Source of the DNA: Candidatus Marinacidobacterium sp.
Lineage (GTDB): Bacteria > Acidobacteriota > Vicinamibacteria > Marinacidobacterales > Marinacidobacteraceae
DNA: 64,000 nt
Direction: 5' to 3'
Assembly (NCBI GenBank): GCA_965204755.1
Contig: OZ242011.1
Location: 2,048,001-2,112,000 of the forward strand
Below the pieces are notes generated by a model. That model did no database searches, was not told the origin of the DNA, and worked only from the letters and a program-made list of their open reading frames with translations. Made by a program: the position numbers and the translations under genes. Positions 1 through 64,000 of this stretch are shown one piece after another; within the stretch, counting starts at the first letter, position 1; every line of letters begins with the position of its first letter.

Positions 1-1085
1 GCCATCTCGAGGAAGTACCCCTCGATGAGTCGAATCACCTGGGGGTTGCCGAGTTCGCCGCGATGGTCGCGCAGGATGTCGGTGACCTCCCGAACGCCGC
101 CCTGTTCCCGGAACATGCGAAGGGCGCTCCGGACCAGCGCCGGATCGCCGTAACTGTCCAACAGCCGGCGCTCCTTGGAGCGGTTCTCGACCGTGGCGGA
201 CAGCATGTCCTGCCGAAGATCGGAGAAGCGTTCGCGGTCGTAACCCAGCCAGGCGAGTTCGAGCGCGTAGGTGCGCGTGTAGTCGTACCGGTTGGCGTAG
301 GGCGGGGAAGTGATGACCAGGTCCACCGAATCCCCCGGAAGGTCCTGGAGTCGCTCGAGACTCGAACCGAGGACCAGCGTCGGGGCGCCCCCGCCGTAGA
401 GGGTCCGGAGCGCGGGGATGTCCGCATCCATCTGCCGGAGCCGCTCGGCGAGCGCTTCGGCGAAGGGCAGGATGGTTCCCTTGTCGACGCGGGATTTCAG
501 CGGGCGGCCGGAGCGGTAATCCCACCGGAGGTACTGCCCGTCCTTGCGCGTGTAACTCACCGACTCCAGAACGCTCATGCACGCGAAGTCGAGCAGGCGG
601 GCGAGTTCGCGGTTGCGCATCGCCGCGAGGAACTGCCGCGCGCGGGCCAGGGCCGCTTCCGTCTCTTCCGGGAATGCCCGCTGCGTGATCGGGACATGGG
701 GAAAGGAATGACGGGAGGGCGCCGGGCCGCCGGCTTCCACCTGCTTCACGAGACGGGCGCCGGCGCGCCGGAAAGCGCTGCGGTCGAGACCCTTCGCGGC
801 GCGCACGATGGCTTGGGCGGCCCGCGCGCCCACGGGCATGATTTCGATACCGGTGGCGCGAAGCCCCCGTCCGGCGGCGATGAGCGGCGCCGTGCCGAGT
901 CCGGCGAAGGGATCCAGCACGGATTCCGGTTGGACTTCGGCCAACAGGCTTTCGACGAGGTCCGCGGAGAAGCCCTCCTTGTATTTCATCCACCGAAAGC
1001 CGGGGAGTCGCCGGTTCCCCTGGAAGGACACGGCCCGCCGGGTCAGGGTCGGATCCACGAAGATCCGGTCCTCGAATCTCGCCAT
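1..1085 (-). CDS. DNA amino-methyltransferase (N4-C/N6-A), 3' end truncated by window edge
   Basis: Not in the ORF track. Manual translation from ATG at 1085 gives MARFEDRIFVDPTLTRRAVSFQGNRRLPGFRWMKYKEGFS...VLDPFAGLGT (SAM-binding motif I) and later VDLVITSPPYANRYDY (catalytic SPPY motif IV). Confidence 0.88.
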   Translation of the reverse strand, partial: MARFEDRIFVDPTLTRRAVSFQGNRRLPGFRWMKYKEGFSADLVESLLAEVQPESVLDPFAGLGTAPLIAAGRGLRATGIEIMPVGARAAQAIVRAAKGLDRSAFRRAGARLVKQVEAGGPAPSRHSFPHVPITQRAFPEETEAALARARQFLAAMRNRELARLLDFACMSVLESVSYTRKDGQYLRWDYRSGRPLKSRVDKGTILPFAEALAERLRQMDADIPALRTLYGGGAPTLVLGSSLERLQDLPGDSVDLVITSPPYANRYDYTRTYALELAWLGYDRERFSDLRQDMLSATVENRSKERRLLDSYGDPALVRSALRMFREQGGVREVTDILRDHRGELGNPQVIRLIEGYFLEM

Positions 1086-1379
1086 CAACGCGCGCCGCTC
1101 CCGCGTGGCGCCGCCGTTCGGGGAGGTAACGGCCTGTCGGTAGGGGCGCAGCCGCAGCGCCGGTTCGGCGGGCGGCGCCGGAGCGCGGGGAGCGCCCGGC
1201 AGGCGCGGCGGGAGGGTGACGCCGAGCCCGGCCGCCGGCGGAATGCCCGGAAGACCGGCGGTCGGGTCGGGGAAGATCGCGTCGTGGCGCACTCGGCAGG
1301 AGGCCTCCGTCGGGGAGGCGCTGATGATGAGCAGCCCGAGCGACACATTTCGCCACCCCCCGCGGGGCGAAGCGCGCCG

Positions 1380-1910
1380 ATGCGAGACTTCCCGCCCCCC
1401 GTCGTGCCCGACCCCTCTCGTCCCCGGAAGCCGCCGCGACTGCGCAGCGTGAGGCCCGCGCCGCCGACGGAGACGGACTTCGCGGAGTTCGAGCGGGAAG
1501 TGGCCGCCGCCGAGCCCGAAGCGGTGCGGGCGGCGTCGGGAGCGGATGCGCCGCCGGCCCCGGAGCGGCCGCGGTCGGCCGCAGCCGTGCTACGCGAGGC
1601 TCAGGGCGGGCGGGAGATCGAGGGTGAGCGGTCTCTCTCGGTGCGCGGGATGACGCAGGCGCAGGCGCGTTCGCTGTTGGAGGGGTTCCTCCGGAAGATG
1701 CGCGGGGCGGGCGTTCGCTGCGTGAAGGTGATCCACGGCAAGGGGAATCGCAGCGACGGCGAGCCGGTGCTCCGGCGGAAGGTGCCGGAGTGGCTCGGCG
1801 AGTGGAAGCCGGAGTTGGTCGCCGGTTACGAACCGGTGCGCCGCGAGCGGAAGGGCGGGAGCGGAGCGCTCTTCGTCGCGCTCACCCCGCCCGCTTCCCG
1901 CGTTCCGTAG
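1380..1910 (+). CDS. Smr/MutS2 C-terminal domain protein
   Basis: C-terminal part of ORF 63..1910 reads LSVRGMT..ARSLLEGFL...VKVIHGKG...VLRRKVPEWL...GGSGALFVAL, the Smr signature. Start uncertain. Confidence 0.82.
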   Translation: MRDFPPPVVPDPSRPRKPPRLRSVRPAPPTETDFAEFEREVAAAEPEAVRAASGADAPPAPERPRSAAAVLREAQGGREIEGERSLSVRGMTQAQARSLLEGFLRKMRGAGVRCVKVIHGKGNRSDGEPVLRRKVPEWLGEWKPELVAGYEPVRRERKGGSGALFVALTPPASRVP

Positions 1911-1949
1911 GCGCCGCCGGCGTTACGGCGGCGCCGGGTCGCGTCGGCG

Positions 1950-4037
1950 TCAGTTCGCTCCCGCGGCCGTCCGGTAGCGGTCGAACCAGGCCACGATGTT
2001 CGCGACCTTCGCGATCAACTGGCTCGGGCGGCGGCTCATGTTGTGGAACGCGCCGGGCAAACGCACGACGCCCGTATCGATCCCCCGCAACTTGAGCGCG
2101 TGGAACAACTGGTAGGACTCCGACAGCGGCGTCCGCAGGTCCGCTTCGCCGGTGACGATCAGCGTCGGCGTGTTCACATTCCCGACCAGCGAGAGCGGCG
2201 AGAACTTCCAGTAGCCCTCCAGGTTATCCCACGGGAGTCCTTCGTACCGCGTATGGAAGTAACCGAACCAGTTGTCCGCCGTCAGCGTCTTGCTGATCCA
2301 GTTCACCACCGGCTTCTGCGAGACCGCGGCGCGGAAACGATCCGTCTTCCCGACGATCCACGCGGTCAGGATCCCGCCCGCGCTGCCGCCGGTGACGAAC
2401 AGGTTCTCCTCGTCGACATAACCACGCGCGATTACCGCGTCCACGCCCGACATCAGGTCGTCGTAGTCCTCGCCCGGATAGTTGTGGTAGAGGAGATCGC
2501 CGAACTCCTCGCCGTAGCCGGTGCTGCCGCGCGGGTTGGCGTAGAGGACGACATACCCGGCGGCCGCCATCAACTGCATCTCCGCCGAGAAGCGGTCGCC
2601 GTAGTTGGAGATCGGGCCGCCGTGGATCTCGAGGATCAGCGGATACCGCCGGCCCGGATCGAAGTCCGGCGGCTTGACGATCCAGCCCTGGATCGGCCGG
2701 CCGTCGAACGAGGAATCCCACCAGATCTCTTCGACTTCGCCCAGCATCTTGCCGGCGAGCAGGTCGTCGTTGAGCGAAGTGACGCGGCGCAATTCGCTTC
2801 CCGGCCTTCCGACCGCCACTTCGCCGGGGGAATCCGGTCGGGTCCGGTTGAGCGCGAAGGAACCGTCCTCCGCCACCGAGAACGAACCGCCGCCGTACGG
2901 CCGGCCGTACTGCGCGCCGAGGTCCGCCGCGAGCGCCTCCACCCGGCCGTCCAGCGTGGTGAAACCGATCTTGGTGTTGCCTTCGTCGTCGTACTGGAAG
3001 TAGAGGACGCTGCCGTCAGCCGCCCACACCGGGCTCGACACGCTGCGGTCGAGGTCGGCGGTCAGCACGCTCCGCTCGCTCCCGTCGAGGCGCATGACTT
3101 CCAGCCGGGCGACCTGGTAGGTGCGCATCCTGTCTTCGAACGAAACGAACGCGATCCGTTCCCCGTCGGGCGACACCGCCGGGCTCCGGTCCGGGCCGCT
3201 GCGGTCGGTGAGCCGCCGAACCTCGCCGCCCCCGACCGGCGCCGAGTAGATCTCCGTGTTGCGGAAGTCGCGCTCCCAGTCCGCGCTCCGGTTCGCGGCG
3301 AACACCAGGCGCCGGCCGTCCGGCGTCCACGAGGCCGGGTTCGGATGGTGGAAGTCGCCGGCGGTGACCTGCACCGGCGTCCCGCCCTCCGCCGAAACCA
3401 CGAAGAGGTGCGCGTACCCGAAGTCGAGGTATCCCACGCCGTCCTGCCGGTTCCGGAAGCGGTCCTCCAGGATCGGCGGGTCGGCCCACTCCGCTCCCGG
3501 CGGCGGCTTCGGCGGGTCGGCGATGCGCGGCGGCGGGTAGGGGACGAGCATGTTGAAGGCGATCGAGCGGCCGTCCGGCGACCAGCGGATCCCCCGGGGC
3601 GATTCGGTGAGTTGCGTGATCGCCGCGGTCTCGCCGGTATCCATCCAGCGCACCCGGATCTGTCCGCCGGAGGTGAACGCGATCCGCGTCCCGTCCGGCG
3701 ACCAGCGCGGCGACGAGCCGGCCCCGACGCGCCGGTGCCCGCTCCCGTCGGCGTTCACCAGCCACAGTTCCGACCGCTGGCGGTCGCGCATGAGGTCCAT
3801 CGAGGTGCGGACATAGACGACCCGGCCGCCGTCCGGCGAGATCTGCGGGTCCTCCGGGAACTCGATCTGGAAGACATCCATCGGCGCGAACGGCGTCTTC
3901 GCGGGGCCTTCCTGCGCCGCAGCGTCGGCGAGCGTCGGAAGCGCCGCCGACGCCAGCGCGGCGGCGAAGACGACGGCCGCGGCCCGGACGAGCGAAGACG
4001 CGGGCGAACGGTGGAGGCGGAGCGGGTCGGGATGCAT
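1950..4037 (-). CDS. S9 family serine peptidase (acylaminoacyl/dipeptidyl peptidase) with PD40 beta-propeller
   Basis: Signal peptide, repeated WSPDG motifs, IHGGP, NPRGSTGYG, nucleophile GGSAGG, GEADLR and the His motif. Confidence 0.93.
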   Translation of the reverse strand: MHPDPLRLHRSPASSLVRAAAVVFAAALASAALPTLADAAAQEGPAKTPFAPMDVFQIEFPEDPQISPDGGRVVYVRTSMDLMRDRQRSELWLVNADGSGHRRVGAGSSPRWSPDGTRIAFTSGGQIRVRWMDTGETAAITQLTESPRGIRWSPDGRSIAFNMLVPYPPPRIADPPKPPPGAEWADPPILEDRFRNRQDGVGYLDFGYAHLFVVSAEGGTPVQVTAGDFHHPNPASWTPDGRRLVFAANRSADWERDFRNTEIYSAPVGGGEVRRLTDRSGPDRSPAVSPDGERIAFVSFEDRMRTYQVARLEVMRLDGSERSVLTADLDRSVSSPVWAADGSVLYFQYDDEGNTKIGFTTLDGRVEALAADLGAQYGRPYGGGSFSVAEDGSFALNRTRPDSPGEVAVGRPGSELRRVTSLNDDLLAGKMLGEVEEIWWDSSFDGRPIQGWIVKPPDFDPGRRYPLILEIHGGPISNYGDRFSAEMQLMAAAGYVVLYANPRGSTGYGEEFGDLLYHNYPGEDYDDLMSGVDAVIARGYVDEENLFVTGGSAGGILTAWIVGKTDRFRAAVSQKPVVNWISKTLTADNWFGYFHTRYEGLPWDNLEGYWKFSPLSLVGNVNTPTLIVTGEADLRTPLSESYQLFHALKLRGIDTGVVRLPGAFHNMSRRPSQLIAKVANIVAWFDRYRTAAGAN

Positions 4038-4164
4038 CGGGGACTCCTCGATTCGGTGGGAAAGAGCGGCCGGTCAAGTTACCAGAGCGGCGCCGCGCCG
4101 CATATGGACGGCCGAGGCCCTCCGCCGGCCGCTCCCGGCCGACCGCCGGCCGGCGGGCCGGACT

Positions 4165-4476
4165 TCAGCGCCCGCCGGCGGCCTGCTCGAGACGCCAGCG
4201 GGCGGCGTCCCGGTCATCGTCGGTGAACAGCGACCGGAACCGTTCTTCGTTGGCCACCAGGTGTTCGATCGAGAGGTTGAGCCGCTTCATCGCCGCGAGC
4301 CTCCTCAGCCCGCTTTGGAGGTCGCCGCTGCGGACGAGTTGCTTGGCGTACCGAACCGCGTCCCTCTCGTCCAGGACCATGAGGAACCGGGTCGGGTAGT
4401 ACCCCAACCCGGCGGACTCGGCGCACGACGCGCGCATCGCCTGCTCGAACTCCCGCCCCAGCCGCTCCGAGTCCAT
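4165..4476 (-). CDS. Small conserved hypothetical protein (103 aa)
   Basis: Protein-like composition; the pattern GYYPTRFL..LD....V..AKQLV...SGL..L....RL.LSIE.LV....RF..LFTDD.R..AR.RL resembles a recurring uncharacterised helical domain. Confidence 0.7.
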   Translation of the reverse strand: MDSERLGREFEQAMRASCAESAGLGYYPTRFLMVLDERDAVRYAKQLVRSGDLQSGLRRLAAMKRLNLSIEHLVANEERFRSLFTDDDRDAARWRLEQAAGGR

Positions 4477-4566
4477 TTCCCGCCCCCCGGCAATCGTAGG
4501 GGATCACCGCCCGGCGGCCCGGGCGCCGCGCCGCTTCCCGGCGGCCGCGCCTAGAATTCGCCGCCC

Positions 4567-5973
4567 ATGAGCGAAGACACCCGCCGGTTCCTCGACCGCT
4601 TCTGGGAGGACGAGATCCTCCCCAGCCTCACCGCCTACATCGCGGTTCCCAATGTCTCCGTGATGTTCGACGCGGACTGGGAAGCCCACGGGCACATGGA
4701 GCAGGCCCTCGAAATGGGCCGGGCCTTCATGCAAAAGCACGCCCCCGAAGGCGCCGCCCTCCATGTGGGCCGCATTCCCGGACGCACGCCGCTGCTGCTC
4801 CTCGACTGCCCCGGCGACGCCGAAGGAACGATCCTCATGTACGGCCACCTCGACAAGCAGCCGGAGATGGTCGGCTGGCGGGACGGGCTCGGCCCCTGGA
4901 CTCCCGTGCGCGACGGCGACCGCCTCTACGGCCGGGGCGGCGCCGACGACGGCTACGCGCTCTACGCCGCGCTGGCCGCGCTCAAGGCGGTCGCCCGCGA
5001 GGGCAAACCCCGCGCGCGGGTCGTCCTGCTGGTGGAGTTCTCCGAGGAGAGCGGCTCCCCGGACCTCCCGGCGTACATGGAGCACTTCGCGGAAGTCATC
5101 GGCCGCCCCGACCTGGTCATCTGCCTCGACTCCGGCGCCGGCAACTACGACCAGTTGTGGTCCACCACTTCGCTGCGCGGCATGGTCGGCGGGACGCTCC
5201 GCGCCGAAGTGCTCACCGAGGGCGTCCATTCCGGCGACGCCGGGGGAGTCGTGCCGCCGCCGTTCCTGGTGCTGCGCAAACTCCTCGACCGGATCGAACA
5301 CCCGGAAACCGACCGCGTCGTCCCCGACGCGCTCCACGCGGAAATCCCCGAAGAGCGCGCCGAGCAGGCCCGCGCCGCCGCCGAAGCGCTCGGCGAAGAC
5401 CTGTTCTCCCGATTCCCCTGGGCCGGGAACACCGGGCCGGCCCCCGGCAAGAGCGCCGCCGAACTCATCCTGAACCGCACCTGGCGCCCGACGATGGCGG
5501 TAACCGGGCAGGGCGGGTTGCCGCCGCTGGAGAAGGCGGGGAATGTCCTCCTGCCGCAGGTCACGCTGAACCTGTCGATCCGCCTGCCGCCCACGGTGTC
5601 GCCGAAGGCGGCGCAACAGGCGCTTCGCGAAGCCGTCGAAGACCCGCCGTTCGGCGCGAAGGTGACGCTCGACTTCCACGAACCCGCCGCCGGCTGGAAC
5701 GCCCCGCCGCTCGCGCCGTGGCTCGGCGAGGCGCTGCGCGACGCTTCGATGGGCGCCTTCGGCAAACCGGCGATGTTCATGGGCGAGGGCGGCTCGATCC
5801 CGTTCATGGCGATGCTCGGCGAGCGCTTCCCGGAGGCGCAGTTCGTGGTTACCGGCGTCCTCGGCCCGCAGTCGAACGCCCACGGCCCGAACGAGTTCCT
5901 GCACATCGCCTACGCGAAGCGGCTCACGGAAGCCGTCGCCACCGTCGTCGCCCGCCACGCCGTCCGCGGCTGA
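4567..5973 (+). CDS. M20/M25/M40 family metallo-dipeptidase
   Basis: YGHLDKQP, LYGRGGADDG, EESGS, GGSIPF and NAHGPNE motifs. Confidence 0.93.
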   Translation: MSEDTRRFLDRFWEDEILPSLTAYIAVPNVSVMFDADWEAHGHMEQALEMGRAFMQKHAPEGAALHVGRIPGRTPLLLLDCPGDAEGTILMYGHLDKQPEMVGWRDGLGPWTPVRDGDRLYGRGGADDGYALYAALAALKAVAREGKPRARVVLLVEFSEESGSPDLPAYMEHFAEVIGRPDLVICLDSGAGNYDQLWSTTSLRGMVGGTLRAEVLTEGVHSGDAGGVVPPPFLVLRKLLDRIEHPETDRVVPDALHAEIPEERAEQARAAAEALGEDLFSRFPWAGNTGPAPGKSAAELILNRTWRPTMAVTGQGGLPPLEKAGNVLLPQVTLNLSIRLPPTVSPKAAQQALREAVEDPPFGAKVTLDFHEPAAGWNAPPLAPWLGEALRDASMGAFGKPAMFMGEGGSIPFMAMLGERFPEAQFVVTGVLGPQSNAHGPNEFLHIAYAKRLTEAVATVVARHAVRG

Positions 5974-6019
5974 GGGCGCCGGCGCCGCTCCGCGGGATCG
6001 GCGCCGCTCCGCAGCGCCG

Positions 6020-6487
6020 GTGATGGCCGCGGCGAAACCCGTCCTGCTCTCCGGCGGGAACCCGCAGATCGCGAAGGCCGACGGCGACGCCCCGGTGCAG
6101 GCGTACATCGCGGCCATGCCCGGCTGGAAGAGCGAAGTCGGACGCCGCCTCGACGAGATCGTCATGCGGAACGCGCCCGGAGCGACCAAGGCCGTCCGTT
6201 GGAACTCGCCGTTCTACGGAAACGAGGGCCGCGGCTGGTTCGCGTCGTTCCATGTCTTCACCCGCTTCGTCCGGATGACCTTCTTCGCGGGGGCGTCGCT
6301 GCACCCGCCGCCGCCCGGCGCGGGCAAGGACGCCGCCGCGCGCTGGGTGGACCTCTACGAGGACGCCGGCCTCGACGAAGAGCGGATGGCGAACTGGGTT
6401 CGCCAGGCGGCCGCGCTGCCCGGCTGGGGAAAGGTCCCGCCGGCGGAGGGCGGCGGCGGTCGGCCCGGGCGCCGCCGGGCTTCGTAA
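6020..6487 (+). CDS. DUF1801 (YdhG-like) domain protein
   Basis: LLSGGNPQIAKADGDAPVQAYIAAMPGWK...KAVRWNSPFYG...FF.GASL.PPPP is typical of the family. Confidence 0.85.
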   Translation: MMAAAKPVLLSGGNPQIAKADGDAPVQAYIAAMPGWKSEVGRRLDEIVMRNAPGATKAVRWNSPFYGNEGRGWFASFHVFTRFVRMTFFAGASLHPPPPGAGKDAAARWVDLYEDAGLDEERMANWVRQAAALPGWGKVPPAEGGGGRPGRRRAS

Positions 6488-6613
6488 CGCCTTCGCCGCC
6501 TTCGTCACCCCTCGCGTCGGGCCGCTCCGCGCGGGTGATGTAATTGCCGCGGTCGGCGGCGCGCCCGCATTCCGCGGCGGCCGGCCGTCCCGAAACCGCC
6601 GGAGGAAACCGCA

Positions 6614-7879
6614 ATGCCAGCAACCCCGAAAACCCGCAGCGCCGCTGCCGGCGCCGCTCTCGCCCTCGCCTTCCTGACCCTCGGCTGTCCGGCCCCCGAG
6701 CCGACCTCGAACGCCCTCGTCTTCGAAGGCATGCGCATCATCGTCGGCGACGGAAGCGCGCCGATCGAGAACGGCGTCTTCGTCGTCGAAGAGGACCGCT
6801 TCCTCGCCGCCGGCGCCGCCGGCCAGGTCGAAACGCCGCCCGGCGCGCACCGCATAGATCTGACCGGCCGCACGGTGATCCCCGCGCTGCTGGACACCCA
6901 TGTCCACCTCTCCGTCCCGCGCGAGGAACTGATCGACGACCTGCACCGCCGCGCCTACTACGGCGTCGGCGCCGCGCTGAGTCTGGGCCACGACGACGGC
7001 GACGCCGCCCTCGAGGTGAGAGCCGAACCGATCCGCGGCGCGGCGCGCGCGATGACCGCCGGGCGCGGCATCACCCGCCCCGAACCGGGCCGCTCCGAGG
7101 CGCCCTACTGGGTGGACACCGAGGAAGAAGCCCGCGCCGCGGTGCGCGAACTCGCCGAGAAGCAAGTGGACATCGTGAAGATCTGGGTGGACGACCGCGG
7201 CGGCCGATACGAGAAGATGACTCCCGAACTCTACGGAGCGGTCATAGACGAAGCTCACACGCAAGGCCTGCGCGTCACCGCCCACATCTACACGCTGGAA
7301 GACGCCAAGGGACTGCTCCGCGCCGGCGTGGACTCCTTCGCCCACGGCGTGCGCGACATGGAAGTGGACGACGAGTTCGTGGAGTTGGTCCGCGAACGCC
7401 CGGAAGTGGTGCTGGTTCCCAACATGGGAAGCCGCGGCGTCCTCGAGGATCTCGGCTGGCTCTCCGGGACGATCGGGCCGGACGAACTCGCCGAGTTGCA
7501 GGCGGGTTACCAAGATCGCCCGGAAGCCCAGGCGCGCCACGCCATCGAGGCCGCCAACCTCGCGCGGCTCCACGCCGAAGGAATGAAGATCGCCCTCGGC
7601 ACCGACGGCAACGCCGGCTGGCGCCCCCACATAGAAATGGCGGACATGGTGGCCGCCGGCCTGACCCCGCACGAAGTCCTGGTGTCCGCAACCAGCAGCG
7701 CCGCCGAGTTCCTGCGCCTCGACGACATGGGCACGATCGCCGCCGGCAAGAGCGCCGACTTCGTGGTCCTGGAGGGCAACCCCCTCGATGACATCACCAA
7801 CACCCGCCGCATCGAGTCCGTATACCTACGCGGCAAACCGGTGGACCGCGAGGTGATGAGCGCCAACTGGCTCCGGTAG
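6614..7879 (+). CDS. Amidohydrolase family lipoprotein
   Basis: Lipobox-like LTLGC; PALLDTHVH, VTAH, LGTD and GTIAAGKSADFVVL motifs. Confidence 0.9.
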   Translation: MPATPKTRSAAAGAALALAFLTLGCPAPEPTSNALVFEGMRIIVGDGSAPIENGVFVVEEDRFLAAGAAGQVETPPGAHRIDLTGRTVIPALLDTHVHLSVPREELIDDLHRRAYYGVGAALSLGHDDGDAALEVRAEPIRGAARAMTAGRGITRPEPGRSEAPYWVDTEEEARAAVRELAEKQVDIVKIWVDDRGGRYEKMTPELYGAVIDEAHTQGLRVTAHIYTLEDAKGLLRAGVDSFAHGVRDMEVDDEFVELVRERPEVVLVPNMGSRGVLEDLGWLSGTIGPDELAELQAGYQDRPEAQARHAIEAANLARLHAEGMKIALGTDGNAGWRPHIEMADMVAAGLTPHEVLVSATSSAAEFLRLDDMGTIAAGKSADFVVLEGNPLDDITNTRRIESVYLRGKPVDREVMSANWLR

Positions 7880-7939
7880 GCCGACTCCGGCGAACTGGCC
7901 AACGGCTTCAACACAACCACTACGACGAAGGAGAACTTC

Positions 7940-8218
7940 ATGGGACTGCACGATCGCATTCGCGAGCACCTGAAGGAGAACAGGGACTCGCTTCTTCAAC
8001 TTCAAGGCGACGGACGGTTCGCTATCCGCGCCGGGGATGTCGCCGACAGTATGGATCTGCGTAATCGAATGCCGAGCATCTGCAATGTCCTGGCTGGCGA
8101 GAACTACCAAGAACAGGCGGGGCTCACACTCGTTGATCGAGAAGTGCCACCATCAGGGTACGGAAGAACGGCCACCTTCTTCTATGTGCCGCGCGGCTCC
8201 GGTCGCGGCTATCGGTGA
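7940..8218 (+). CDS. Small hypothetical protein, probable winged-helix DNA-binding domain
   Basis: RBS AAGGAGA upstream; IRAGDVADSMDLRNRMPSICNVL helix-turn-helix-like segment; its stop overlaps the next GTG (GTGA). Confidence 0.65.
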   Translation: MGLHDRIREHLKENRDSLLQLQGDGRFAIRAGDVADSMDLRNRMPSICNVLAGENYQEQAGLTLVDREVPPSGYGRTATFFYVPRGSGRGYR

Positions 8219-8712
8219 CGCCTTCGGCACTGCTGCGGGAAGTCGTGCCGCGGACCGAATCGGCTTCGCTACCTGCAGCGGACCTCTGCCTCGTCTCGTG
8301 CGGTCGCCGGAAGGTTCAGAATGCTGTCCCGGCGAAGGATCTCTACTGCTCCCCTCAGTTTCGCAAGACGCGGGAACTCGTGGAGAGTCAGGGTTGGCCT
8401 TGGTTCATCCTCTCGGCGAAGCACGGGTTGTTGGACCCGGAGCGGATGACCGAGCCCTACGACAAGACACTCAACACCATGAGTGCAGCGGAACGAAGGG
8501 AATGGGCGGAGACCGTCATGGACGCCCTTCACCCGCGCTTGGCCCGGGTGCGCGTGGTCGTCATCTTCGCCGGTGAGGTTTACCGGAAGTACTTGGAGCC
8601 GGAACTGCGTCGCCGAGGCATCGAAATCCAAGTGCCGATGGAAGGACTGCGCCAAGGGGAACAGTTGGCATGGCTGAGTGCGCAGTTGGCCCGACTCAAA
8701 AAACCGAGATGA
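8215..8712 (+). CDS. DUF6884-like protein, copy A
   Basis: LVSCGRRK....PAKDLYCSPQFRK...WFILSAKHGLL.P....PYDKTL pattern; TGA overlaps the ATG of the next gene. Confidence 0.75.
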   Translation: MTPSALLREVVPRTESASLPAADLCLVSCGRRKVQNAVPAKDLYCSPQFRKTRELVESQGWPWFILSAKHGLLDPERMTEPYDKTLNTMSAAERREWAETVMDALHPRLARVRVVVIFAGEVYRKYLEPELRRRGIEIQVPMEGLRQGEQLAWLSAQLARLKKPR

Positions 8713-9464
8713 GATTCGTGCACCGCGCCGACACGGGCCGCTTCTACTCGCTGCTGGCGCAGATCCAGGAGAAAGTCGGCGGGCGTCGTCGCCTCGCCGA
8801 GTGCGACGGCGGAATGGACTGGCCCGAGCGAGGCGTGTACTTCTTCTTCGAGCCCGGAGAGCGCAGGAGAGATTCCGAGGACGGCGACCGCATAGTGCGC
8901 GTCGGCACCCACGCCCTGAAGACCGGAGCGGTGTCAACCCTGTGGAAGCGGCTCGACCAGCACCGCGGTCGCGCCGGCGCCGGCGTAGGAAGCCATCGCT
9001 CCTCCGTCTTCCGCGGCTTGGTGGGTCGGGCCTTGGCTGCTCGCGGTGACTGCGAACTTCCCCCGACTTGGAGATCGGCGAACGAAGACCCGCGAACCAA
9101 GAACGGCATGACCAGCGCGGTGGCCCGCCGGTTCGGCCTGACCCGCGCGGAAGTGTTGGCGAGCGAGGCGGACCTGGAAGGGCGTGTCAGCGACTACATC
9201 GGCCGGATGCCGTTCCTCTGGCTCGGCGTCCCCGACGCCGCGGGGCCGGAGAGCGCGCGCGGCCGCGTCGAGCGCGGCGCTATCGGTCTCCTGAGCCACT
9301 ACTCGACGCCGGCGGAGGACCCGCCCTCCGTGCACTGGCTCGGCCACCACAGCGACCGCGAGCGCATCCGCGAGTCGGGTCTCTGGAACAGCCAGCATGT
9401 GGACAAGCCCTACGACCCGGCGTTCCTCGACGAAATGGAGCGACTCATCGCCGCATGGCTGTAA
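8709..9464 (+). CDS. GIY-YIG-like nuclease paralog 1
   Basis: ATGA overlap with the upstream gene; WPERGVYFFFEPGE...VRVGTH...LWKRLDQH...SVFRGLVG...VERGAI...SGLWN. Confidence 0.7.
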   Translation: MRFVHRADTGRFYSLLAQIQEKVGGRRRLAECDGGMDWPERGVYFFFEPGERRRDSEDGDRIVRVGTHALKTGAVSTLWKRLDQHRGRAGAGVGSHRSSVFRGLVGRALAARGDCELPPTWRSANEDPRTKNGMTSAVARRFGLTRAEVLASEADLEGRVSDYIGRMPFLWLGVPDAAGPESARGRVERGAIGLLSHYSTPAEDPPSVHWLGHHSDRERIRESGLWNSQHVDKPYDPAFLDEMERLIAAWL

Positions 9465-10207
9465 AACGCCGGCTCGCCGACACCGCACGCTTCTACGCGC
9501 TGCTGGCTCACATCGAAGAGAAGGTCGGCGGGCGCCGTCGGCTTGCGGAGTGCGATGGTCGAATGCACTGGCCCAGGCGCGGCGTGTACTTCTTCTTCGA
9601 GCCCGGCGAGCGCCGGAGCCTCTCCGGCGAGGGCGACCGCGTGGTGCGCGTCGGTACTCACACCGGATCGAAGACAAAACTCTGGAGTCGGCTCAGCACG
9701 CACCGCGGCCCCACCAAGACCGGCTTGGGCACCCATCGTAACTCTGTCTTTCGCGGTTTGATCGGTCGGGCGCTGGCCTATCGCGGCGACTGCGAACTTC
9801 CGCCTACTTGGAGGCGGGCTAACAACGACCGGCGAACGAAGACCGGAACGATCAACGCGGTCGCGCGCCGATTCGGTATGACCAAAGAGCAAGTAGAGAG
9901 CAGCGAGGAGGACCTGGAGCGGCGGGTGAGCAACTACATCGGCCGAATGCCCCTCCTCTGGCTCAGCGTGCCCGACCCTCCGGGACGCGGCAACGAGCGC
10001 CGCCTCCGCATCGAACGGAATGCCATCGCGCTCCTGAGCGCTTACGCCCTCCGGGCGCTCGACCCGCCGTCCGCCAACTGGCTCGGAAACCACAGCGAAC
10101 ACGAGGACATCCGCGAATCGGGTCTCTGGAACAGCAAACATGTGGACGAGCCCTACGACCCGGCGTTTCTCAACGAGATGGAAGACCTCATCGCCGCTTG
10201 GCCATAA
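9455..10207 (+). CDS. GIY-YIG-like nuclease paralog 2
   Basis: ATG at 9455 overlaps the end of paralog 1; same motifs (RGVYFFFEPGE, RVGTH, LWSRLSTH, IERNAI, SGLWN). Confidence 0.7.
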   Translation: MAVKRRLADTARFYALLAHIEEKVGGRRRLAECDGRMHWPRRGVYFFFEPGERRSLSGEGDRVVRVGTHTGSKTKLWSRLSTHRGPTKTGLGTHRNSVFRGLIGRALAYRGDCELPPTWRRANNDRRTKTGTINAVARRFGMTKEQVESSEEDLERRVSNYIGRMPLLWLSVPDPPGRGNERRLRIERNAIALLSAYALRALDPPSANWLGNHSEHEDIRESGLWNSKHVDEPYDPAFLNEMEDLIAAWP

Positions 10208-18001: not shown

Positions 18002-19948
18002 TCAACCGGCGCGGGCGCGGCGGAGGGGGATTTGGACGAGGATCCAGCCCAGGGCGGCGAAGACCAGGAAGCCCGGGACGCCCGAAGGCATGGCCACGAG
18101 GGACGGCAACTGGTAGTTCAGCACGGCGAAGCCGGACAGGCCCACGCCCATCAGCGCCTCGCCGGCGATCAGGCCCGACGCGATCAGCGTTCCGGCGCTT
18201 TCGCCCAGCGTCCGCCTCTCCGGCGGGAGCGACGCCATCCGGCGGTCGGAGAGCCAGCGGAGGCCGCCGCCGACGAAGATGGCGAAAGTCGTCTGCAACG
18301 GCAGGTACATCCCCACCGCGATCAGCATCGGCGACGGCGCCTGGATCAGGATGAGGAACAGGCACAGCGCGATCCCGAACACCACCAGCGGCCAGCGCAT
18401 CTCGCCGCCCACGATTCCCTGCGAGAGGAGCGCCATCAACCCGGCCTGCGGGGCCGGCAACTCTTCTCCGCCGACGCCGACGCCGCCGGCGGCGATGTCC
18501 CCGCGATGCAGCAGCATCATCGGCAGCACCAGGAACAGCGAAGCGAACGCGACGCCGATGATTTCCGCCCATTCCATGCGGAACGGCGTCCCGCCGAGGA
18601 TCTGCCCGACCTTCAGGTCCTGCAGCATGTCCCCGGCGACGGCGCAGGCGCAGCAGACCACCGCCGCCACGCCGAGCACCGCCGCGACGCCCTCGGTCCC
18701 GGTAACGCCGAGGAAAGTCATCAGCAGCGCCGCGAGCAGCAGCGTCGAGATCGTCAGGCCGGACACCGGGTTCGACGAACTGCCGATGATGCCGACCAGG
18801 TAACCCGCGACCGCGGAGAAGAAGAACCCGGCGATGATCATCACGATCGCCGAGCCGAGCGCGCCGAGCGGTTGGCCGGTGTAGTAGTTGTAGAGGAAGA
18901 AGGTGGGTATGACCAGCGCGGCGACTCCCGCCGCGGTCCAACTGAACGGGATGTCGCGGTCGGACTCTTCGGCGGCGGCCGCGTGCGAACCGCGCAACTC
19001 CGCGACCGAGCGGCGCAACCCCTCCGCGAGCGGTTTGCGCATCCGGAGGAGCGTCCAGACCGCGCCGGCGATCATCGCGCCCACCGCGATCGGCCGCACC
19101 AGTTCCGCCCATACCACGCCGCTCACCGCGCTCCAGTCCGCGCCCGACGCGGCCATCCGGCCGGTATCGGCGAACTCCGGGTTGAAGAAGAGGACCGCCG
19201 GGATCATGAACCACCACGCGAAGACGCCGCCGGAGAAACAGATCGCCGACAGCCGGAACCCGATGATGTATCCCACTCCCAGGTACGCCGGCGACGCCGC
19301 CGGGGTCGAGAACGGGAGGATGCCCGGTTGCGCCGCCGCGCCGAACGAAGTGGAGCCGACCGCGAGCGTTCCCCGGAACGAGCCGTAGCCGAACGCGCCG
19401 GCGATGCGGTCGGTGAACAACTGGATGCCCTTCGAGTTCTTCAGCAGTTCGATGAGCGCGCCCACCCCCATCATCTGGAACAGCAGCCGTCCGCCGCTCG
19501 CGCCCTTGCCGGCGCGGTGGATCTCCGCCGCGGCGACGGACTCCGGGAACGGCAACTCCGGATCGCCCACCATGCTCCGGCGCAGGATCACGACGAACAG
19601 GATCCCGAGCAGCCCGCCCACCAGCATCAGCAGCGTGCTCTCTAGGTAGTGGAACTCCTCCCAGGCGCCGGCCATGAGGAACGCCGGCAGGGTGAAGATC
19701 GCGCCGGCGGCGAGCGCTTCACCCACCGAAGCGGTCGTCCGGGCGATGTTCTCTTCGAGCAGACTGCCGCGGAAGAGGCCGCGGATCACCACCATCGAGA
19801 CGACCGCGGCGGGGAAGGTGGCCGCGACAGTCTGCCCGGCGCGGATGCCGAGGTACGCGTTCGCCGCGCCCAGCACCACCGCCATCAACAGGCCGAGCAG
19901 CAGCGCGCGCGCCGTGAACTCGCGCGCCGGGCCGGAAGAATTCGCCAT
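18002..19948 (-). CDS. OPT family oligopeptide transporter
   Basis: EFT.RA...AANAYLG, LEENI, LPFPES.AAAE, SSNPVSG, DMLQDLKVG and LPAPQA motifs; many TM segments. Confidence 0.93.
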   Translation of the reverse strand: MANSSGPAREFTARALLLGLLMAVVLGAANAYLGIRAGQTVAATFPAAVVSMVVIRGLFRGSLLEENIARTTASVGEALAAGAIFTLPAFLMAGAWEEFHYLESTLLMLVGGLLGILFVVILRRSMVGDPELPFPESVAAAEIHRAGKGASGGRLLFQMMGVGALIELLKNSKGIQLFTDRIAGAFGYGSFRGTLAVGSTSFGAAAQPGILPFSTPAASPAYLGVGYIIGFRLSAICFSGGVFAWWFMIPAVLFFNPEFADTGRMAASGADWSAVSGVVWAELVRPIAVGAMIAGAVWTLLRMRKPLAEGLRRSVAELRGSHAAAAEESDRDIPFSWTAAGVAALVIPTFFLYNYYTGQPLGALGSAIVMIIAGFFFSAVAGYLVGIIGSSSNPVSGLTISTLLLAALLMTFLGVTGTEGVAAVLGVAAVVCCACAVAGDMLQDLKVGQILGGTPFRMEWAEIIGVAFASLFLVLPMMLLHRGDIAAGGVGVGGEELPAPQAGLMALLSQGIVGGEMRWPLVVFGIALCLFLILIQAPSPMLIAVGMYLPLQTTFAIFVGGGLRWLSDRRMASLPPERRTLGESAGTLIASGLIAGEALMGVGLSGFAVLNYQLPSLVAMPSGVPGFLVFAALGWILVQIPLRRARAG

Positions 19949-20078
19949 GGAAACGCTCCTTCGGGAGGAATCCGGCGCGTTATATCAAGACGGGCGCGGC
20001 GCGGCTTCCGGTCGAGGCGCCGCGCGGCCGGCGGTCGGGCGCCGCGCTCCCGCGGTACGGTTCCGTCCGAATCGCCCC

Positions 20079-20777
20079 ATGTGCGCCCGGTTCATGCAGG
20101 AACTCCAGCGGCAGGCGGTCCGCGACCTGTACCGGGTCGCCGCGGAAGACGACCCGCCGCCGCTCCTGCCCCGCTTCAACGGCGCGCCGACCCAGGACTT
20201 CGCGGTCTGCCGGAACGCGGCCACCGCCGCCGGCGCCGCCCGTAAGCCCCGCCGGGAGATCGCCCGCCTGCGCTGGGGGATGGGCCGGGCGCCCGGCCGC
20301 GGCTCACCGCTCATCAACGCCCGGGCCGAGTCCGTCCACCGCCGGGAGGCCTTCGCCGACGCCTTCCGCAGCCGCCGGTGCCTCGTCCCGGCGAACGGCT
20401 GGTTCGAGTGGATCCGCGCCGGACGGCAGCGCCTCCCCTACTTCATGGCCCCGGAGGACGGCGGCGTCCTCTCGTTCGCCGGCGTTTGGGAGTCGGCGCC
20501 GGGCGCGCCCTCCGAATCCTTCGCCGTCCTCACCACCGCCGCCCTTCCCGAACTGCAACGGATCCACGACCGCCAACCCGCGATCGTGCCCCCCGCCGCG
20601 TTCGCCGACTGGCTCGATCCGGCGACTCCCGAAACCCGCCTGCTGGAAATCGCACGGGAACCGCCGACCGGCCCCTACGAAGTCCGTCCGGTGAGCGTCC
20701 GCGTCAACTCGGTCGCCAACGACGACCCCGACCTCCTGAAACCGCGCCCGGAACTCTTCGCGCCCCCCGCCGGCTGA
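20079..20777 (+). CDS. SOS response-associated peptidase (SRAP/HMCES/YedK family)
   Basis: MCARF N-terminus (catalytic Cys2), RFNGAPTQ, LINARAE, RRCLVPANGWFEW, IHDRQP and VS.RVN. Confidence 0.9.
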   Translation: MCARFMQELQRQAVRDLYRVAAEDDPPPLLPRFNGAPTQDFAVCRNAATAAGAARKPRREIARLRWGMGRAPGRGSPLINARAESVHRREAFADAFRSRRCLVPANGWFEWIRAGRQRLPYFMAPEDGGVLSFAGVWESAPGAPSESFAVLTTAALPELQRIHDRQPAIVPPAAFADWLDPATPETRLLEIAREPPTGPYEVRPVSVRVNSVANDDPDLLKPRPELFAPPAG

Positions 20778-20799
20778 ACGCCGACGCGCCCGCGCCGCC

Positions 20800-21867
20800 T
20801 CAGCGGTAACGCCGCGACCGGCGCGGCCCGCTCTCGCCCAGCCGGAGTTCCGTGTTCGCCGTCAACTCCGGCCCCGACGCCTCCCCCCGCCGCAGCGACA
20901 GCCAACCGGCCGCCGCGATCATCGCCGCGTTGTCCGTCGAAAGCGCCACCGACGGATAGAACACCGGCAGCCCCCGCTCCTCCCCCAACTCGCGGAACCG
21001 CTTCCGCAACGCCGAATTCGCCGCCACTCCCCCCGAAAGCAGCACCGACCGCGCCGGGAACTCGCCGAGCGCCCGCTCCACCGACCGGGAGAGCGCCCGC
21101 ACCACCGCCGCCTGGAACGACGCCGCCAGGTCGCGGATCTCGGCGCGCGCCGCCGGGTCCTCCCCCTCCGCCACGGCAGCGATTCCTTCGCTCTCGATGA
21201 ACCGCAGCACCTGCGTCTTCAACCCGGAGAAACTGAAGTCCCACTGCGCCCCGTCCGAAAACACCGGCAGCGAAAACCGCCGCGACGCCGGGTCGCCCGC
21301 CGCCGCCAGCCGGTCGAGCACCGGCCCGCCGGGGTAACCGAGCCCGAGCCGTTTGGCCAACTTGTCGTAGGCCTCCCCGGCGGCGTCGTCCCGCGTCTTC
21401 CCCAGCAGCCGGTATTCGCCGTCGCCTTCGACGAGGAACAGGTTGGTATGCCCGCCGGACACCACCAGCGCGATCGCCGGATGGGACGGCGCCGGCTCGC
21501 ATTCCAGGTAACAGGCGCGGATGTGGCCCTCGATGTGGTCCACCCCGACCACCGGGATGCCCCGGGCGAAGGCGAACGCCTTGGCGAAGCACACCCCGGA
21601 CAGCAGCGCCCCCACCAACCCCGGCCCTTCGGTAACCGCCACGCCCTCGATGTCCGCCGCGGTCACCCCGGCGTCGGCGAGCGCCTGCGTAACCACCGGC
21701 GTCAGGTTCGTCAGGTGCTGGCGCGAAGCGATCTCCGGGACGACGCCGCCGTAGGGGGCGTGCGCCGCCGCCTGCGAACTCACCACATTCGACCGGATGC
21801 GGACGCCGTCCTCGACCACCGCCGCCGAGGTTTCGTCGCACGAAGTCTCGATTCCCAGGATCAGCAC
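20800..21867 (-). CDS. tsaD: tRNA N6-adenosine threonylcarbamoyltransferase
   Basis: ILGIETSCDETSAAV, GGVVPEIASRQH, HIEGH, VSGGHT, DDAAGEAYDK, FSFSGLKT and TDNAAMI. Confidence 0.96.
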   Translation of the reverse strand: MLILGIETSCDETSAAVVEDGVRIRSNVVSSQAAAHAPYGGVVPEIASRQHLTNLTPVVTQALADAGVTAADIEGVAVTEGPGLVGALLSGVCFAKAFAFARGIPVVGVDHIEGHIRACYLECEPAPSHPAIALVVSGGHTNLFLVEGDGEYRLLGKTRDDAAGEAYDKLAKRLGLGYPGGPVLDRLAAAGDPASRRFSLPVFSDGAQWDFSFSGLKTQVLRFIESEGIAAVAEGEDPAARAEIRDLAASFQAAVVRALSRSVERALGEFPARSVLLSGGVAANSALRKRFRELGEERGLPVFYPSVALSTDNAAMIAAAGWLSLRRGEASGPELTANTELRLGESGPRRSRRYR

Positions 21868-22607
21868 GGCGGTGAGCCCCCCGGCGGCGGCGGCTCGGCG
21901 GGACCGGCCCCGTCCTCTTCCGAAACCCCTTCGGCGTTGAACTCCCAGGCGATCGGTTTCCGGCACTTCGCGCAGTGGGCGTATCGCAACCGGCGCGAGA
22001 GCCGGTGCCGCGTCCACCGCCGGTCGCACCCGCACGCGCCGACCCACTTCGGCCGGGTGTGCTCGGTGTCGTGGCAGGCCTCCGGGCCGGCGCCGATCCG
22101 CACCGCGGTCCGCTTCCATACCTCGTCGTGGCCGTGGTCGATGCCGACGATGGCGTGCGCGATCTCGTGGAGGATGGTCTTCTCGACCGCCTCCCGCCCG
22201 GCGCGCAGGCAGTAACTCACCGAGATCTCGATCCGGCGCTCCGAGGGGCGGCACACCCCGGCGCGCACCTTCGCCAGGTCGAAGCCGAACTCCCAGCCCG
22301 GCGCCAACTCGCCCGAAGCGGTGTGGCGGCGCAGGAATTCCCGCCCTGCGCGGTCGGCCTCCTCGAGCGAACAGCGCGGCGGCGGCGCGCCGGGGGCCCG
22401 CTGCAGCAGTGAGTAGGGCACGCTCCACGCCTGCCCCTCCCGGTCGGCGACCGAAGCGCCGCGCAGCGCGAGCGAAGTCACCTTCGCGGCGCGGCGGACC
22501 CCGCGGTGCTCGAACGAGACCGGGCAGCCGACCGGGAACGCCCCGCCGGGGAAGTCGGGGCCGATCAGGTACCGCGTCGGTAGGCGCGGAACGCCCGGCG
22601 GGAGCAT
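21861..22607 (-). CDS. SprT-like zinc metalloprotease domain protein
   Basis: RAGVC, TILHEIAHA..G..HGHD.VWK and C-terminal Cys pairs. Confidence 0.85.
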   Translation of the reverse strand: MLPPGVPRLPTRYLIGPDFPGGAFPVGCPVSFEHRGVRRAAKVTSLALRGASVADREGQAWSVPYSLLQRAPGAPPPRCSLEEADRAGREFLRRHTASGELAPGWEFGFDLAKVRAGVCRPSERRIEISVSYCLRAGREAVEKTILHEIAHAIVGIDHGHDEVWKRTAVRIGAGPEACHDTEHTRPKWVGACGCDRRWTRHRLSRRLRYAHCAKCRKPIAWEFNAEGVSEEDGAGPAEPPPPGGSPPC

Positions 22608-22638
22608 CCGGCGGGGGAGCGTACGCGCTCGGGCCGCG

Positions 22639-23715
22639 TCACCCGGCGAGCGCGGCGAGCGACTCGCGGTACGGCGGCCGCGCGATGCCGCGCTCGGTAA
22701 CGATGGCGGAGATGAGCCGCGCCGGCGTCACATCGAACGCCGGGTTCCAGGCGGCGGCGCCCGGCGGCGCGACCCGCTTTCCGGAGAGTTCGGTTACCTC
22801 GGAGGCGGCGCGTTCCTCGATGGGGATGCCGGCGCCGTCGGCGGTGGCGAGGTCCACCGTGGAAAACGGCGCCGCGACCCAGAAGGGGACGCCGTGCTCG
22901 CGGGCGAGCACCGCCGCCTGGTAGGTGCCGATCTTGTTCGCGGTGTCCCCGTTCGCGGCGATCCGGTCGGCGCCGACCACGACCGCGTCCACCCGCTCCC
23001 GCGCGAGCAGCGCCCCCACCGTCCCGTCGGTGATCAGCGTCACCGGGATGCCCGCGGCGAGGAGTTCCCACGCGGTGAGCCGGGCGCCCTGCAGCCGGGG
23101 GCGGGTCTCGCAGGCGAAGACTTCCACCCGCCGGCCGGACTCCGCCGCCGACCGGACGATGCCGAGGGCGGTCCCGTAGCCGCCGGTGGCGAGCGAGCCG
23201 GTGTTGCAGTGGGTGAGGAAGCGCGTCGGGGCGGGGGCGGCGGGGAGGAGCGACCGGCCGAGTTCGCCGATCCGCCGGTTGGCGGCCACATCCTCCGCGG
23301 CGATGGCGTCCGCTTCCGCCAGCAGCGCGCGGGCGGCCCGCTCCGCGAGACCGGCAGGGTTACCGGCGGCGAGCGTCCCGGACAGTCGGCCCCGCTGGCG
23401 TTCGATGGCGGCGGCGAGGTTCACCGCGGTCGGCCGCGCGGCGAGGAGCAGCCGGGCCGCGTCCTCGAACCGCTCCCGGATTTCGCCGGCGTCACCGGCG
23501 CCGCCGGCGGGCGGCCGGGCCAGCGCGAGGGCGACGCCGTACGCGGCGGCGATCCCGATGGCCGGGGCGCCGCGGACGGCCATCTCCCGAATCGCCTCCG
23601 CCGCGGAGGCCGGGTCGGGACACTCGATCCACCGCTCTTCCTCCGGAAGTTTCCGCTGGTCGAGCAGCCGGAGGGTCGGCCCCTCCGGGTCGAAGCGGAT
23701 CGGCGAGTCGAGCAT
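22639..23715 (-). CDS. mtnA: S-methyl-5-thioribose-1-phosphate isomerase
   Basis: LLDQRKLP, MAVRGAPAIG, RPTAVNL, LTHCNTGSLAT, ETRPRLQGARLT, GADRIAANGDTANKIGTY and NPAFDVTP. Confidence 0.95.
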   Translation of the reverse strand: MLDSPIRFDPEGPTLRLLDQRKLPEEERWIECPDPASAAEAIREMAVRGAPAIGIAAAYGVALALARPPAGGAGDAGEIRERFEDAARLLLAARPTAVNLAAAIERQRGRLSGTLAAGNPAGLAERAARALLAEADAIAAEDVAANRRIGELGRSLLPAAPAPTRFLTHCNTGSLATGGYGTALGIVRSAAESGRRVEVFACETRPRLQGARLTAWELLAAGIPVTLITDGTVGALLARERVDAVVVGADRIAANGDTANKIGTYQAAVLAREHGVPFWVAAPFSTVDLATADGAGIPIEERAASEVTELSGKRVAPPGAAAWNPAFDVTPARLISAIVTERGIARPPYRESLAALAG

Positions 23716-23865
23716 CGGCGAGCAATGGGGGCTGCCCCGGCGGGACGCCGGCCCGGCTCGGGGGCGGGCGCCCGCCGCCGCGCCGGCGTGAGACATTTCT
23801 CACGGCCGGCGGACGACCCGGAGCGGCGCCGCGTCGGCGCCCGGCCCCGGGCCGGGGTCAGTCCG

Positions 23866-24189
23866 TCAGATGTTCCAGCGGACGAAGAAGACGATGAGCG
23901 CGGTTACGAAGGCGTAGATGACCAGCGACTCGATCAGCACCAGCCCGAGGAGCAGCGCGAACCGGATCTGGTCGGAGGCGCCGGGGTTCCGGGCCAGGCC
24001 TTCGCAGGCGCCGACCACCGCCTTGCTCTGGGCGATCGCGCCGGCGGCGGCCGCGAGCGCGATCACGCCGGTGGCGGAGATGAGCGCCCACTTGGTGACC
24101 ATCGGGTCCCAGGTTCCCTGGGCGAAGACCGGAGCGGCGAAGACGACGGCGAGGACGGTGAAAAGAGCCGTCCGCAGTTTGGTGGACAA
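23866..24189 (-). CDS. atpE: F0F1 ATP synthase subunit c with N-terminal extension
   Basis: ARNP loop and LIESLVIY helix with the ion-binding Glu; lies next to atpB. Confidence 0.92.
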   Translation of the reverse strand: MSTKLRTALFTVLAVVFAAPVFAQGTWDPMVTKWALISATGVIALAAAAGAIAQSKAVVGACEGLARNPGASDQIRFALLLGLVLIESLVIYAFVTALIVFFVRWNI

Positions 24190-24262
24190 TTTCTGTTGCT
24201 CTCCTTGAAGAGGGGATGGAGTCGGGGGAATCGGGGAAATCGGGGAACGGCGGTTCCGGGCG

Positions 24263-24952
24263 TCAGTGTTCGTCCGCGGTAACCGCGCCGCCGAGGTAGA
24301 TGACGGTGAGCATGGTGAAGACGAACGCCTGCAGGAAACTGCCGAAGACGCCGAAGGCCATCATCGGCACCGGAATCACCAGCGGCACCAGGAAGGCGAG
24401 GACCACGACGACGAGTTCCTCGCCGAAGATGTTGCCGAAGAGCCGCATCGAAAGCGAGAGGATGCGGCTCAGGTGGCTGATGATTTCGATCGGCAGCATC
24501 ACGATCGCCAGGTACGGACTCGGCCCGAGGAAGTGCGCGAAGTACTTCTTCGCGCCGTGCTCGCGGATGCCCTGGTAGTTGTAGTAGGCGAACGCGACCA
24601 GCGCGCAGCCCACCGGCATGTTCACATTCACCGTGGGCGACGAGAAGAAGGGAATGAGTCCCAGCAGGTTCCCCACCAGGATGAACAGCCCGATGGTGCC
24701 CACCATTCCCAGGAACGGGCGGCCCTTCGCGCCCACATTGTCCCGGAGCAGCGAGAGGAGCCCGCCGATCAGCCCTTCGAGGACGAGTTGCAATTTGCCC
24801 GGGTTCTCGAGCGAGATGCGCCGCCGGAAGAAGAACGCGAAACCGGACAGGAACACCGCCGCGAACACCGCCATCACGATGTGGTCCGGCGGGTGTACGT
24901 GGAATACCGCCTCGATCCAGTGCGTCAGCGCTGACGAGTGGGTGATTTCCAT
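24263..24952 (-). CDS. atpB: F0F1 ATP synthase subunit a
   Basis: NLLGLIP...PT, PIEIISHLSRILSLSMRLFGNIFG and LQAFVFTMLT.IYL. Confidence 0.96.
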   Translation of the reverse strand: MEITHSSALTHWIEAVFHVHPPDHIVMAVFAAVFLSGFAFFFRRRISLENPGKLQLVLEGLIGGLLSLLRDNVGAKGRPFLGMVGTIGLFILVGNLLGLIPFFSSPTVNVNMPVGCALVAFAYYNYQGIREHGAKKYFAHFLGPSPYLAIVMLPIEIISHLSRILSLSMRLFGNIFGEELVVVVLAFLVPLVIPVPMMAFGVFGSFLQAFVFTMLTVIYLGGAVTADEH

Positions 24953-24994
24953 GGTGGTTGCCGCGAGGCGGGAGGGGGGAGCCGGGGCGTCCGG

Positions 24995-25537
24995 CTAACT
25001 CTGCGGGGGCCGGGTTTCCGACTCGGAGGGAGGCGGCCCGGAAGGAGGCGGCCCGGAGGAAGACGGAGGGGGCTGCCGGGTGGAGGGCGCGGCGCGAAAC
25101 GCCCCGAAACCCTCGGTTCCCACCTCCGGGAGGATGGCCAGCAGCGGCGCACCCAGTCCGCACACCACGCCGATCGGGTCGGCGTTCCAAGCGCCAATTA
25201 TGGCGAACAGGACGGCGCCGAGCAAGATGTAGCGCAGCCCGGTGAACGCGGCTGCCCGCAGCGCGGCGCGGGCGGAGAGCGAGGCGGTGAACGACCGCGC
25301 CACCCGCCGGAGGAGGTGCATGTTGGCGGCGGAAACCGCCGCGCCGGCGAGGACGGAGAGACCGGGGCGGACGCCGAAGGCGGCGAAGCCGACCAGCGTG
25401 GCCGCGGCGCCGAGGGCGACGGCGCGCCGGAGCATCCGGGACTCGCGCTCCGGGAGCGGCATCCCCTTCGGCGGGGCGCCGCCGCCGGAGGCCGGCGCCG
25501 CCTGGGCCGGCGTTTCCTCGGTAACGGTCGGGTTCAC
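24995..25537 (-). CDS. atpI: ATP synthase I-type membrane protein
   Basis: Four hydrophobic segments, G...S..N and LRY motifs; directly upstream of atpB. Confidence 0.7.
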   Translation of the reverse strand: MNPTVTEETPAQAAPASGGGAPPKGMPLPERESRMLRRAVALGAAATLVGFAAFGVRPGLSVLAGAAVSAANMHLLRRVARSFTASLSARAALRAAAFTGLRYILLGAVLFAIIGAWNADPIGVVCGLGAPLLAILPEVGTEGFGAFRAAPSTRQPPPSSSGPPPSGPPPSESETRPPQS

Positions 25538-25851
25538 GGTCGGCGGGGAGTCGGGGCGGAATCACCCGGCGGGTCGGGTCGGTCGGGCTGCCGCCCGCCC
25601 CCGGGCGCGGCGGCGGAGGCGGCGCGCACCACATTGCGGATCCCGGCGGCGACGCCGAAGCCGAGGAACAGCAGCGAGAGCCACGGCAGCGTTCCCAGCG
25701 CCCGGTCGAGGAGGAACCCGACCGCCCCGCCGCCGACGACGGCGATCGGCACCGAGAACCCGAGGCTCAGCAGCGTCAGCGTCCGGGCGCGGGGCGGAGC
25801 GCCGCCGGGCCCGGTTCCGGGCCCGGGGTCGGGCGCCGGCGGAACGCTCAG
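25534..25851 (-). CDS. AtpZ/AtpI family protein
   Basis: LSLGFSVPIAVVGGGAVGFLLDRALGTLPWLSLLFLGFGVAAG is the AtpZ pattern. Start uncertain; the frame is open up to a CTG overlapping the nuoM stop. Confidence 0.75.
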   Translation of the reverse strand: MSVPPAPDPGPGTGPGGAPPRARTLTLLSLGFSVPIAVVGGGAVGFLLDRALGTLPWLSLLFLGFGVAAGIRNVVRAASAAAPGGGRQPDRPDPPGDSAPTPRRP

Positions 25852-27623
25852 TCGTTCGCGGCGGAACGCGCGGTCGGGGAATCCCCCGAAACGCCCGCGG
25901 CGTCCCCCGCGCCCGCGGCGTCCCCCGCGCCCGCGGCGTCCCCCGAAGCGCCAGCGGCGTCCCCCGAAGCGCCCGCGGCGTCCTCGACGGCCGAGACGCC
26001 GATCCCGTCCGGAAGCGGCGTCCCGCCCCCCGCCGGAGGAACTTCGCCGGCGCCTTCTTCCGCGTCGCCCTCATCGTCGGCGGCCGCCCCGGTCGCTTCC
26101 GCCGAAGCCGTCTGCCCCGCGGTCGGGTCGAGCCGCTCGACGATGTTCGCCACCGGCACCGCCAACTTGTCGAGGAACGGCTTGGGATACACCCCGATGA
26201 AGATGCACAGCGCGACGATCGGGATCAGCGTGGCGTTCTCGCGCCGGGTCACATCGACGAGCGCGCGGTTCTCCTCCCGGTCCAACTTGCCGAACATGAG
26301 CCGCTGGTAGAGCCACAGCAGGTACGCCGCGCCGAGCACGATCCCCGAAACCGCGAACGCCGCGTAGATCCAGTTCACCTGGAAGATCCCCTGCAGGATC
26401 AGGAACTCGCCGATGAACCCGTTGAGCATCGGCAGCCCCATCGAAGCGAGCGCGATCACCAGGAACATCGCCGCGTACACCGGCACCACCTTCGCGATGC
26501 CGCCGTAGGCCGCGATCTCCCGGGTATGCCGCTGCTCGTACATGATGCCGACCAACAGGAAGAGCCCCCCGGTGGAGAGCCCGTGGTTGATCATCTGCAG
26601 GATGCCGCCTTCGAGGCCGAGCGTGTTCAGCGCGAAGATGCCCAGCATCACGAAGCCGAGGTGGCTCACCGAACTGTAGGCGACCAGACTCTTCCAGTCC
26701 TTCTGGACGAGCGCGACCAGCGCGCCGTAGATGATGCCGATGATGGCGAGCGTGGCCACCCACCAGACCGCGTCCCGGCTGGCTTCCGGCAGCAGGGGAA
26801 TGGAGAACCGGACGAACCCGTAGGTCCCCATCTTCAGCAGGACGCCGGCCAGGATGACCGAACCGGCGGTCGGCGCTTCCACATGGGCGTCCGGGAGCCA
26901 GGTGTGGAACGGGAACATCGGCACCTTGATGGCGAACCCGACGAAGAACGCGAGGAACACCCAGAACTGCAGGCCCGAAGCGTAGGAAGTCTCCATGAGC
27001 CGCAGCAGGTCGAAGGTGTATTCCCCGGTGGCCGCGTGGTGCGCGAAGTAGAGCGCCAGGATGCCGAGCAGCATCAGGACGCTGCCGACCAGCGTGTACA
27101 GGAAGAACTTGATCGCCGCGTAGAGTTTCCTCGCCCCGCCCCAGACCCCGATGAGGAAGTACATCGGGACCAGCATGACTTCCCAGAACACATAGAACAG
27201 GAAGAAGTCGAGGGCGACGAACACGCCCAGCATCCCCGTCTGCAGGAACAGCAGGAACACATAGTACTGCTTGACCCGCTCGGTAACCGCCTTCCACGAG
27301 GACAGGATGGCGATGAAACCGAGCAGCGTGGTCATCAGGATCAGCAGCAGGCTGATCCCGTCCATCGCGATGTTGTATTCCACGCCGATACTCGGGATCC
27401 AGGAGTACCGCTCGCCGAACTGGAACTGCGGCCCGGAGGCGTCGAACGCGAACCAGAGCGGCAGCGACAGCAGGAACCCGATGAACGCGGCGATGTTCGC
27501 CAGCCAGCGGATGCGGCCTTCGTCCTTCTTGTTCACGAAGAACAGGATGCCGAGCGCGGCGAGCGCCGGGAAGAAGACCACCAGCGACAGCAGCGGGAAA
27601 TCGAAGGGGTTGTTCTCGAACAT
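25848..27623 (-). CDS. nuoM: NADH-quinone oxidoreductase subunit M with low-complexity C-terminal tail
   Basis: FYVFWEVMLVPMYFLIGVWG, KVPMFPFHTWLPDAHVEAPTAGS and AYSSVSHLG. Confidence 0.95.
   Translation of the reverse strand: MFENNPFDFPLLSLVVFFPALAALGILFFVNKKDEGRIRWLANIAAFIGFLLSLPLWFAFDASGPQFQFGERYSWIPSIGVEYNIAMDGISLLLILMTTLLGFIAILSSWKAVTERVKQYYVFLLFLQTGMLGVFVALDFFLFYVFWEVMLVPMYFLIGVWGGARKLYAAIKFFLYTLVGSVLMLLGILALYFAHHAATGEYTFDLLRLMETSYASGLQFWVFLAFFVGFAIKVPMFPFHTWLPDAHVEAPTAGSVILAGVLLKMGTYGFVRFSIPLLPEASRDAVWWVATLAIIGIIYGALVALVQKDWKSLVAYSSVSHLGFVMLGIFALNTLGLEGGILQMINHGLSTGGLFLLVGIMYEQRHTREIAAYGGIAKVVPVYAAMFLVIALASMGLPMLNGFIGEFLILQGIFQVNWIYAAFAVSGIVLGAAYLLWLYQRLMFGKLDREENRALVDVTRRENATLIPIVALCIFIGVYPKPFLDKLAVPVANIVERLDPTAGQTASAEATGAAADDEGDAEEGAGEVPPAGGGTPLPDGIGVSAVEDAAGASGDAAGASGDAAGAGDAAGAGDAAGVSGDSPTARSAAND
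25882..25983. repeat. Imperfect 18/21-bp tandem repeat encoding (DAAGA[S]G)n in the NuoM tail
   Basis: About 5 units of gcgtcccccg(aa)gcgcccgcg; protein DAAGASG DAAGASG DAAGAG DAAGAG DAAGVSG. Confidence 0.8.
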
Positions 27624-27664
27624 TTCGGGGGGTTATCGCCGGTCGGTCGAACGGGGAGGGAGGG

Positions 27665-29695
27665 TCAGGCCCAGAAGTAGAGGGCGGCGCCGAACAGCAC
27701 GACCGCGAACACCGTGAGCAGCGCGTAGTTCTGGAAGAGTCCGGTCTGCATCCGGCGGAACCGCGCGGACAGGGCGCCGAGGGTTTCCGCCACCAGGTTC
27801 ACCGCCCGGTCCACCAGGTTCTGGTCGGAGAGGTCGGAGAGGTCGCCGGAGAGGCGCGTCAGCGAAGCGGCGCCGTTCACCGCGCCGTCCACCACCCGCT
27901 GGTCGAAGCGGAACAGGGTCTCGCCGCCGGAGATCGCGCCGGAAACCGCGGTGGCGTCGTAGATCTCGTCCACGAAGTACTTGCCGCGGAGCGTCCGGTA
28001 CGCCCGGCTGCCGACCAGGTGTTCGTCGCGCGTCGGCTGCTCCCGGTAGCGGCGCCAGGCGAACAGGATCCCGGCGACGGCGAGCCCCACCGATACCGCC
28101 ATGAAGGCGTACTCGACCACCGCCGAGCCGTGGTGCGCCTCGGCGGCGGCGTGCCCCCCGGCGAGGATCGCCGGCTCGAGGAAGTGCTCGATGCGGTTCG
28201 AGCCGCCGAGCACCGCCGGCACCCCCACGAAACCGGCGACCACCGAGCCGGCCGCCAGCACGATCAGCGGGATCGTCATCGAAGGGACGGACTCGTGGAG
28301 TTTTTGCTCCATCGCCGCCCCGCCCCGGAACTTCCCGCAGAAGGTCATGACCACCTGCCGCGTCATGTAGAACGCGGTCATCGCCGCCGCGGCGGCCCCG
28401 AACACCCAGAGAAGCGTCACATGCCCGCCGTGGGTCGCCTTCCACAGGATTTCGTCCTTGCTGAAGAAACCCGCCAGCGGCGGCAGCCCGGCGAGCGCCG
28501 CGGTGGCGATCATGAAGGTCCACGCGGTGCGGGGCATGTGGCCGAGCAGCCCGCCCATGTTCCGCATGTCCTGCATCTCGGTGTAATGCCGATGCCCGCC
28601 GGAGGCGTGTTCGGCGTGCTCCATCGCGTGGATCACGCTGCCGGAGCCGAGGAACAGGCAGGCCTTGAAGAAGGCGTGCGTCATCAGGTGGAAGATCGCC
28701 GCCGCGAACGCCCCGACGCCCGCGCCGAGGAACATGTACCCGAGTTGCGAGACCGTCGAGTAGGCGAGGACCTTCTTGATGTCGTTCTGGAAGAGCGCGA
28801 TGGACGCGGCGAAGAGCGCGGTTACCGCCCCCACCGTCGCGACCACGGACATCGCCGCCGGCGCGTGCGAGAACAGCACGCCGCTCCGGGCCACCATGTA
28901 CACGCCGGCGGTGACCATCGTCGCCGCGTGGATCAGCGCCGAGACCGGCGTCGGCCCTTCCATCGCGTCCGGCAGCCAGACATAGAGCGGGATCTGCGCC
29001 GACTTCCCGGCGGCGCCCACGAACAGCAGGATCCCGATCGCGGTGAGGACGCCGCCGGTCATCTCCCCGGCGGAGATCTGCCCCATGACCTCGTAGAAGT
29101 CCAGCGTGCCGAAGGTCACGAAGACCAGCATCACCGCGAGGATGAACCCGGCGTCGCCGATCCGGTTCACCACGAACGCCTTCTTCCCGGCCACCGCCGC
29201 CGCCGGCCGCTCGAACCAGAAGCCGATGAGCAGGTAGGAGCAAAGCCCCACCCCCTCCCAGCCGATGAACATCAGCAGGAAGTTCGCCCCCAGCACCAGG
29301 TTCAGCATGAAGAAGGTGAACAGGTTGAGGTAGGCGAAGAACCGGCTGAATCCGGCGTCGGCGCTCATGTAGCCGACCGAGTAGATGTGGATCAGCAGCC
29401 CGATGCCGGTAACCACCAGCGTCATCAGCATCGAGAGCGAATCCAGCCGGTAGGCCCACTCCACCCCCATGCTCGGGATCCAGGGGAAGAGCGACTGCTC
29501 CAGCCGCGCGGAGGCCCCGCCGTCGGCGAGGAAGACCGTGAAGAAGAACGAAACCGCGATCAGGAACGAGCCGGCGACCGCGCCGCAGGCCACCGCCGCG
29601 CTCCCCCGCTTCCCGAGGCGCCGGCCGAACAGGCCGCACAGCGCCGCGCCGATCCCCGGCAGGAGGGGGATGAGCCAGAGGAGCGAGGAGTTCAA
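27665..29695 (-). CDS. nuoL: NADH-quinone oxidoreductase subunit L
   Basis: GWEGVGLCSYLLIGFW, GKSAQIPLYVWLPDAMEGPTPVSALIHAATMVTAG and HAFFKA. Confidence 0.96.
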   Translation of the reverse strand: MNSSLLWLIPLLPGIGAALCGLFGRRLGKRGSAAVACGAVAGSFLIAVSFFFTVFLADGGASARLEQSLFPWIPSMGVEWAYRLDSLSMLMTLVVTGIGLLIHIYSVGYMSADAGFSRFFAYLNLFTFFMLNLVLGANFLLMFIGWEGVGLCSYLLIGFWFERPAAAVAGKKAFVVNRIGDAGFILAVMLVFVTFGTLDFYEVMGQISAGEMTGGVLTAIGILLFVGAAGKSAQIPLYVWLPDAMEGPTPVSALIHAATMVTAGVYMVARSGVLFSHAPAAMSVVATVGAVTALFAASIALFQNDIKKVLAYSTVSQLGYMFLGAGVGAFAAAIFHLMTHAFFKACLFLGSGSVIHAMEHAEHASGGHRHYTEMQDMRNMGGLLGHMPRTAWTFMIATAALAGLPPLAGFFSKDEILWKATHGGHVTLLWVFGAAAAAMTAFYMTRQVVMTFCGKFRGGAAMEQKLHESVPSMTIPLIVLAAGSVVAGFVGVPAVLGGSNRIEHFLEPAILAGGHAAAEAHHGSAVVEYAFMAVSVGLAVAGILFAWRRYREQPTRDEHLVGSRAYRTLRGKYFVDEIYDATAVSGAISGGETLFRFDQRVVDGAVNGAASLTRLSGDLSDLSDQNLVDRAVNLVAETLGALSARFRRMQTGLFQNYALLTVFAVVLFGAALYFWA

Positions 29696-30066
29696 GTCAG
29701 GGAGTCCGGGTCGGTCGGCGCGGGATGGCGGTCAGCGGCGGCGCCGCCGGCCGGCGCGGCCGACGAGCGCCGCCGGTCGGGCCCGGCGGGAGAACCGTCC
29801 TCCCCGCATCGCCGCCGTCTTTCGACCGGCGAACGCCGGGCCGCCGCCGGTGGATCGCGGATCGAAACCCCGCCGAAACCGGCGCGGAAAATACCGGATA
29901 CGCCCAGCCGGGTCAACGACTCCGGGCCTCCCGCCCCGGCCCCGCCGGGCGCGGACCGGGCGAACGCGCCCTCCGCCGGCCCCGGCCCGCCGGGTTCGGG
30001 GAGCGCCCCTCGGCGCGAAACGCCGGGGGGCGGCGGGGAGAGGGGCTCCCCTTTCCCCGCGGGCCG

Positions 30067-30858
30067 TCAGTAGAGGCTCTTGATGTGGCCGCCGTCCACC
30101 TGCAGCGTCGTCCCGGTGATGTAACTCGCCCGCTCCGACGCCAGGAAGGCCGCCGCCGCCCCGAACTCCTCCGGCTCGCCCACCCGGCCGAGCGGGATGT
30201 CCTTCGCCCACTCGGCATAGACCGCTTCCTCCGGCGTCCCGCGGCTCTCGGCCAGGTGGGCGGCCAACTCGGCGAGCCGGTCGGTGCGGGTGAAGCCGGG
30301 GCACAGCACATTCGCCAGCACCCCGTAGGGCGCCGCCTCGTTCGCCAGCGACTTCATGAACCCGGCGATCCCGGCGCGGGCGGTGTTCGACAGGATGATG
30401 TCCGGCACCGGCTGCTTCACCGACACCGAGGCGATGGCCAGGATCCGCCCCCAGCGCCGCTCCCGCATCCCGGGCAGGGCCGCCCGCACCAGGTGGACGC
30501 AGGACAGGAGGTTCTCGTCCAGCGCCCGCTTCCACTCCTCCGGGGTGGTGTTCGCCAGCCGGGTCGGCGGCGGCCCCCCGGCGTTGGTGACCAGGATGTC
30601 CACCTGCCCGAACTCCGCCTCGGCGGCGCGGACGAAGCCGGCCGCCGCCTCCGGGTCGCCCACATCCACCGGATGGGCCAGCACCGCCGCGCCGCTGCGG
30701 GCGCGGATTTCGGCGGCGGTCCGCTCCAGCGCCTCCGCCCCGCGGGCGCCGAGCGCCAGCCGCGCGCCTTCGGCGGCCAGCGCCTCCGCCACCGCCCGCC
30801 CGAGGCCCCGGCTCGCCGCCGCGACTACGGCGACCCGCCCGCTGATCCCGAGATCCAA
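30067..30858 (-). CDS. SDR family oxidoreductase
   Basis: AASRGLG, DILVTNAGGPP, SNTARAG and ASYITG..LQVDGG. Confidence 0.92.
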   Translation of the reverse strand: MDLGISGRVAVVAAASRGLGRAVAEALAAEGARLALGARGAEALERTAAEIRARSGAAVLAHPVDVGDPEAAAGFVRAAEAEFGQVDILVTNAGGPPPTRLANTTPEEWKRALDENLLSCVHLVRAALPGMRERRWGRILAIASVSVKQPVPDIILSNTARAGIAGFMKSLANEAAPYGVLANVLCPGFTRTDRLAELAAHLAESRGTPEEAVYAEWAKDIPLGRVGEPEEFGAAAAFLASERASYITGTTLQVDGGHIKSLY

Positions 30859-30942
30859 GTCAGCCCGTCCGCGCCGCGCCCGGCCGGGCCCGGCGCCGGG
30901 CTGCGGCCGATCCCCCGAACCGCCCCCGCCCGTCCGGAGGGG

Positions 30943-31275
30943 TCACCCGTACTGGCGTTCCTTGCAGTCCACGCACACCCGCGTCCAGGGCACGGCGCGC
31001 AGGCGCGGCTCGGGGATCGGCTCCTCGCACTCGGAGCAGACGCCGAACACGCCCTCCCGGATGCGGGTCAGCGCCTTCTCGATCGCCCGGAGCAATTTGG
31101 CGTCGTTCTGCTGCAGTTGGATGACGATCTCGTCGTCGCTGGCGACCATGGAGCGGTCGCCGTCGTCCCCCCGCGCCTGGCTCCGCGAGAACTCCCGGGT
31201 GTGCACCAGCCCCTCGATCTCGGCCTTCTTGTCGAGCAGCCGCCGCTCGTGCTGCGCCAACTCTTCGGGGGTCAT
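30943..31275 (-). CDS. TraR/DksA C4-type zinc finger protein
   Basis: Coiled coil with DDGD, AL.RI..G.FG.CSEC...IP..RL.AVPW...CVDC. Confidence 0.9.
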   Translation of the reverse strand: MTPEELAQHERRLLDKKAEIEGLVHTREFSRSQARGDDGDRSMVASDDEIVIQLQQNDAKLLRAIEKALTRIREGVFGVCSECEEPIPEPRLRAVPWTRVCVDCKERQYG

Positions 31276-31650
31276 GTGGTCGGTCTCGCCGGTGTCTTCG
31301 CGGGAGGAGGGGCGCCGCGTGAGCCGCCCCGCCGGGGTCGCCGGGAGACGCCGTCCGCAAAAACGCCGAACCGCTGATTCTAGCCGGAGACCGGCCCGGA
31401 TCTTGGCCGCCCGGCCCTCGACTGGTACCCTCCGGCGCCCTGTGGAGCCGCGGCGCGGGCCGTCGGCCGCGGCGCCCGAACCCTCCCGGGGCGCGGGCGC
31501 TCACCGGAGGCGCCGATCCTCCCTCCCCCTGCGGGGGCGCGCTCCGAACCGTTGATTCGAAGCCCCTCCACGGGCTGTACCCGGGCGCCGGGCGGACCCG
31601 GCGCGGCGTTTTTCGCCGGCCTCGGCCCCTCTTCGTGCACGGAGGTAGTT

Positions 31651-34427
31651 GTGCGATTTACCCCCCCCCCCCCCCCCCCCCTACTTTTTGTTGCGCTTCG
31701 CTCACCGGCCGGGAGCGCCCGACATCGAGGGCGCTGACAGCGGCGTTCCTCGTCGCGTTCGCGGTCATTTCCATCGGTTGTAGCGAACAGTCGGCGTCCA
31801 CCGCGCCGGCGCCGGCTCCTCCCCCGGCAGCCGCGCCGGCCGCGCCCGCGCCGGGTGCGCCGGCGGACCTCCGGGTCTCGGCGACCGGCGTGGATTTCAT
31901 CGAGGTCTCCTGGAGCGCCGTCGAGGGGGCGACCGGCTACGAAGTCCAGTTGAGTCTTCTCGCCGCCGCCGACTTCAGTTCGGTAACGGCGGCGAATGTC
32001 ACCGGCCTGACCCACCGGTTCACGGTGGCCGCGGAGACGACCGGCCATGTGCGCGTCCGGGCCACGAGCGCCGGGACGAGGAGCGACTGGAGCGAAGCGG
32101 TGTCGGGGACGAGCCTCGCGGCGCCGCTGGCGCTCGCCGCGCCGATGCCGCGGGTTTCGGACACCGGGACCGACTTCATCGAGTGGAGTTGGGAAGCCGT
32201 GCCGGAGGCGCTGGCTTACGAGGCGCAGGTCAGCGCGACCGAGGACTTCGCCTCGGCGGAGACGGAGCGGGTAACCGGGACGAGCCACCGCGCGGCGGTC
32301 GAGCCCTCCACGACCGCGCGCCTGCGGGTCCGCGCGGTCGCGGGGACTTCGGCGGCGCCGATCGTCAGCGACTGGAGCGCGGCCGCGGAAGGGAGCAGCG
32401 CCGCGGCGGAAGTCGCGTTCACGGTCAGCCTGCGGCCGCCGGCCGTGAAGGACGACCGGGCCTGCGGCGGCCAGGCGTTCTGCCCGGACGAGGGCAGCGA
32501 CCTCGAGACGGCGACCGCGGCGATGAACCGGAGGATGGTCGTGACGAGTTCCACGCCGACGGAGGTCCGGCCGCTCTTCGTCGAGGGCGCCGCCGCGATC
32601 ACCGCGTCGGCGGGGGAGAGTTCGCCGTTCGCGTACAGCCGCTGGCCGGCGCTCCAGAAGACGATCGCGATGGAAGGCGTGTCGTTCGCGCTGCGGCGGG
32701 TCTCGATGGGCGCCGGCCAGGAGCCGACCCCGACCGGGAACACGCTCTACATCACCTGCGGCCCGTTCCGCTGTTCGGAGGCGGCGGACGAGACGCCGCC
32801 GGCCCCGCCGATCACGATCTCGGACTCCGCGGCGTGCTCCGGGTTCGAGCCGGACTTCACGCTGAACCCGGGCATGGCGCTGAACAACAACCCGAACCAG
32901 AACAACGGCTTGGACGCGGGCTGGACCTACACCTCGACCGTCCCGGCCACGGTGACGCATGTGTTCGAGGGGATCCCCGGGTCGAACGGGGGCCCGTTCC
33001 GGGTGAAGGGCGCCGCCATCCGGGCGACTTCGACCCCGGCGCCGCTGGACATGAGCCGGAACGACGCGACCGGCGTGAATGTCTTCGGCGGGACGCTCGA
33101 CAACGCTTGGACGAGCACCGGTTTCGGCGTCCAGAACCTGCAGGTAACGACCGCCGGCCCGATCCGCAACGGCGAGGACGACTGCTTCTTCGAGAGCGAG
33201 GACGCGTTCGGCGACCACAAGACCACGAGCGGAGGGTGGCACGCGAACGCCTGGCGGGCCGAGTGGGGGAGTTACGACCTCGTGGGCCGCGATGTCCGCA
33301 AGCCGGAGGAATGCTTCCGCATCATCACCTACGACACCGAAGACTGTTCGGGCAACCGCTGCGAGAACGACAACCCCTCCCGGGCCGACTACCTGCAGGG
33401 GTATTCGATCGAGGTGCAGCCGGAAGCCGCGGTTGCCTGGGCCGGCAGCGCGGTGGACTGGAGCAAGGTGGAGGGGTCGTTCGCCGAACTGGAATGCGAA
33501 CCCGTAACGATCTCCGCCTCGGCCCAGGTGGACATGTGCGACCTGTTCGAAGAGGAAGTGGATCTCTACTGGGGCCAGGGCCGGGTGGCCGACCTCGACG
33601 GGAGACCGGGAAGCGCCGAATTCAAGGTGCGGCCCGTGGTCCTCTTCGGCCGGGGCGAGGTCCCCGGCAGCCACCGGCTCGTCGAACTCAAGGCGACGCG
33701 GAACATGGGGCCGGGCGACTACCTGAATGCGCGGGACGCCGATGCCGCGGACCCGAACAGCGGTTTCTACCGCCCCCGGGGCAGCCGCTTCCTGTCACTC
33801 TGGCTCGCGGAGTTCGGGCCGAGGCAGACCGGAACCTGGATCGAAGCGAATCACGAGGCGCGGAATGTGGGGATCGACGGCACTCCGTGGGACTCGAACC
33901 TCTACTACTCGTCGGGGAACCACGCTTGGGAGTTCCTGGTCCATGGGCGTTGGTACGGGCACCCCAGCGGCCAGTGGATGGCTTGGCCCCAAGACGGCCT
34001 GACCCCTCCCGTTCCCCAGGCGCAGCACAACCAATGGCAGTTCCAGCGGGGAATCGTCGTCTTCCCGATGCAGGACCACGACGCCCATCCGATCCACGGG
34101 GACTTCGGCAAGGTGGACATCAACGGGGACGGCAAGGCGGACAACATGGGCGACGGCGCCGACCGCAACTGCTCGGACGCCGACGGGCCCGGCTGCGATG
34201 TGGACGAACTCGAACTCGACGGCGAAGCGACCTTCTCGCTCTACAAGAACTCCGAGGACTTGGCCTGCCATGTAACCCGGGAGGTCTCCATCACCTGCTC
34301 GTGGGACGCGTCGGGAGACGCGAACCGCTCCGGCCGCGGCGAGATCTGGGCGAACTGGAGCCAGGCCCGGACGAGGGACGACCGCACCACGAACGCGGGC
34401 GACTTCATCAGTTGCCGCGGGAACTGA
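31651..34427 (+). CDS. FN3-domain surface lipoprotein, copy 1 (out of frame at the poly-C tract, putative phase-OFF)
   Basis: RBS GGAGG at 31641, GTG at 31651, then C21. The GTG frame stops at 31737; the main frame carries lipobox ISIGC, a Pro/Ala linker, two FN3 domains and a Cys-rich C-terminal region. Confidence 0.8.
31661..31681. repeat. Poly-C homopolymer (C21), putative slipped-strand switch
   Basis: GTGCGATTTA followed by 21 C. Confidence 0.9.
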
Positions 34428-34447
34428 CGACCCGGTAGCCGCCGATC

Positions 34448-34480
34448 GGATCCCCCGGGCCGGCGGGCCCCGGGGGATCC
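34448..34480 (+). terminator. GC-rich hairpin after lipoprotein copy 1
   Basis: ggatcccccggg...cccgggggatcc inverted repeat; no clear U-tract. Confidence 0.5.
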
Positions 34481-34599
34481 CCCCTCCGTCGACCCGAGGG
34501 AGGAGCGGTCCCCTGCCGGTCTGCTATTTTCCGGCGCCCCGGACGCCGGATGGCCCGGCCGGGCGCTCGCGGCAGGCCGCGTTTCTCGAGGAGATCACC

Positions 34600-37379
34600 A
34601 TGCGATTTACCCCCCCCCCCCCCCCCCCCCCCCACTTATCGCGCGTCGCGCACCGGCCGCGAAGCGTCTCGCGCCGAAGTGGCCGGCGCTCGTTCTCGCG
34701 TTCGGGTTCCTGACCGTCGGTTGCAGTGAGCAGCAGTCGGCCACCACTCCGGCGCCGGCCCCTCCCCCCGCAGCCGCGCCGGCCGCGCCCACGCTGGGCG
34801 CGCCGGCCGACCTCCGGGTTTCGGCGACCGGCGTGGACTTCATCGAGGTCTCCTGGAGCGCCGTCGAGGGGGCGACCGGTTACGAAGCCCAGTTGAGTCT
34901 TCTCGCCGCCGCGGACTTCACTTCGGTAACGGCGGCGAATGTCACCGGTACGACGCACCGGTTCACGGTGGCCGCGGAGACGACCGGCCATGTGCGCGTC
35001 CGGGCGACGAGCGCCGAGACCCGGAGCGACTGGAGCGAAGCGGTGTCGGGGACCAGCTTCGCCGCGCCGCTGGCGCTCGCGGCGCCGATGCCGCGCGTGT
35101 CGGACACCGGGACGGACTTCATCGAGTGGAGTTGGGAAGCCGTGCCGGAGGCGCTGGCGTACGAAGTACAGGTGAGCGATTCGGAGGATTTCGCTTCGGC
35201 GGAGGCCGAGCGCGTAACCGGGACCAGCCACCGCGCGGCGGTCGAGCCCTCCACCACGGCGCACCTGCGGGTCCGCGCGGTCGCCGGGACCTCGGCGGCG
35301 CCGATCGTCAGCGACTGGAGCGCGGCGGCGGAAGGGAGCAGCGCCGCGGCGGAGATCGCGTTCACGGTGAGCCTGCGGCCGCCGGCCGCGAAGGACGACC
35401 GGGCCTGCAGCGGCCAAGCGTTCTGCCCGGACGAGGGGAGCGACCTCGAGACGGCGACGGCGGCGATGAACCCGCGGATGATCGTGACGAGTTCCACGCC
35501 GGCGGAAGTCCGCCCGCTCTTCGTCGAAGGCGCCGCCGCGATCACGGCGTCCGCCGGGGAGAGTTCGCCGTTCGCGTTCATCCGCTGGCCGGCGCTGCAG
35601 AAGACCGTCGCGATGGAAGGCGTGTCGTTCGCGCTGCGGCGGGTCTCCATGGGCGCCGGCCAGGAGCCGACGCCGACCGGGAACACCCTCTACATCACCT
35701 GCGGCCCGTTCCGCTGTTCCGAGGCGGCCGACGAGGCCCCGCCCGCGCCGCCGATCACGATCTCGGACTCGGCGGCCTGCTCCGGCTTCGAGGCGGACTT
35801 CACGCTGAACCCGGGCATGGCGCTGAACAACAACCCCAACCAGGAAAACGGCCTGGACGCGGGCTGGACCTACACCTCGACCGCCCCGGGCACGGTGACG
35901 CATGTGTTCGAGGGGATCCCGGGCCCCGCCGGAGGCCCGTTCCGGGTGAAGGGCCCCTCCTTCCGGGCGGCTTCCACGCCGACCCCGCTGGACATGAGCC
36001 GGAACGACGCGACGGGCGTGAATGTCTTCGGCGGGACGATAGACAACGACTACGACAACATCGGCGGTTTCGGCGTGCAGAACCTGCAGGTAACGACCGC
36101 CGGCCCGATCCGCAACGGCGAGGACGACTGCTTCTTCGAGAGCGAGGCCGCCTTCGGCGACCACCGGCACGCGAGCGGGGGCTGGCACCCGAACGCCTGG
36201 CGGGCGGAATGGGGGAGTTACGACATCGTGGGCCGCGATGTCCGCAAGCCGGAGGAGTGCTTCCGCATCATCACCTACGACACCGAGGACTGTTCGAGCA
36301 ACAACTGCCAGAACGACCACCCCTCCCGGACCGACTACCTGCAGGGGTATTCGATCGAGGTGCAGCCGGAGGCGGCGGTCGCCTGGGCCGGCAGCGGGGT
36401 GGACTGGAGCAGGGTGGAGGGGTCGTTCGCGGAACTCGAGTGCGAAGGCGTAACGATCTCCGCATCTGACCAGGTGGACATGTGCGAACTGTTCGAGGAG
36501 GAAGTGGACCTCTGGTGGGGTCAGGGCCGGATAGCCGGCCTCGACGGGCGACCGGGGAGCGCCGAGTTCAAGGTGCGGCCGGTGATCTTCTACGACCGGA
36601 GCGACGACACCATTACCGGAAACCGGCTCGTCGAACTCGCGGTTACCCGAAACATGGGGCCGGGCGACCGGTTCCACTTTTCGGACCCCGCCGTCGACGA
36701 TCCGGCCCGGGACATCCACCGCCCCCGGGGGAGCCGCTTCATGTCGCTCTGGCTCGCGGAATTCGGGCCGAGGCAACCGAATGTGGGGACCTGGCACGAG
36801 TGGCATCACGACAACAGCCGAGTGGGGATAGACGGCACGCCGTGGGATGTGAACCTCTACTACCCGGCGAACAACCACGCCTGGCAGGCGGAGGTCTTCG
36901 GGCTCTGGTACGGGCACCCCAGCGGTCAGTGGCAGGCTTGGCCGGCCGCCTCCCTGAGTCCTACGCCCACTGAACCGGACAAATGGTCATTCCAGCGCGG
37001 GGTCGTTACCTTCCCGATGCAGGACATCGACGCCCATCCGATCCACGGGGACTTCGGCAAGGTGGACATCGCCGAGGACGGCAAGGCGGACAACATGGGC
37101 GCCGGCGCCGACCGGAACTGCTCGGACGCCGACGGGCCCGGCTGCGATGTGGACGAACTCACGCTCGAAGGCGAAACGACCTTCTCGCTCTACAAGAACT
37201 CCGAGGACTTGCCCTGCCATGTAACCAAGCAGGTTTCGATCACCTGCTCGTGGGACGCGTCCGGAGACCGGGACCGCTCCGGCCGCGGCACGATCTGGGC
37301 GGACTGGTTTACCGCGTCCAGCGACGCCGACGCGTTCGCCACGAACGCCGGCGACTTCATCACTTGCCGCGGAAACTGA
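34600..37379 (+). CDS. FN3-domain surface lipoprotein, copy 2 (out of frame at the poly-C tract, putative phase-OFF)
   Basis: RBS GAGGAG, ATG at 34600, then C24. The ATG frame stops early; the main frame (that of ORF 34833) reads PLIARRAPAAKRLAPKWPALVLAFGFLTVGC, a lipobox. Confidence 0.8.
34610..34633. repeat. Poly-C homopolymer (C24), putative slipped-strand switch
   Basis: ATGCGATTTA followed by 24 C. Confidence 0.9.
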
Positions 37380-37395
37380 CGACCCGGTAGCCGCC

Positions 37396-37424
37396 GATCC
37401 CCGGGCCGGGCGGGCCCGGGGATC
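37396..37424 (+). terminator. GC-rich hairpin after lipoprotein copy 2
   Basis: gatccccgggcc...ggcccggggatc inverted repeat, homologous to the hairpin after copy 1. Confidence 0.5.
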
Positions 37425-37582
37425 CCCCCTCCGGCGCCCGCCGGGCGCCTCCCGGAGGCGCCGGGCCGGTGCGCGGGCCGCTCGGGGCGGTCCTCCGTCC
37501 GGTCTGCTAACTTCCGGCGTCCCGCGGGCCGGGTGGCCCGGCTTGGCCTTCCCGGCAGGCCGCGTCTCTCGAGGAGACCACG

Positions 37583-40360
37583 ATGCGAATTACCCCCCCC
37601 CCCCCCCCCCACTTACGCGCGTCGCGCGCCGGCCGGGAGCGCCCGAGGCTGAAGGCGCCGGCGGCGTGCTTCCTCGCGTTCGCGGTCCTGTCCGTCGGTT
37701 GCAGTGACCAGGAGCCGGCCACCACTCCGGCGCCGGCCCCGGCGCCCGCGCCGGCCGAGCCCACGCTGGGCGCGCCGATGGACCTCCGGGTTTCGGCGAC
37801 CGGCGTGGACTTCATCGAGGTCTCCTGGAGCGCCGTCGAGGGGGCGACCGGCTACGAAGTCCAGTTGAGTCTTCTCGCCGCCGACTTCAGTTCGGTAACG
37901 GCGGCGAATGTCACCGGCACGACGCACCGGTTCACGGTGGCCGCGGAGACGACCGGCCATGTGCGCGTCCGGGCCACGAGCGCCGAGACCCGCAGTGATT
38001 GGAGCGAAGCGGTGTCGGGGACGACCCTCGCGGCGCCGCTGGTGCTCGCCGCGCCGATGCCGCGTGTCTCGGACACCGGGACGGACTTCATCGAGTGGAC
38101 CTGGGAAGCCGTGCCGGAGGCGCTGGCGTACGAAGTACAGGTGAGCGATTCGGAGGATTTCGCTTCGGCGGAGGTCGAGCGCGTAACCGGGACCGGCCAC
38201 CGCGCGGCGGTCGAGCCGTCCACGACGGCGCACCTGCGGGTTCGGGCGGTCGCCGGGACCTCCGCGGCGCCCATCGTCAGCGACTGGAGCGCCGCGGCGG
38301 AAGGAATGAGCGCCGCGGTCGAAGTCGCGTTCACCGTGAGCCTGCGGCCGCCGGCCGCGAAGGACGACCGGGCCTGCGGCGGCCAAGCGTTCTGCCCGGA
38401 CGAGGGGAGCGACCTCGAGACGGCGACCGCGGCGATGAACCCGCGGATGATCGTGACGAGTTCCACGCCGGCGGAAGTCCGCCCGCTCTTCGTCGAAGGC
38501 GCCGCCGCGATCACCGCATCCGCCGGGGGGAGTTCGCCGTTCGCGTTCATCCGCTGGCCGGCGCTGCAGAAGACCGTCGCGATGGAAGGCGTGTCGTTCG
38601 CGCTGCGGCGGGTTTCCATGGGCGCCGGCCAGGAGCCGACGCCGACCGGGAACACGCTCTACATCACCTGCGGCCCGTTCCGCTGTTCCGAGGCGGCCGA
38701 CGAGGCCCCGCCGGCCCCGCCGATCACGATCTCGGACTCCGCGGCCTGCTCCGGCTTCGAGGCGGACTTCACGCTGAACCCGGGCATGGCGCTGAACAAC
38801 AACCCCAACCAGGAGAACGGCCTGGACGCGGGTTGGACTTACACCTCGACCGCCCCGGGCACGGTGACGCATGTGTTCGAGGGGATCCCGGGCCCCGCCG
38901 GAGGCCCGTTCCGGGTGAAGGGCCCCTCCTTCCGGGCGGCTTCCACGCCGACCCCGCTGGACATGAGCCGGAACGACGCGACGGGCGTGAATGTCTTCGG
39001 CGGGACGATAGACAACGACTACGACAACATCGGCGGTTTCGGCGTGCAGAACCTGCAGGTAACGACCGCCGGCCCGATCCGCAACGGCGAGGACGACTGC
39101 TTCTTCGAGAGCGAGGCCGCCTTCGGCGACCACCGGCACTCGAGCGGGGGCTGGCACCCGAACGCCTGGCGGGCCGAATGGGGGAGTTACGACATCGTGG
39201 GCCGCGATGTCCGCAAGCCGGAGGAGTGCTTCCGCATCATCACCTACGACACCGAGGACTGTTCGGGCAACAACTGCCAGAACGACCATCCTTCCCGGAC
39301 CGACTACCTGCAGGGGTATTCGATCGAGGTGCAGCCGGAGGCGGCGGTCGCCTGGGCCGGCAGCGGCGTGGACTGGAGCAGGGTGGAGGGGTCGTTCGCC
39401 GAATTGGAATGCGAGGGCGTAACGATCTCCGCCTCTGACCAGGTGGACATGTGCGACCTGTTCGAGGAGGAAGTGGACCTCTGGTGGGGTCAGGGCCGGA
39501 TCGCCGACCTCGACGGCCGACCGGGGAGCGCCGAGTTCAGGGTGCGGCCGACGATCTTCTACGACCGGAGCGACGACGCCATTCCCGGCGACCGGGTCGT
39601 TGACCTCAGGGTGACGCGGAACCTGGGCCCGGGCGACGCCCTCCATTTTCGGGACGCCGATGCCGCCGACCCGAACCGCGGTATCCACCGTCCCCGGGGC
39701 AGCCGCTTCATGTCGCTCTGGCTCGCGGAATGGGGGCCGAGGCAGACGGGCGGCAACAACCTGGTGGAGGGGAATCACGCGACGGGGCGGGTGGGGATAG
39801 ACGGCACGCCGTGGGACACGAACCTCTATTACTCGTCGGGGCTCCACGCCTGGGAGCAGGAGGTTTACGGGCTCCAGTACGGGCACCGCCGCCGCCAGTG
39901 GCAGGCCTGGCCCGGCGGCCACACCAGGAATCCCTCCATTGCAGCCAACGACCCGGACCACGCTCGCTACTTGTTCCAGCGGGGAATCGTCGTCTTCCCG
40001 ATGCAGGACCACGACGCCCATCCGATCCACGGGGACTTCGGCAAGGTGGACATCAACGGGGACGGCAAGGCGGACAACATGGGCGACGGCGCCGACCGCA
40101 ACTGCTCGGACGACGACGGCCCCGGCTGCGATGTGGACGAACTCGCGCTCGACGGCGAAGCGACCTTCTCGCTCTACCGGAACTCCCGCGACCTGGCCTG
40201 CCATGTAACCCGGGAGGTCTCCATCGCGTGTTCGTGGGACGCTTCGGGGGACCGGAACCGCTCCGGCCGCAGCATCATCTGGGAGAACTACTTCGAAGCC
40301 AGGACGAGCGACGACCGCACCACCAACGCCGGCGACTTCATCACTTGCCGCGGAAACTGA
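37583..40360 (+). CDS. FN3-domain surface lipoprotein, copy 3 (in frame, putative phase-ON)
   Basis: RBS GAGGAG, ATG CGA ATT A then C18; continuous 925-aa ORF with lipobox LSVGC, two FN3 domains and a DINGDGKAD Ca-binding-like motif. Confidence 0.88.
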   Translation: MRITPPPPPHLRASRAGRERPRLKAPAACFLAFAVLSVGCSDQEPATTPAPAPAPAPAEPTLGAPMDLRVSATGVDFIEVSWSAVEGATGYEVQLSLLAADFSSVTAANVTGTTHRFTVAAETTGHVRVRATSAETRSDWSEAVSGTTLAAPLVLAAPMPRVSDTGTDFIEWTWEAVPEALAYEVQVSDSEDFASAEVERVTGTGHRAAVEPSTTAHLRVRAVAGTSAAPIVSDWSAAAEGMSAAVEVAFTVSLRPPAAKDDRACGGQAFCPDEGSDLETATAAMNPRMIVTSSTPAEVRPLFVEGAAAITASAGGSSPFAFIRWPALQKTVAMEGVSFALRRVSMGAGQEPTPTGNTLYITCGPFRCSEAADEAPPAPPITISDSAACSGFEADFTLNPGMALNNNPNQENGLDAGWTYTSTAPGTVTHVFEGIPGPAGGPFRVKGPSFRAASTPTPLDMSRNDATGVNVFGGTIDNDYDNIGGFGVQNLQVTTAGPIRNGEDDCFFESEAAFGDHRHSSGGWHPNAWRAEWGSYDIVGRDVRKPEECFRIITYDTEDCSGNNCQNDHPSRTDYLQGYSIEVQPEAAVAWAGSGVDWSRVEGSFAELECEGVTISASDQVDMCDLFEEEVDLWWGQGRIADLDGRPGSAEFRVRPTIFYDRSDDAIPGDRVVDLRVTRNLGPGDALHFRDADAADPNRGIHRPRGSRFMSLWLAEWGPRQTGGNNLVEGNHATGRVGIDGTPWDTNLYYSSGLHAWEQEVYGLQYGHRRRQWQAWPGGHTRNPSIAANDPDHARYLFQRGIVVFPMQDHDAHPIHGDFGKVDINGDGKADNMGDGADRNCSDDDGPGCDVDELALDGEATFSLYRNSRDLACHVTREVSIACSWDASGDRNRSGRSIIWENYFEARTSDDRTTNAGDFITCRGN
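37593..37610. repeat. Poly-C homopolymer (C18)
   Basis: ATGCGAATTA followed by 18 C. Confidence 0.9.
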
Positions 40361-40447
40361 CGACCCGGTAGCCGCGGAATCGGGTCCCCCGGGCCGCCCG
40401 GCTCGGGGGATCCCGCGCCTCCCCGGAGGGGCCCGGTGAAGTCCGAA

Positions 40448-41050
40448 CTATGTGACGGGGCGGCGGTTCGCCGGCGGGTGCGCGGTGTCCCCGGCGAGCA
40501 GCCGGAGCGCGTGCGGGATCGTCGGCCCGAGCGTCCGCAGCCCGCTGGCCACCGCCCGCGGGCTCCCCGGCAGGACGACGACCAGCGCCGCGCCGACCGT
40601 TCCGGCGAAACTCCGGGCCAGCACCGCCATCGGCGTCTCCGCGAGCCCCTCCGCCCGCAGTCGTTCGCCGTAGCCGGGGACTTCCCGGTCGAGCAGCGGC
40701 CGCACCGCTTCGGGCGTCCGGTCCCGGGGGCCGAGCCCGGTCCCCCCGGTGGTGAGCACCAGCCGCGCGCCGGCCTCGAGGAACCCCCGGACGCCCTCCC
40801 GGATCGCCTCGACTTCGTCCGGCGCCACCGTCGAGGCGATGACCTCGAACCCGGCCCCCGCCAGCCACTCGCGGGCGACCGCCCCCGACCGGTCCGGCAC
40901 GACCCCGGCGGCGCACCCGTCGCTCGCGGTCAACACCGCCGCCGGAATGCGCCCCCCGGCGGCTCCCTCCGGTCTCGCCGCGACGGCCGCCTTCGGCGCC
41001 GCCTCCGCCGGCGTCCCGCCGCCCGGAGATTCGTTCGACGATCCGTTCAC
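40448..41050 (-). CDS. MogA/MoaB family molybdenum cofactor biosynthesis protein
   Basis: LTASD....DRSG, LTTGGTGLGPRDRTPEA and LPGSPRAV. Confidence 0.9.
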   Translation of the reverse strand: MNGSSNESPGGGTPAEAAPKAAVAARPEGAAGGRIPAAVLTASDGCAAGVVPDRSGAVAREWLAGAGFEVIASTVAPDEVEAIREGVRGFLEAGARLVLTTGGTGLGPRDRTPEAVRPLLDREVPGYGERLRAEGLAETPMAVLARSFAGTVGAALVVVLPGSPRAVASGLRTLGPTIPHALRLLAGDTAHPPANRRPVT

Positions 41051-41104
41051 GGCGGGGGCGCGGGGGGGCTTGCGTCAGAATAGCCCGCTCCCCTCTTTCC
41101 CCCC

Positions 41105-42058
41105 ATGATGTTCCGGCCTCCCGGCGCCCTCCGCCGGCGCCGCCGGACGGCGTTCCTCCTCTGCTTCGCCGCCGGCGCCGCGGCCCTCGCCGGGGCGGTC
41201 GCCGCCGCCGCGCCGCTCCTCCGGCAGGCCTACCAGTTCCGCGTAACGGTGGACCTGATCTCGCTGAATGTGACGGTCACCGATTCCCGCGACCGGTTCA
41301 TCACCGACCTCCTCGAAGAGGACTTCTCGGTGTACGAAGACGGCATCCTCCAGGAGATCGAGGCGTTCTCCCGCGAAGACCTGCCCATCCGCATGGTGCT
41401 CCTGCTCGACACCTCCGCGAGCATGGTGGACAAGATGCACTTCGCGCAGGAAGCCGCGGTGCGGTTCACGAAGACGCTGCGGATGGAAGACCTCGCGCAG
41501 GTGGTCGAGTTCGGCAGCCACGCCAACATCCTGCAGCAGTTCACCGCGGACCAGCGGGAGTTGGAAGACGCCATCCGGCTGACGCAGGCCGGCGGCACCA
41601 CGAAACTCCACAACGCGATGTACATCTCGCTGCGCTCGCTGGAGCGGCGGCGCATGGAAGCGCGGCGGCAGGCGATCATCCTCCTCTCCGACGGCCGGGA
41701 CACGAGTTCCCTGGTTACCTTCGAGCAGGTGCTCGACCTGACCAAGGACACCGATGTGGTGGTGTACACGATTTCCCTGCAGAACACCGCCCGGCGCCGG
41801 GGCCGCCGGTTCTCCGAAGCGGAACATGTGCTCAAGAACCTCGCCGAGGAAACCGGCGGCCAATGGTTCTTCCCGGCGGCGCTCGAAGAGTTGGAATCGG
41901 TGTACGACCGCATCGCCGAGGAATTGAAGAGCCAGTACAATGTGGGTTACATCTCGAACAACCCGCGGCGCGACGGGACCTGGCGGCGGATCGTGGTGCA
42001 GACGAACCGCCCCGACCTGCGGGTTCGCGCCAAACTCGGCTACTACGCGCCGGGTTAG
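41105..42058 (+). CDS. VWA domain protein (Acidobacterial VWFA-related type)
   Basis: LNVTVTD, DF.VYEDG..QEI, MIDAS DTSAS, LLSDG.D, ETGG, QY.VGY and VRA..GYY. Confidence 0.9.
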   Translation: MMFRPPGALRRRRRTAFLLCFAAGAAALAGAVAAAAPLLRQAYQFRVTVDLISLNVTVTDSRDRFITDLLEEDFSVYEDGILQEIEAFSREDLPIRMVLLLDTSASMVDKMHFAQEAAVRFTKTLRMEDLAQVVEFGSHANILQQFTADQRELEDAIRLTQAGGTTKLHNAMYISLRSLERRRMEARRQAIILLSDGRDTSSLVTFEQVLDLTKDTDVVVYTISLQNTARRRGRRFSEAEHVLKNLAEETGGQWFFPAALEELESVYDRIAEELKSQYNVGYISNNPRRDGTWRRIVVQTNRPDLRVRAKLGYYAPG

Positions 42059-42105
42059 TCGGCGGTGGGTTTCCGTTCGCGCGCCTCCCTTCGTCGGCGG
42101 AAGTC

Positions 42106-43377
42106 GTGAGCGTCGGCGTGCTCGCCGCCGAGGAGCCGGCGGCGCTCGCCGCCCGCGCGCGGGCGGAAGCGGTCGAGGCGGAGCGCCTCCGTCCGGCGGC
42201 GCAGCGGAGCGCCGCCACGGCGGGGCGCCGCTGGCCGGAACCGGACGACGCCTACCGGACGGCCTACCAGCGGGACCGCGACCGCATCGTCCACTCCAGC
42301 GCGTTCCGCCGCCTCCAGTACAAGACGCAGGTCTTCATCAACAACGAGGGCGACCACTACCGCACCCGCCTGACCCATACTCTCGAAGTCGCCCAGATCG
42401 CCCGAACGACGGCCCGCGCGCTCGGCCTGAACGAAGACCTCACCGAAGCGGTCGCGCTCGCCCACGACCTGGGCCATACCCCCTTCGGCCACGCCGGGGA
42501 GGACGCGCTCGCCGAATTGATGAAGGACAGCGGGGGTTTCGAGCACAACCTGCAGTCCTACCGGATCGTCACCGAACTCGAACGCGCCTACCCGGACTTC
42601 CCCGGCCTGAACCTGACCCGCGAAGCCCGCCACGGCGTCTTCGCCCATTCCTCGAATCCCCGGGCGATTCCCGAGGAACTCGCCGGCTTCCGTTCGCCGC
42701 CGCTCGAAGCCCAGGTCGCCGACCTGGCGGACGAAATCGCCTACAGCGCCCACGACATGGAAGACGGCCTCGCCTCCGGCCTGCTGGAGATGGACGACCT
42801 GCGCGAGTCGGCGCTCTTCCGCCGCCACTGGCCCCGGGAGGCGTCCGGCCCGAATGCCCCCGACGCCGCCGACCGGAGGATCGCCGTGCGCCGCCTCCTG
42901 CGCGGCGTCATCGCCGACCTGGCCGGCGCCCTGATCCGCGAAACCGAAGCGCGTCTCCGCCGGTCGGGCATCGAAGACGACGGCGCTCTCCGACCCCACC
43001 GCGCCGTCCTCGCCGCCGAACCGCTCGTGGGACTCCCGACCGTCGAGGAAGAAGAACGCCTGGAACTCAAGGATGTCCTGCACCGGCGCCTCTACCGCCA
43101 TCCCCGCGTCGTGGCCGCCGCCGACGCCGGCACCCGGCTCCTCCCCGGACTCTTCCGCCGTTACCTCGCAGCGCCCGACGAGATGCCCGGACATTTCCGC
43201 CGCCGCATCGGCGAGTCCTCCCCGGAGCGCGTGGTCTGCGACTACATCGCCGGTATGACGGACCGGTTCGTCACCGTGGAACACCGCCGACTGTTCCCGG
43301 ACGCGCCGACCGACCGGGTTCCGACGCTCCCCCGCCGCCGGCGCGCGGTCGGCGGCGGACGGGAGGGCGCCCCGTGA
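42106..43377 (+). CDS. dgt: Deoxyguanosinetriphosphate triphosphohydrolase (HD domain)
   Basis: YQRDRDRIVHS.AFRRLQYKTQVF, RTRLTHTLEV, HDLGHTPFGHAGE and DYIAGMTD. Start approximate. Confidence 0.93.
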   Translation: MSVGVLAAEEPAALAARARAEAVEAERLRPAAQRSAATAGRRWPEPDDAYRTAYQRDRDRIVHSSAFRRLQYKTQVFINNEGDHYRTRLTHTLEVAQIARTTARALGLNEDLTEAVALAHDLGHTPFGHAGEDALAELMKDSGGFEHNLQSYRIVTELERAYPDFPGLNLTREARHGVFAHSSNPRAIPEELAGFRSPPLEAQVADLADEIAYSAHDMEDGLASGLLEMDDLRESALFRRHWPREASGPNAPDAADRRIAVRRLLRGVIADLAGALIRETEARLRRSGIEDDGALRPHRAVLAAEPLVGLPTVEEEERLELKDVLHRRLYRHPRVVAAADAGTRLLPGLFRRYLAAPDEMPGHFRRRIGESSPERVVCDYIAGMTDRFVTVEHRRLFPDAPTDRVPTLPRRRRAVGGGREGAP

Positions 43378-44438
43378 AGTCGGTGAACCGCGTCGTCGCG
43401 CTCCTGGAGTTGTTCTTCCGGGGCCGGGGGATCACCTACGAAACGATCCAGCGCGAGTTCGGCGTGACCCACCGCACCGCCCAGCGCTACATGAGCGATG
43501 TCCAGAAGATCTCCGGGCTGGGAGTCCGGGAAGGGCTTCTCGAAAACGGCCAGAAGATCTTCTTCCTCGGCCGGACCGACTGGCTGCGGGCGCTGCGCGC
43601 CCGTCCCCCGGAAAAGGAAGAGATGGCGGCCCTCGAACACGCGGTCGAACTCCTCGGCCAGCAGGGCGCCGACGACTACCGGGCCAGTCTCGAAGCCCTC
43701 CGCGCGAAACTCGACACCGCGATCGAACCCGAAGAGGCGGAACGCGTCGGCGCGGATGTGGAAGCGCTCTCCGCCGCCCGGGGCTTCGTCCGGGAGCCGG
43801 GCCCGACCCGCAAGGTTGCGACCCGGGTCCTCGACGACCTGCGCGAAGCGAACCTGCGGCTGGTGCAGGTGCGTTTCGCCTATACGAACCAGCGGGGCGA
43901 AACGCGCCTCCGGACGGTGAGCCCCTACGGCATCCTCTCCGGCCGCACCCCCAAACTCATCGCCAAGAAACGCGGCGTCGGCCACCTCCTCCAGTACCGG
44001 CTCGACCGCATCTCGAAACTCCAAGTCCTGGACAAACCGATCCCGGCGAACGCCGACCAGGTCAGCGAGCAGTTCCGCCAATATGTGGAGGACCTGTTCG
44101 GCTCGTACAGCGAAAAACCGGTCGAAGTCGAATGGCGCTTCCGCCCCGACGCGCCCAACCCGGAGGAATGGACCTTCCACCCGACCCAGAAGACCCGCAA
44201 ACTCGCCGACGGCGCCACCGTCGTCCGTTTCCGCGCCGGCGGACTCGAAGACATGGCCCGCCATGTCATCGGCTGGTGGGACTGGATCGAAGTCGTCAAA
44301 CCCAAGACCCTCCGCCGCGCGATCCTCCAGATGAAGTTGGCCGGCCTCGCCCCCCTCGTCGAGGAGTTCACCGACCGAACCCAGGCCCGCCGCATCCGAA
44401 CCCTCGCCTCCCGCTTCCCCCCCCGCGGCGAAACCTGA
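43374..44438 (+). CDS. WYL-domain (HTH-WYL-WCX) transcriptional regulator
   Basis: GTGA overlap with dgt; HTH EFGVTHRTAQRYM; WYL region R.VSPYGIL...YRLDRI; WCX region FHPTQ...IEVVKP..LR. Confidence 0.85.
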   Translation: MKSVNRVVALLELFFRGRGITYETIQREFGVTHRTAQRYMSDVQKISGLGVREGLLENGQKIFFLGRTDWLRALRARPPEKEEMAALEHAVELLGQQGADDYRASLEALRAKLDTAIEPEEAERVGADVEALSAARGFVREPGPTRKVATRVLDDLREANLRLVQVRFAYTNQRGETRLRTVSPYGILSGRTPKLIAKKRGVGHLLQYRLDRISKLQVLDKPIPANADQVSEQFRQYVEDLFGSYSEKPVEVEWRFRPDAPNPEEWTFHPTQKTRKLADGATVVRFRAGGLEDMARHVIGWWDWIEVVKPKTLRRAILQMKLAGLAPLVEEFTDRTQARRIRTLASRFPPRGET

Positions 44439-44475
44439 CCTCCCGCCCCGTCCCACCCCACCCCGCCGCGCCGGG

Positions 44476-45243
44476 TCAGCGGTTCGGGCGGTTGACCATC
44501 GGGACGAAGGCCACCGCGCCGTGTTCCTCGATCACGACTTCGCCGTCCTCGTTGCGGTAGGCGAGCAGCAACTCCTGGATCTCGGACGCGCCGCCCACCG
44601 GGGCGATGAGGCGGCCGCCGGGGGCCAACTGTTCGAGGAGCGCCGGGGGGATCTCCGGCGGGGCGGCGGTGACGATCACCCGGTCGAACGGCGCCTCCTC
44701 CGGCCAGCCCAGGTAGCCGTTCCCCACCCGGAGCCGGATGTCGTCGTAGCCGGCGGAGCGGAGCGCCTCCTCGGCCCTCGCGGCGAGGCCCGGCAGCAAC
44801 TCGATGGAATAGACCTCGGCGCCGGTCTCGGCGAGCACCGCCGCCTGGTAGCCGGAGCCGGTGCCGATCTCCAGCACCCGGTCGCCGGGGCGGATGTCCA
44901 GGAGCGCGGTCATCAGCGCCACCACATAGGGCTGCGAGATCGTCTGGTCTTCCCCGATGGGGAGCGGGCGGTCCTCGTAGGCCCGGCTGCGGAGGGCCTC
45001 CGGGACGAAGAGGTGGCGCGGCGTCCGCCGCATCGCGTCCAGCACCGCCGGGTTCCGGAGGCCGCGCGACTCGATGTGGTTCCGCACCAGCCGGAGCCGC
45101 GCCGCGCGGTACTCGTCGCCCATCCCCGGATTCTGCCCGCCGCCGGAAGAGCAGGCGGCGAGAGCGGCGCATGCAGTGAGCGCCCCCCGGAGGAGCCGAC
45201 CTCCGCGGGGGGCGGAACGGCTGCCGATGGCCGTCTTCGTCAT
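44476..45243 (-). CDS. pcm: Protein-L-isoaspartate O-methyltransferase
   Basis: PRHLFVP, AYED.PLPIG..QTISQPY, VLEIGTGSGYQAA and GWPEEAPFD. Start uncertain. Confidence 0.93.
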   Translation of the reverse strand: MTKTAIGSRSAPRGGRLLRGALTACAALAACSSGGGQNPGMGDEYRAARLRLVRNHIESRGLRNPAVLDAMRRTPRHLFVPEALRSRAYEDRPLPIGEDQTISQPYVVALMTALLDIRPGDRVLEIGTGSGYQAAVLAETGAEVYSIELLPGLAARAEEALRSAGYDDIRLRVGNGYLGWPEEAPFDRVIVTAAPPEIPPALLEQLAPGGRLIAPVGGASEIQELLLAYRNEDGEVVIEEHGAVAFVPMVNRPNR

Positions 45244-45298
45244 CGCTCGGTGCCGCCTCTCCCGCCCCCTCGCCGGGGCGGCACCGGAGAATAGCCGG

Positions 45299-46144
45299 GT
45301 GCGCCCGCCCCGGACCCGCCCCCGCCGCCTGCTCCGGGCGGCGGCGCCGCCCCTGCTCGCCGCCGCCTGCGGCGCGCCGGCGCCCGCTCCCCGCGATGCC
45401 TCCGAACCCGGCCTCGTTCCCGAAGGCGGCGGCGTCCCGGCCTTCCGCCTGGACGCCACCGAAGTCACCCACGCCGACTTCGCCGCGTTCGTCGAACGGA
45501 CCGGCCACCGCACCGACGCCGAGGAGTTCGGCTGGTCGCTGGTCTTCCACCCTCCGGGCGCGGAACCGAAGGGCGCGGAGCGGGTTCCCGGCGCGCCCTG
45601 GTGGGTGCGTGTCGAAGGCGCGGACTGGCGGGCCCCCCGCGGCCCCTCCGGCGACCCCCCGTCGCCGGCCCACCCGGTCACCCAGGTGAGTTGGAACGAC
45701 GCCGCCGCCTACTGCGAAGCCGCCGGCGGCCGGCTCCCGACCGCCGAAGAGTGGGAGCGCGCCGCCCGCGGCGGCCGCGACGGCGCTGCCCGCTTCGTCT
45801 GGGGCGACCGGGACCCGTTCTCCGGCGGCCCGCCCCCGGCGAACCTCTGGGACGGGCGGTTCCCGCACCCGCCGGCCGGCGGCGCGGACGCGCGCCCCGG
45901 GGACGGCTACGCCGGGATCGCCCCGGTCGGCGAGTTCCCCGCGAACGCCTACGGCCTCCACGACCTGGCCGGGAATGTCTGGGAGTGGATCGCCGGCGGC
46001 GGCCCCGGGAACCGCGGCCTCCGGGGCGGCTCGTTCCTCTGCGCCGAGAACTCCTGCCGAGGCTACCGGCTCGACTGGACGAACCGCGCTTCCGCCGATT
46101 CCGCCTGGGACCACGCCGGATTCCGCTGCCGTTTCGCGCCCTGA
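45299..46144 (+). CDS. Formylglycine-generating enzyme (SUMF1/FGE-sulfatase) family protein
   Basis: EVT..DF..FV..TG, HPVTQVSWNDA.AYC, RLPTAEEWE.AARGG, NAYGLHDLAGNVWEW, RGGSFLC....C and GFRC. Confidence 0.9.
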   Translation: MRPPRTRPRRLLRAAAPPLLAAACGAPAPAPRDASEPGLVPEGGGVPAFRLDATEVTHADFAAFVERTGHRTDAEEFGWSLVFHPPGAEPKGAERVPGAPWWVRVEGADWRAPRGPSGDPPSPAHPVTQVSWNDAAAYCEAAGGRLPTAEEWERAARGGRDGAARFVWGDRDPFSGGPPPANLWDGRFPHPPAGGADARPGDGYAGIAPVGEFPANAYGLHDLAGNVWEWIAGGGPGNRGLRGGSFLCAENSCRGYRLDWTNRASADSAWDHAGFRCRFAP

Positions 46145-46180
46145 GAGCGCGCCCCGGCCGCTGGTACACTCGCGCTCCCC

Positions 46181-46987
46181 ATGCCGTCGGTCGCCGGAGT
46201 CCTCCCCCAGCAGCAGCGGTTCGGCGCCACCCGCCGGCGCGACCGTTGGTGGGTCGTCCCGCTGGTCACTTTCCTGGCGCTCGGCGGGTTCGTCGTCTAT
46301 TCGACCTGGGCCGCGTTCCAGAACGCGCACTACGAACTCGGCAACTACCTCTCGCCGATGTATTCCCCGGTGCTGTTCGGGGATTCCCACCACTCCTGGT
46401 TCGGCCCGAAGCCGTCCTTCTGGCCGGCGTTCCTGCCGTTCTCGCCGGCGTTCCTCATCCTCGGCGCTCCCGCCGGCTTCCGGCTCACCTGTTACTACTA
46501 CCGCGGGTCCTACTACAAGGCGTTCTGGGCGAGCCCGGCGTCGTGCACCGTCGGCAAACCCTGGCGGACCTACCGGGGCGAGCATTCGTTCCCGCTCGTC
46601 CTCCAGAACATCCACCGCTACTTCCTCTACCTGGCGATGATCTTCATCGTCATCCTGGGTTGGGACGCCTGGAAGGCGATGTGGTTCCTGAACCCGGCCG
46701 GCGGCGTCGAGGAGTTCGGCATCGGCGTCGGCACGCTGGTGCTCACGATCAATGTGGTGCTGCTCGGCGGCTACACCTTCGGCTGCCATTCCTTCCGCCA
46801 CCTCGCCGGCGGAGCGCTCGACCGCCTCTCCGGCCGGCCGGTGCGCGCCTGCGCCTACGAATGTTCGACCTGGCTGAACCTGCGCCACATGAACTTCGCC
46901 TGGTGCAGCCTGTTCTGGGTGGCCTTCTCCGATGTCTATGTTCGCCTGTGCTCCATGGGCGTCTGGACGGATTACCGCATCCTCTAG
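46181..46987 (+). CDS. Succinate dehydrogenase membrane anchor subunit (actinobacterial Sdh1-like)
   Basis: FRLTCYYYRGSYY, QNIHRYF and YTFGCHSFRH; directly upstream of the flavoprotein gene. Confidence 0.82.
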   Translation: MPSVAGVLPQQQRFGATRRRDRWWVVPLVTFLALGGFVVYSTWAAFQNAHYELGNYLSPMYSPVLFGDSHHSWFGPKPSFWPAFLPFSPAFLILGAPAGFRLTCYYYRGSYYKAFWASPASCTVGKPWRTYRGEHSFPLVLQNIHRYFLYLAMIFIVILGWDAWKAMWFLNPAGGVEEFGIGVGTLVLTINVVLLGGYTFGCHSFRHLAGGALDRLSGRPVRACAYECSTWLNLRHMNFAWCSLFWVAFSDVYVRLCSMGVWTDYRIL

Positions 46988-47000
46988 TCCACTGAACTCG

Positions 47001-48824
47001 ATGCAGACGACCGAGCACGATGTGCTCGTCATCGGCGCCGGAGGCGCGGGGCTGAGGGCGGCGATCGAGGCTTCGGCCGCCGGCGCCCGGGTCGGCCTGG
47101 TCACCAAGTCGCTCCTCGGCAAGGCGCACACCGTGATGGCGGAGGGCGGGATCGCCGCCGCGCTGGCCAATGTGGACGGCCGGGACGACTGGATGACGCA
47201 CTTCGCCGACACCATGCGCGGCGGGCAGTATGTGAACGACCCGGCGATGGCCGAATTCCACGCGCGGGAAGCCCCTGACCGGGTCCGGGAACTCGAGGCC
47301 TGGGGCGCGGTGTTCGACCGCACCGACGACGAACGGATCCTCCAGCGCAACTTCGGCGGCCACAAGTACCCGCGCCTCGCCCATGTCGGCGACCGCACCG
47401 GGCTGGAGATGATCCGCACGCTGCAGGATCACGGCATCCACCTGGGTATGGAGGTCCACATGGAGTGGACGATCACCCGGCTGCTCACCGACGGCGGCCG
47501 GGTGGTGGGCGCGTTCGGCTACGACCGGGAGAAGGGCCGGTTCCACCTGTTCCGCGCTTCGGCGGTCGTGCTCGCCACCGGCGGCATCGGCCGCGCGTTC
47601 CGGATCACATCGAACAGTTGGGAATACACCGGCGACGGCCACGCGCTCGCCTACGCGGCCGGCGCGGAACTCATCGACATGGAGTATGTCCAGTTCCATC
47701 CCACCGGGATGGTCTGGCCGCCCAGCGTGCGCGGGATCCTGGTAACCGAAGGCGTGCGCGGCGAAGGCGGGGTGCTGCGCAACAGCGAAGGCCGCCGGTT
47801 CATGTTCGACGACATCCCGGACCTCTACGCGAACCAGACCGCCTCCGACCCGGAAGAGGGCTGGCGGTACACGCAGGGGGACAAGGACGCGCGGCGGCCG
47901 CCGGAACTCCTCACCCGGGACCATGTGGCCCGCTGCATCGTCCGCGAGATCCGCGAAGGCCGGGGCAGCCCGCACGGCGGCGTGTTCCTCGACATCGCCT
48001 GGATCCGGGAGAAACTCAAGGACGGCCCGGCGCACATCCGGCGCAAGTTGCCGAGCATGTACCACCAGTTCAAGGAACTCGCCGGTATCGACATCACCGC
48101 CGAGCCGATGGAAGTGGGGCCGACCACGCACTATGTGATGGGCGGCGTCCGGGTGGACGGCGAAACCCAGATGTCCCGGGTCCCCGGCCTCTTCGCCGCC
48201 GGCGAATGCGCCGGGGGGCTCCACGGCGCGAACCGGCTGGGCGGGAACTCGCTCTCCGACCTGCTGGTGTTCGGCAAGCGCGCCGGGCAATACGCCGCGG
48301 CTTACGCTTCGGAAAACCCCCGCGGCGACCACGCGTCCGCCGAAGGGGAGCAGAGCGAATCGGCTTCGGCGGAAGCGCTCGCGCCGTTCGACGACCCGGC
48401 CGGCGGCGCCGAAGCCGTGAACCCCTACGCCATCCAGAGCGAGTTGCAGGACCTGATGCAGGACCGCGTCGGGATCGTGCGGAACCAGGAACAGTTGGAA
48501 TCCGGTCTCGAAGGCGTCCTCGCGCTCCGGGAGAGATCCGCCGGAGTCCGGGTGGACGGCAACCGCTCCTGGAACCCCGGTTGGCACACGGCGCTCGACC
48601 TGCCGAACCTGCTGCTCGTCTCCGAAGCGGTGGCGCGGACCGCGGCGCTCCGCAAGGAGAGCCGGGGCGCCCACTTCCGGGAAGACCATCCCGGAAAGGA
48701 CGACCATTGGGGCCGGACGACGCTGGTCGCGCGCCGGGGGGCGGACGGCGAAATGGAGATCGTCGAGGAGCCGGTTACGGAACCGCGCGCCGAACTGCGG
48801 CAGATCATCGAGGACAACCGTTGA
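47001..48824 (+). CDS. sdhA: Succinate dehydrogenase/fumarate reductase flavoprotein subunit
   Basis: DVLVIGAGGAGL, AHTVMAEGG, QFHPTG, HYVMGG, HGANRLGGNSL and ESRGAH. Confidence 0.95.
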   Translation: MQTTEHDVLVIGAGGAGLRAAIEASAAGARVGLVTKSLLGKAHTVMAEGGIAAALANVDGRDDWMTHFADTMRGGQYVNDPAMAEFHAREAPDRVRELEAWGAVFDRTDDERILQRNFGGHKYPRLAHVGDRTGLEMIRTLQDHGIHLGMEVHMEWTITRLLTDGGRVVGAFGYDREKGRFHLFRASAVVLATGGIGRAFRITSNSWEYTGDGHALAYAAGAELIDMEYVQFHPTGMVWPPSVRGILVTEGVRGEGGVLRNSEGRRFMFDDIPDLYANQTASDPEEGWRYTQGDKDARRPPELLTRDHVARCIVREIREGRGSPHGGVFLDIAWIREKLKDGPAHIRRKLPSMYHQFKELAGIDITAEPMEVGPTTHYVMGGVRVDGETQMSRVPGLFAAGECAGGLHGANRLGGNSLSDLLVFGKRAGQYAAAYASENPRGDHASAEGEQSESASAEALAPFDDPAGGAEAVNPYAIQSELQDLMQDRVGIVRNQEQLESGLEGVLALRERSAGVRVDGNRSWNPGWHTALDLPNLLLVSEAVARTAALRKESRGAHFREDHPGKDDHWGRTTLVARRGADGEMEIVEEPVTEPRAELRQIIEDNR

Positions 48825-48852
48825 CTCGATCGGAACGGGAGACGAACCGCTG

Positions 48853-49602
48853 ATGGCCACCACCACTTTCCGCATCTGGCGGTCCGGCGAAGGCGGGGAC
48901 GGCGAGTTCGTCGAATACCGCACCGACATCACCGAGGGAATGGTGGTGCTCGACGCCGTGCACCAGATCCAGGCCGAGTCCGCCGGCGACCTGGCGGTGC
49001 GCTGGAACTGCAAGGCGGGGAAGTGCGGCTCGTGCAGCGCGGAAGTCAACGGGAACCCCCGCCTCCTGTGCATGACCCGGATGAGCGACCTGCCGCCGGG
49101 CGAACCGGTGACCATCGAGCCGATGCGCGCCTTCCCGCCGCTCCGCGACCTCGTCACCGATGTGAGTTGGAACTTCGAGGTCAAGAAGCGCATCCGCCCC
49201 TTCCGCCCCCGTTCGCCCGACGCGGAAGACGGGACCTGGCGGATGGCGCAGCGCGATGTGGACCGGGTGCAGGAGTTCCGCAAGTGCATCGAGTGCTTCC
49301 TCTGCCAGGATGTCTGCCATGTGCTCCGCGACTCGCACAAGCACGACGAGTTCATCGGCCCCCGCTTCTTCGTCCACAGCGCCGCGCTGGAGATGCACCC
49401 GCTCGACACCGAAGACCGGCTCGAGGAACTGCGGAAGGCGCAGGGCGTCGGCTACTGCAACATCACCAAGTGCTGCACCAAGGTCTGCCCGGAGCACATC
49501 ACCATCACCGACAACGCCATCATCCCGCTCAAGGAGCGGGTGGCGGACCGCTTCTACGACCCGGTGAAGAACCTCTTCCGGGTGATCACCGGCCGGCGGT
49601 GA
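48853..49602 (+). CDS. sdhB: Succinate dehydrogenase/fumarate reductase Fe-S subunit
   Basis: CKAGKCGSC, CIECFLCQDVC and CNITKCCTKVCP. Confidence 0.95.
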   Translation: MATTTFRIWRSGEGGDGEFVEYRTDITEGMVVLDAVHQIQAESAGDLAVRWNCKAGKCGSCSAEVNGNPRLLCMTRMSDLPPGEPVTIEPMRAFPPLRDLVTDVSWNFEVKKRIRPFRPRSPDAEDGTWRMAQRDVDRVQEFRKCIECFLCQDVCHVLRDSHKHDEFIGPRFFVHSAALEMHPLDTEDRLEELRKAQGVGYCNITKCCTKVCPEHITITDNAIIPLKERVADRFYDPVKNLFRVITGRR

Positions 49603-49716
49603 GCCCGGCCCGACCGGTCGGCGGATTCGTCCGACAGACGCCGCCCGCGATTCCAAACCACTGACCCACCCGGCCCCCCGGAAACGGGTGAGGCCCGACA
49701 GCGAGGAGAGACGGAC

Positions 49717-50085
49717 ATGACCTTCGGCGGAATCATCAAGGGCGGACTCGCGGCCGGCCTGTTCATCAACCTCAGCGGGTTCGTGCTGAACTTCGTCAGC
49801 TTTCCGGAAGGCAGCCTGGAGGGTTCTATTGCCTTTTTTGTGGCGTACACTTTCCTGCTCGGCATCCTCATCGCGTATGTGTACGCCGTTGCGCGCACCC
49901 GCTGGGGCGCGGGCCCCAAAGAAGCGGCCGCCGGCGCCGGAGCCGGAGTGTGGTGTCTCCACTCGGTGCTGAACTTGGGCGCCATGGACGTCTCGACCTC
50001 GGCGTGGAGCCTCATCGACGTAGTTGAACTGACCTGTATGGCCATTGCCGGCGTGATCGCGGGAAGAGTCCAGACTGAGGCGTAG
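49717..50085 (+). CDS. Small membrane protein (about 4 TM), unknown function
   Basis: RBS GAGGAGA; hydrophobic; Y.VARTRWGAGPK motif; 3' half is duplicated at ~51618-51876. Confidence 0.7.
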   Translation: MTFGGIIKGGLAAGLFINLSGFVLNFVSFPEGSLEGSIAFFVAYTFLLGILIAYVYAVARTRWGAGPKEAAAGAGAGVWCLHSVLNLGAMDVSTSAWSLIDVVELTCMAIAGVIAGRVQTEA

Positions 50086-50508
50086 TCACTCGTTTTCACG
50101 GTCCTGTTTTACAGGTGCCGTGGCTGTTATGGGACTGCTGTCGCCCGGTCGACTCCATGACAAATCGGTTGCTTCCGAGGAGAATCGGTTGATGATCTAT
50201 CTCGCTACCGATTCCTGCATCCTCGTCGTCGATTGTGCGGCGGGCCTGATGAACTTCGCTGTCGCATCAGCAAAGGGGGACGGAGAAGAACTGACCGTCG
50301 GAGAGGTCTTCTTCTGAGGGAGGCCCCGACGACTCTTGTCTTGGACGTCGTCGGCACGCATCTTCCGGGATAGCGCACGTCGCGTCAGCTCTCGTCGCTC
50401 TCGGGACAACGGTCCAATCGGTTCGACTCGTCTCATGGAGTCCAGATGTGTATGACAACGGATCACAGTCCATTAGACAGTGCGCTCATTACTCCCGTCA
50501 ACCCCGCG

Positions 50509-51453
50509 CTAGCCGTTCACCAGGTCAGCCAAGATGGCACCGCACGCGGCCAACCCCCCGAGTGGCAAGACGACGAAGACGAACAATAGCGCGATGACGA
50601 TGGCGACGACCACTCCTCCGAAGCCGATACCTCTCCTCTCAACGCTCACATTGGCCGCTACCCTGGCCCGTTGGATGTCCGCCCTGCGTCTCTGCGCCTC
50701 TGCTTCTCGTTGAGCGGCCTTGGCAGTTTCCTTAGCTTTTTTCGCGGCCTCCTTGGCGACGAGCGCAGCAGGGTCTGGTGTGCCAGAACCGGCCACGGTG
50801 TTCTTGGCCACTTTCCATTCACGTTTTGCCGCCTTCGCGATCCGCTTCTTCACGAGTGCTTGATCCTCGGCCTCGAGAGCGCGTTCCTCGATCGTCGCCT
50901 CGGGGGCCCTCTTTCGGTCGTTCTCTAGACTCCAAGCCGCTCTTGCCGCGGCCGCACTCGCCTTCCGGGCGAGAGCTTCGGTCTGCCCTTCCATGTCTGC
51001 GTTCCCCGCCGAGACGGCTTCATCCGCGTCCAACGCCTTCTCCAACCTCTTTACGGCATGAAGAAGCAGAGCCTGCGTCGTCAACCCCAGTTCACCCCCG
51101 GCGTCCTGGAATCGGTTCACATCGCGGAGCACGGCGTATGCCGCGCGCGCCGCTTTTTCAGTCAGCGGGCCCAGCGCGCGCAGCGCTTCCTCGGGCATGG
51201 GCTCCAGTCTCCATGGAAGACTCGAAGAGGTAGTATCGGCATCAACCGGCCCTGTCGCCTCAGCGGACTTGTCCTCGGTCTGTTCGGCCTCGGTGCGGTC
51301 GCTGTCGGCGCGCCGCTTGGGAGTGGGCGAATCCTCTCCAAGCGCCAATCCGATCTCCGCGGGACTCTCATCCCCACTCGATACACGGGTGAAGACGCGC
51401 AACAGAATGGCCAAGACAGCGATAATCGGGAGGATCGCCGGTTCCCAATCCAT
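50509..51453 (-). CDS. Hypothetical protein with N- and C-terminal TM segments and a central coiled coil
   Basis: 314-aa ORF with hydrophobic ends and an Ala/Lys/Glu-rich helix; codon style differs from the flanks. Confidence 0.6.
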   Translation of the reverse strand: MDWEPAILPIIAVLAILLRVFTRVSSGDESPAEIGLALGEDSPTPKRRADSDRTEAEQTEDKSAEATGPVDADTTSSSLPWRLEPMPEEALRALGPLTEKAARAAYAVLRDVNRFQDAGGELGLTTQALLLHAVKRLEKALDADEAVSAGNADMEGQTEALARKASAAAARAAWSLENDRKRAPEATIEERALEAEDQALVKKRIAKAAKREWKVAKNTVAGSGTPDPAALVAKEAAKKAKETAKAAQREAEAQRRRADIQRARVAANVSVERRGIGFGGVVVAIVIALLFVFVVLPLGGLAACGAILADLVNG

Positions 51454-51617
51454 AAGTCCGTTCGTCCAAGTTAGTAGTCGTTGCCGGGATGCGGGGCAGG
51501 CTGCGAATCAGTGCCCCTATCTCCTCGCTGATCCGTGACCTCCGATTCCATTGCCACCGATACCCTTCGCCCTATTGTACACGACTGGGCTCGGCTCTGG
51601 ATGGCCGAGTCGTACTG

Positions 51618-51876
51618 TCGCCTTCTGGGTGGCCTACGCCTTCCTGCTCGGCATCCTCACCGCGTTGTGTACGCCGTGGCCCGCCCGCGCTGGGGCGCGG
51701 GCCCGAAAGCGGCCGCCGGCGCCGGAGTCCTGGTGTGGACCCTCCACGCACTCCTGCCCACCGCCGGAGCGGTGAACCTGGGCATCATGGACTTCCCGAC
51801 CCTCGCGATGGTCTGGAGCCTGCTCGACATGGCCATCGCCGGCCTCATCGCCGGAAAACTCCACACCGAGGCGTAA
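51618..51876 (+). pseudogene. Displaced, frameshifted 3' fragment paralogous to 49717..50085
   Basis: VAFWVAYAFLLGILTA / VYAVARPRWGAGPKAAAGAG...IAGLIAGKLHTEA*; 1-nt deletion at ~51665 (gcg tt gtg vs gcg tat gtg); no 5' half. Confidence 0.72.
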
Positions 51877-51892
51877 CCGCCTCCCGCGCGGG

Positions 51893-54800
51893 TCAGCGGG
51901 CGGCGAGGACTTCGCGGGCGCGGCGGGCCTGTTCCCGGTCGCCTGCCGCGAGGGCCGACTCCAGCAGGCCCTCGTAGGCGATCCGGTTCGCCGGGTCGCG
52001 GTCCACCGCCTCCCGGTAGTGGGCGACGGCGGCGGCGAACCGGCCGGACTCCCGCTCGAAGGCGCCGAAGTTCGCCCAGTGGATCGCCGGGTCGGGGGCC
52101 CGGCGGACCAACTCGGCGAAGGCTTCGCGCGCTGCTTCCCGGGATTCGGGGCCGTCGGCGGCGCCGGCGAGCGCGACCGCCCGCACTTGGAGCGCCCGGG
52201 GGTGGGCCGGGTGTTCGCGGAGGACCGCGGCGGCGTCTTCCGCGGCCTGCGCCGGGTCGCCGGCGCGGAGGCGGAGTTCCGCGAGCCAGGCGGCGGCGTC
52301 GGGGTTTCGCGGCGCCTCCCGGAGGGCCGCGCGGACGAGGGCGGCGGCGGACTCCAACTCGTTCCGGCCGACCTGGACTTCCGCGGCCAGCAGCAGCGCC
52401 TCCGGGTCGCGGGCGAGCGCCGGCGGCCCGGATTCGAGCGCGGCCGCGGCCTCTTCGAGCCGCCCGGCGGCGTGGAGCAGCCGGGCGAGCGCGGTGGTGA
52501 GCCGTGCCGCGGCCGGGCTGTCCGGGCCGGCCGCGCCGTCCGAGCCCCCTGCGCCGTCCGTGGCTGCAGCGCTGAGCAGCCGCCGCAGGACGCGTTCGCC
52601 GGGCTCCGTCTCCCCCGATGCCGCGGCCGCCCGGACCAGCGCCAGCGCCGCCGCCGGGTGCGTCGGGTCGAGGTCGAGCGCCCGTTCCGCGACTTCGAGC
52701 GCCCAGACCGGGCTGGCCGCCGAGAGGAGACCCTCCGCCCGCGCGGTCAGGGCGTCGGCGTCCGGCGGCGCCGCGCCGGCGAAGCGCCCCGGCCGCGCGC
52801 CCAGCCGGCGGAGCGTTCGGCGGTTGTCCGCGGCGGTCTCGCGGTGGGCCGAGAGCGGCGCCCGGAATTCCAGGACCGGGCGGTCGTCCCGGTGGCGGGG
52901 CGCGTCCGCCGCCCAGCGGGCGAGTTCCTCGCCGGAGGCGGCGTAGAAGGTGGTCAGCGCTTCCGGCCCGGTCAACCCGTAGGGCGCGGTCTCGTCCGCG
53001 ACCCGCGCGAGCCGCCGGCGGACTTCCTCCGGCGTGACCTCCGGGAACGGGCCGTTCGCGCCCAGCAGCAGCGCGTCGCCGTCGTGGAGGGTGAACGCCG
53101 CGGACTCCGGGAAGACCTCGGTGAACCCGGCGACCACCGTCTGCAACTCCGGCTCGGCCAGCCGGTAGAGGTGGATCCACTGGCAGAAGAGCCCGCCGGG
53201 GGCGAGCCGGGAGCGCACCGACTCGAAGAACTCCACGGTGAACAGCGGCGAGACCCCGCTCATCCAGGGGTTCGAGGGTTCGGAGATCACGACTTCGTAC
53301 CGGTCCTCGCCCAGCAGCAGGTGGTTCCGCGCGTCCACCGGCAGCAACTCGAAGCGCTCGTCCTCCCACGGTGAGCCGTTGCTCGCGGCGAAGAGGCGGG
53401 CGGCTTCGGCCACTTCCGGCGAGATCTCCGCCGCCGCCACCCGCTCCACCGGATGCCGGAGCGCCGCGCCGGCGGTGACGCCGCTCCCGTAGCCGACGAT
53501 GAAGACGGACTTCGGGAACCCCGAACCGCCGTCGTCCGCCAGCGCGAGGGGCAGGTGGGCGAGCAGGCGCTGGGTCAGCATGTCCGCGCCGTCCGTGGCG
53601 TCCACCTTCCCGTCGATCGCCAGCGAGGTCTCGCCGGCGACGCGCTTCGCGGAGACGGTGGCGGCGGCGTCCTGGCCGAGGAACACCGTCCGGCCCCGGC
53701 GCAGGAAGTCCCGGTGCCGGTGCGGCTCGACCTGCGCCGCCGCCTGGTAGAGCCCCCCGCTGAGCAGGTCCCAGTCCCAACCCCGGGCGGCCGTCCCGGC
53801 GAGGAGCGTCGCGGCGAGGGCGGCGCCGAGGACGCCGGGGCGGGGCAGGGCCACCGCCGCGGCGATCGCGTGGGCGAGGACCGCGGCGAAGAGCGCCGCC
53901 TCGATGCCGAGGAGCGGTATGACCACCAGCCCGGCGGCGAGCGCCCCGCCGGCGTTCCCGGCGGCGGTCCAGCCGTAGATCCTCCCGGTGGCGCGACCGG
54001 CTTCGCCCCCGTTTCCGGCTTCGCTTCCTACCGCGGCGAGCGCCACGGCCAAGGGGAACGCCGCGCCCAGCAGCGCGCCGGGGACGAGCAGCGCGGCGAC
54101 GGTCTGGAGGAACTGCAGGTCGAGGAGCGAGGCGACTTCCCCGGCGCGGCGGGCGATCTGCCCCCCGATCGGGAGTACGAGGTCGTCCGCCAGCGCGACG
54201 ATCCCCGCCCCGGCGGCCGCCGCGCCCAACTGCGTGAACGCGAGCGCCTTCGCCGCCGTCCGCCGCGGGCCCCCGCCCCCTTCGCGTCGGCGGGCGAGGA
54301 GCCGTCCGGCGAACCCGCTGCCGAGCGCCGCGCCCAGGATCACCCCGGCGACCACGCAGGCGAAGGTGTAGATGGTCGGCCCGAACAGGAGCGCCGCGAG
54401 CCGCGCCCACGCGACTTCCGCCGCCATCGCCGCCGACCCGGAGAGCGCCGCGACCGCGGCCGCCCGCCGGGGCCACGCGCCGGCGCCCCCGCCCGTCGGG
54501 CTCCGGGCGGCGGCCGGCGCCGCCGATTCGGGAACCGCGTCCTCCGGCGCGCCTCGCCCGGACGAGCGACTCCGCGCCCAGCCGAACACCGACCCGGCGG
54601 CTATCAGGTTCGCCGCCGCGGCGAACCCGGTGGAGGCGGCGAGCCCCCACTCCGGGACCAGCCAGCGCGCCGCCGCCACCGACCCGACCAGCGCCCCGAG
54701 CGTGTTCGCGGCGTAGAGCCACGCCGCCGTCCGGCTCTCCGCCCGCCGCCGCGTCCGCCGGTCGAGCGCGGTGAGCGTCGGCAGCGTCGCCCCCATCAGC

Positions 54801-55273
54801 GTGGCCGCCGGCAGCAGGAAGACCGCGGCGACCAAGCCGGCGGCCAGCGGCGCCGCGCCCGGCGAGTAGAGCGCCCGCAGCAGCGGCAGCGCGGCGTCCA
54901 GGTAGAGCGGCAGGAGCAGCGCGAAGGCGGCGGCGCCGATTTCCAGCAGCGCGAACCGGCGCGCCAGCCGCGCCGCGACCAGCCGCCCGCCGCTCCGCCC
55001 GGCCAGCGCCGCGCCGAGACCGAGCCCGCCGAGGAACAGCGCCAGCACCAAGGTGACCGCGGCGTTCGCGGTCCCGATGGTCACCGCGAACCGGCGCACC
55101 CACACCACCTGATAGACCAGCGAGGCGAAGCCGGACAGGAGCAGCGCCGCCGGGAGCAGGGCCGCCGCTGCCGGCGAGGTCGTCTCGCGCGTCGGCGGGC
55201 GGGACGCCGGGGTCGGGATTGCCGGGGCCGGGGAGGCCGGGCGCCGGCGGCGCGGTCTCCGGGAGCGGGCCAA
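51893..55273 (-). CDS. Fused MFS-like / spermidine synthase-like methyltransferase with C-terminal TPRs
   Basis: SGFASLVYQVVW.R, LYAANTLGA, LAIDGKVDA, VGYGSGVT, VVISEPSNPW and FCQW; TPR-like helices at the C-terminus. Confidence 0.88.
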   Translation of the reverse strand: MARSRRPRRRRPASPAPAIPTPASRPPTRETTSPAAAALLPAALLLSGFASLVYQVVWVRRFAVTIGTANAAVTLVLALFLGGLGLGAALAGRSGGRLVAARLARRFALLEIGAAAFALLLPLYLDAALPLLRALYSPGAAPLAAGLVAAVFLLPAATLMGATLPTLTALDRRTRRRAESRTAAWLYAANTLGALVGSVAAARWLVPEWGLAASTGFAAAANLIAAGSVFGWARSRSSGRGAPEDAVPESAAPAAARSPTGGGAGAWPRRAAAVAALSGSAAMAAEVAWARLAALLFGPTIYTFACVVAGVILGAALGSGFAGRLLARRREGGGGPRRTAAKALAFTQLGAAAAGAGIVALADDLVLPIGGQIARRAGEVASLLDLQFLQTVAALLVPGALLGAAFPLAVALAAVGSEAGNGGEAGRATGRIYGWTAAGNAGGALAAGLVVIPLLGIEAALFAAVLAHAIAAAVALPRPGVLGAALAATLLAGTAARGWDWDLLSGGLYQAAAQVEPHRHRDFLRRGRTVFLGQDAAATVSAKRVAGETSLAIDGKVDATDGADMLTQRLLAHLPLALADDGGSGFPKSVFIVGYGSGVTAGAALRHPVERVAAAEISPEVAEAARLFAASNGSPWEDERFELLPVDARNHLLLGEDRYEVVISEPSNPWMSGVSPLFTVEFFESVRSRLAPGGLFCQWIHLYRLAEPELQTVVAGFTEVFPESAAFTLHDGDALLLGANGPFPEVTPEEVRRRLARVADETAPYGLTGPEALTTFYAASGEELARWAADAPRHRDDRPVLEFRAPLSAHRETAADNRRTLRRLGARPGRFAGAAPPDADALTARAEGLLSAASPVWALEVAERALDLDPTHPAAALALVRAAAASGETEPGERVLRRLLSAAATDGAGGSDGAAGPDSPAAARLTTALARLLHAAGRLEEAAAALESGPPALARDPEALLLAAEVQVGRNELESAAALVRAALREAPRNPDAAAWLAELRLRAGDPAQAAEDAAAVLREHPAHPRALQVRAVALAGAADGPESREAAREAFAELVRRAPDPAIHWANFGAFERESGRFAAAVAHYREAVDRDPANRIAYEGLLESALAAGDREQARRAREVLAAR

Positions 55274-55282
55274 GACGACCCC

Positions 55283-56320
55283 TCAGCCGCCGCCCGCCGG
55301 ACGGTGCAGGTAGCCGCGCCGCGCCCGCACTTCGGCCCCCGGGGCGGTTACCGCCACTTCCAGCCGCCGCCACCCGGCCGGCGCCGCCGGGTCCGGGCGG
55401 AACGCCAGCACATAGCGGGAGCGCATCTCCTCCAGGATGCTCTGGTAGGCCGACCCCAGCCGCCGTTCGTCCCGCGTCCGGATCAACTGCCCGCCGCTCC
55501 GCTCCGCCAGCAGCCGGAGGAGCGCCGCCCCGGACGGCGCGCCGGTTCGCCTCCGTTGGCGGCGGCGCGGCCCTTCGAGCAGCGCCTCGAACTCCTGCGG
55601 CGCGAGGCCGTATTCCGTCCGCCGGACGCCGATCCGCTCCCGCCGCCGCACCGAGGGCGGGGCGAAGTCCGACCGGCGGGCCCGGAGACGCCGCCGCGCC
55701 AAGTCCCGCGTGTCGGGCGGGACGATCACCTGGAGGACGGCCCCGCTCCCCCGGAGCGCGTCCTCGAGGAACGCCTCCGGGACCCAACTCCGGGTGTCCA
55801 GCCCGTCGGTGAACAGGATGAGCACCGGCCGGCCGGGCGCGGCGTCCACCAGCGCCGCCGCGAGCAGCAGCGAGTCGCGGAGCGAAGTCCCGTCGCCGAA
55901 GGAGGCGTCGGGGAACGGGCTCCCCGCGGCGCTGCCGCAGGGGGCGAACTCGCGGGTCAGGAGCAACTCCGACGAGAACACCGCCGCCGCGCAGGTGTCG
56001 CGCTCGGACAACTGCGCGGCGAACCGGGAGGCCGCGTCGGCCAGCAGGCGCCGCCGCTCGGCGTTCACGCTTTCGCTCAGGTCCATGGCGAACAGCACCG
56101 AGAGCGGCCGGCGCTCCTGGGCGACCAGCCGAACCTCCCGCGGCGTCCCTTCGTCGAGCAGGGTGAAGTCCCGCGCGGCGAGTCCTTCCACCGGTCGGCG
56201 GCCGTTCGTGACCACCACATCCACGAGGACTTCCTCCGCGGTGACGCGGAACTGGCCGGCCTCCGCCGGGAGCGTTGCGGCCAGGGCGAGCGGCGCGGCG
56301 AGCGCGGGCAGGGGGAACAC
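55283..56320 (-). CDS. VWA domain protein (Acidobacterial type)
   Basis: VLVDVVVT, DLSES, LFTDG.DT.SW, SGG, RYVLAF.P and VRARRGY. Confidence 0.85.
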   Translation of the reverse strand: MFPLPALAAPLALAATLPAEAGQFRVTAEEVLVDVVVTNGRRPVEGLAARDFTLLDEGTPREVRLVAQERRPLSVLFAMDLSESVNAERRRLLADAASRFAAQLSERDTCAAAVFSSELLLTREFAPCGSAAGSPFPDASFGDGTSLRDSLLLAAALVDAAPGRPVLILFTDGLDTRSWVPEAFLEDALRGSGAVLQVIVPPDTRDLARRRLRARRSDFAPPSVRRRERIGVRRTEYGLAPQEFEALLEGPRRRQRRRTGAPSGAALLRLLAERSGGQLIRTRDERRLGSAYQSILEEMRSRYVLAFRPDPAAPAGWRRLEVAVTAPGAEVRARRGYLHRPAGGG

Positions 56321-56329
56321 GCGGACTCG

Positions 56330-57394
56330 TTACCGGTTGGTGAGCGCGAGCGCGCGCAATCGGGCGAGGCGGGGGCGCTCGGCGATGACGCCGGAGAGGA
56401 GGAAGTCCCACCAAGTGTCGGGCCCGTCGGCGGCCTCCAGGTAGTGGCGGGCGGCTTCGCCCGCGCCCTCGGTGTCCCCGAGCCGCTGGCGAACGGCGGT
56501 CAGCCCGGCCGCCGCCGCCAGCGACCCGATGTCGATCGCCTGCGCCCGCGAGAACGCGCGTTCCGCCTCGGCGGCGCGGTCGAGCCAGAGCAGCGCCTCG
56601 CCCCGGAGGAGGAGCGAGAGGAAGCGTTGCCGCGCGGTCAACGCGTCCCCGACCTCGTCCCCGACCGCGTCGAGTCGGGCGAGCGTCCCTTCGGCGTCGC
56701 CGTCCCGCAGGACCAGGTGGGCGAGGCGGAGTCGGAGGTCGGCGGCCGGCGCGTCCGGCTCGGCGGCCAGCGCCCGCTCGTAGGCGTCGCGCGCCTGGTC
56801 GAAGAACCGCTCGTCGTGGAACATCCAGCCGAAGAGCGCCGAGAGATGTCCGCGGGCCAGCCGCGCTTCCGGGTCGGCGCGGAACTCCTCGGTGAGGAAC
56901 CGGGCGACCCGCACCGCGTCTTCGAGCCGCCCGTACTCCATGTAGAAGCCCAGCAGCCCGAGGTGGGCGTTCCTCGTCCATTCGTCGCGGTTCTCCTCGG
57001 TGACGCGGGCCAGCATCCGCCGGGCGAGGCGTTCGTGCTCTTCCGGCGCGGTCTCCGCGGGTCCCGCCAGGTCGAAGTGGAACAGTGAGGCGGCGAGCAG
57101 TTCCGCATCCCGCGAGGGGCTGCTGCCGCCGCGTCGGTCGAGGAACGACTCGGCGGCGCCGCGGAGTCGGCGCAGCGGAATGCCGCGGCCCTCGCGGACC
57201 GCGCCGACGAAGTCGCCGCCGCGGTACCGGGCGAGCCGCCGTTCGTACGCGGTCGGCGGCGGCTCGGCGCCGGTTTCCTGCGCGGCGAAGGCGGCCGCCG
57301 CGCCGCCGAAGAGGACGAACGCCAAGCCGGAAGCGATGGCCGCGCGCTTCCCCCGGGCGGCCGGCGCCCGCCTTCCGGGCCGGGTACTTCGCAC
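56330..57394 (-). CDS. TPR repeat protein
   Basis: Signal peptide; ARDAYERALA..P and LLRGEALL...AEAERAF.RA helical repeats. Confidence 0.72.
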   Translation of the reverse strand: MRSTRPGRRAPAARGKRAAIASGLAFVLFGGAAAAFAAQETGAEPPPTAYERRLARYRGGDFVGAVREGRGIPLRRLRGAAESFLDRRGGSSPSRDAELLAASLFHFDLAGPAETAPEEHERLARRMLARVTEENRDEWTRNAHLGLLGFYMEYGRLEDAVRVARFLTEEFRADPEARLARGHLSALFGWMFHDERFFDQARDAYERALAAEPDAPAADLRLRLAHLVLRDGDAEGTLARLDAVGDEVGDALTARQRFLSLLLRGEALLWLDRAAEAERAFSRAQAIDIGSLAAAAGLTAVRQRLGDTEGAGEAARHYLEAADGPDTWWDFLLSGVIAERPRLARLRALALTNR

Positions 57395-57504
57395 GCCGCC
57401 TTCCTCGCGGCGATTGTCTCACCGGGTGAGCCGGCCGGGCGGGAAAACCGTTACGATCCTTCGCCGCCGCCCTTCGGGATGGGGAGCGCGGCGAGGTGTT
57501 CGCC

Positions 57505-58851
57505 ATGTCCTTTCTTTCCCTCCCCCTTCTTTCCCGGTCGCTTCTTTCCCTGCGTCTTCCTTCCGCGCTCCGGCGTTCCGCCGCCGCGCCGCTCCTCGCG
57601 GTCGCGCTCGTCTTCGCGGTTTCCGCGGCCTGCGGGGCGCCGCCCGAAGAGGAGCCGGCGCCGATGACCGAAGCCGAGATCGAGCAGGAAGCGCGGCGCA
57701 TCCACGATGCGGTCCTCACCCTCGACACCCACATAGACATCCCCTTCGACTACGCGGTCGAAGTGGATCCGGGCAACATCAACGAGGAATACCAGGCGGA
57801 CTACCCGCGGATGCGCGAAGGCGGGCTCGACGCCGCCTTCTTCGTCGTGTACTACGGGCAGACCGAACGCACCCCGGAGGGTTACGAGAAGGCGAAGGAA
57901 GGCGCGATGACCAAGTTCCACGCCATCCACTCCGCCGTGGAGAAGCATTCCGAGGTCATCGAACTCGCGGACACCGCCGACGAGGTGGAGCGCATCCACG
58001 CGTCCGGCAAGTTGGTGGCGCTGATCGGGATCGAGAACGGCTTCGTGGTGGGCAAGGACCTCTCGCTGCTCGAGGAATACCGGAACCTCGGCGCCCGGTA
58101 CATCACGCTCACCCACAACGGCCACAACGACATCGGCGACTCGTGCAACCCGAACCCGGCTTTCGGCGACGAAGCCGAGGAGCACGGCGGCCTGAGCGAG
58201 TTCGGCCGCGAAGTCGTCGCCGAGATGAACCGGCTGGGGATGCTGGTGGATGTGTCCCATGTCTCGAAGAAGACCATGCTGCAGGCGGCGGAGTTCTCGG
58301 CGGCGCCGGTGATCGCGTCGCACTCGTCCGTAAGCGCGCTCGCCGATGTCTCCCGCAACATGGACGACGAACAGTTGCGGGCGCTGGCGGCGAACGGCGG
58401 CGTGATCCAGACGGTGGCGCTCCGCGCCTTCGTGAAGGAAGACCCGCCGGAGAAGACCGCCGACCTCGCGGCGCTGCTGGAGGAGTTCGGCGTCGAGTCC
58501 CGGAGCGAAGCGGCTTCGCTCGACGAGATGCGGCAACAGGAGTTGCGCGCCCGGATGGAGGAAGTCTCGGCGCGTTACCCGGTTACCGTCGCCGACTTCG
58601 TGGACCACATCGACCACGCGATCTCGGTGATCGGCCTCGACCATGTGGCGATCTCTTCCGACTTCGACGGCGGCGGCGGCGTGGACGGCTGGGACGACGC
58701 CTCCGAGACGCTCAATGTAACCATCGAGTTGGTTCGGCGCGGCTACGACGAAGACCAGATCCGCCAACTCTGGAGCGGCAACACGCTGCGGGTCCTGCGC
58801 GAGGCGGAGCGGGTCGCCGCGGAGATGCAGGCGGCCGCCGAGGCTTCCTGA
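57505..58851 (+). CDS. Membrane dipeptidase (M19) lipoprotein
   Basis: DTHID, GIENG, YITLTHNGHN, EMNRLG..VDVSH, ASHS, RNMDD and SDFDGGG. Confidence 0.93.
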   Translation: MSFLSLPLLSRSLLSLRLPSALRRSAAAPLLAVALVFAVSAACGAPPEEEPAPMTEAEIEQEARRIHDAVLTLDTHIDIPFDYAVEVDPGNINEEYQADYPRMREGGLDAAFFVVYYGQTERTPEGYEKAKEGAMTKFHAIHSAVEKHSEVIELADTADEVERIHASGKLVALIGIENGFVVGKDLSLLEEYRNLGARYITLTHNGHNDIGDSCNPNPAFGDEAEEHGGLSEFGREVVAEMNRLGMLVDVSHVSKKTMLQAAEFSAAPVIASHSSVSALADVSRNMDDEQLRALAANGGVIQTVALRAFVKEDPPEKTADLAALLEEFGVESRSEAASLDEMRQQELRARMEEVSARYPVTVADFVDHIDHAISVIGLDHVAISSDFDGGGGVDGWDDASETLNVTIELVRRGYDEDQIRQLWSGNTLRVLREAERVAAEMQAAAEAS

Positions 58852-58858
58852 GCGGTTC

Positions 58859-60013
58859 GTGACTTCCCGTTCGGAGAAGTCGGCGGAGTTCAATCGGGAA
58901 CTCTCGGCCTACGAGCAGGTCGAAAAACTCCAGCGGTACCGCCTCGCCGAAGGCGCCGAGGAGGAGTTCGACGAGGACTTCGTCTTCGAACCCTGCGACC
59001 TGCGCCTCCTCGCTTCCGACGATCCGGAAGAGCGGGCGCGCGGCGTCCGCTCCCTCGGCGAATCCCTGGAGGACACCGGCTTCGCCGTCCTCACCGGCCA
59101 CGGCGTGGCGCCGGAGACTTACGAAGAGGCGCACCGGCGGACGCGGGAGTTCTTCGAAGCCCATACCCTCGAGGAGAAGACGCGCTACCGCGCCCGCCGC
59201 CGCGGCTCGGTGAACCAGGGCTACTTCCCGATCCGGGAAACCACCATGATCCATCCGGACCTGGTGGAAGGCTGGGTCTTCTGCCGCCGCGCGTTCCGCG
59301 TCTCCGGCGGCGGGGGAGATGCCGGCGGCAAGGGAGACGCCGGAGGCGGGGGAGACGGGGATTGGGACGAGCGGGAGTTCTGGCCCTCCGCCGGTTGGGA
59401 GCCGTTCTTCCGCCGCGTCGTCTCCGCGAACGAACGGCTGGTCCTCCCCCTGATGCGGGCCGTGCTCGAATACCTCGGCGAAGACCCGGCGCTCTACGAC
59501 CGCGCCCTCACCCGGCCCAACTTCGGCTTCCGGCTCAACTACTACCCGCCGCTGGCCGGCGAAACCGGGGACGCCGCCGGCCGGATGCTCGGCCACGAGG
59601 ATGTGGACCTGTTCACCCTCCTCCCGGCCTCCGAAGTGGAAGGCCTCCAACTCCTCCACCGCCGTACCATGAAATGGGTGCGCGTCACCGCGCCGCCGGG
59701 AACCATCGTCCTGAACACCGGTGACTACATGCAGCGGATCACCAACGACCGGCTGCCTTCGACCACGCACCGGGTGAGCGCTCCCCGTGACCCGGAGGCC
59801 CGCCGGAAACCGCGCACTTCGTTCCCGATGGCCGTCTATGTATGGGAGGACGAAGTCCTCGAGGTATTGCCGAACCAGGGGCCGCCCCGTTACCCCCCGG
59901 TGCGCGCCGAGGACTTCCATACCCGGATCACCAGCAAGTACTACGGCGACAGTTACCACGAGACCGGCGAGGAGGGCCGCGTCCTCCGGCGCGTTCCCGC
60001 CGCCCTCGGCTGA
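58859..60013 (+). CDS. Isopenicillin N synthase-like 2OG-Fe(II) oxygenase
   Basis: GFAVLTGHGV, RLNYYPP, HEDVD (HxD), NTGDYMQRITND..PST.HRV and RTS. Confidence 0.9.
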   Translation: MTSRSEKSAEFNRELSAYEQVEKLQRYRLAEGAEEEFDEDFVFEPCDLRLLASDDPEERARGVRSLGESLEDTGFAVLTGHGVAPETYEEAHRRTREFFEAHTLEEKTRYRARRRGSVNQGYFPIRETTMIHPDLVEGWVFCRRAFRVSGGGGDAGGKGDAGGGGDGDWDEREFWPSAGWEPFFRRVVSANERLVLPLMRAVLEYLGEDPALYDRALTRPNFGFRLNYYPPLAGETGDAAGRMLGHEDVDLFTLLPASEVEGLQLLHRRTMKWVRVTAPPGTIVLNTGDYMQRITNDRLPSTTHRVSAPRDPEARRKPRTSFPMAVYVWEDEVLEVLPNQGPPRYPPVRAEDFHTRITSKYYGDSYHETGEEGRVLRRVPAALG

Positions 60014-60037
60014 ACCGCTCGCCCCCGGGCGGTTTCG

Positions 60038-60952
60038 ATGGCGCCCCCGCCGGTCCTCGCCCGACTCGAGGGCGCGGCGCACCGCTACGGCAAGACGCCG
60101 GCGCTCGCCGGACTCGACCTCGAAGTCCGCGCCGGCGAAGTGCTCGCGGTGCTCGGCCCGAACGGCGCGGGCAAGACCACCGCGATCCGGCTGCTGCTCG
60201 GCGACCTGCGCATCCAGACCGGCCGGGTCCGGGTCTTCGACCTCCCCCCGGACGCCCCGGAAGTCCGCGCGCGGCGCGGCGCGATGCTGCAGACCTCCGG
60301 CGTCCCGGAAACGCTCACCGTCGCCGAGCACCTCGAACTCTTCCGCGCCTACTACCCGGCGCCGCTCCCGCCGTCCCGGCTGAGCGCGATGGCCGGGCTC
60401 GACGCGCTGGGCGGGCGGCGTTTCGCGCACCTCTCCGGCGGGCAGAAGCAGCGGCTCTTCTTCGCGCTGGCGCTCGCCGGCGACCCGGAGTTGGTCTTCC
60501 TCGACGAACCCACCGCCGGTCTCGACCTCGAAGGCCGGCTCAGCCTCTGGGAAGAGATCCGCCGGCTGCGCGAAGCCGGACGGACGGCGGTGCTCACCAC
60601 CCACTACCTCGAAGAGGCCGACGCGCTCGCCGACCGGGTGGTGGTGATCCACCACGGGGCGGCGATCGCCGAAGGGACGCCCGCCGAAATCAAGAGCCGC
60701 GCCGGCGGGCGCCTGATCCGGGCGCAAACCCGCATCGGCGAAGACGAAGCCGCGTCGCTCGACGGCGTCGTCCGCGTGACGCGCCGGGGCCGCCAACTCG
60801 AAGTCCTGACTTCCCGTCCGGAGGCCGCGCTCCGGAAGATGTTCGCCCTCGACCCGGCCCTCGACGACCTGACCGTCGTCGGCGCCGGACTCGAAGAAGC
60901 GTTCCTGGCGTTGACCGACGGGAGCGGCCCGTCCGACGGAGGCGGCGCATGA
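60038..60952 (+). CDS. ABC transporter ATP-binding protein
   Basis: GPNGAGKTT, LSGGQKQR, FLDEPTAGLD and TTHYLEEA. Confidence 0.95.
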   Translation: MAPPPVLARLEGAAHRYGKTPALAGLDLEVRAGEVLAVLGPNGAGKTTAIRLLLGDLRIQTGRVRVFDLPPDAPEVRARRGAMLQTSGVPETLTVAEHLELFRAYYPAPLPPSRLSAMAGLDALGGRRFAHLSGGQKQRLFFALALAGDPELVFLDEPTAGLDLEGRLSLWEEIRRLREAGRTAVLTTHYLEEADALADRVVVIHHGAAIAEGTPAEIKSRAGGRLIRAQTRIGEDEAASLDGVVRVTRRGRQLEVLTSRPEAALRKMFALDPALDDLTVVGAGLEEAFLALTDGSGPSDGGGA

Positions 60953-61743
60953 CCGCCGGGGCCGCGGTGTCGCCGTCGAAACGCCGCGGCGGCTTCCGGC
61001 GGAGCGCGCGCCTCTACCTGCTGGAGACGCGCGCCCAGTTCCTCAGCGTCTGGCGGCGGCCGGCGTTCGCGGTCCCGACCCTCGCGTTCCCGCTGATGTT
61101 CTACCTGTTCTTCGGCATCGTGATGCCGTCGAGCGGGTTCTCCGCGGCGGCGCCGACTTACCTTCTCGCGACCTACGGGGTCTTCGCGGTGCTCGGCCCT
61201 TCGCTCTTCGGGTTCGGGGTGGGTATGGCGACCGACCGGGACACCGGCGCGCTGGCGCTCAAACGGACGACCCCGATGCCGGTCGCCGCCTACTTCTTCG
61301 CGCGCGTGGCGACCGCCGCGCTCTTCGGCGTGATCCTGGTCGCCTGCCTCTTCCTGCTCGGGGCGTTCGGCGGCGGCGTCGCGCTCCACCGCGGCCAGTG
61401 GTTCGCGCTCGCCGGAGCGATCCTCGCCGGCGTCGTCCCCTTCTCGGCGCTCGGCCTGATGATCGGCGCCTGGGTGAAGGCGCAGGCGGCGGTGGCGATC
61501 GTGAATGTGGTCTTCCTGCCGATGGCGCTCCTCTCCGGCCTGTGGTTTCCCGTCACGATGTTCCCGGAGGCGCTCCGGGCGTTCGCCGGCGTCTTCCCGG
61601 CCTACCATCTCTCGCAACTCGCCCTGAAGACCATCGCGATGGACCTGGGCCATCCGGCGCCCTACCACCTGCTGGTCCTCGCCGGCGAAACCGCCTTCTT
61701 CCTCGCGGTGGTCGTCCGCGGCTACCGCCGTTTCGCCGGCTGA
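60949..61743 (+). CDS. ABC-2 type transporter permease
   Basis: ATGA overlap with the ATPase gene; six TM segments; LSGLWFP..MFP. Confidence 0.9.
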   Translation: MTAGAAVSPSKRRGGFRRSARLYLLETRAQFLSVWRRPAFAVPTLAFPLMFYLFFGIVMPSSGFSAAAPTYLLATYGVFAVLGPSLFGFGVGMATDRDTGALALKRTTPMPVAAYFFARVATAALFGVILVACLFLLGAFGGGVALHRGQWFALAGAILAGVVPFSALGLMIGAWVKAQAAVAIVNVVFLPMALLSGLWFPVTMFPEALRAFAGVFPAYHLSQLALKTIAMDLGHPAPYHLLVLAGETAFFLAVVVRGYRRFAG

Positions 61744-61771
61744 CCCGACTACGAACGAGGCTCGCTGTCCC

Positions 61772-63592
61772 ATGACCGATACCCCGACCGATACCCCGCC
61801 GCGCTCCCGCCGATTCCTCTGGATCGGCGCCGCCGCGCTCGCCGCCTTCGCGGCCCTGCTCGCCTTCCTGCCGACGCCCCCGGACGCGGAACCGCCCGGC
61901 GAGGCGAACGCCGAGACGCGCTTCGCGATCGTGGACGCGACGGTCTTCGACGGGACGGAGTTCCTGCCGAACCGCGATGTCTGGATCGAGGACGGACGCA
62001 TCCACCGGGTCGGACAACGGCTGCGCCTGCCGGACGACCTGCCGCGGGTGGACGGCGCCGGCCGCACGCTCCTGCCGGGAATGCTCGACGCCCACATCCA
62101 TGCCCTGGCGTCGGCGCTGGGAGACTCGCTCCGGTTCGGGGTCACCACGGTCCTCGACCAATTCACGATGACCGACTTCGCCGCGGCGAAACGCCCCGCC
62201 CGCGAAGTCATCGCCCGCACCGCCGAAGCCGACCTCTACTCGGCCGGCACGCTCGCGACCGCCCCCGGAGGACACGGAACCCAGTTCGGCGTCGAGATCG
62301 AAACCCTGGAATCGCCTGAAGAAGCCGCGGCGTTCGTCGCGGCGCGCAAGGCCGAAGGCTCCGACTGGATCAAGGTCGTCTTCGAGGACGGAAGCGCCTA
62401 CGGCTTCGAAACCCCGACGCTCGATGCCGCCACCGTCGCCGCGTTGATCGAGGCCGCGCACGCCGAAGACCTGCTGGCGGTCGTCCATGTGAGCACCCTC
62501 GAACGCGCCCGCCAGGCGGTCGCCGCCGGCGCGGACGGCCTGGTCCACACCTGGGCGGACGAAGTGATCCCGGAGGAAGACGCGCGGGCGTTCGCCGAAG
62601 CCGGCGTCTTCGTCGCCCCCACCCTCTCGGTGGTGCTCGCCGCCGCCGGCCAGTCGATGGGCGAAGCGCTGCTCGAGGAGGCCGCCGACCGCGTTTCCGC
62701 GACGCAGCGCCAAACCTTGAGCAACTCGTTTCCCCGGGCTTCGGGTTCGCCCGAAACCGCCCTCGAGAATGTGCGCCGGCTCCACGCCGCCGGCGTCCCC
62801 ATCCTCGCCGGGACGGACGCCCCGAATCCCGGAACCGGCGCCGGGGTCTCGATGCACGGCGAGTTGCGCCTGCTCGAACGCGCCGGCCTCGCCCCGGCGG
62901 AGGCGCTGGCCGCCGCGACTTCGCTTCCGGCCTCCGCCTTCGGCGTCCCCGACCGGGGCGTGATCGCGGAAGGCGCGCTCGCCGACTTGGCGCTCGTGAA
63001 CGGCGACCTGGAGGCGGACCTGACCCGCAGCCTCGACCTCGCCGCCGTCTGGAAGGACGGTTTCGCCGTGGCGACGGCGGTCGCCGAAGATGCCGGTTCG
63101 TTCCCGGCGGCGCCGGACGAACCCCTGATCTCCGACTTCGAGGACGGCCTCGAGGCCCGCTTCGGCTTCGGCTGGCAGGTGACCACCGACGCCATCTCCC
63201 GCGGCAACTCGGTCGCCGAACTCTCCGTCGAGGACGGCGCGCTGCTGGTCGAAGGCGAAGTGAAGGCCGGTTTCGCCTTCCCCTGGGCCGGGGCGATCTA
63301 CTTCGCCGGCGCCGAACCGATGCAGCCGCTCGACTTCTCCGGACGAACGACGCTCCGTTTCCGCGTCCGGGGCGACGGCAGCCCGCTCTTCGCCATGCTG
63401 TTCGGCGAAGACCCGACCGCCGGAATCCCGCCCACCGTGCCCTTCGAGGCCGGCCCGGAATGGAGCGTCGTCGAAATCCCCCTCGCCGACTTCCCCGCCG
63501 ACGCCCCCGAAATCATCTCCGCCATCGCCTTCGTCGCCCAAGCCCCGCCCCGAACCTTCTCCTTCGCCCTCGACGACCTCGAAATCCGCTGA
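61772..63592 (+). CDS. Amidohydrolase fused to a C-terminal CIA30-like domain
   Basis: PGMLDAHIH, ILAGTDAPN and RG.IAEG..ADL; C-terminal ISDFEDG...RFRVRGDG...LDDLEIR. Confidence 0.85.
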   Translation: MTDTPTDTPPRSRRFLWIGAAALAAFAALLAFLPTPPDAEPPGEANAETRFAIVDATVFDGTEFLPNRDVWIEDGRIHRVGQRLRLPDDLPRVDGAGRTLLPGMLDAHIHALASALGDSLRFGVTTVLDQFTMTDFAAAKRPAREVIARTAEADLYSAGTLATAPGGHGTQFGVEIETLESPEEAAAFVAARKAEGSDWIKVVFEDGSAYGFETPTLDAATVAALIEAAHAEDLLAVVHVSTLERARQAVAAGADGLVHTWADEVIPEEDARAFAEAGVFVAPTLSVVLAAAGQSMGEALLEEAADRVSATQRQTLSNSFPRASGSPETALENVRRLHAAGVPILAGTDAPNPGTGAGVSMHGELRLLERAGLAPAEALAAATSLPASAFGVPDRGVIAEGALADLALVNGDLEADLTRSLDLAAVWKDGFAVATAVAEDAGSFPAAPDEPLISDFEDGLEARFGFGWQVTTDAISRGNSVAELSVEDGALLVEGEVKAGFAFPWAGAIYFAGAEPMQPLDFSGRTTLRFRVRGDGSPLFAMLFGEDPTAGIPPTVPFEAGPEWSVVEIPLADFPADAPEIISAIAFVAQAPPRTFSFALDDLEIR

Positions 63593-63641
63593 TCCCTCCC
63601 GCGGCAGAAGGCGGCTCGATCCGCGGAGCGGCGGATGCCCC

Positions 63642-64000
63642 TCAACCGACCAGCGGCTCGAACTCCGGTCCGCTCATCGGTTCGTGGCGTTCCCATCGAC
63701 TCCGCATTTCCACGAGAACGCGTTGCTCCGACGGGTACGGAGGAAGATTCACCCGCACGACGCGAGCCTCGTAGTTTCCGTCGGACTCCGTCATGGCCAT
63801 CATGAGATCGTGGACGAAGTACCGCGGCGCCCAACCGATGAGGTAGTAGTCCGGCGTCGTCTGGATTTGGACCGCCGGATACTTGGTGGGATTCGTAAGT
63901 TCGACTGCGACATGCAGTCGTTCCTCCGGCAGAAGTCTCTCGACCCTGGCAATCGAATCGTCGTTGGTGTTACGAAGACCATGGAGGAAGAACCGACAGA
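63642..64000 (-). CDS. HIRAN-like domain protein, 5' end outside the window
   Basis: Not in the ORF track. Manual translation gives ..RFFLHGLRN...LHVAVELTNPTKYPAVQIQTTPDYYLIGWAPRYFVHDL...VVRVN.PPYPSEQRVLVEM...PMSGPEFEPLVG*. Confidence 0.62.
   Translation of the reverse strand, partial: CRFFLHGLRNTNDDSIARVERLLPEERLHVAVELTNPTKYPAVQIQTTPDYYLIGWAPRYFVHDLMMAMTESDGNYEARVVRVNLPPYPSEQRVLVEMRSRWERHEPMSGPEFEPLVG

Follow-up and report, generated by a model that had tools for sequence, protein, structure and literature searches.

Introduction

Repeat-driven phase variation has usually been described for host-adapted pathogens that face adaptive immunity. The opa genes of Neisseria form a multicopy surface family in which each paralog carries its own repeat inside the sequence coding for the signal peptide, with independent frame switching of the copies and combinatorial variation as a result. 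A poly-G tract lies in the signal-peptide region of Neisseria pilC and a poly-A tract is found in Mycoplasma hominis vaa, and in these two genes as in Listeria inlA the tracts measure about 7-13 nt. Campylobacter jejuni, whose poly-G tracts are numerous, is not known to have MutS or MutL. Listeria inlA is reported to be governed by a 5' poly-A homopolymer switch (PMC2831843), and the accounts of the C. jejuni poly-G phasome (PMC6321876) and of the simple-sequence repeat repertoire of Neisseria meningitidis (PMC5084427) place dozens of G/C tracts at surface, glycan and restriction-modification genes.

The locus described here was found in a window of 64 kb, the whole stretch of DNA that was analysed, and it resembles each of these systems in part. 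Like the opa genes, its three members belong to a multicopy family with a 5' repeat of their own, whereas the repeat is a homopolymer instead of a CTCTT pentamer, the products are FN3 lipoproteins instead of small beta-barrel outer-membrane proteins, with no sequence or fold kinship between the two, and the organism is a sponge-associated Acidobacteriota instead of a human pathogen. In pilC, vaa and inlA, too, a mononucleotide run a few codons past the start decides in which frame an adhesin, either secreted or a lipoprotein, is read, but here the runs are 18-24 nt long (14-39 nt across three genomes), consist of C or G on the coding strand and are replicated over a paralog family. C. jejuni and N. 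meningitidis share with our case the presence of G/C tracts by the dozen at similar gene classes and a bimodal distribution of run lengths; in contrast to them, the genome studied here has 72% G+C and encodes MutS and MutL, its tracts have about twice the length, the organism lives in a marine sponge and the main target is an uncharacterised lipoprotein family. Finally, SusE-like and FN3 lipoproteins also have an N-terminal lipobox followed by an immunoglobulin/FN3-like beta-sandwich, but our array has no SusC/SusD-type neighbours, being flanked by unrelated housekeeping genes (NADH dehydrogenase subunits, a short-chain dehydrogenase, DksA, a molybdenum-cofactor gene, VWA and WYL proteins), and its 680-residue C-terminal region is without counterpart there. 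A literature search, with supplementary files left aside, found no earlier description.

Results

Three neighbouring lipoprotein genes carry a poly-C tract behind the start codon

The window contains three neighbouring lipoprotein genes that are pairwise 82-86% identical, each with a long poly-C shortly 3' of its start. The elements of the three copies, all on the forward (+) strand, are as follows.

31635-31637, + strand: copy 1, GTG that shares the frame of the main ORF when the tract is C21, candidate start independent of the tract, no Shine-Dalgarno motif upstream
31641-31645 and 31651-31653, + strand: copy 1, ribosome-binding site GGAGG and start codon GTG, by direct sequence reading
31661-31681, + strand: copy 1, poly-C tract C21, out of frame, restored by +1 or -2 C
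31683-34427, + strand: copy 1, main frame past the tract, with signal peptide, lipobox Cys (31779-31781), two FN3 domains, large C-terminal region and stop (34425-34427)
34588-34602, + strand: copy 2, ribosome-binding site GAGGAG (34588-34593) and start codon ATG (34600-34602)
34610-34633, + strand: copy 2, poly-C tract C24, out of frame, restored by +1 or -2 C
34635-37379, + strand: copy 2, main frame past the tract, with lipobox Cys (34722-34724) and stop (37377-37379)
37571-37585, + strand: copy 3, ribosome-binding site GAGGAG (37571-37576) and start codon ATG (37583-37585)
37593-37610, + strand: copy 3, poly-C tract C18, in frame, read as Thr-Pro5-His inside the n-region of the signal peptide
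37583-40360, + strand: copy 3, complete gene, 925 aa, lipobox Cys40 (37700-37702)

The start context is (G/A)TG CGA (T/A)TT A followed directly by poly-C, which begins 10 nt 3' of the Shine-Dalgarno-linked start in all three copies, and a GGAGG or GAGGAG Shine-Dalgarno-like motif stands 5-6 nt 5' of each start. For copy 1, the start at GTG 31651 is backed by orthologous proteins of other assemblies, which have the N-terminus MRFTPPP... At the tract lengths of the window copy 3 alone is in frame, its ATG at 37583 being continuous with the 925-codon frame, whereas translation of copies 1 and 2 would stop after about 28-36 codons (the OFF state). The tracts thus occupy the position of a 5' poly-C repeat switch, where a change by one unit shifts the frame ahead of the signal peptide. 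Between tract and lipobox there is no ATG, GTG or TTG in any of the three copies, and the main frame of copy 2 has none of these codons until GTG 34833, which lies 3' of the lipobox. The preliminary description of this DNA had given the positions and lengths of the tracts (C21, C24 and C18) exactly, and the frames, Shine-Dalgarno-linked starts and lipoboxes that it assigned agree with both our own reading and a script. It had also seen no comparable homopolymer elsewhere in the window, where indeed the only other run of at least 8 nt is a C8 at 44417. A scan of 31300-40700 yielded 0 promoter-like sites with the sigma-70 consensus and 2 sites with the terminator consensus, compared with 3.6 expected. 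Within 31400-40500, 23% of the 31-mers are repeated.

The products are predicted lipoproteins with two FN3 domains and a long C-terminal region

The three copies have the same architecture, which consists of a lipobox signal peptide, a Pro/Ala linker, two FN3 domains and a Cys-rich region of about 680 residues. Their signal peptides end in ...AFAVISIGC, ...AFGFLTVGC and ...AFAVLSVGC (copies 1 to 3), preceded by Arg-rich stretches; these ends agree with the lipobox consensus, and G39 and C40 are invariant in 57 homologues. Since the source genome (G000) encodes lgt (130 bits, cut-off 118.9) and lspA (120.3 bits, cut-off 73.95), the lipoprotein pathway exists in this organism. The domains of copy 3 are placed as follows.

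37772-38317, + strand: copy 3, tandem FN3 domains, residues ~64-245, from AlphaFold2 and Foldseek
38318-40357, + strand: copy 3, uncharacterised Cys-rich C-terminal region, residues 246-925

The AlphaFold2 model of copy 3 has a mean pLDDT of 78.9, reaching about 90 at residues ~60-250, and Foldseek matched it to tandem FN3 pairs with a probability of 1.00, E-values from 2.8e-11 and TM-scores of up to 0.53 (target-normalised). The FN3 assignment made earlier from the sequence is therefore confirmed at the level of the predicted structure, in which the N-terminal domains adopt the FN3 beta-sandwich fold, while the Pfam fn3 profile (PF00041) stays below its gathering cut-off of 25 with 18.4 and 21.3 bits and has no match in copy 2; a PF00041 match is precomputed for some homologues. 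The Pfam profile SusE (PF14292) is likewise below its cut-off (23.5 versus 25.2 bits) and matched copy 3 only. A sequence search of the PDB returned FN3 chains only, at E-values of 0.22-0.92, and the C-terminal region of ~680 residues had no match in Pfam, among PDB sequences or with Foldseek at E <= 0.001. Searching a protein atlas with a family protein gave no usable match. A function of the family as adhesin or receptor would be a guess.

The OFF copies are intact and under purifying selection

Past the tract, the frames of copies 1 and 2 run uninterrupted for 914 codons and have no other lesion; the preliminary description had seen them intact for more than 840 codons, and the dN/dS analysis that it had proposed for them points to purifying selection. 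Among the three copies dN/dS is 0.40-0.48, copy 1 giving 0.40 against copy 2 (dS 0.29) as well as against copy 3, and within the core codons 115-460 the ratio is 0.00-0.26 across pairs and 0.10-0.23 for the pair formed by the two OFF copies. Because they have retained 914 open codons and show a dN/dS of 0.40-0.48, the OFF copies are not decaying. Divergence among the paralogs is highest in one block, for which dN is 0.28-0.34, dN/dS 0.45-0.73 and DNA identity 71-81%.

39680-40030, + strand: most divergent block among the paralogs, approximate position in copy 3 (alignment codon columns 690-805)

Tract length and frame differ between samples

The preliminary description had called for tract lengths to be compared between samples, and assemblies and gene calls, which are possibly not independent of each other, reveal that both the length and the frame differ. 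Four sequencing runs were compared as Logan contigs, which lose rare variants; the comparison covered tract 1, with 34602-34645 (tract 2) masked and tract 3 outside the compared stretch. The contig of run X1 spans tract 1 with 8 C fewer than the window and is in frame (C13 versus C21), and the contigs of X9, X11 and X12 end inside this tract. Clusters of proteins at 90% identity, counted among the 31 of 34 members listed, contain full-length forms that begin at the tract-linked start and have differing Pro runs (P0002, P0135, P0146, P0147 and P0003, in addition to the window's own P0121), with Pro runs of 3, 5, 6 and 7+6 in the in-frame orthologues. One form in these clusters, P0124, is read in the third frame, and 17 are called solely from an internal start 3' of the lipobox; no platform reads homopolymers of 14-39 nt without frequent error, and any single frame call, in these assemblies as in the genomes compared below, may be wrong.

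The source genome contains a bimodal set of long G/C tracts

The source genome has a size of 3.98 Mb and contains 1955 C/G runs of 6 nt, 266 of 7, 45 of 8 and 5 of 9, none of 10-13 and then 37 of 14-34 nt, so that the distribution of run lengths is bimodal with a gap at 10-13 nt. Extrapolating the roughly 7-fold fall per added base, well under 0.001 runs of at least 14 nt would be expected, and with 37 observed chance is excluded as their origin. Many of these tracts lie at the 5' ends of surface or defence genes. Tract-bearing genes include those for SGNH/AlgX-like enzymes, a PMT_2 glycosyltransferase, a TonB Plug protein and an N6_N4 DNA methylase, and tracts are also found at ORFs of 3.9k and 10.7k codons (giant surface proteins); by analogy, these gene classes match the classical contingency repertoires. 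The array of three genes put forward in the preliminary description is thus real, but it is not the isolated system proposed there, being one unit among 37 tracts distributed across the genome. Loss of mismatch repair was considered as a cause for the spread of the tracts and rejected: MutS and MutL score above their cut-offs in the source genome, and each is present in 39 of 41 genomes.

Relatives have the same layout with mixed frames

When 27 other genomes of the bacterial family were searched, 22 of them contained tracts of at least 14 nt, and the three complete genomes, namely G000, G001 of the same genus and G010 of another genus, hold 29-48 G/C tracts of 14-39 nt each. A search of related genomes for the lipoprotein family with the same 5' tract, suggested in the preliminary description, was successful: 19 family genes of G010 have the order Shine-Dalgarno motif, ATG, 2-7 codons, C14-31, signal peptide and lipobox, and in 7 family genes of G001 the corresponding place is taken by G19-31, read on the coding strand. 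Since the tract is poly-C in G010 and poly-G in G001, it is the homopolymer that has been kept, not the coding of Pro versus Gly. Counting the window together with these two genomes, the Shine-Dalgarno-linked start opens the main frame in 8 of 29 genes (1/3 in the window, 7/19 in G010 and 0/7 in G001), a proportion close to the one third of an unconstrained phase and far from the 29/29 of a tract that serves as mere peptide code. Among the 12 out-of-frame genes of G010, six need -1 and six need +1; because of this even split, a systematic homopolymer miscall does not account for the G010 frames. The 7 poly-G genes of G001, all of them out of frame, each have a GTG past the tract that could start a normal signal peptide, and so have some G010 genes; in the G001 genes and in some of those of G010, the tract may work from the leader, not by ON/OFF framing. 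Between species, the tract of an orthologous DUF4007 gene is C20 in G000 and C23 in G001, and this locus alone stood out when the flanks of the tracts of the two genomes were compared all against all (0.72/0.83, against 0.61-0.72 for unrelated pairs). The host had been thought to be Acidobacteriota-like, with which the best named RpoB relatives, Acidobacteriota MAGs of at most 65% identity, are in accord, as are the Acidobacteriota-type names of the top 21 among the 80 matches listed. Genome contigs searched with copy 3 contained no relative, and metagenome contigs scanned with the start-plus-tract motif gave 10 matches, none of them related, with unrelated flanks in 10/10 and a G+C content of 40-58% in 9.

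Discussion

Our results indicate that the three genes are probably simple-sequence contingency loci operated by slipped-strand mispairing, a known mechanism. This interpretation, already offered in the preliminary description, is supported by the anatomy of the copies, the non-random tract lengths, the conserved layout in relatives, the mixed frames, the intact OFF copies and the differences between samples. Replication slippage would lengthen or shorten the poly-C, and the change in length would bring the start into the frame of the gene body or take it out again, so that each copy would be ON at one length in three and OFF otherwise, independently of the others and reversibly. A clonal population would then show varied combinations of the three lipoprotein variants, and the trio would be one unit of a larger set that comprises the 37 tracts of G000 and the 26 family genes of G010 and G001. 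In this reading, switching within one population would be frequent and reversible, the lipoproteins would be exposed at the surface and the selective agent could be recognition or phagocytosis by the host, or phage. Counting against the contingency reading are the presence of MutS and MutL, unlike in some classical phase-variable species, and a GTG of copy 1 (31635) that is in frame at the present tract length.

Several other explanations of the tracts have to be weighed. Polymerase slippage is a known phenomenon, as is +1 shifting at CCC-C, and tracts this long could also make RNA polymerase or the ribosome slip, blurring the ON/OFF distinction. It is conceivable, though in our judgement unlikely, that the tracts act as a dimmer at the level of RNA or translation, every copy yielding some in-frame product by polymerase slippage or a ribosome shift on CCC and the tract with its poly-Pro tuning or lowering expression. 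The tract lengths of 14-39 nt, far beyond what slipped-strand switches need, would suit such a role, and 8 of 29 genes in frame is also the outcome expected where phase is free of selection, but copies 1 and 2 need -1 or +2 instead of the usual single +1, the poly-G at the same position in G001 means that a Pro-specific translational effect is not general, and length differences between samples exist in the DNA itself. Slippage in expression is compatible with a switch in the DNA, and the two could work together. A sequencing or assembly artefact, with true lengths that never vary and keep each of the three copies in frame, and runs that merely encode a short poly-Pro spacer in the n-region, is very improbable. 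Homopolymers above 15 nt are hard for all platforms, the contigs of three runs break inside tract 1, and the paired G-runs and C-runs at or near contig ends in the fragmented relatives G007, G016 and G020 look artificial; an artefact would, however, demand that 21 of 29 family loci had been miscalled, in both directions and in three complete genomes that are independent of each other, and it fits poorly with an X1 contig that differs by 8 nt and not by 1, with in-frame orthologues that have Pro runs of different lengths, and with poly-Gly in place of poly-Pro in G001, so that no peptide is conserved.

Two further explanations concern the OFF copies themselves. Copy 1 might be expressed at any tract length from GTG 31635 or another non-canonical start, leaving copy 2 as the only one truly off, a proposition to which we give very little credence. 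The preliminary description had pointed to this codon, which indeed runs into the main ORF without a break at C21, with a longer signal peptide that would be plausible, but no purine-rich Shine-Dalgarno motif is present in the 16 nt ahead of it, whereas GTG 31651 has GGAGG at a distance of 5 nt; copies 2 and 3 have no counterpart, and the public gene call for copy 1 (P0136, 845 aa) passes over it. Moreover, GTG 31635 is in frame only at tract lengths of 0 mod 3, which would make copy 1 a two-start switch. That duplication left copies 1 and 2 behind as pseudogenes, with tracts as mutational debris and copy 3 alone functional, is hardly credible at all. Two of the three copies are frameshifted at the 5' end, and the public calls P0136 and P0134 are 5'-truncated and without signal peptide; against this stand the long lesion-free frames, the dN/dS of the two copies, lower still in the core, orthologues of copy 1 that are in frame in other assemblies (C13 in X1), and an architecture kept in the 26 genes of two other genomes.

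Returning to the contingency reading and extending it to the whole genome, the tract set most likely switches surface genes at random. With a slight preference over the opposite view, we propose that this sponge-associated Acidobacteriota family maintains an extensive hypermutable phasome although its mismatch-repair genes are intact. In it, 29-48 tracts per genome would gate genes stochastically, among them those for the diversifying family of FN3 lipoproteins with their head domain of ~680 residues and, in G000, for giant surface proteins, glycan modifiers, a TonB-dependent receptor and a DNA methyltransferase, which might constitute a phasevarion. Such a phasome would represent bet-hedging surface variation as in vertebrate pathogens, but in the symbiont of an animal without adaptive immunity, where phagocytic recognition by the sponge or phage would be the likely pressures. 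The case departs from the usual picture in that it is genome-wide and common to several genera of one bacterial family, that it concerns a high-G+C sponge-associated Acidobacteriota with mismatch-repair genes and tracts about twice the usual length, and that it chiefly targets multicopy lipoproteins of an uncharacterised family. Should the case be confirmed, it would widen the ecological and taxonomic range of contingency loci and provide concrete candidates for symbiont-host or symbiont-phage recognition in sponges. Public annotation calls the OFF copies 5'-truncated cytoplasmic proteins of 845-851 aa with the N-terminus MDFIEVSW, and consequently part of the surface repertoire of this lineage is wrongly represented in its genome annotations and pangenomes.

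Tract anatomy and reading frames

Direct sequence reading placed a long C homopolymer (tract) just 3′ of the start codon in each of the three neighbouring paralogous FN3 lipoprotein genes of the window:

31661-31681, + strand: copy 1 tract, C21
34610-34633, + strand: copy 2 tract, C24
37593-37610, + strand: copy 3 tract, C18

These lengths and positions are exactly those of the preliminary description. All three tracts are preceded by (G/A)TG CGA (T/A)TT A, and GGAGG or GAGGAG lies 5-6 nt upstream of every start codon. Establishing the frames codon by codon and by script, we found, as had been claimed, that only copy 3 is in frame with this start (ON): from its ATG 37583 an uninterrupted ORF of 925 codons begins MRITPPPPPH... 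and reaches the lipobox ...LSVGC. From GTG 31651 of copy 1 and ATG 34600 of copy 2, stops are met within about 28-36 codons (OFF), and in either gene one additional C or the loss of two would restore the frame. Since the main frame contains no ATG, GTG or TTG between the tract and the lipobox cysteine in any of copies 1-3, a normal lipoprotein precursor must be initiated at the start 5′ of the tract; the first start in the main frame of copy 2, GTG 34833, lies beyond the lipobox. The public gene calls of both OFF copies also start after the lipobox, so that in the annotation they appear cytoplasmic and lack a signal peptide:

31651-34427: copy 1, called as P0136, 845 residues
34600-37379: copy 2, called as P0134, 848 residues

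The proteins are 82-86% identical to one another, and DNA identity is 84-100% across the greater part of the first 2 kb, with 71-81% in one block towards the 3′ end. The genes flanking the array in the window are housekeeping genes in other transcription units.

Selection and variation between samples

Nei-Gojobori estimates among the window copies gave a dS of 0.18-0.29 and dN/dS of 0.40, 0.40 and 0.48. Within core codons 115-460 dN/dS was 0.00-0.26, with 0.10-0.23 for the OFF-OFF pair (copies 1 and 2), and columns 690-805, the divergent block, had a dN of 0.28-0.34 and a dN/dS of 0.45-0.73. To judge from these estimates, which bear out the earlier remark that the OFF copies are intact, all three copies appear to be under purifying selection with a fast-evolving patch, indicating no decay.

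The runs containing the region come from four studies and are labelled as sponge and marine metagenomes, plus two organism labels; assembled (Logan) contigs of four runs, from three of those studies, were placed on it with 0-16 differences per piece. A 1267-bp contig of run X1 (depth 16.9, 16 substitutions) spans tract 1 minus eight C; its C13 tract is in frame from GTG 31651, and the sole further gap is an in-frame one of 3 nt at 31955, after the lipobox. The 90%-identity clusters of the window proteins, consisting of assembly-derived gene calls, had 18, 14 and 2 members. Among the 31 listed, full-length forms called from the same start upstream of the tract carried a Pro run of 3 (P0002), a G interruption followed by a Pro run of 5 (P0135), a Pro run of 6 (P0146 and P0003) or two Pro runs of 7 and 6 (P0147), and P0121 is the window's own full-length copy 3. 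P0124 is a third-frame form, P0143 starts after the tract and P0148 has a compensating change before it; 17 further forms of 844-851 aa, including P0136 and P0134, were called from MDFIEVSW beyond the lipobox, and five were fragments.

Contigs of runs X11, X12 and X1 part from the window sequence at 34447 and 34562, and an X11 contig joins 34897 back to 31958, so that a copy-2-like 5′ end precedes a copy-1 body. This suggests that the paralogs have recombined or that other strains differ in copy number.

The lipoprotein family and its tracts in related genomes

With copy 3 as query we obtained matches in 24/24 other genomes of the same GTDB family and in 0/16 genomes of two sister families (the sister-family tally includes G033, which is flagged as unpublished). 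The source genome, G000, had 16 family matches, its congener G001 had 27, and G010, of another genus of the family, had 52. The preliminary description had proposed searching related genomes for the family with the same 5′ tract, and this search yielded 19 such genes in G010, which hold 19 of its 29 tracts, and seven, with poly-G, in G001. All 19 share one layout: a Shine-Dalgarno motif and ATG come first, then 2-7 codons, C14-31 and a short A/T-rich motif, followed by the signal peptide, the lipobox and a linker of Pro, Ala and Glu. The Shine-Dalgarno-linked ATG is in frame in seven of these genes; the other 12 are out of frame, six needing -1 and six +1. Downstream, none of the 19 meets a stop within 337 codons, and most remain open as far as the 3.1-kb piece examined extends. 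In the G001 genes a coding-strand run of G19-31 separates a Shine-Dalgarno-linked start from the signal peptide, and all seven are out of frame; in an eighth gene, a C26 tract lies some 200 nt 5′ of the region matching copy 3. Since the homopolymer is kept whichever residue it encodes (Pro or Gly), the comparison points to a role that would lie at the DNA level. Overall, 8 of the 29 family genes in the window, G010 and G001 are in frame, as fits an unconstrained phase rather than a coding spacer.

We consider it likely that slipped-strand mispairing at the tract shifts the frame and makes each copy an independent, reversible ON/OFF unit. Mispairing would alter the tract length, the length change would shift the phase of the signal peptide relative to the only good start, and every copy would thereby switch on its own and reversibly. 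We infer switching itself from what was observed, namely the anatomy, conservation, mixed phases, between-sample differences and selection, which together support the contingency-locus reading of the preliminary description; its three-gene scope was too narrow, as the system is far wider. Slippage at the RNA or ribosome level, with the tract acting as a dimmer, is unlikely as the explanation, and could also operate on top of DNA switching. That the tract is a fixed in-frame spacer and the OFF states are homopolymer miscalls is very improbable: the even split of the out-of-frame G010 genes runs in both directions, which a one-sided miscall does not explain, and neither the in-frame fraction nor the unconserved Pro/Gly is that of a coding spacer. 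For copy 1, tract-independent initiation is conceivable at GTG 31635, which is in frame with the main ORF at C21, but the 16 nt upstream of it lack a Shine-Dalgarno motif, and we regard this as highly improbable. The reading of the OFF copies as pseudogenes runs against the purifying selection on all three copies and is scarcely credible. Mismatch repair genes are present in G000, placing the system nearer to mismatch repair-proficient cases than to that of Campylobacter, in which, to our knowledge, mismatch repair is missing.

Genome-wide distribution of tracts

G000 is a single contig of 3,975,858 bp with 71.7% G+C, in which the window occupies G000:C1:2048001-2112000. Its C/G runs number 1955 at length 6, 266 at 7, 45 at 8, five at 9, none at 10-13 and 37 at 14-34. 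The count falls about 7-fold per added base, and extrapolation gives far fewer than 0.001 runs of at least 14; the long tracts therefore exceed chance and are not confined to the window. Runs of at least 14 nt occurred in 22/27 other family genomes searched versus 2/16 sister-family genomes, making them a trait of this family of genomes; G001 has 48, G010 29, G015 13, G006 10, G005 7 and G004 5. We left the fragmented assemblies G007, G016 and G020 out of this evidence; many G-run/C-run pairs lie back to back in them, at contig ends or close by, and probably arose as artefacts of sequencing or assembly, and in this family fragmented assemblies do not give trustworthy tract counts.

Many of the other 34 G000 tracts lie directly 3′ of a start codon or shortly upstream of a gene. 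Pfam searches of the frames downstream of tracts identified three SGNH/GDSL/AlgX-like proteins and a fourth with a weaker match (the tract-bearing paralog at 253704, a fifth, lay outside the scan), a PMT_2 glycosyltransferase, an arylsulfotransferase-like protein with a cadherin-like domain (its tandem twin at 72558 also has a tract), a DUF4007 protein (C20), a TonB-dependent receptor Plug protein (C20), an amidohydrolase, a TetR regulator and a DNA methylase. Further features are:

G000:C1:2397822-2398783, - strand: N6_N4 DNA methylase (Pfam E 9e-40), C26 at the 5′ end
G000:C1:507401-539491, - strand: 10,697-codon open frame, tracts 539246-539277 (C32) and 539458-539480 (C23)
G000:C1:947620-959364: 3,915-codon open frame, tracts 959326-959349 (C24) and 959505-959526 (C22)
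G000:C1:251482-253886, - strand: adjacent SGNH/GDSL-like paralogs
G000:C1:2777147-2780069, - strand: lipoprotein-family paralog, internal coding-strand G17 at 2779076-2779092

A methyltransferase-like gene in G010 (locus L104) likewise has a tract, C19, and it and the N6_N4 DNA methylase are candidates for a phase-variable methyltransferase ('phasevarion'). Both giant frames have two tandem ATG-plus-poly-C modules upstream, about 180-210 nt apart, and the three modules scored (all but the C22 one) are out of frame; the pairs resemble dual switches that would act on giant surface proteins. The adjacent SGNH/GDSL-like paralogs have their tracts at matching N-terminal positions but with the opposite base on the coding strand, one C26 and in frame, the other G15 and out of frame from the nearest ATG. 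The G17, near residue 345, divides its lipoprotein paralog into two frames, and the match also includes one TGA.

Protein structure and relation to known systems

Homologues of copy 3 in a large protein database numbered 149 at E <= 1e-5, none of them named; among the 120 listed, most lack a tract and start with a normal lipoprotein signal peptide. Pfam matched fn3 and SusE to window proteins only below threshold, a PDB sequence search returned nothing significant and a protein atlas search nothing. In the AlphaFold2 model of copy 3 (57 sequences, mean pLDDT 78.9), residues about 60-250 matched tandem FN3 pairs by Foldseek with prob 1.00; a separate model of residues 245-925 (17 sequences, pLDDT 69.6) had no PDB match at E <= 0.001 (best E 0.075, TM below 0.15). 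As modelled, the protein is a predicted FN3-bearing lipoprotein with a large Cys-rich, beta-strand-rich head without known fold. G000 encodes lgt and lspA. Among the genomes scanned, the best-matching named RpoB relatives are Acidobacteriota MAGs (identity up to 65%), and Acidobacteriota-type names stand on the top 21 of the best 80.

The mechanism is classical. Among its closest functional analogues is the Neisseria opa family, in which many paralogs have repeats in the leader-peptide coding region; pilC and vaa are analogous through single-gene 5′ homopolymer switches. None of these proteins, nor those of Listeria inlA or the Campylobacter and Neisseria repertoires, is homologous to the lipoprotein family described here. 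PMC2831843 describes the single-gene 5′ homopolymer switch of inlA, and PMC6321876 and PMC5084427 describe poly-G repertoires spread across the genomes of Campylobacter and Neisseria, further functional analogues. Term searches of the main texts found no mention of Acidobacteria in a 2025 review (PMC11868660) or in PMC2831843, and among the papers listed by a full-text literature search none described such a system in Acidobacteriota or sponge symbionts. As far as we found, what is new is the lineage and its habitat, the length of the tracts (14-39 nt), the interchangeability of C and G and the target family.

When all 114 tracts of G000, G001 and G010 were oriented as C, T occupied position -2 in 19/37, 32/48 and 20/29 of them, respectively. 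The first bases 3′ of the tracts are A/T-rich (GAAATT in G010). Such flanks are striking for genomes of about 70% G+C.
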